Source of the DNA: Eledone cirrhosa
Taxonomy: Eukaryota
Assembly: GCA_964016885.1 (NCBI GenBank)
Contig: CAXHJY010000722.1
Span: 1 to 63,958 of the forward strand
Reading direction: 5' to 3'
DNA: 63,958 nucleotides
The notes below the pieces were generated by a model. The model ran no database searches and had not been told where the DNA came from. It saw only the letters and a list, made by a program, of their open reading frames with translations. Below are positions 1 to 63,958 of the stretch, piece by piece; position 1 is the stretch's first letter; every line of letters starts with the position of its first letter. The position numbers were made by a program, and so were the translations under genes.

Positions 1-13742: not shown

Positions 13743-14013
13743 TGAAGAGTACGATGGTTGTCAAAAGGCAATTGTGTTGTCCGTTTTCTCGGGGTTTTTT
13801 GATACAATAATATTTTTCTTTCAAAACACTTCTTTGATTGCTTCAAAATGTGATTTTTTCTCAACGACATACTAACCCTAATCATGACAAGACAACAGTT
13901 ATATCCTTTATAATTAAATTTAATAAAACACTGTTTTGAATGATCGAGTTTGCTTTCATTTGTTGTTTAATACGCTATTTACAACAGCAGCCACGTAAGT
14001 CAGCATTACTTGT

Positions 14014-14196
14014 TGGCGGGATTGAAGATAGAGAGTCGGACGCCCTGCTTTGTAGCATAGTGTTACGCCCCTTTATGATTTGAGTTCAAATCCCGCCGAG
14101 GTTAACTTTGCCTTTCATCCTTATGGGTCGATAAAATAAAGTACCAGTAATGCACTGGGTAACTGCTGGCCTTGTGCCAAAAGTAGAAATAATTAT
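14014..14196 (+). mobile_element. SINE family M
   Basis: Full head, core and tail; ATTACTTGTT / ATTATTTGTT flanks look like a TSD. Confidence 0.85.
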
Positions 14197-15024
14197 TTGT
14201 TACCCACTTTTGTTAGTTTTTACTACATCATAAAAGGTCAGTTTACGAACCAGTAACAAATTTTTACCAAACATGCTTTGTACATTTTTTAATATTTACT
14301 ATACAGGTAGCCGTGAAAAATTTGTCCATGTGAAAGGGGGCGATGACACAAAATAGGTTAGGAATCCCTGATCTACAGGATGGTTTGGATACAATAATTT
14401 TGAGAGAATTAACGTTCTTTGACTAAGCTGTAAATTGCCAGTACTATTTAAAGAAACATATCCAAAATATCATGAATTAATGTTATTATGTTTTAAATAT
14501 TAATACATTCCTCCAAGCCTGGGTATGGCTGCTATTTGAAGACAAATGGTCAAGTGTAGAAATATTTGAAGCCGATGCCAATAATGATTATTTTGCGGCC
14601 GATTGTCACATATGGTGGTGAATTTAAACGCCCCCTTTTTTCTTCTTTTTTATCTCTATTTTTGGGTTTATATTTGTATATATTATGTGTTTGTGTTTTC
14701 GTTCTGTAAGCTATCTTGAAAATATAGTTTCCTAGCTATAATTTTTTTTATGGAAGTAAGCAATTGTTATGCAATTTATTTCTAACGACGATATCAAATT
14801 TCCATAATGTTATGTAAAGAAATATATTCTATAAACTTCAGCACTACGTAAAGAAAAGAAGCAACAGCTGTAATTGAACTTATGCCTTTGAACTAAATTA
14901 TATATTGTAAAATGTCTATGTGAACTATATATAATTATGTGGAAGCATAAAGAGATACAGGGACATAGTTTTTCAACAGCTTTGAATCAGGAACAAACCA
15001 ACTGTTTGTATTGTTATTTAATAG

Positions 15025-15170
15025 TGGTTTCCGATTTAGGCACAAGGCCAACAATTTTGGGTCAGGGGAAACTCGATTAGATAAACCCCAGTGCATTACT
15101 GGTATATCATTTTATCAATCCCGGGTAAATACGGCAAAGCATTTTATCTGACGCTTTACCGATTCTACCA
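15025..15170 (-). mobile_element. SINE family M-related, degenerate
   Basis: GGCACAAGGCCA...CCCAGTGCATTACTGGTA...TTTTATC matches the reverse complement of the family M tail and core. Confidence 0.6.
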
Positions 15171-16631
15171 ATAATAATTCATCAGAAATCTCTCAATTTT
15201 ACCTTCCAATTTTTTAATGATAGTTGCTGAAGGCATGTATGTACGTAGATACAAACAAATTTACATATCAAAACCAAGGCACACGCTTGTTTACATTTCA
15301 ATAAGTGGCCTTCAGCTAATATGATAGACAACTTGAGAAGCAAGAGCTGAGCAAATTGTGATGAATTGTTAAATAACAATGAAATTGATCGGTTGTATGC
15401 TCATTTCTAACTGCCAAAAACATCTTGTGTGCCTTCAGCTTCTATTTTCACAGGTAGATTAAATACAAATATGTGTCTGTATATGTATTTATTCATAACC
15501 CATGTAGTGTTGATGGTGGTAGTGGAGTAATTATGTAAACTATAGAATACTAATAAAACTAATAATAACCAAAGCAAACCTAGCAAATATTTCAGAAAGA
15601 GAGTAAAAAGATTAATTGTAAATATAGCAATTACATATTCTTTACAAATAGATTAATTGTTATGTTTGTTCAGTGAACTATTTTTATGTATTGATTAAAT
15701 ATTACTTTTATTATGCTACAATAAAGAAGAAGTAAATGTTCTCTGAAACGCTGAAGATATTCTTACAGAAGTATAGGTAATTCTGTATTTATAGCAACTT
15801 AAGTTCTTCTATGACTCTAAATCATGAGATTACATTTCAGGAATCCCATGGTGTTATCTCTGAAACCTAATTCTATTGCATTCAGTCATATATTGGTTAT
15901 TAGAATCAATATATTCTTTGGAATTACTGACTTCTTTATTGATTAATCAAGCAACAAAAAGAACATTTAATCTCATGAGTAACAAAACTAAACTCAAATC
16001 AAATATTATATTTATCATATTCTCATGAGTGTGTGTATGTGTTTGAATGCATTGATACATGTATCCAGACTTACATGCAGAAACACATATGTTCATATAT
16101 AGCTATGCATATATATGGTCTCACATGTCAAGACCAGCATGAGAACATCCAGTGGGATATGGTTAAGAGATGAACATGCATATAATAACTGGTTAAGAGA
16201 TGGAAATAAAACAAATATGAGAGGAAAAGAAAAGAAATAATGACTATGATTCATGATAGATTTACTCTGGTGAAAAAATAACACCAACCATGTGCTTAAG
16301 AAAAACCATAGTTGTTTCCATATACAAGTATAGTGGTTCCTGTTGTTATAGTATAGTTCTAGATCGAATAGCCCTATAATCAATAACATTTATGCGATGG
16401 CCATCATATCTTTCATAAGCAAACGTAATGCATCTAGGACTGAATTTTCTAATGTAAACATCCTTTTAAAAATCGGCAGCATGTATATGGAGTTCAATAC
16501 GTACCATGGGTAAAATGGAGCTACTGGTATTTTTTTTATTTTATTTTGCTGAACATCCACAGTATAGTAAATTTACCCAAGCCTACCTTGATCAGGTTAT
16601 GTAGATTTTTGGCCAGTAGTAATGTGTACAA

Positions 16632-16820
16632 GGGCGGTGGATTGGCAATATTGGTAGAGAGTCGGACGCCATGCTTTCCAGTATAGTTACGTCCCTTTAC
16701 GGTCTGAGCTCAAATCCGCCGAGGTTAACTTTGCCTTTCATCCTTACAGGGTCGATAAAATAAAGTACCAGTAATGTACTGGGTAATTGCTGGCTTTGTG
16801 CCAAAAGTAGAAACAATTAA
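16632..16820 (+). mobile_element. SINE family M, full length
   Basis: Complete head, core and tail; AATGTGTACAA / AATTTGTACAA flanks are a probable TSD. Confidence 0.88.
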
Positions 16821-19391
16821 TTTGTACAATTAAAATATAAAGAGTTGAAGGAAACGACTTAAGTGAAGGGCATGAATTTAGATAAATAAATTGAAAGATG
16901 TACTGAATGACACATAGAAACATGTTTTTGATTAACTGGAAATTCCCCTCCAAGCTGGAAAAATTCCAATTAATGGAATAATTTGTAATTCATCTGGATA
17001 TTTGAATTAAATGAGGATTATTTACATCCATCATTCAGTAAAGTATGTAACATATTTCTCTAAATTCATGCCATTGTCTAACTTTAGTTATTTATCTTAG
17101 TTTTTTTTTCTAATTATGCACATTTACAAATTATCATAGGCCAAACAAGTTTGTAACTCAATACACAAAAAACTAGAATACACAGAACCCCCCCCCCCCC
17201 CCCCCCCCATTTTACATAGCGAAGTTAGTTTGGCACAAGTAAGTGAAATAGAAAAGTTATACATACAGGTATGAAATTCAAAAATTCTAACTGTCCTAAA
17301 ACTAAAAGGCTCAGCTGAGGGTACAAATAAATTGCTACTGCCCTCTGGTGGGGCCCTCATTGCAGGGGACACAGGGAAATTGCCCCTCATTAAATCCGGC
17401 CTAGAATGCAGTGGGATTAAATGTGGAGCCTCATGATTGGAAAACACATTTCTTAATCTGTCAGCCATATCATTGCTGATGAGGACAGATAACACCAAAA
17501 TATGTCCTTAGCTCCTACCTTGTCTGCAAACAATGAATCATATTTTCCACTATGCATGTAAATTAATTTTGTGAAATTAATTCCTAATTTCTTGAAATTA
17601 TCTTGCCTATTCTTTGCAAGTTTTAACAGTTGTTAGTAAGTTTTGTTTTCTGTCTCCAATTGTGAAAGAAATTTTAATTAATTTAGAATATTTGCATACC
17701 AATTCAAAAATATTGTAAAAAAGAACAAGAAATTCCCAATAGACAAATTACATAGTTGGATTTTCACAACTATTGTGCTTAATATTTCCTTTCTAAATGT
17801 TATACTATGTCTCAAAAAGCACCATTTAATGTAAGGGGTCTTTATTTGTTTCTTCATTAACTTTCATTAGTTGTTTCAATAATGAAACATTGGTTTATGT
17901 ATTAAAAATTATTCTCAACTTTAATCTTATTTTGGATATTGGTTGCAGTATATGAAACAAAATGTATAAAGTAGTAAACACTATGCTACATGGAAAAAAT
18001 TCATTCACTATATCTTAAAGATGTAATCTAAGAACTTGAAACTGCACATTACTCAGGGCTGCATTTTTTAATTTTTGGTTTTGACTTATTTACATAATTT
18101 ACAAATACATGTTTTTCATGTGTGAGTTGATAAATGTGAAACTATTTAATTTACTTGCTAGAAATTGGTTATTGTTAGAGTTACATTACACATGAAATTA
18201 TTTTCACATATTTTATTACATCTACGTGGAATGCTTCTTCGAATAACTCGCACAAAACATTTTTTACTGATACAAATCTGTGTAGCAATGCAAATTGTAA
18301 AATACTAATTGACGTTATATATCAGAATAAACCTCCTTACTCCCACAGTAATGATTCATGTTTATCCACTCTAGTATTCACACATGCACACAAACACATG
18401 CACACACATTTATAAATATTATATATCATTCATCAGTTTGCTAAATCATGAGCCACCACCATTAAGGTTCATTTTCCATACTAAAAGTGTGTATCTAATG
18501 AAAACAAATTACTTCTGTTTGAAACTATTTTCATATATGACATATGCCATGTATGTAATATTTTGAATTAATGATTCAATTAAAATACATGTTTAATAAT
18601 GTAGTTAATTTTGTTTAATTTCCTTTTACACTTACAGAACACATTATAGCATAGACCAGTTATTAATAGGAAATACTTCTATATTTAATATATACTAGAC
18701 CACCCATGACATGTTGGGTCACGTTGTCTTAAAAATGTTTTTTTTTTTAAATCATGTTAATTTTAAAATAATTTTTAAATAATTAAAATTTACAGACATG
18801 TATATAATGTAAAATAAAATTGGAAGGCCCATATATATATATATATATACACACATACATACAAACTTAGAAACCCTTCCTATTTAGCATGAATTATTTG
18901 CTACACACATCCTGTCCTAACACAGCTATGTGATACATATGACGTACTATTCAGTCACCAAATTTTAGCTAGATACAGTAATGCTATATTCGATTCTTTG
19001 AAGTCACCTGTTATAATTTCTTTCAACAACACAACCACCTGTCTCTCTCTTCCATTTTCCTTCTCTATGTATCTCTTTTAATCTACTCTTTGGCAACTAC
19101 TATTTCTTTCTCTCTATCTTTTCTCTCTCTCTCTATTTATGAAGGTACCCATAAAAACCCCATGTCTCGGGAACCTGTACTCCAATTTATGTGAAACTTT
19201 TTTAATTCTATTTGTACTCCCATTTCAGGGTCAACTTTCTTTCAAAGTATTTTCTCATTATGTGCCGTTTTGGTTTTGGCTGTATTAAATTACAGATAAG
19301 CACACACAGAATTTTAGTAGTATGTGTGTATCGTATGGATGTATTATCTAATCTCTGCAATAAAAAATGTGTTTATATATATATATATATA

Positions 19392-19945
19392 TAATGATCA
19401 TCATCATAATCATTATTTTAACATTTGCTTTCCCTGCCAGTAAGTAACAAGGGTTGGATGAGTCTATACAGACCATATCAGTACTTAAGTGGAACCTCTG
19501 AAATCCCAAGACAAGGATCTGTGTCTTGATTATATACAGTCTCACATTCCATTGAGTGTTCAAAAGAAGTTATCATGCCATTGACACATCTGAGGTTTTC
19601 CCAACCCTTTGTTTGACAAGATTTTTATGGCTGGACTCCCTTCCTAACACACACTACTTTACATCATGTACTGGATGCATTTTTCTTGTAAATCACCAAA
19701 ACATGGGAGGATTTGACTAATGGGTCCTCCTGACCATTTGTCTGGCAAGTTTTCTATAGCTGGATGCCTTTACTATCACCAACCACTTTACAATATGTAC
19801 TAGGTGTGTTTATCATGTAGATCACCAACACTAGCAATTCTGTCATATCCATGACGACTGAAGGGTCCTCCTGACCTTTTGTTTGTTTGTTTGGAAAGCT
19901 CTCCATGGCTGAAAGCCGTTTCTATCACCAGTCACTTCATGGAGA
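19392..19945 (-). mobile_element. Old RTE/SINE 3' tail with three degenerate tail modules
   Basis: (CAT)n-like run at ~19395-19415, then three copies resembling GGCTGGATGCCCTTCCTAACACCAACCAC at ~19628, ~19757 and ~19907. Confidence 0.6.
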
Positions 19946-20189
19946 TAGGGGCCAGATGCTAGGAATGTATGTAGAGGGGTTGAAGTATGAGGTTGAGAAT
20001 AATTGTTAGGTAGTGCTAGTGGAAAGGGCGAGGATAGGTCAGGTCACATTTTTATGCTGTATATCAGGTCTTCTTCAGCAATGCATAGCACCAGTCCTCT
20101 GGGTTTTTAGTTATTTCTGTTGTACGGTTTAGCTTTTTACAACCTCATTCCACTGAAGCAGGTGGTTCAAGTAATTGGAGCCATGTTCA

Positions 20190-20720
20190 TGAGTAATGGG
20201 AGGTAGGAGGCTGAATTAAGTGCAAGAATTGCAGGAACTTGTGCAGTAATGTGCCAGCTTCTGCATTCATTATTCAGATAGGAGGTCAGTGTAAAAGCCA
20301 AACTTATTAACTTCAATACAGTATTCATGCCAAACCCTACCTATGGTCATGAATCTTGGGTAATCACTGAAAGAATATGATTGCAAATACAAGCAGCTGA
20401 AATGAGTTTCCTCTGAAGAGTCTTTGAAGTAACATTACTCAATAGAATACATAACTCGGAGATCAGAGCTATGATATTATGGGCATGTGGTTAGAATGTC
20501 TTAGGAAAGAATCGCTGGACAGATTTCATGGACAAAACCAACTGGCAGGAGACCGAGGAGCAGACCTCAAGCAAGATTGTTGGATGATATTTATGAGCTT
20601 GGCTGGTCTCACTTGGGGATCTAGCTGGAACATTTGGAGACAGTTGCTTTTGACAGGACCCACTGGAAGGAGTGTTTGAGGACTCTGCCTCCATGACCCT
20701 CTCAGGAATAAGTGGCTAAA
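20190..20720 (+). pseudogene. Old RTE-type ORF C-terminal remnant
   Basis: Hand translation gives PTYGHESWVITE, IQAAEMSFL, YYGHVVRM and GRRPRSRP, typical of the post-RT region of RTE elements; many stops. Confidence 0.7.
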
Positions 20721-21290
20721 GAACACTTTAAAATAAGAAATTTTGTTTCATAAAAACAAAATGGCCTTAGGCAGGTTAGTATCAAAAGGGTCAATGCATA
20801 AAGCTGCTAGTCGAAGGTTTTGAAATCAATTAAGCTAGTGCCACTCTAATATCCATTAAGTTAATGTATAATTCTATACTTCTGGTCTGAATCTAATTGA
20901 GCTTCAGTATGTTTATTTTCAACTTGATATTTTGAATGAGGAATGGAAGTTAGTATTTTGGAAATGTAAAGTTATATTCGTAAACATATAATACCACCTT
21001 CACAAAATTATATAGTATTTTCTTTCAGTTGAATGAGATAGATAAACTTTATGGAAGCAAACATGTATTCAGTCTCATAATGAATAGTAGAATACACTTT
21101 TCAATTATACAAGTCTTTTACAATTGCTGCTGAACTAATTTGTTGATGTCCCACGAATGAAATTATCCTAGAAACATATATTTGTGATTTGTATTAAGTT
21201 CAAAGGAGTGGTTCTTGTTTCAGTGGGGTTTACACAGGTATGAGAATATAAACAATTACATAAAGAAACTCTGATTTTCTTATATAATTT

Positions 21291-23614
21291 TACTGGTCAA
21301 CAAAATTAAATGTATTATACTCATTATGAATGCAAATCAACTTTTTTAGACTAAATTTTCATGCTGATTTCAAAATTTCACTCCATTTGTATGCAACCCG
21401 TATCAGTGTTTCAGTAGACACAGGCAAATATATACATATTTGTATATATAAAATCATTAACGTAATAAATAAGGACATATTATTTTTAGAAAGTAAATGA
21501 GTTTATTGAGTTAAAAATCATCACTATCATTCTACAAAGAGTCAATACACAAAAAATGGGTCAGACAAAGCAGAAAAAGTTAGAACAGAGTTAGAAACAT
21601 TGTGATTTGGATTTCCTGCAGTGTTCCTGATCTGGTTGATCATGGTAAAGTGTCCAGCATACTGTTATTGCAGAAGCATTGGTACCATTTCTCCATAGAA
21701 CTAATGTCCTGGTGAAATCTTTCACCATGTTCATCAGACACTGCTCCAAGGTTATCTGCGAAGAAATCCAGATGGGAGTCCAAGAAGTGAACTTTCAGTG
21801 ACATGCAACAACCCATTGCTGAGTAACATTTCAGAAGATTCTTGATGCCATACTTGTAATCCATTGCCTTCTTGTTGCCCAAGAAATTCTCACAGATCCA
21901 ATTGAAAGCATTCCAGGCAGTTCCAGTTCATCTAATGTTGTCTTGAAGTTGACATCTTTGAATACTTCTCTAATTTGGGGACCGACAAAGATACCCTCTT
22001 TCAACTTTGCCTGTGTGATTTTGGGAAGCTTTTCTACAATATACTCAAATCCTCTGGCATTCTCTTCCCTAGTCTCTTTACAAACTGTTTCATCAGTCCA
22101 AGCTTTATGTGCAAAGGAGGCAATAAGACATTGCATGGATCTACAAGAGGTGTATTTTTTATGCTAGACAGTCCTGGCTGGTATGATGTTCTTGTAAGCC
22201 AGTTTGATTCCGAATAATGTCTGTCAGTTGCCCAACTATCCCATAGACACAACATACAACAGTATTTTGTGAAACTGACTGCATTCTCATTGACATTCCA
22301 ATGACTTTTAAATCTCCCTATATTTTCCATGAGTATCTTTCATAGGCAATGGCATGAAGTAAAAGTTCCATATTCTCATATAATTGATGAAGATGAATGG
22401 AGTGTGCAATAGGAATGGAGGGTTTCAAATTACCATTATGGAGAAATACAGCTTTTAAACTTTGTTTTGAAGAGTCAATAAACAAACGCCACTCTGTAGG
22501 ATAAACATTCTAAAAGTCTATTGATGTTACTGCAAAAGCAAAGCGAGCCTTCAACAGAAAAACATGTTTGTAGAACCACATTTCTCTGCTGAAAATAAGT
22601 TATATAAACAATGTGCTCAACAGTTCTGCTTTATCTTTTGAGAGGGAGAGGTCTCTGACAAGGTCATTCAGTTCAGCTTCGGAAAATTTCTGAGGTTCAA
22701 AGCTATCGTCATCAGCCATGTAATCTTCCTCAGCAGCACTATCGGGACTGTCAGCATCATCTGATGTTTCAATACCATCATTTGGTGGAACTAGAATTGG
22801 CAGACATCCATTGTGAGGCACAGGTCTCATTGCAGAATCTAAATTGGGATACACAACTTTGTGTTTATTCTTCATTGAAAATCCTGTGACATTTACTTTG
22901 TAAAAATAACAGTCATTAAAATGGTCTTTCGGCTCTCTCTATATCATTGGAATGGCAAAAGGCATGGACTTTCTCTTCTTATTGAACCAGTCACGTTAGA
23001 AATTTGAGCAAGCTGAGCAGATAAAATGTGGTGCCCATAACTTGTCCTGATCTCCAAGAGGGCAGTCAAAGTATAGCTTATAAATCTTCTTGGTCTCTGG
23101 TATTATTGTACGTTTTTGAGCTTTCAAAATAAATTGTCCACAGAGATAACAAAACACACCAGGACGATTTCTACACTGTCTTGACATTGTTAACACTGTA
23201 AAACAAGTAAGAAAATAAATACAAACGGTTATACTTATATTGAATTTGAGATGATGAAATATTTCATCAGACCAATTATGATTGGACAATTTGAGATGTT
23301 GAAATACCTATTTCATCAGACAAAACTTGATTGGTTAATTTAAGATGATGCAATATTGCATCTGAACTATGACTATGCAGCAATGAATAATGTAGTTTAT
23401 TTTAAAGGTATATTTCTGTGATGTAAATGAAATACATGCATACACATCATTAATTGGAATTTCTATATAATGCATGAGCTAAATCCAAAAAACTTTCTTT
23501 TCTTGAAAACCGTAAGTGATGTCAAAAAACTAATTGTATATTTGAAATCAGCATTAAAAACTACACTAAATACACCTTGACATATGCTTGATGAAAAATA
23601 CTTGTTGACCAGTG
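21291..23614 (-). mobile_element. Chapaev3-like (CMC) DNA transposon, full length, decayed
   Basis: 13-bp TIR TACTGGTCAACAA (21291) / TTGTTGACCAGTG (ends 23614), i.e. CACTG ends. Subterminal inverted ATGCTGATTTCAAA (21361) / TTTGAAATCAGCAT (23541). 3-bp flanks TTT / TTA. Family assignment is from recall of protein motifs. Confidence 0.8.
21600..23187 (-). pseudogene. Chapaev3-type transposase pseudogene
   Basis: Collinear fragments: FCYLCG...LGDQDKLWAPHFICSAC, YPNLDSAMRPVPH, ELNDLVRDLSLSKDKAELL, TKYCCMLCLWDS, LLPPLHIKLGLMKQFVK, KLKEGIFVGPQIR, MSLKVHFLDSHLDFF...SDEHGERFHQDI. Confidence 0.88.
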
Positions 23615-23721
23615 TTATTTGAAATTTAAAGATGAAATTACGTAAAGTAATAAAATGATAGATCCTTACTGTAACCAGAAATGGATACGATAAAGTCATT
23701 CATACAGCTGGTATGGATATT

Positions 23722-23780
23722 GTCATCATTATCATCATCTTTTAACATCCACTTTTCCATGCTAGCATGGCTTGGATAGT
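23722..23780 (-). mobile_element. Isolated RTE/SINE 3' tip
   Basis: (CAT)n then TTTAACATCCACTTTTCCATGCTAGCATGG. Confidence 0.6.
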
Positions 23781-25143
23781 CTTATCTTACCCAATAAAAT
23801 TTGCTTGATATGAGTGCACAGACATTTTCCACCTCACATAATACCAGAATAAAAAGGTACATTTAATATAATAAAATAGTCTTCCCAGTATAGCTTTACA
23901 TTATCATTAACAGAGGTTCAAGATAGGAATCAAAACTAGAAACATGTTTTAGAAATAGATTTAATACCAACAGTATTTCTATTGTACTTCTAAATACAAT
24001 TTAAAAAACAACAACCCAAAACTGGAAAACACATTTGTTATATTAGGAAAAACACCAGTGAAGTAGAAATACCTAGAAATAAATACATGTATTTCTAGTG
24101 TCTCAAGTTTTAAGCTAAAACTATGGGATTAAAAATGGTTATTTGTAGAAGTACAAATATAAATACACAGCACAGATAAATGTCACACTAGAAAATATTA
24201 ATATATATGTGGGTGCATGGGTGTGTGTATATATATATATATATGATGCCAAACAAAGATTTCTGAAAACTACCCAAAATATATATTTAGCTTAAGATCC
24301 ATGCAAAGCTAGAGTAAGTTCCCATCATTCAAATTTCCTTCCAATTGCCAGTTTTTGTGTAGCATACATCAATCTTCAGAACACCAGTAGCACTTGATTG
24401 TAGGCCTAAAATGATTTAAGACCACAATAATCAGCTTTGAGATGGAAAGTCCATTTAAATTATGAGTGCTATGCGCTTTTTCAAAATACCATTAGAAAAC
24501 CTTTCATAGAAACATGACATTGTGACATTGATTTACTCAACATCTGAACAATATTCTAGAAATTTTCTATAATATTTTAAACATGTGGCATACTATAGAA
24601 AACCACAATCTAAAAGAAGCATAAAATAACTGAACAAAACTTCACTTATATTGTTTAAAATAGAAATAACAGGAAGATAACTTAAACTAGTAAAGACATT
24701 TATGATTCATTAAATAATGAATTGTAAGATGTATGCTGTATCCCTTTCTCAGAAGAACAAAGAAAATAAATAAATAATATTGATAACAATAAAATAGTTA
24801 CATTTATGTTTGTTTATCAGAGGTTCTGCAGCCAAATTATTAAACCCTGAGATGTTAGAAAAAAGTCCAACCTGTCCCATAAATAAATTTGGTTAAAATT
24901 AGAGATAGCAAGTGAATAGTTAAATGTTGCAGATCCAAGAATTCAATGTTGAATACTTTTTTAATCAAATGTGTTTCTGTGCCAACTGTTAAGCAGGCAG
25001 TAAATTCTAGATATCTCCTAACATTGCTAACAAAGTAGACCCAAGCTTTTAGGGTTTGGCTATCTTCTAATTTTAACAAATCATGCAGCCTTCATTACTT
25101 GAAAACTCCCACTATCACTAAATGGGAGTCATTCACTTGTAAA

Positions 25144-25275
25144 ATGGCAGAATATTGGCAGAATCTTTAAAGCATGTGGTAAAAAGTCTGGCAGTAATTA
25201 TTCCAGCTCCTTACATTCTGAGTTCAGATTTCCACAAAGTCATCTTTGCCTTTCATCATTCTGTAACAGAATAAA
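25144..25275 (+). mobile_element. Degenerate SINE family M
   Basis: TTCTGAGTTCAGATT...CTTTGCCTTTCATC...ATAAAATAG. Confidence 0.5.
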
Positions 25276-25545
25276 ATAGCAGTCTGGTGGAATCATTGAA
25301 ATGGAGAGTATGTTTCATAATATTTGTTCTGGTTCTTCATGATCTATGTTAAAATCCTGATGTTGCCCTCTTGGGTGGTAGACTTAATCTGTTGCCCAGG
25401 TTATTACCACCAATCTGTTGCAAGCAATCGGCCCAGAATTCTATTTTGAGTATAGCTTCCGCTTTCCTTCACACCTGTGGTGAAGCCTTTGAAAATTGTT
25501 ATAGCTGCTGACCTTCCTTTTGACTAACCCATAAAAAATACCTTG

Positions 25546-25650
25546 AAGCCAGCAACTACTATCTACTGATTTAGTGTCAAAAGTAAAATTACGCCGAAAG
25601 CCAGCAACCATTATCTATTGATTTAGAGTCAAACATCAAATTACCTCAAA
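25546..25650 (+). repeat. Imperfect ~52-bp tandem duplication
   Basis: AAGCCAGCAAC.A.TATCTA.TGATTTAG.GTCAAA...AAATTAC occurs twice. Confidence 0.75.
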
Positions 25651-28144
25651 AGGTACCATCACCCATATGTGAGTCATTAACTTGCAAATGAAACTTCAGA
25701 GAGAAAATGGAGGTTCATGTAAACACCATGGCTATCATGGGTTCTCTCTTCTTTCAAATTGTAGCCAAATTTCCAATACTTACCTATTACTTTATTGAGT
25801 TCTCATTCCAGATTGGTAAATAAGTATTTCTTCACAAACACATTTGCACAACGACAAATATCAAATACTTGTTGATGCTTATTTATTTTTAGTCCACAAT
25901 TTTCATGTATGACTTCTGTTCCTTTAGCATCTCACCATAACAGAGAACCTAAAACATTTTTGAGTTAAACATACAACATAATCTTAGTCAACACCAACAA
26001 AATAGTCAATATATTGTTGTCATTGTCATCATAATCATCCTCATCATTAGTTATTACATGATAGCTAAGGTGATATCAAATATTACAGCCAGAAAATATT
26101 TCATATCTGAAGAGCTGAACACTATAATTCGTTAAAATAACCTAATGCACACATAACTGAGATAGTTAACTAAACAGTACTAGATTTTAACATAATCACA
26201 CATAAAAATTGTGAACTAATTTTACTATATGACCAGCCACCTGAAAAACACGCCTTCCCTTTTCAGCCATCTGAAACAACTTTCTCTCTTTCTAGCTCTT
26301 CTACCCTAAATACACTGGTGTCTGATCTTTTTAATTCTATTCCAACATACCTGAAACCCATTATTTTCATCTACATTATTGCATTTTATCATGCCTCCTA
26401 TGTCTCATACAAACAAATTCACCATTGATACTTTTCTAAATACTTCCTGATGTATTTTTCTATATAATTATGTGAAACATCCCAAAGATTTATTATTGCC
26501 ATTTGCATCAAAATTGCCATATAAAAGGAATAGTAAAAGTGCCAAATTTACAAGGAGCTGAATACTTTTAATAAGATCTAAAATTATTTGTTAAACAACA
26601 AAGTAGCATTGCTCAGAGATTTGAAATCAAAATTCATGGCATTTCTTTATATACAAACTTTCCTAATAATGACAATTATTAGAAATAATAAATTTTGATA
26701 TTCATAAATGGTCAGATTTAAAAAAAATATAATAGTTGCTTTGAATATATCAAGCATAGGAAATAAAATATCATTGAAAGTTGAATCAGATCATAGTATA
26801 TAAAAAAACAGGAATTATGTTAAGCATCATAGGTTTATTACTTACTTGCTTGCAGCATAATTACTTACATTTACTAACCATTTGTTTTAATTCCAAATTA
26901 ATCAAAGCAATTTTCAAAAAATTAATTTGAAAATGACAAATGAATATATTTAACCCTTACATTCATATACATGTTAAATGATAAGTTAATCTTGTTGGAT
27001 ATTAAAGTAAGATGGTGTATAAGTGGTTGAATATGCAATTCAAACAGAATACATAATGCATTCTTGAGCACAGTTAAACTATGTTATACTTGCTTTAGCT
27101 TTAGTCTACCACAAGAAGCTATAATGTAATATATATTAAGTAGCCAAATATCAAGCCCTGCATTGTCTACTGACATGCCATGATTCTGATCAAAGCTAAC
27201 TGGAAATTTATAACAACCCTTAAGATGGTGACAAAAGTAAGTCATAAGAACCAGTTTAGTTTGTATGCAATCTCTTTGTTGTTGCCTTTTGTGACACATA
27301 ATCACAAAATATGCTTTGATATAATATTCACACAAAGAAAAATGAAATAATATAAAGATCAAGAAAGATTGGAGTAGGCGATGTTACTATTGTATAGTTT
27401 GAGATTATTAATAGGAAATATGGAGAGAAAAGAAAATCTGAAAGATTTCATTTTGGTTCAGAAAATATATAATAATGAAGCCTTTGAAGAAAGAGTATTT
27501 TTAAAAATAATAATCTTAAGCAAAGAGCTAAATAAGAAATAATAAAATTAATAATTTTCAAAATCAATTTTTTTAGCTTATAGTCATATGGGACAGCATC
27601 AATATATATTCAGCAGTCGGTGTCATTCATTGGAATTTAAATATTTTACAAACCATTAAAAATGTTAGATCTTAAATAGTGCCTTAAATAACAAATCATT
27701 TTTGTGTAATCATATTTTCGAGGTTAGCCATGATACATAGATTTAATTTATACCAAGGTTCTAATTTATAGAAAATTATTCTCAATATATGATTAGCAGT
27801 GATTTCATTGCATGTGTGTGTGTGCACACATTGTGTTAGTCCTGAAATTATTAATTAAATGTATGTGTTCTAAGTAGTGACCCCTTTGGGCGAGAAGGAG
27901 AGTTAATGAGAGTTACGTCACATGGAGACTACAAATTGAGAAACTGAAAGTACCCGCTCTCTTACAAAGCTAGCCATCCAGGAGTTAAGATGTAACTTTG
28001 CCTTCTCCCACTTTTCATTTCACCAAGCCAACAACGAAATGTAAAAATGAGACATGATGTTTGACCCATGTGGGAAGGCTGTAATTGAATGTAATATAAC
28101 GACCCATCCAATCCACATAAAAAATGAGAATGATTATGATGATA

Positions 28145-28347
28145 TCCACTCTGTAAAGTGGTCATTCAGTTGACATGACAAAGAGCCCCCAGTCCACACT
28201 GTAAGTGTGGTTGGCATTAGGAAGGGCATCCAGCCATAGCAACCAATCCCAAACCAGTTCTGCCTGAGCAAAATATGGTCCTTCAACAGGACAGCTCGTC
28301 TAACCCATGCTAGCATGAAAAATGGACATTAAATGAGGATGATGATG
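28145..28347 (+). mobile_element. RTE/SINE 3' tail fragment
   Basis: CCACACTGTAAGTGTGGTTGGCATTAGGAAGGGCATCCAGC...CCCATGCTAGCATG...GGACATTAAATGAGGATGATGATG. Confidence 0.8.
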
Positions 28348-28599
28348 GTGTCTTAGGCCTTTTATTACATCATGGGTCCACAACCATTCACACCAGGACA
28401 AAGCAGAACTTAATCTTTTGCTTTGGAACTACTTTTCTGAATGTACTCAATTCCCCCATTCAGAGTTCCTATAACCTCCCTTTATTCTTGTACTCACAAA
28501 CACATGCACATACAAACACAACTCCAGCCGCAACACAATACACACCCACTTTTACAACATCCGTATATACCACCCAATACACATAACCCTTAAAACCTT

Positions 28600-29340
28600 A
28601 CTTTCTGATGCGTGCACGCATATGTGCACATACTCACAAACACCACTGACACACATTTCAGACCTCACACCTCAATGTACATAAATCTTATATCTCTTGC
28701 ATGCATATCTGTGTTTATGTGGCATGCAGTTCCAAAGCTGTGGTACCGTCAACAACTAAGTTGGAGGCAGAGCATGTCATGTCTCTGAAGAGGGATTTCC
28801 CCCTTTGAAAAGGAAGAGGATAATTCCATCAGGGCACTTGCTGACACCACAATTGAGCCCTCCTGGCTCCAGTTATGACAGAAAGGCAGCTGCATCAAGG
28901 CTCTTCTCATTATGTTGTTGAGAGTGACATGCCGGTGGAACTAGCCTGTGCTCAGGTGGCATGATAATGGGTGCAGGCCAAACTCGTCAATGGCAGCTCT
29001 ACAATGGTGTTTATGTGGCTCACACATGAGGAGGCTGAGGTGTTAGGCAACTCCAATGTGAGTGCACTCATCATCAAGAAGGGTACCAGTTGATGAAGAT
29101 GGACTGAATTGAGCCATGCACTACTGTTTGACTGTGAGGCAGAACAGAGGTAGGTGAGGTGATGTTTGTCCAGCCAGACACAATCTGTCTGAAGATCGAC
29201 CTGTTCCTAATATCATCCCAGTGACATTGGATATTTGTATACTGGGAGACAAAAGTTTTGCTGGTCCAGTCAGTCAGAGCCTGCTCCAGTTCTTGGGTTA
29301 CATCATGTTCTGCCATTTTGCTGAGGTTCTCGCTGATGAG
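28600..29340 (-). mobile_element. CRE-like non-LTR retrotransposon 3' remnant (zinc knuckle + restriction-like endonuclease)
   Basis: Hand translation across stops: SAWLNSV / PSSSTGTLLDDECTHIGVA*HL...CEPH...IDEFGLHPLSCHLSTG*FHRHVTLNNIMRRAL...KCPDGI, matching the AWL..GT.LD..H.LSC..RH..LN..RPDG pattern. Confidence 0.65.
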
Positions 29341-30836
29341 GGTGCAACTTTTTAAACAGAACTTAAAAAAGGAAAGCTATTCTATAGGTTATAAGAGAAT
29401 ACAATTTACAATAGAATTATGCATAGATTTTCATGGAGTTAAATGGTTAGTGTGTGTTCATGATTGTGTGTGTTTGAGTATACATGGCGTTAGAGAATGA
29501 AAGAGAGATGGGGGGGGGGGACTCAAATACTATTATCTGACTTAAGAAGATAAGCTATTGGAATCATCAGTATTAGTACTTTTAGTATACTATTAATCAC
29601 CTCTGTGAATTGCATTTATCCTACTAATGTTCCTGGTTGCCTGATACTACTAATGCCACTATACTGCTATTGCTGATATTATTCAAACCAGGAATCCTAC
29701 TACTTCTATTAATGTTTTCTTTTCTACTTGCTGCTGAAGCATCTAATCCTGTTCTTAATATCATAATTCATATCCATGGTAATGGTGACGGTGATGAAAG
29801 TGTTGATAGGGACGATGGTCATGAAGGTGATGGTAATGGCAGTAATAGAATTGATAGTGATCTTTGAAATATTTCAAGAAGTACAAAGAAAAGAATGCAA
29901 AGATTGATTCAAGGGAAATAAAGAAATAAATGTGAGTTTGAAGATCATTAATTTTACAGCAAAAATAAATTCATCTTTAGAACTACAAAAGACATATTTA
30001 ATTAAGCAAAAGTTATCTAAAATAGCAATAATTTTATGATCCTTCAGTCTAATTTTGGATTTCTATATATTTTATTCCTACTCAGCTTCCATATTATGCA
30101 AAAAACCCAAAAAAATTCTCGATTATGAAGAACTAAATTTGGATATGCTATTTAGCTTCTAAATGGCACTTATCACATATTTCAAAGAATTTTGTGAATA
30201 TTAAAGCATGAGTTAAATACACAAACACACACATACACAGACACAAACTATATATATGAAATATTAGATTACATAAATATTGCTTAAAAATACCTGCCTG
30301 TTGTTATGAAATAATGTAGTGGAAAATATTAGTGTACAGTTAGCCAGTATTTGATCTGATATATTTTCCTTCAATAAAGTGGCCCTTATTATAAAAAGGT
30401 GTTAAGACGTAGTTATTTTAAGGATAAAATAAATTACATTAATAATAATAATATCATTAATTGTCACACAAAAAAATAGGAAACATAGAGGTATCTAGTT
30501 TAATGATTCATTCAGTCTTGATGTGAGTATATTTATAACTAAGGGTGTCTTTAGCCTATTCAATTAATATTTTCTGGAAAATCATTGATATTATAGGATT
30601 CTTAATAGGAAAAATTTTAAGTATGGTAGCTTCAGGAAGTAGGTGTTGTTGGAGGTCATACTTTGACTGTGGAGTTTCTTGTTGCTAACGCAGTTCACGG
30701 TGGATGTCAGGTACCGTTTTAACTTCAGCACTTCTAAGAAGTGTCTGGTGTCTATGTCATGGTCTCCTACAGTGCTGCATTTATTCTGGCAGCATGGTAT
30801 AGTGCGTGCCACCATATATATGTATGTATATATATG

Positions 30837-31370
30837 TATGGAAAGTTCTGAGAATCCAGGAACACATTCTGCGGACCATGTCAACTTTGCTGTTTATATG
30901 AGTGGCCCAGCTTATGTTGTTGTCCACAATTACCCCCAAGTCTCTGATGTTGTTGGATGCCACGGGAGTTTCACCTGAAGGAGGGGAGTATGGGAGTTTC
31001 AGGCGTCCTCTTTTCCAAGGTTGATTAACTCGAATTTATCCTCATTCACAGCATATTGTTCTTTTCCGCCCATTGGATAGTAGCCAATAGGTTTGACTGA
31101 AGGAAAGTCTGGTCACCCACCTCATTGATGACCTTCTGGAGCTTGGAATCACCTGCAAAGATTCTTATGTTGCTGTACTTGATGATGTCAGTAATGTAAT
31201 AATGTAGATGATGAAAAGAAATGAGCCCAACACAGTGCCTTGCGGGACACCACTGCTGACTTTGGCTGGGCTTGATTTTTACTCCTTTGACTACAACATG
31301 TTGGGCTCTGTCTGTCAGGAAACACTTGATCCACTATACTAACTTTCCAGAGACATCAATGTTGGATAGT
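30837..31370 (-). mobile_element. Internal fragment of CR1-group LINE RT (same family as 32055-33415)
   Basis: Collinear with ~32709-33238 ([10 protein letters not shown]; NIRDLGV...MCSWILRTF); frameshifted; TA repeats on both sides. Confidence 0.88.
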
Positions 31371-32054
31371 ATGTATGTATATGTATGTATGTATATGTAT
31401 ATGTATGTATATATACATATACATATATATGTATATGTATATTTATATATATGTATATATACATATATGTATTTATACATATATGTATTTATACATATAT
31501 GTATTTATACATATATGTATTTATACATATATGTATTTATACATATATGTATTTATACATATATGTATTTATACATATATGTATTTATACATATATGTAT
31601 TTATACATATATGTATTTATACATATATGTATTTATACATATATGTATATATACATATATGTATATATACATATATGTATATATACATATATGTGTATAT
31701 ACATATATGTATTTATACATATATGTATATATACATATATGTATATATACATATATGTATATATACATATATGTGTATATATATGTATATATATACATAT
31801 ATGTATATATACATATATGTGTATATATATATGTATATATACATATATGTGTATATATATGTATATATACATATATGTGTATATATATGTATATATACAT
31901 ATATGTATATATACATATATGTGTATATATATGTATATATACATATATGTATATATACATATATGTGTATATATATGTATATATACATATATGTATATAT
32001 ACATATATGTGTATATATATGTATTTACACATATATGTATATATACATATATGT
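31371..32054. repeat. Interrupted (TA)n array with 16-bp unit TATACATATATGTATT
   Basis: Direct reading. Confidence 0.95.
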
Positions 32055-33415
32055 ATAACTTTGAATAACTTTGAAATGTTTTGGCCAGTATTGGCCCAGG
32101 CCATGTCTAACTTAATAGCACCACCTGGCGAAGTCTTTCAATTCAGGATTTGGGCATCATGGCCCATTCGAGAAGAGAATTACTGTTTGCGGAGACATAT
32201 CCGGGTGTGGGTGGTTTGTCCGGGATTACTTGGAGGAATTTGTCCAAAGACTTCTTGAATTTTGTGTGGTCAGTTTCTGTTTTGACGTGTCCTGGTGTGA
32301 TGTTGAAGAGAGCAGGGCCGATTGAGGTGAAATAATTGTGCCGTATTGTTGTTATGAGTTGCGATTTAGATTTTTGAATGGGACGGATAGCACGGGGCCC
32401 AAGCCTTGGGTGTATCTTGAAGGCGATGCCAACATCATTTGGGCAGTGATGATGGAACATTTTCCACATCATGCAGATAATATAACGCTCACGGCGACGT
32501 TGGAGTGAGTAAAGTTTCAGGTTTTCTAGTCGACCCCAGTAGTCAAGGTCTGACATGCCATCTATCTTTTTTGTGATTGCCCTTTGAGGAGCTTCAAGTT
32601 TCATGATACTTTGTTTCGTGTGGGGAGACCACAGTGGACAACAGTATTCAAGGTGTGGTCGGGCAAAAGTAGAGAAGAGAAGGATAATGGTGTGGGAATC
32701 TCTCGACTGGAAGGTTCTGAGGATCCAGGAACACATTCTGCGGGCCATGTCAACTTTGCTGCTTATATGCGTGGCCCAGCTTATGTTGCTGTCCACGGTT
32801 ACTCCCAAGTCTCTGATGTTGTTAGATGCCACGAGAGTTTCCCCGGAGGGAAGGGAGTACGGGAGTTTCAGAGCATCCTTTTTTCCAAAGTGGATCAGTT
32901 CGAATTTGTCTTCGTTCAGTAACATGTTGTTCTTTTCCGCCCATTGGGTAACAGCCAGTAGGTCTGACTGAAGGCTTATCCAGTCATCCACGCCATTGAT
33001 GACCTTTTGGAGCTTGGAATCATCAGCGAAAATTTTAATGTTGCTGTGTTTGATGATGTCAGTGATGTCATTAATATAGATGATGAAGAGAAGTGGGCCC
33101 AACACAGTGCCTTGTGGGACCCCACTACTGACTTTGGCTGGGCTGGATTTGACTCCTTCAACTACAACATGCTGGGTTCTATTTGACAGGAAGCTCTTGA
33201 TCCACTGCAGCAGCTTTCCAGTGACACCAATATTGGACAGCTTTCTCAGTATAATGTTTTGATCAACCCTGTCAAAGGCCTTGCTGAAATCAAGGTAGAT
33301 AACATCAGTGTTGGAACCCTCTCCCAAGGCTCTCAAAATGTCATCAAAGTGATGCAGTAGCTGCGTCAGGCAATCCCTTCCATTACGGAATCCATGCTGG
33401 TTGGAGTTCAGCATA
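32055..33415 (-). mobile_element. 5'-truncated CR1-group LINE, family 2
   Basis: Intact RT half, short 3' UTR with hairpin GGCCA-ATAC-TGGCC, and tandem tail (TTCAAAGTTA)2. Confidence 0.92.
32143..33414 (-). CDS. LINE reverse transcriptase, C-terminal 423 aa (truncated ORF2)
   Basis: [52 protein letters not shown]; no internal stops. Confidence 0.9.
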
Positions 33416-34040
33416 TTGTTACTGTATATATGTATATTGTTACTGTATATATGTTACTGTATATATTGTTACTGCATATTGTTACTGTATATATGTATAT
33501 ATACATATATGTATATATATATGTATATATACATATAAGTATATATACATATAAGTATATATACATATATGTATATATACATATATGTGTATATATATAT
33601 ATGTGTATATATATATGTGTATATATATATATGAATAAGACTCGTCCCACCCTTGCAAGCAGGGAAAAGCGGACGTAAAATGATGATGATGATGATGATA
33701 TATATATGTATATATACTTATATGTATATATACATATATGTATATATACATATATGTATATATACATATATGTGTATATATACATATATGTGTATATATA
33801 CATATATGTGTATATATACATATATGAGTATATATACATATATGTGTATATATACATATATGTGTATATATACATGTGTGTATATATACATGTGTATATA
33901 TACATATATGTGTATATATACATATATGTGTATATATACATATATGTGTATATATACATATATGTGTATATATACATATATGTATATATATACATATATG
34001 TATATATATATACATATATGTATATATATACATATATGTA
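33416..34040. repeat. Interrupted (TA)n array
   Basis: Direct reading. Starts with ~6 copies of (AT)TGTTACTG; later an 18-bp unit. Confidence 0.93.
33637..33699 (+). mobile_element. 63-bp RTE/SINE tail tip inserted in (TA)n
   Basis: CGTCCCACCCTTGCAAGCAGGGAAAAGCGGACGTAAAA(TGA)6, nearly identical to 8517-8570. Confidence 0.85.
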
Positions 34041-34324
34041 TATATATAAGTATGTACACGTACATACATATATGTATACAGACGTACAGTAGTATGTATT
34101 TATATATACATACATGCACCCATATATATATATGTACGTATGGATTCACCGAACATTTATTATAATGCTCGGGATGTTTTTTTACCAACACACCGAGCAT
34201 TATAATAAATGTTCGGTGAATCCATACGTACATATATATATATGTGTGCATGTATGTATATATAAATATATACTACTATACGTCTGTATACATATATGTA
34301 TGTACGTGTACATACTTATATATA
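34041..34324. repeat. Near-perfect inverted repeat (132-bp arms, 20-bp loop); third arm copy at ~34637-34767
   Basis: ...TGGATTCACCGAACATTTATTATAATGCTCGG pairs with CCGAGCATTATAATAAATGTTCGGTGAATCCA... Confidence 0.92.
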
Positions 34325-34817
34325 TACATATATAAGTATGTTTGTAAACAAACATCCCGTATTAAGCCGTAGTGTCTAGCAACCATCGTTGCTCGTTTGT
34401 TCAACACTGACAAAGGAACGCTGTACTAGTTTCAAGCTTATTAGCTATCGTCAGCAACGTATGCCTTCCTGCCAGATTGCTGAACGTCTGAAAGTATATA
34501 CTTTCCTTATGCATATTAACGGCTGAGTAGCCCAATTTGCATATCGAGTGGGTTAATCGGCCGGGTGCACCGAAACGATAAACAGAAAAAATGAAACAAA
34601 ATTCCATTTCGCACTCTTAGTACGGCTGTTACTTAAATATAAGTATGTACACGTACATATATATATATGTATACAGACGTACAGTAGTATGTATATATAT
34701 ATATACATACATGCACACATATATATATATGTACGTATGGATTCACCGAACATTTATTATAATGCTCAGTGTGTTTGTAAACAAACATCCCGTATTAAGC
34801 CGTAGTGACTAGCAACC

Positions 34818-35005
34818 ATCTTCTGAGACACGACATGCTGTGACAAATTCTCTGCCTCCAACTTAGTTGTCGACGGTACCACAGCTTTGGAACTGCATGC
34901 TGCATAAACACAGATATGCACGCAAGAGATATAAGCATTTATGTACACTGAAGTGTAAGGTCTGAAATGTGTGTCAGTGGTGTTTGCGAGTATGTGCACA
35001 TTCGT
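34818..35005 (+). mobile_element. Second fragment of the CRE-like element
   Basis: Reverse complement of ~28618-28788; encodes F*DTTCCDKFSASNL (WDxTCxDT-like). Confidence 0.65.
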
Positions 35006-35221
35006 GAGAAAAGCCACAGACCCTCCATCTCAACTCTACTTTTGAAAAGCAGAAGAACTGCGAAACCGGTAAAGGAACCAAATAAATATATATATTTAAA
35101 AAAAAAAAGACTCCAGTTACGTTTTCGATTTCATCTTTTTTCCTTATACTTTCACTCGTGTAGGGCACCTCAGTTATTTTTCAATATGTTAAAAAAACCT
35201 CACTTTCAAATACATATATGT

Positions 35222-37153
35222 ATCATCATCATCATCATCAACGTCTAACGTCCGTGTTCCACGCTTGCATGGGTTTGGACGGGGGTTTTCCCACTTGAGG
35301 CAAGAGTGATTGTCTTGCTCGCATAGGACTGTCTGGCAGGTTTTCTACAGTTGGATGCCCTTCCTAACACCAACCACATTTACAGTGTGGGTCTGGGAGG
35401 TTTTTACCGTGTTGCCTACACGGCCACATTACAGCGTGGACTGTGTGTATTTTTGTCGTGACACCTACACGATCTCATTTGTTTCGGCCTGGATGGTGTG
35501 GCACCAACATAACTTTACATAGAAGGGGGCGGTGTGGATGAGGTGGGGGTGGTGGAACGGGGGTGTATTTTGTTAGAGATGCCTACTGGCTGTAGTAGGT
35601 TTTACTTTGTATTTAGGTAAGGCGGGTCTTCTCTATTACTGAGTACCGCCAAAGGTCTCGGTCCAGTGACATTGTCTTGGTGAGGTGTAAGTGTGTGAGG
35701 TCGGAGTTTATCAGCTCGTCCCAGGTTTTTCTGGGTCTGCCTATTCCGTGGCTACCGTCTATCTTTATTGCCCTACACTTTGTTATACAGGTATCGTCCT
35801 TCATGCGCATCACGTGACCATACCAACGTCGCCTTCTCTCTAGTAAACAACATCTGATCCCTCTTATTTCTAATTTTTTCCTTAGTTTGTTTATGCTTTG
35901 TCGTTCACGTATATTACTGTTACACATCCAGCGGAGCATGCAAGCTTCGTTTCTCTCTAGTCTGCGTATATCCTCTGCACACAATACCCAGGTCTCACTG
36001 CCATGCAACATTGCTGTTCGTATGCAGACATCGTACAACCTGCCTTTCATTTTTAGGGAGAACCCTTTAGCGGCTAATAGTGGTATAAGCTCTCTGAACA
36101 TTTTCCACCCAGTTCTGACTCTAGCTACTGTACTTTCAGAGCACCCTCCCCCACTGCTGATTTTGTCACCCAGGTAACGGAAGCTGTCCACTATTTCTAT
36201 AGAACCCTCTGCGCAGTTGAAAGAGCTAGTATTTTGTGGGCACTTGCTGCTACTTATTGCCCCAGAACACCGGCCACATGTAAAATCTATGTTCTTAGTT
36301 AGCTTACCTGTGATCCCACTACATCTTTTATGCACCCAAACTTTGCATTTGGGACACAAAATGGAATTTCTACCTACGCCCTTCCTACCCTCTGCGCATG
36401 GCCACTTCCCGGAGGGGACCGCCGCCTTATTTTCTTTCTTACAAACTAGAACTTTAGTCTTAGCCAGGTTCATTTTAAGGCCTTTTGATTCTAGGCCGTG
36501 CTTCCTTGTTTGGAATTTCTTCTCTAGCTCAGCCATTGATTCAGCTATGAGCGTTAGATCATCTGCGTATAGGAGTTCCCATGGGCAGCCGGTCTTGAAC
36601 TCCACTGTTATAGCCTGGAGGGCAATAATAAATAGTATGGGGCTAAGAACAGAGCCCTGATGAACACCAACTTTTACACTAAACTCTTCACTATATTCGT
36701 TGTTAATTCTAACCTTGCTGACTGTTTCTTTATACATGGCTTGTATAGCTCTCACAAGCCATTCATCAACACCTAGTTTTCTAAGAGCCCACCAGATAAT
36801 GGAACGGGGGACTCTGTCGAAGGCCTTCTCCAAGTCGACGAAAGCTAAGTATAGGGATTTACTTTTAGCTAGGTACTTCTCCTGTAGTTGTCGTACAATC
36901 AAAAGAGCGTCTGTGGTACTTTTTCCTGACACAAACCCGAACTGCATTTCATCTAGATCAATTCACTCTCTGATTAGTTGCGCTATTACTTTTTCCGTGA
37001 CCTTCATGACCTGGTCGATTAATTTAATGCCTCTATAGTTACTCCTATCTAGTGCATCTCCTTACCCTTATAACAGTTAACGATGATGCTGCTACGCCAG
37101 TCCTTCGGAACAACCCCATTCTGTATGACTTGGTTGACTATCCGGGTGACCAT
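35222..37153 (-). mobile_element. 5'-truncated RTE LINE
   Basis: Reverse complement of ~45308-47335 at high identity; (ATG)n tail at 35222-35240. Confidence 0.93.
35613..36947 (-). CDS. RTE reverse transcriptase + PHD-like Cys/His domain (444 aa open segment)
   Basis: QFGF, FVDLEKAFDRV, GVHQGSVLSP, YADD, WPC...CPKCKVWVHKRC...CGRC, FRYLG, HGSETW, WYGHVMR, GRPRKTW. Confidence 0.9.
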   Translation of the reverse strand: MQFGFVSGKSTTDALLIVRQLQEKYLAKSKSLYLAFVDLEKAFDRVPRSIIWWALRKLGVDEWLVRAIQAMYKETVSKVRINNEYSEEFSVKVGVHQGSVLSPILFIIALQAITVEFKTGCPWELLYADDLTLIAESMAELEKKFQTRKHGLESKGLKMNLAKTKVLVCKKENKAAVPSGKWPCAEGRKGVGRNSILCPKCKVWVHKRCSGITGKLTKNIDFTCGRCSGAISSSKCPQNTSSFNCAEGSIEIVDSFRYLGDKISSGGGCSESTVARVRTGWKMFRELIPLLAAKGFSLKMKGRLYDVCIRTAMLHGSETWVLCAEDIRRLERNEACMLRWMCNSNIRERQSINKLRKKLEIRGIRCCLLERRRRWYGHVMRMKDDTCITKCRAIKIDGSHGIGRPRKTWDELINSDLTHLHLTKTMSLDRDLWRYSVIEKTRLT

Positions 37154-38083
37154 ATGTATATATATATACATATTTGTATATATATATACATACATATATG
37201 TATATATATATATACATATATGTATATATATATACATATATGTATATATATATACATATTTGTATATATATATACATATATGTATATATATATATATATA
37301 TGAATATATATATACATATATGTATATATACATATGTATATATGTATATATATATGTATATATACATATGTATATATGTATATATGTATATATACATATG
37401 TATATATACATATGTATATATGTATATATACATATGTATATATGTATATATATATATGTATATATACATATGTATATATGTATATATACATATGTATATA
37501 TGTATATATACATATGTATATATGTATATATACATATGTATATATGTATATATATATGTATATATACATATGTATATATGTAAATATACATATGTATATA
37601 TGTATATATGTATATATACATATGTATATACGTATATATACATATGTATATATGTATATATACATATGTATATATGTATATATACATATGTATATATACA
37701 TATGTATATGTATATGTATATATATGTATATATACATATGTATATATACATATGTATATATACATATGTATATATACATATGTATACATATGTATATATA
37801 CATATGTATACATATGTATATATACATATGTATATATACATATGTATATATACATATGTATATATACATATGTATATATGTATATGTATATATATATATG
37901 TATATATACATATGTATATGTATATATACATATATATATACATATGTTTGTATACGTATATGTATATATACATATGTATATGTATATATACATATATAGA
38001 TACATATATGTATATATACATATGTATATATATGTATATGTATATATACATATGTATGTATATATATATGTATATGCATATAT
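37154..38083. repeat. Interrupted (TA)n array (TATATACATATG units)
   Basis: Direct reading. Confidence 0.95.
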
Positions 38084-38175
38084 GGTAATGTATGTCAGGT
38101 CACCAGTTGGTGCTATTGGTAACATGTATCCCAGTACAACCTGTCATATGGTCGGGTCGTTGGCGACTAAACTGG
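38084..38175 (+). ncRNA. Decayed HDV-like self-cleaving ribozyme
   Basis: P1 GGTAAT/ATGGTC, P2 CCAGT/ACTGG, P1.1 CC/GG, P4 TCG-TTGG-CGA, J4/2 C-TAA in the right order; P3 (ACA/CAT) broken. Confidence 0.55.
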
Positions 38176-38703
38176 CAACCCCACCAAGGTTTATTGGCGA
38201 GGAGGGTGACTTTGGACATCCTGCAGGACTAAAAACAAAACCTGTCAAAGGGCAAAGGAGCTCTTAAGGGTCAATGGCCATCCAAATTCGCCGGGAGAGA
38301 TGACCCCTTAGCCTTTGTCAAGATAGAATTCTAGGAGAAGGAAAACTCTGATATAACACCTGCAACCCTGATGGTATCCAATGATGTTGAATTATTATTC
38401 TTTTTGGTAAATATCATCTTGGTTAAGAGAGTGGGACTGGCTTTGTGCAGTGCCTTTACTCACTATAAAAGCTTCACGGCACAGGCATTGCTTTATATCT
38501 GGAGATCTCTCTGCACTTGTCGTCACATGGTACCATGGGCCCAGCACAATGTGTCAATAATTGTCACAAGTGTAGTGTTTGTACCAGAGTTTTCAAGTCG
38601 CTGGCTGGACTAAAAAGTCACACTCGTTCAGCGCATCGGTAGGGGTTCTCCTACATGGATATAAAGTCGTGGCCGTACTCGAAAACGAGTTGGCAGCCAC
38701 CAT
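38084..38703 (+). mobile_element. Non-autonomous bipartite RTE derivative (5' UTR fused to extreme 3' end)
   Basis: RTE-5'UTR-like motif CTAGGAGAAGGAAAACTCTGA at ~38331. The 3' part encodes the C2H2 terminus [23 protein letters not shown] (~38571-38642), then hairpin ACTCG-AAAA-CGAGT (38677-38690). No RT or endonuclease. Confidence 0.75.
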
Positions 38704-39214
38704 ATGTATATATACATATGTATGTATATGTATATATACATATGTATGTATATGTATATATACATATGTATGTATATGTATATATACATATGTATGTATA
38801 TGTATATATACATATGTATGTATATGTATATATACATATGTATGTATATATATATATATGTATATGTATATATACATATGTATGTATATATATATATATG
38901 TATATGTATATATACATATGTATGTATATATATATATATGTATATGTATATATGCATATGTATGTATATATATATATATATGTGTGTATATGTATATATA
39001 CATATGTATGTATATATACATATGAATGTATATATACATATGTATGTATATATACATATGTATGTATATATACATATGTATGTATATACATATGTATGTA
39101 TATATACATATGTATGTATATACATATGTATGTATATACATATGTATGTATATATACATATGTATGTCTATACATATGTATGTATATATATATGTATATG
39201 TATATATACATATG

Positions 39215-39245
<31 letters not shown>

Positions 39246-39852
39246 GTATATATATATATATATATGTATATGTATATGTATATATACATATGTATGTATA
39301 TGTATATGTATATATACATATGTATGTATATGTATATGTATATATACAAATGTATGTATATATACAAATGTATGTATATATACATATGTATGTATATATA
39401 TATATGTATATGTATATATACATATGTATGTATATATATATGTATATGTATATATATATATGTATATGTATATATACATATGTATGTATATATATATGTA
39501 TATGTATATATACATATGTATGTATATATATATGTATATGTATATATATGTATATGTATATATACATATGTATGTATATATATATGTATATGTATATATA
39601 CATATGTATGTATATATATATGTATATGTATATATACATATGTATGTATATATATATGTATATGTATATATACATATGTATGTATATATATATGTATATG
39701 TATATATACATATGTATGTATATATATATGTATATGTATATATACATATGTATGTATATATATATGTATATGTATATATACATATGTATGTATATATATG
39801 TATATGTATATATACATATGTATGTATATATATATGTATATGTATATATACA
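38704..39852. repeat. Interrupted (TA)n array with 24- to 38-bp higher-order units
   Basis: Direct reading. Confidence 0.95.
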
Positions 39853-40077
39853 TGTTTCGTTTCTGAATTTGTTTAGCAAGATTCTTTATCTGAAATCGTG
39901 TGTTGAAACCGATATTGTTATACTTTGGGAGGGTCATGTTGCCAATAAGAAACACACGCACCAGTTGCTTTCACTTCAATTTATTATATATTTATAAATT
40001 TATAAATTTACAAATCTACAAACTTATAAATTTCTGGTTGGTTGGTTGGTTCCACAACCAGGTAGTTGTTTATATAT

Positions 40078-40122
40078 AGTCATAGTCCTTTCGTCACACA
40101 CTCTGTGACCTCTTCAGTGACT
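40078..40122 (-). ncRNA. Minimal type I hammerhead ribozyme, apparently intact
   Basis: AGUCA CUGAAGA G GUCACA GAGUG UGUGAC GAAA GGAC UA UGACU: 5-bp stem I, 6-bp stem II, complete core. Confidence 0.82.
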
Positions 40123-40423
40123 GGGGATTCCTTTCTTTGTTTCTGTGCCTTTCCTTTCTTCTATCCTACGCCATTTTGTTTCTGTGTGTGTGTTGTGTGC
40201 TCAGTTTGCGCATGCGCCACATCCGGGTGTCTGTGTGTGTTTGTGTTCATTTATCTATTTGTTTATTTATTTATTTATTTATTGTTGGTTGGTTGTTTGT
40301 TCTATGTGTGTGTGTGTTTTCATTTTGTCCTGTGTGTGTTTTTATTTTGTCCTTAATTGTAAGTTGTTTGTTCTATGTGTGTGTGTGTTTTCATTTTGTC
40401 CTGTGTGTGTTTTCATTTTGTCC

Positions 40424-40845
40424 TTAATTGTAAGTTGTGATGTTGCTGTTCCACTCATATTTTCTATTTAATTTTGGTTGTAATTCTTTTATGCTTACTG
40501 CCTCTGTAATTTGCCTAAACATTGCATCTTTTCTGTGTGTGGATTCTATTTTTATTTCTATGTTCTCTAATCTACCCCTGTGTTCTATCTTAGCATGTTG
40601 GTAGAGCACAGATGATTCTTTATTATCTTGAAGGTTTCGCCAGTGTTCATTTATTCGTTCCCCTATACTACGAGCTGTCTCACCTATGAACACTATATTT
40701 TTGTTTCTACATTGTCCTTCAGTACATCTTATGCTATACACTACATTTCTAGTTTTACAGTTAATATGGGGGCTTATTTTACAGGTTATACATTTCTTAT
40801 CTATACATGAGGGTCTTTGGAACGGGTATGTCTTGCTAATAAGAT
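40424..40845 (-). CDS. Penelope GIY-YIG endonuclease domain (truncated)
   Basis: C...KCITC...CKTRNVVYSIRCTEGQC...FIGETARSIGERINEHW...SVLYQH...RQITEAVSI...LN. Confidence 0.88.
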
Positions 40846-41112
40846 AGAACACAGGGGTAGATTAGAGAACATAGAAATAAAAATAGAATCCACACACAGA
40901 AAAGATGCAATGTTTAGGCAAATTACAGAGGCAGTAAGCATAAAAGAATTACAACCAAAATTAAATAGAAAATATGAGTGGAACAGCAACATCACAACTT
41001 ACAATTAAGGACAAAATAAAAACACACACACACATAGAACAAACAACCAACCAACAATAAATAAATAAATAAATAAACAAATAGATAAATGAACACAAAC
41101 ACACACAGACAC

Positions 41113-41132
41113 CCGGATGTGGCGCATGCGCA
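41113..41132 (+). promoter_or_regulatory. Candidate pLTR promoter: ETS-like CCGGATGT next to NRF1-like GGCGCATGCGCA
   Basis: Also present at 40207-40226 (other arm); the TGCGCATGCG core is at 6657-6666 in family A at a similar distance from the hammerhead. Confidence 0.35.
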
Positions 41133-41216
41133 AACTGAGCACACAAAACACACACAGAAACAAAATGGCGTAGGATAGAAGAAAGGAAAGGCACAGAAAC
41201 AAAGAAAGGAATCCCC

Positions 41217-41261
41217 AGTCACTGAAGAGGTCACAGAGTGTATGACGAAAGGACTATGACT
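41217..41261 (+). ncRNA. Minimal type I hammerhead ribozyme (second copy)
   Basis: AGUCA CUGAAGA G GUCACA GAGUG UAUGAC GAAA GGAC UA UGACU; one stem II mismatch. Confidence 0.78.
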
Positions 41262-41427
41262 ATATATAAACAACTACCTGGTTGTGGAACCAACCAACCA
41301 ACCAGAAATTTATAAGTTTGTAGATTTGTAAATTCATAAATTTATAAATATATAATAAATTGAAGTGAAAGCAACTGGTGCGTGTGTTTCTTATTGGCAA
41401 CATGACCCTCCCAAAGTATAACAATAT

Positions 41428-41849
41428 ATACATGTATAAATACATATGTATATATATATATGCATATATATATGTATGTATACATATGTATATATATATA
41501 TGTGTATGTATATATAAACATGTATATATATATATATGTGTATGTATATATACATATGTATAAATGTATATATATATATACATATGTGTAAATGTATATA
41601 TATATATACATATGTATATATGTATATATATATACATATATATATGTGTATATGTATATATACATATGTATATATGTATATGTATATATACATATGTATA
41701 TATGTATATGTATATATACATATGTATATATGTATATATATATATATACATATATATATATGCGTTATGTATATATGTATATATATACATATATATAAAT
41801 GTGTTATGTATATATGTATATATATACATACATATGTGTTATGTATATA

Positions 41850-41880
<31 letters not shown>

Positions 41881-42084
41881 GTGTTATGTATATGTATATA
41901 TATATACATATATATATATGTGTTATGTATATATGTATATATATATACATATGTATATATGTGTAATGTATATATGTGTAATGTATATATATATATATGT
42001 ATATATACATATGTATATGTATATATGTATATATACATAAGTATATATGTATATGTATATATGTAGATATGTATATGTATATAT

Positions 42085-42116
<32 letters not shown>

Positions 42117-42364
42117 ATGTATATGTATATATATATACATATGTATATATGTGTAATGTATATATATATATGTATATATGTGTAATGTATATATATATAT
42201 GTATATATACATATGTATATATGTATATGTATATATACATATGTATATATGTATATATATATACATATATATATATGCGTTATGTATATATGTATATATA
42301 TACATATATATAAATGTGTTATGTATATATGTATATATATACATACATATGTGTTATGTATATA

Positions 42365-42395
<31 letters not shown>

Positions 42396-42913
42396 GTGTT
42401 ATGTATATGTATATATATATACATATATATATATGTGTTATGTATATATGTATATATATATACATATGTATATATGTGTAATGTATATATGTGTAATGTA
42501 TATATATATATATGAATATATACATATGTATATGTATATATGTATATATACATAAGTATATATGTATATGTATATATGTATATATGTATATGTATATATA
42601 CATATGTATATATGTATATATACATATGTATATATGTATATGTATATATGTATATGTATATATGTATATGTATATACATATGTATATATGTGTAATGTAT
42701 ATATATATATGTATATATGTGTAATGTATATATATATATGTATATATACATATGTATATGTATATATGTATATATACATATGTATATATGTATATGTATA
42801 TACGTATATATACATATGTATATGTATATATGTATGTATATATGTATGTATATATGTATATGTATATATGTATGTATATATGTATATATGTATGTATATA
42901 TGTATATGTATAT

Positions 42914-42947
<34 letters not shown>

Positions 42948-43020
42948 ATGTATATATACGCATGTATATATGTATATTTATATGTATATATATCTATATG
43001 TATATATGTATACATGTATA
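41428..43020. repeat. Interrupted (TA)n array with a ~515-bp internal duplication
   Basis: Marker TGCGTTATG...AAATGTGTTATG at ~41761 and ~42276. Confidence 0.93.
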
Positions 43021-43498
43021 TAATGTAAATGCCATTTTTCTGATCTCTCTCCAGCCTATCGGTTCATTCATTCATATTTATTCTATTCTATAATTCTGTC
43101 TGGTTGTTTCTAAATAATCCTCTTGTATTTTTAACTATATTTTTAACTACCCCACTTTTGGCCGAAAAAATGCTAGGGTTGATAAAATGGCCTCTTATCC
43201 TTTACCCCCCCCCCCCACTATAGCGTGCTACGCGCTGGCTAGTTCCCCCCCCCCTTTCAATCACTCCCTTCTCTCTCCAAATATAAATAAACCTGTAGCG
43301 AGGTAAGAATCCCAGAATTTGAAACGCTCAAAAATGGTGAGACCTCATCCCTGCGAATTATAATGTAAATGCCATTTTTCTAATCTCTCTTCAGCCTATC
43401 GGTTCATTCATTCATATTTATTCTATTCTATAATTCTGTCTGGTTGTTTCTAAATAATCTTCTTGTATTTTTAACTATATTTTTAACTACCCCACTTT
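43019..43498 (+). repeat. 340-bp unit repeated ~1.4 times
   Basis: TATAATGTAAATGCCATTTTTC...TTTTAACTACCCCACTTT at 43019-43158 and 43359-43498. Confidence 0.9.
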
Positions 43499-43559
43499 GC
43501 TAACTACCCCATACCCCTCCCTCCCGCCTCCACTCTCCACCTTATTATTTGGACCAATC

Positions 43560-46500
43560 ACAAGTCAACAGCCTATGCTATCACATCTGGCTGCTTTTCG
43601 ATATGATGGATGGACTAAGGAATTTCTGGAGAGTCTGAAGAATCTGGACACTCGATGACAATGCCAAAGATAACGACAAATTCACATTCATGCTGCAGGA
43701 CGAAAGGGCAAGTCGCCCTCCTCTTTGTTTCATCCGCGGATGGCCAACATAACCCCAACCCCATCACCCATCCTTGCGCCCCATCCTCCAAACACAATCC
43801 AAAACTTCAGAGTTGGTACCATAAATGTAGGCACCTTAAAAGGCCGCTCTAACGAGGTTGTAGAAATGCTTGAACGTAAGGAGGTTGATGTTTGCTGTAT
43901 CCAAGAGACCAGGTGGAGGGGCGGGTCTGCTAGATTCATTGTGGGTAAAAAACGTTGCTATAAGCTTTTCTGGGTGGGAAATGACAATGGGATAGGTGGG
44001 GTAGGAATCATGTTAGCAGAAAAATGGGTGGATAAGATAATAGATGTAAATAGAGAAAATGACAGAATAATTAATTAAAATAAGACTTGTTCTATTTTAA
44101 TAATTAATTAAAATAAGACTTGTTCTATACGCGCCCCAGACCGGATTGCCTGGCGCTATAAAAGACAGATTCTATGAGACACTGATGCTCACTACCTCCC
44201 AAATAACCGACAGTGACTATATAATTATTACTGGCGATCTAAATGGCCACGTTGGTCAACATTGTGACGGCTATGACGGAATCCACGGAGGCTATGGGTT
44301 TGGTACTAGAAATGAGGAAGGCTCCAGAATCCTGGAATTCTGTGATGCAAATAACCTAACTATCTGTAACACTAACTTCAAAAAACGAGACAATCACTTG
44401 ATCACCTACAGATCGGGGGAACATACCAGCCAGGTAGATTATATCCTTACCAGAGGACGTGACAGAGTGTCTGTTGTAAACACAAAATCCCTCCCCCATG
44501 AAGAATACACCTCCCAACATAGACTGCTAATTAGCGACCTCATAGTCAGGACGAGACATACTAGACAACAGAAGAGGACTATCCTCAGGAGAAAAAATAT
44601 GGAAGTTAAAGGACCCCACAGCCAGAAATAAATTTCAAAGCATGTTACTTGATGCTTTCGACAGTAAGGAAGAGTAATTAGAGTCAGATAATATAGAGGA
44701 ACAGTGGGAATTCCTTAAAGCAAACCTGCTGACGGCGGCAGACGAAGTCTGTGGCTGGAGCAGGCCTGTAGGTAGGAGGAGAGTAACATGGTGGTGGAAC
44801 AGTAAGGTGGAGGAGTCAATTAAGGCCAAAAAGCAGGCTTGGAAAGTATGGCGGGATGGGGGAAGTAGAGAAGACTACCAAGTGGCCAGGAGGGAAGCTA
44901 GGAGTCAAGTGTACTTCGCAAGAAGAGAAGCAGAGGAAAGAAAGTTCAAGCATGTTCTACAACGTGAGGACTAAAAACGTGAGGTGATCAGGATTGCTAG
45001 GCAATGTGTCAAGGAAAACCGTGATATTGTCGGGGAGAAGTGTGTACTTAATGATGATGGTGTACTTGCCATCACTGATGCTGATAAGAAGGTAGCTTGG
45101 AAGTGTCACTACGAAAGGCTTCTAAATGAGGAGAATAAATGGGAGAAAGACAGTCTCCCCCACATCGACCCAATAGAAGGACCGGCAGTGTTCGTCGAAG
45201 GTAGTATAATAAGTAAGGCAATCAAAGATATGAAGATGGGTAAGGTGGCTGGGCCTTCGGAAATAGTTACTGAGATGCTGAAAGCCTCTGGAACGGTGGG
45301 ACACACCATGGTCACCCGGATAGTAAACCAAGTCATACAGAATGGGGTTGTTCCGAAGGACTGGCGTAGCAGCATCATCATTAACTGTTACAAGGGTAAA
45401 GGAGATGCCTTAGATAGGAGTAACTATAGAGGCATGAAATTAATCGACCAGGTCATGAAGGTCACGGAAAAAGTTATAGCGCAACTAATCAGAGAGAGAA
45501 TTGATCTAGATGAAATGCAGTTCGGGTTTGTGTCAGGCAAAAGTACCACAGACGCTCTTTTCATTGTACGACAACTACAGAAGTACCTAGCTAAAAGTAA
45601 ACCCCTATACTTAGCATTTGTTGACTTGGAGAAAGCCTTTGACAGTGTCCCCCGCTCCATTATCTGGTGGGCTCTTAGAAAACTAGGTGTTGATGAATGG
45701 CTTGTGAGAGCTATACAAGCCATGTATAAAGAAACAGTCAGCAAGGTTAGAATTAACAACGAATATAGTGAAGTGTTTAGCGTAAAAGTTGGTGTTCATC
45801 AGGGCTCCGTTCTTAGCCCCCTACTATTTATTATTGCCCTTCAGGCTATAACAGAGGAGTTCACGACCGGCTGCCCATGGGAACTCCTATACGCAGATGA
45901 TCTAACGCTCATAGCTGAATCAATGGCCGAGCTAGAGAAGAAATTCCAAACATGAAAGCATGGCCTAGAATCAAAAGGGCTTAAAATTAACCTGTCTAAG
46001 ACTAAAGTTCTAGTTTGTAGGAAAGAAAATAAGGCGACGGTCCCTTCCGGGAAATGGCCATGCTCAGTGTGTAGGAAAGGCGTAGGTAGAAACTCCATTT
46101 TTATGTCCCAAATGCAAAGTATGGGTGCATAAAAGATGTAGTGGGATCACAGGTAAGCTAACTAAGAACATAGATTTTACATGTGGCCGGTGGTGTGATG
46201 CAATAAGTAGCAGCAAGTGCCCACAAAATACTAGCACTTTCAATTGCGCAGAGGGTTCTATAGAAATAGTGGACATTCTCTGTTACCTGGGTGACAAAAT
46301 CAGCAGTGGGGGAGGGTGCTCTGAAAGTACAGTAGCTAGAGTCAGTACGGGATGGAAAAAGTTCAGAGAGCTTATACCACTATTAGCCACTAAAGGGTTC
46401 TCCCTAAAAATGAAAGGCAGGTTGTATGATACCCGCATACGAACAGCAATGTTGCATGGCAGTGAGACCTGGGCATTGTATGCAGAGGATATACGCAGAG

Positions 46501-47335
46501 TAGAGAGGAACGAAGCTTGCATGCTCCGCTCGATGTGTAATAGTAACATACGTGAACGGCAAGGCATAAGCGAACTAAGGAAAAAATTAGAAATAAGAGG
46601 GATCAGATGTTGTTTACTCGAGAGAAGGTTACGTTGGTATGGTCACGTGATGCGCATGAAAGACAACAGCTGTATAACAAAGTGCAGGGCAATAAAGATA
46701 GACGGTAGCTACGGAGTAGGCAGACCTAGAAAAACCTGGGACGAGCTGATAAATTCCGACCTCACACACTTACACCTCTCCAAGACAATGTCACTGGACC
46801 GAGACCTTTGGCGGTACTCAGTAATAGAGAAGACCCGCCTTACCTAAATACAAAGTAAAACCTACTACAGTCAGTAAGCATCTCTAACAAAATACACCCC
46901 GTCCCACCACCCCCGCCCCATCTTTCAATGTAAAGTTATGTTGGTGCCATAACATCCAGGCCGAAACAAGTGAGATCGTGTAGGTGTCACGACAAAAAAA
47001 AACACACAGTCCACGCTGTAATGTGGCCGTGTAGGCAACACGGTAAAAACCTCCCAGCCCCACACTGTAAATGTGGTTGGTGTTGGGAAGGGCATCCAGC
47101 TGTAGAAAACCCGCCAGACAGTCCACGCTGTAATGTGGCCGTGTAGGCAATACGGTAAAAACCTCCCAGCCCCACACTGTAAATGTGGTTGGTGTTAGGA
47201 AGGGCATCCAGCTGTAGAAAAGCCGCCAGACAGTCCTATGCGAGCAAGACAATCACTCTTGCCTCAAGTGGGAAAACCCCGTCTAACCCATGCAAGCATG
47301 GAACACGGACGTTAAACGATTATGATGATCATGAT
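43560..47335 (+). mobile_element. Near full-length RTE LINE, inactivated
   Basis: APE-RT-PHD-like coding region, 3' UTR with a duplicated ~115-bp module, GGACGTTAAACGAT(TATGATGAT) tail; 5' boundary approximate. Confidence 0.92.
43725..46847 (+). pseudogene. RTE ORF (APE endonuclease + RT + PHD-like finger)
   Basis: RVGTINVGTL, IQETRW, GDLNGHVG, SQHRLL, FVDLEKAFD, YADD. Broken by a ~28-bp duplication at ~44067-44128, stops at ~44972 and 45953, and frameshifts near 44595 and 46100. Confidence 0.92.
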
Positions 47336-47484
47336 ATACATATGTATATATGTATATATATGTATATATGTATATGTATATTGTATATATATATATGTAT
47401 ATGTATATATATATATGTATATGTATATATATATATGTATATATGTATATTTATATATGTATATATATATGTGTATATATATAT
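47336..47484. repeat. (TA)nTG microsatellite
   Basis: Direct reading. Confidence 0.95.
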
Positions 47485-47487
47485 TTT

Positions 47488-47850
47488 GCGAACACACATC
47501 AAACACTATACGCAAACGCATGAGCAGAGAAGAAGACAAAAATAAATAAATAAATAAACAAACAGATTAAATAAAAATGTCATAGACATACAACAAGAGG
47601 AAACATAATAGCACCACTGACGATGTTGCAGATGTGCAACGAAGATCTTTTTTAGACTTTATATATGTGTTTGTGTCTATATTATATCTGTATTTTTTAC
47701 CGTTGGTCAATCAATGGAAACATTGAGGACCGAATAAATTAACTCATTATAAAAGATACAGAAACGAAAACCAAACAAACAGTCAGTGTGTTCTGTTATT
47801 AATTCTGGCAATATTATTATAACAATATGACCCTCCCCAAGTATAACAAT
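47488..47850 (+). mobile_element. Solo Penelope A pLTR
   Basis: Reverse complement of ~6310-6705; hammerhead-like core at 47611-47655; ends ATGACCCTCCCCAAGTATAACAAT. Confidence 0.88.
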
Positions 47851-52750
<4,900 letters not shown>

Positions 52751-53398
52751 AAGGGAAAAAGAAAAGGAGGAGAGCACAAGCACGGACCTGAAAGAAAATG
52801 ATATACCCTTCGCTACAGGCAGGGAGGGCAGGCCGGGCAACCAACAAGCTAAGGGCAAAGGTGAAAAGCGAAATCACCTTCCGAAGGAGAACCAAGCGCA
52901 GAGGGACCAGTGGACAACTGTTCAAAGAAAGAACAGAAAGCACCGAGACACTGGGAGCAAAAAACACCAAGTAATGTGCAAGTTTTTCAAGAACGGGACA
53001 TGCTGGTATGGAGAGACAGGGATGGGATGCAGATTCGCCCACCCTAGGTCTCAACCAACTATGCCCATCATACTCGCGCAACATGCCCCAGCCAAAGCCG
53101 AAATAAGCCGCTCCAGAAGTATGCTGATGTCGCGCGTGCTGCACCAACAAGGAGAAGGCACGCACATGCCGACGAGATACAGATGGCAGCAGCAGATCAG
53201 AAAAATTTTTTAGTGATGGCCGAGAAGATTGTGGGACAGCTGACCTGGCTGCATCGTCTCCAGAGCCAGGGTCATCCACACCAGCACTCGAGACCACCGC
53301 AGTTAAGGGACCCAGAGTGGCCGCCGCTGACACCAGACCAGGTGTCATACCGACAGCCATTACTGGCACCCCAAAAGTCACACCAGTGCTGCTGCTGA
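52751..53398 (+). CDS. ORF1 remnant with CCCH zinc finger (5'-truncated, one frame discontinuity)
   Basis: [22 protein letters not shown] (C-x7-C-x8-C-x3-H) at 52977-53042. A second frame, open 53048-53398, encodes KYADVAR...QKNFLV. Confidence 0.6.
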
Positions 53399-56356
53399 AT
53401 GTCAGGGGCCTGGTGAAACTCAGCAACATGAGTAAAATTTCCTACCTGGGAGACTTAGCCATAAGCAATCAAGCACTATGCATGGCACTAACCGAAACGC
53501 ACCTGACAAGCAGTATAGCAGATGCAGAAATACATATACCGAAATATACTGTATTTCGTTCGGACAGGAAGGAGAGAACTCATGGTGGGGTTGCTCTGTA
53601 TATCCGTGAAGATGTCACACCAATTGTTCTGTTGACACATTCAAACTCAGTCTGTGACACACTGATAATACATATGAAGCAACTACAGACGGTAATATGT
53701 GTCACATATCGGCCGCCCGATGCCCCCAGTCATGAGGGTAAATTTGAGGATAGCCTAAGTAGGATAGAAGAGGTCCTTGACAAACTGGACCAGGGTCTCA
53801 ACATCCTACTGCTGGGAGACTTCAACCTACCAAAGGTCAAATGGCCTGAGGGCCACCTCCTCCCTGGAATGACGTCAATAGAACAGAGACAGACGGAATC
53901 CCTGCTGGCCCTCACACACAGGCTGTTCATGGAGCAAGCAATACTCCTCCCAACAAGAGGCGAAAATGTCCTGGACCTCTGTTTTACAAACAACGAAGTG
54001 CTCATCCACAATGTAAAGGTGACACCAACAATTCTCTCGGATCATAACTTGGTAGAGCTAATGATATGTGGTCCAAGAGAACCAACAGAGACAAAACCAC
54101 CAAGAAGCTCCGGGACGCTATCCAGCCTTAACTTCTACAGGGCTGACTGGAAGAAGATTAAGAGTGAAATCCGGAAGCAAACATGGAGTGCAAACATCGC
54201 CACACAAGACACTAACACACAATTTCAACACTTCATGACAACGATACACACCATATGCAAAAAGTGTGTCCCGGAGAAAGAGGCAAACAGACACAAAAAT
54301 CTTATTCCCAGAGATAGGAAAATCCTTATGAGACGTAGAACTAAACTCTCAAACCAGTTGAATAGTCAACAAAACCAAAACAAGAAGGAATCCTATTTGA
54401 AACGTGCACTACTTGACACCGAGATTGCACTCAAGCTTTCACATGAGAATGAGAGGGCAAGGAAAGAGAACAGGGCCATAGAAAACATTAAAACAAACCC
54501 TAAGGCCTTCTTTAAATTTGCAAAAGAAACTGCCTCAGTACACTGCAAGATTGGACCACTCTTCCACACGGACGGTTCATTAACCGAAAATCCCCAAGAG
54601 ATATGTGAAATACTGAATGAACAGTACAAAAGTGTCTTCACATGTCCACTGAGGCACATGCAAATAACGAAGCCAGAGGAGTTCTTTGATGCCACAACAC
54701 TACATCAAGAAATGGCAACCATCAACCACATAGACATAACGGAGGAGGATGTGGTGTACGCCATTGATGAAATTAGAACAGACTCGGCTGCTGGACCTGA
54801 TGGATTCCAGCAGTTCTCCTAAAAATATGTAAGCGGGCCTTAGCAACTCCACTGAAGATGCTCTTCAGAAGCTCCTTGGCTAGCGGTGTACTACCCAGGG
54901 AGCTGAAAGAAGGCACAATATGCCCTATCCATAAAGGAGGTAGTAGAGCGGAGGCCAAGAACTATAGGCCAGTCTCCCTGACGTCGCATATCAGTAAGGT
55001 CATGGAGCGAGTCGTCAGAAAGAAACTAATCACTTTCCTCGAAGAAAATGACCGCCTGACTAGCACGCAACATGGCTTCCGCCCAGGAAGAAGCTGCCTT
55101 ACACAGCTGCTACATCACTACGACTGGGTACTGAGACAGCTACTAGACAGCTCACATGTAGACGTGATATATCTTGACTTTGCGAAGGCCTTTGACAAGG
55201 TCGACCACGGAATGATATGTCACAAACTACACGGACTCGGCATAACTGGAAAAGTAGGTGAGTGGCTGCATGGCTTCCTGAGGGACAGAAGCCAGGCAGT
55301 CGCAGCAAATGGGGCTCTCTCGAGGGAAACACCGATAACAAGTGGGGTGCCTCAGGGGACAGTCCTGGGACCACTACTGTTTTTGGTGGCTCTCTCGGAC
55401 ATGCCCTCTCTGGTGCATGCAACAACATCCCTCACTAGCTATGCTGATGACACTAAGGTAGCACAGGCAATCAAAACCCGGCTGACACTGCCCTCTTACA
55501 GCAGGATCTGGATGCCATATACAGATGGGCGGAAGAAAACAACATGCAGTTTAATGCTGGCAAATTCCAAGCCCTACAATACAAACCTGCAAACACAAAC
55601 ACAAATATAGCGGAACACAGCTACACAGGACCAGGAGGGACCGATATCCCCGTGTCAAAATCGATACGAGACCTGGGCATAGACATGAGCGATGATGCAT
55701 CTTTTTCTTCACACATCATGAAGGTGGCGACAGCATGTAGACGATTCGCTGGCTGGATCTTGAGGACTTTCCTTACAAGAGATCGAGACACCATGTTGAC
55801 ACTGTGGAGGACTTTTGTCCTAAGCCGCCTGGACTACTGCTCCCAGCTGTGGTCACCCCATAGTGTCAAACTAACCACAGAGCTTGAGGCAATCCAGCGA
55901 AGCTACACCAAGAGGATTGCCAAGATGAGGGAGACAAGCTACTGGGAGAGGCTGAAGGAACTGAACCTCTACTCCTTGGAGCGAAGACGGGAGAGATACG
56001 CAGTGATCTACATGTGGAAAATCCTGGAGGGACTAGCACCAAACTTTGGCATTGGGAGCTGGACCAACCGTCGAACAGGACGTCACTGTGTGGTGCCAAA
56101 GGTCCCGTCTTCCACATCTAGAATAAGGAGCAGGTATTGCAATAGCCTGGGATTCAAGGGCCCTCAACTCTTCAACAGGCTGCCGAGGCATCTGCGAGAC
56201 TTGCATGACGTGGAGGTGGATGTCTTTAAGAAACATCTCGACACCTTGTTATCCAGGATCCCGGATGAGCCCACAGCAAGACACGAGGGAAACCTAAGGG
56301 CAGCAGCAACAAACTCCCTCCTACACCAGTGGCCAACCTATACAGGCTGGAGATAA
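53206..56356 (+). CDS. ORF2: APE endonuclease + reverse transcriptase (~1050 aa if two 1-bp gaps are repaired)
   Basis: [34 protein letters not shown]; [34 protein letters not shown]. Made up of ORFs 53317..54822, 54858..55610 and 55544..56356. Confidence 0.92.

Positions 56357-63958: not shown

Follow-up and report, generated by a model that had tools for sequence, protein, structure and literature searches.

How the second open reading frame (ORF2) of LINE retrotransposons comes to be translated has been called an open question (PMC3894237; PMC5009743), and it is raised again by a 63,958-nt stretch of the Eledone cirrhosa genome (contig CAXHJY010000722.1, hereafter the window), where a LINE copy carries an ORF2 that lacks an AUG before its first endonuclease strand. 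A preliminary description of this locus had proposed that ORF2 is reached from ORF1 by a -1 frameshift of retroviral type, at a T-TTT-TTA heptamer stimulated by a long hairpin. Our analysis supports the first part of this proposal, through the conservation of the heptamer across families and the openness of the -1 frame behind it, and does not support the second. We put at roughly 0.85 the probability that programmed -1 frameshifting at U-UUU-UUA yields an ORF1-ORF2 fusion of ~1,307 aa.

The element is a young, 5'-truncated, CR1-like LINE copy on the forward strand (52751-56432), 99.4% identical to copy L038 across 3685 nt and flanked by TA microsatellites on both sides. In the 3.0 Gb genome assembly, its family returned 845 candidate matches, the best 40 of them at 99-100% identity, and intact copies are ~4.9 kb in full length. 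The family is young, with copies 99-100% identical and several having both the ORF1 and the ORF2 frame intact, and is probably active, which would make the frameshift testable on a living element. Compared with an intact copy, that of the window has three private frameshifting indels, at ~53053, ~54807 and ~55472. ORF2 codes in the -1 frame for an APE endonuclease domain (53395-54045; Pfam PF03372, E 4e-9, and PF14529, E 1.5e-11), followed by a reverse transcriptase domain (RT) that the indels split in this copy (54927-55472; PF00078, E 6e-26), while no Pfam match to RNase H was found in ORF2 and its C-terminal 299 aa match no family. The element ends 3' in tandem repeats of 8 nt (TAAAAGAG, 56415-56432), ~60 nt past the ORF2 stop (56354-56), and two to three units of the same repeat, with no poly(A), end all ten copies compared. 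An ORF2 with APE and RT, 5' truncation and a short tandem-repeat 3' end make up the anatomy of the CR1 group, and membership of the LINE in it fits by anatomy; the assignment rests on these features and on C-terminal ORF2 motifs that we take to be of CR1 type, our quick tree having no named clade references. An octamer tail is indeed how CR1 elements end (PMC2612034).

The 5' UTR of the full-length copies L031-L040 is ~900 nt long and contains 8-9 upstream AUGs (the 5' end was found in 8/10). Directly 5' of the ORF1 AUG, these copies have a 326-nt tract, 85% pyrimidine and ending in CAG, the sequence of which resembles either the end of an intron or a site for internal entry. The window also holds three more distant RT fragments of other retroelements, with 27-32% identity, at 45143-45841 on the forward strand and at 36618-37061 and 30835-31260 on the reverse strand.

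The window copy retains the 3' part of ORF1 (52752-53398), which in intact copies is 320 aa long and here is broken at ~53053. It includes a CCCH-type zinc finger (52977-53048; Pfam zf-CCCH, E 0.0013, below the curated cut-off), whose frame runs in this copy into a TAG at 53211-13. The preliminary description had therefore assumed an indel at ~53047-53100, and this proved real: the window copy has a private one-base gap (53053-53054), an extra base being present there in 29/29 other genomic copies as well as in contigs of all the sequencing runs compared. Accordingly, the finger and the heptamer fall in one 320-aa ORF1, and an ORF1 end at TAG 53213 can be rejected, the frame being continuous over 319-320 aa in 9/10 longer copies (L032 was left out). 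ORF1 continues for 61 codons beyond the peptide N-F-L, an extension absent from the preliminary description, up to a TGA (53396-53398) overlapping the codons for L-N in the first strand of the endonuclease. Four of the nine long copies assessed have all 1048 codons after the heptamer together with an intact ORF1, giving a fusion of 1306-1307 aa.

Concerning the junction itself, several points of the preliminary description were borne out by the sequence. The heptamer T-TTT-TTA, which codes for F-L of ORF1 and is the predicted site of the -1 shift, lies at 53206-53212 in the phase AAT TTT TTA, so that a retrovirus-type X_XXY_YYZ heptamer stands in the zero frame. In the -1 frame, the stop nearest upstream of the endonuclease is at 53125-53127, in the same place in 30/30 copies, and the first -1-frame ATG is at 53428, after the first APE motif (V-L-L-L-N). 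We also found a second in-phase heptamer that had not been described, A-AAT-TTT (53203-53209), which overlaps the first by four bases and is not conserved in relatives. The stretch from the heptamer to the ORF1 stop (53213-53398) is dual-coding: the zero frame gives the ORF1 tail, with an amphipathic-looking helix followed by a P/Q/H-rich segment, and the -1 frame gives a low-complexity ORF2 linker.

A search for homologues of ORF1 returned no match among 1993 candidates, a search of the ESM Atlas gave no usable match, and none of 57 pattern matches in viral contigs was confirmed. The ORF1 N-terminus, missing from the window copy and read in another (L007:1178-1400), has a W-x-x-x-E...W...R-K-R-K arrangement reminiscent of a Myb/SANT-like (trihelix) domain, and has no Pfam match.

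We looked for the junction in 80 metagenome loci, of which 31 were dropped for lacking an endonuclease start, having less than 320 nt upstream or having a broken frame; the remaining 49 and one own-genome copy make a usable set of 50. Seven of the metagenome loci are close relatives (APE profile score >170, ~33% identity to the query) and form one clade with the window family (SH-aLRT 100 in the quick tree, from which L128 and L143 were left out as too short), with ctenophore proteins also inside. All seven have an in-phase T-TTT-TTA at the homologous F-L, preceded by CCCH fingers in the 5/7 whose contig reaches them, and followed by a helical segment. The fingers number from one to three, and some relatives, such as L092, have a PHD finger.

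No other pair of adjacent residues besides F-L is invariant in a nine-row ORF1 alignment, which speaks for the site. F-L pairs within the ORF2 of these relatives are coded as T-TTT-TTA in only 1/22 cases, and no further in-phase T-TTT-TTA was found among 10,553 other same-phase positions, which together argue that neither chance nor protein constraint explains the heptamer. The codon-usage product for T-TTT-TTA over the seven relatives is ~1e-13, independence being assumed. The heptamer is conserved at the nucleotide level beyond the need of the protein. A further relative, L129, belongs to the 31 dropped loci on account of a broken ORF2 and was left out of the counts; read by hand, it has G-GAT-TTT in place of T-TTT-TTA at the same F-L, with -1-frame stops just upstream, and G_GAU_UUU is listed as a shift site of plant viruses (PMC5009743).

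The coding pattern around the heptamer points the same way. Upstream of the junction, 105 stops in 1158 codons keep the -1 frame closed; its open part begins 6-24 nt ahead of the heptamer in the seven relatives and 81 nt ahead of it in the window family, and from heptamer to APE the linkers of the eight elements contain no -1-frame stop in 681 codons, compared with 56 in 673 codons of the third frame. With synonymously recoded ORF1 tails, ~22 -1-frame stops would be expected, the joint probability of none being ~1e-11.5, and in the reverse test ~10 ORF1 stops are expected in the linker and none is observed in 649 codons; against these expectations both frames look selected. No AUG is present between heptamer and first APE strand in 7/8 elements, the exception being L093, with -1-frame AUGs inside the linker. 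The sequences thus show how the frames are laid out in intact copies and that ORF2 has no AUG, and, across a deep clade, that the heptamer and the open -1 frame are conserved.

The same genome offers a second case. The window contains, on the reverse strand (32164-33429), a 3' fragment that belongs to another young family of such LINEs, hereafter the second family, with 41% RT identity to the first and 1513 candidates in the genome. The two families are 35% identical in ORF2 and have no DNA similarity at the junction. We took 11 of the 29 other loci, those reaching farthest 5', and examined them after the hypothesis had been fixed. Of the eleven, eight extend as far as the junction. Each of these eight carries T-TTT-TTA in phase, at a distance of 18-21 nt from the -1 stop preceding it, and lacks an AUG ahead of APE. 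Full copies end in an 8-nt repeat tail. Searches of the genome with the endonuclease parts of two of the relatives returned only the first family. A (TA)n microsatellite occurs at 10/10 3' flanks of the first family and at the one second-family 3' end read (L264); a target preference of both families for such repeats is possible.

Over the 50 usable loci as a whole, the overlap contains 44 canonical heptamers in phase, versus 9 and 17 in the two other phases, and the same length upstream of the overlap gives 7, 18 and 7. An in-phase canonical heptamer is present in 38/50 loci and absent from 12/50, all of the latter outside the close clade. In the farther CR1-like loci (L103-L165), the commonest site is A-AAA-AAC (17 in phase versus 1 out of phase), followed by G-GGA-AAC (3 versus 1) and T-TTA-AAC (3 versus 0). 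A-AAA-AAC is among the most shift-prone sites for mammalian ribosomes (PMC5009743), though in these loci it coincides with a conserved K-N (A-K-N-L) of the ORF1 peptide and protein constraint may contribute to its count.

Support for the hairpin is weak. The stems named in the preliminary description do form in the predicted fold of 53213-53300 (core 53241-50/53264-74, extension 53230-35/53275-80), but this fold, of -30.3 kcal/mol, is only as stable as chance would give (z -0.88, equalled by 37/200 shuffles; z -1.6 for the core alone). Its outer stem, CGAG with CTCG, requires a C at 53221; 14 of ~102 distinct copies have this C, and 86 an A. The C is confined to the youngest subfamily and is, judging from this distribution, a recent allele. 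The stem was said to start ~8 nt after the heptamer; the firm stem starts instead 17-28 nt after it, the usual spacing from heptamer to structure being 5-9 nt (PMC5009743). Subfamily changes fit the fold (53258 lies in the loop, 53275 gives G-C or G-U), and they are few, in a region coding for two frames. A consensus fold of eight junctions gives no pairs, and the second family has no stable fold after its heptamer (z about 0). Across eight elements the mean z after the heptamer is -0.5 to -1.1, against about 0 in controls (pseudoknot-free folding), and a strong fold immediately 3' of the heptamer is confined to 2/9 elements (z -3.7 and -3.9). We regard a stimulatory role for this hairpin as doubtful; the conserved signal looks to be the heptamer itself, with a 3' stimulator that is variable or absent. 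A second predicted hairpin (53307-53371) is the most stable 88-nt window by z-score of the 81 scanned (z -4.56, 0/200 shuffles). It lies 95 nt beyond the heptamer and 25 nt upstream of the ORF1 stop, and has no equivalent at that offset in relatives.

Some observations count against the frameshift. ORF1 stays open through the linker, with its stop at the APE start in 8/9 elements, and frameshifting alone needs neither; there is no conserved stimulator; and the heptamer is often mutated in genomic copies. It is intact in 78 of ~102 distinct copies (a 123-row copy table contains duplicates), with a variability of 4.2% versus 2.3% in the flanks. These changes are scattered across subfamilies, as expected from dead copies. 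Within 53203-53212, the A5-T6 run shows recurrent scattered changes at about twice the flanking rate, such as T to C at 53211 in nine copies and A to T at 53205 in 13. The database proteins P0003-P0005, relatives at 60-66% identity called with an N-terminal Met, also count against a shift. Three others, P0009, P0010 and P0011, have CCCH-ORF1 and APE-RT in a single frame; in P0011 the two are joined at F-F-R-V, which equals the -1 product of L088 and speaks for the shift. These single-frame fusions may represent genuine one-ORF variants, copies altered by mutation, or artefacts of assembly.

Two other routes to ORF2 fit the data worse than -1 frameshifting. The first, and the main look-alike, is splicing: TTTTTTAG would be a 3' splice site, and a spliced RNA would link an upstream exon to the -1 frame. 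A pyrimidine run with AG is indeed present at this place in 7/9 elements, another acceptor-like tract occurs in the 5' UTR ahead of ORF1, and the opening of the -1 frame shortly before the heptamer would suit an exon start as well. However, the AG behind the heptamer is missing from L089 and shifted two bases downstream in L097, and L129 reads G-GAT-TTT-CTT. An acceptor does not need an exact six-T run in a fixed phase. Moreover, no genomic copy has a non-T junction at the AG, against 265 unspliced, a count that detects only back-copied spliced RNAs and only junctions without T at -3 and -4, and no joints were seen within 52950-53460 in contigs from four sequencing runs of unspecified type. 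We consider splicing highly improbable.

The second is a stop-restart coupling as in SART1 and L1 (PMC5972666), where ribosomes ending ORF1 at 53396-98 would restart at a near-cognate GTG or CTG within 53386-53397, and F-L would be kept for the ORF1 protein only. This would account for an ORF1 that is kept open up to its stop, for the position of that stop relative to the APE start, +10 or -8 nt in 8/9 elements, and for the strong second hairpin just upstream of it. On the other hand, the +10 position follows from the conservation of the L-N codons, and in the second family ORF1 stops 59 nt before APE. Nor do the elements share a start codon around the ORF1 stop: in L100 the APE motif is not preceded by any near-cognate, in L089 the sole candidate is an ATA 19 nt upstream, and a -1-frame AUG adjoins the ORF1 stop in 1/8 elements. 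The AUG overlapping the stop that characterizes SART1 is absent here, the ATG after the TGA (53399) lying in the ORF1 frame. Finally, a restart leaves unexplained both the choice of T-TTT-TTA codons and the stop-free -1 linker, and we hold it to be very unlikely. A TURBS-like UGGGA (53232-36) was considered and set aside; it lies 164 nt before the ORF1 stop and none occurs within 200 nt in 7/7 relatives. Polymerase slippage adding a base to the T run during transcription or copying, so that a minority of RNAs would have fused frames, could draw on P0011, fused in one frame exactly at the heptamer, and on the mutation-prone A5-T6 run, and seems to us the least probable of all.

Under -1 frameshifting, ribosomes translating ORF1 would reach U-UUU-UUA and a minority would re-pair one base back. 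Most would keep frame and make the 320-aa ORF1 protein with its helical and P/Q/H-rich tail, while a few percent would shift and make a protein of ~1,307 aa, composed of 259 aa of ORF1 including the CCCH finger, a flexible linker of ~60 aa, APE and RT. The fusion would thus retain the CCCH module and drop the ORF1 tail. The shift would set a high ratio of ORF1p to ORF2p, and the fusion would tether an RNA-binding module to the enzyme, like Gag-Pol.

A conserved seven-base site offers a testable answer to how such LINEs translate ORF2. If it is correct, these elements make their ORF2p as a fusion with ORF1, ORF2 starts are mis-annotated in repeat libraries, and many consensus junctions recorded as 'frameshifted' are functional. 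In the accessible full-text literature we came across no report of a slippery site conserved among LINEs of the CR1 group; older subscription papers and Repbase reports lie outside this scope, and a prior suggestion may exist.

With the CR1/L2 LINEs of the Jockey superfamily the element shares APE and RT, the lack of an RNase H match and a short 3' UTR with octamer repeats, although the available text of a survey of ORF1 proteins mentions neither a CCCH-finger ORF1 nor frameshifting (PMC4120745), and that of PMC10294476 does not mention frameshifts. SART1, with its UAAUG stop-start, and mammalian L1, with an unusual reinitiation, are likewise bicistronic LINE RNAs of low ORF2 output (PMC3894237; PMC5972666; PMC5009743). 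However, these tested cases rely on reinitiation, and their ORF2p is a protein of its own, started from an AUG located at the stop of ORF1 or beyond it, whereas here ORF2 has no AUG and overlaps ORF1 by ~270 nt. Frameshifting has been described within the gag of HeT-A (PMC5009743), and comparable, too, are the Dictyostelium TRE5-A and TRE3-A, APE-type non-LTR elements for which a review legend states that ORF2 needs a -1 frameshift (PMC5911963); the available text of PMC5006619 adds no evidence on this point. The TRE elements differ in belonging to another clade and in having a C-terminal zinc finger and an oligo(A) tail, and the accessible part of that review gives neither a slippery site nor conservation across lineages (PMC5911963).

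A further likeness is with the gag-pol junction of HIV-1, where U_UUU_UUA is identical in sequence and phase and allows two products, with Leu or Phe at the shift (PMC5009743). The LINE differs in being a non-LTR element with APE-RT and no protease to release the enzyme, in having no stem-loop demonstrated at the customary distance of 5-9 nt, and in an ORF1 tail that runs 34-132 aa past the heptamer. If the frameshift is true, non-LTR elements and retroviruses would have reached the same control of stoichiometry independently.
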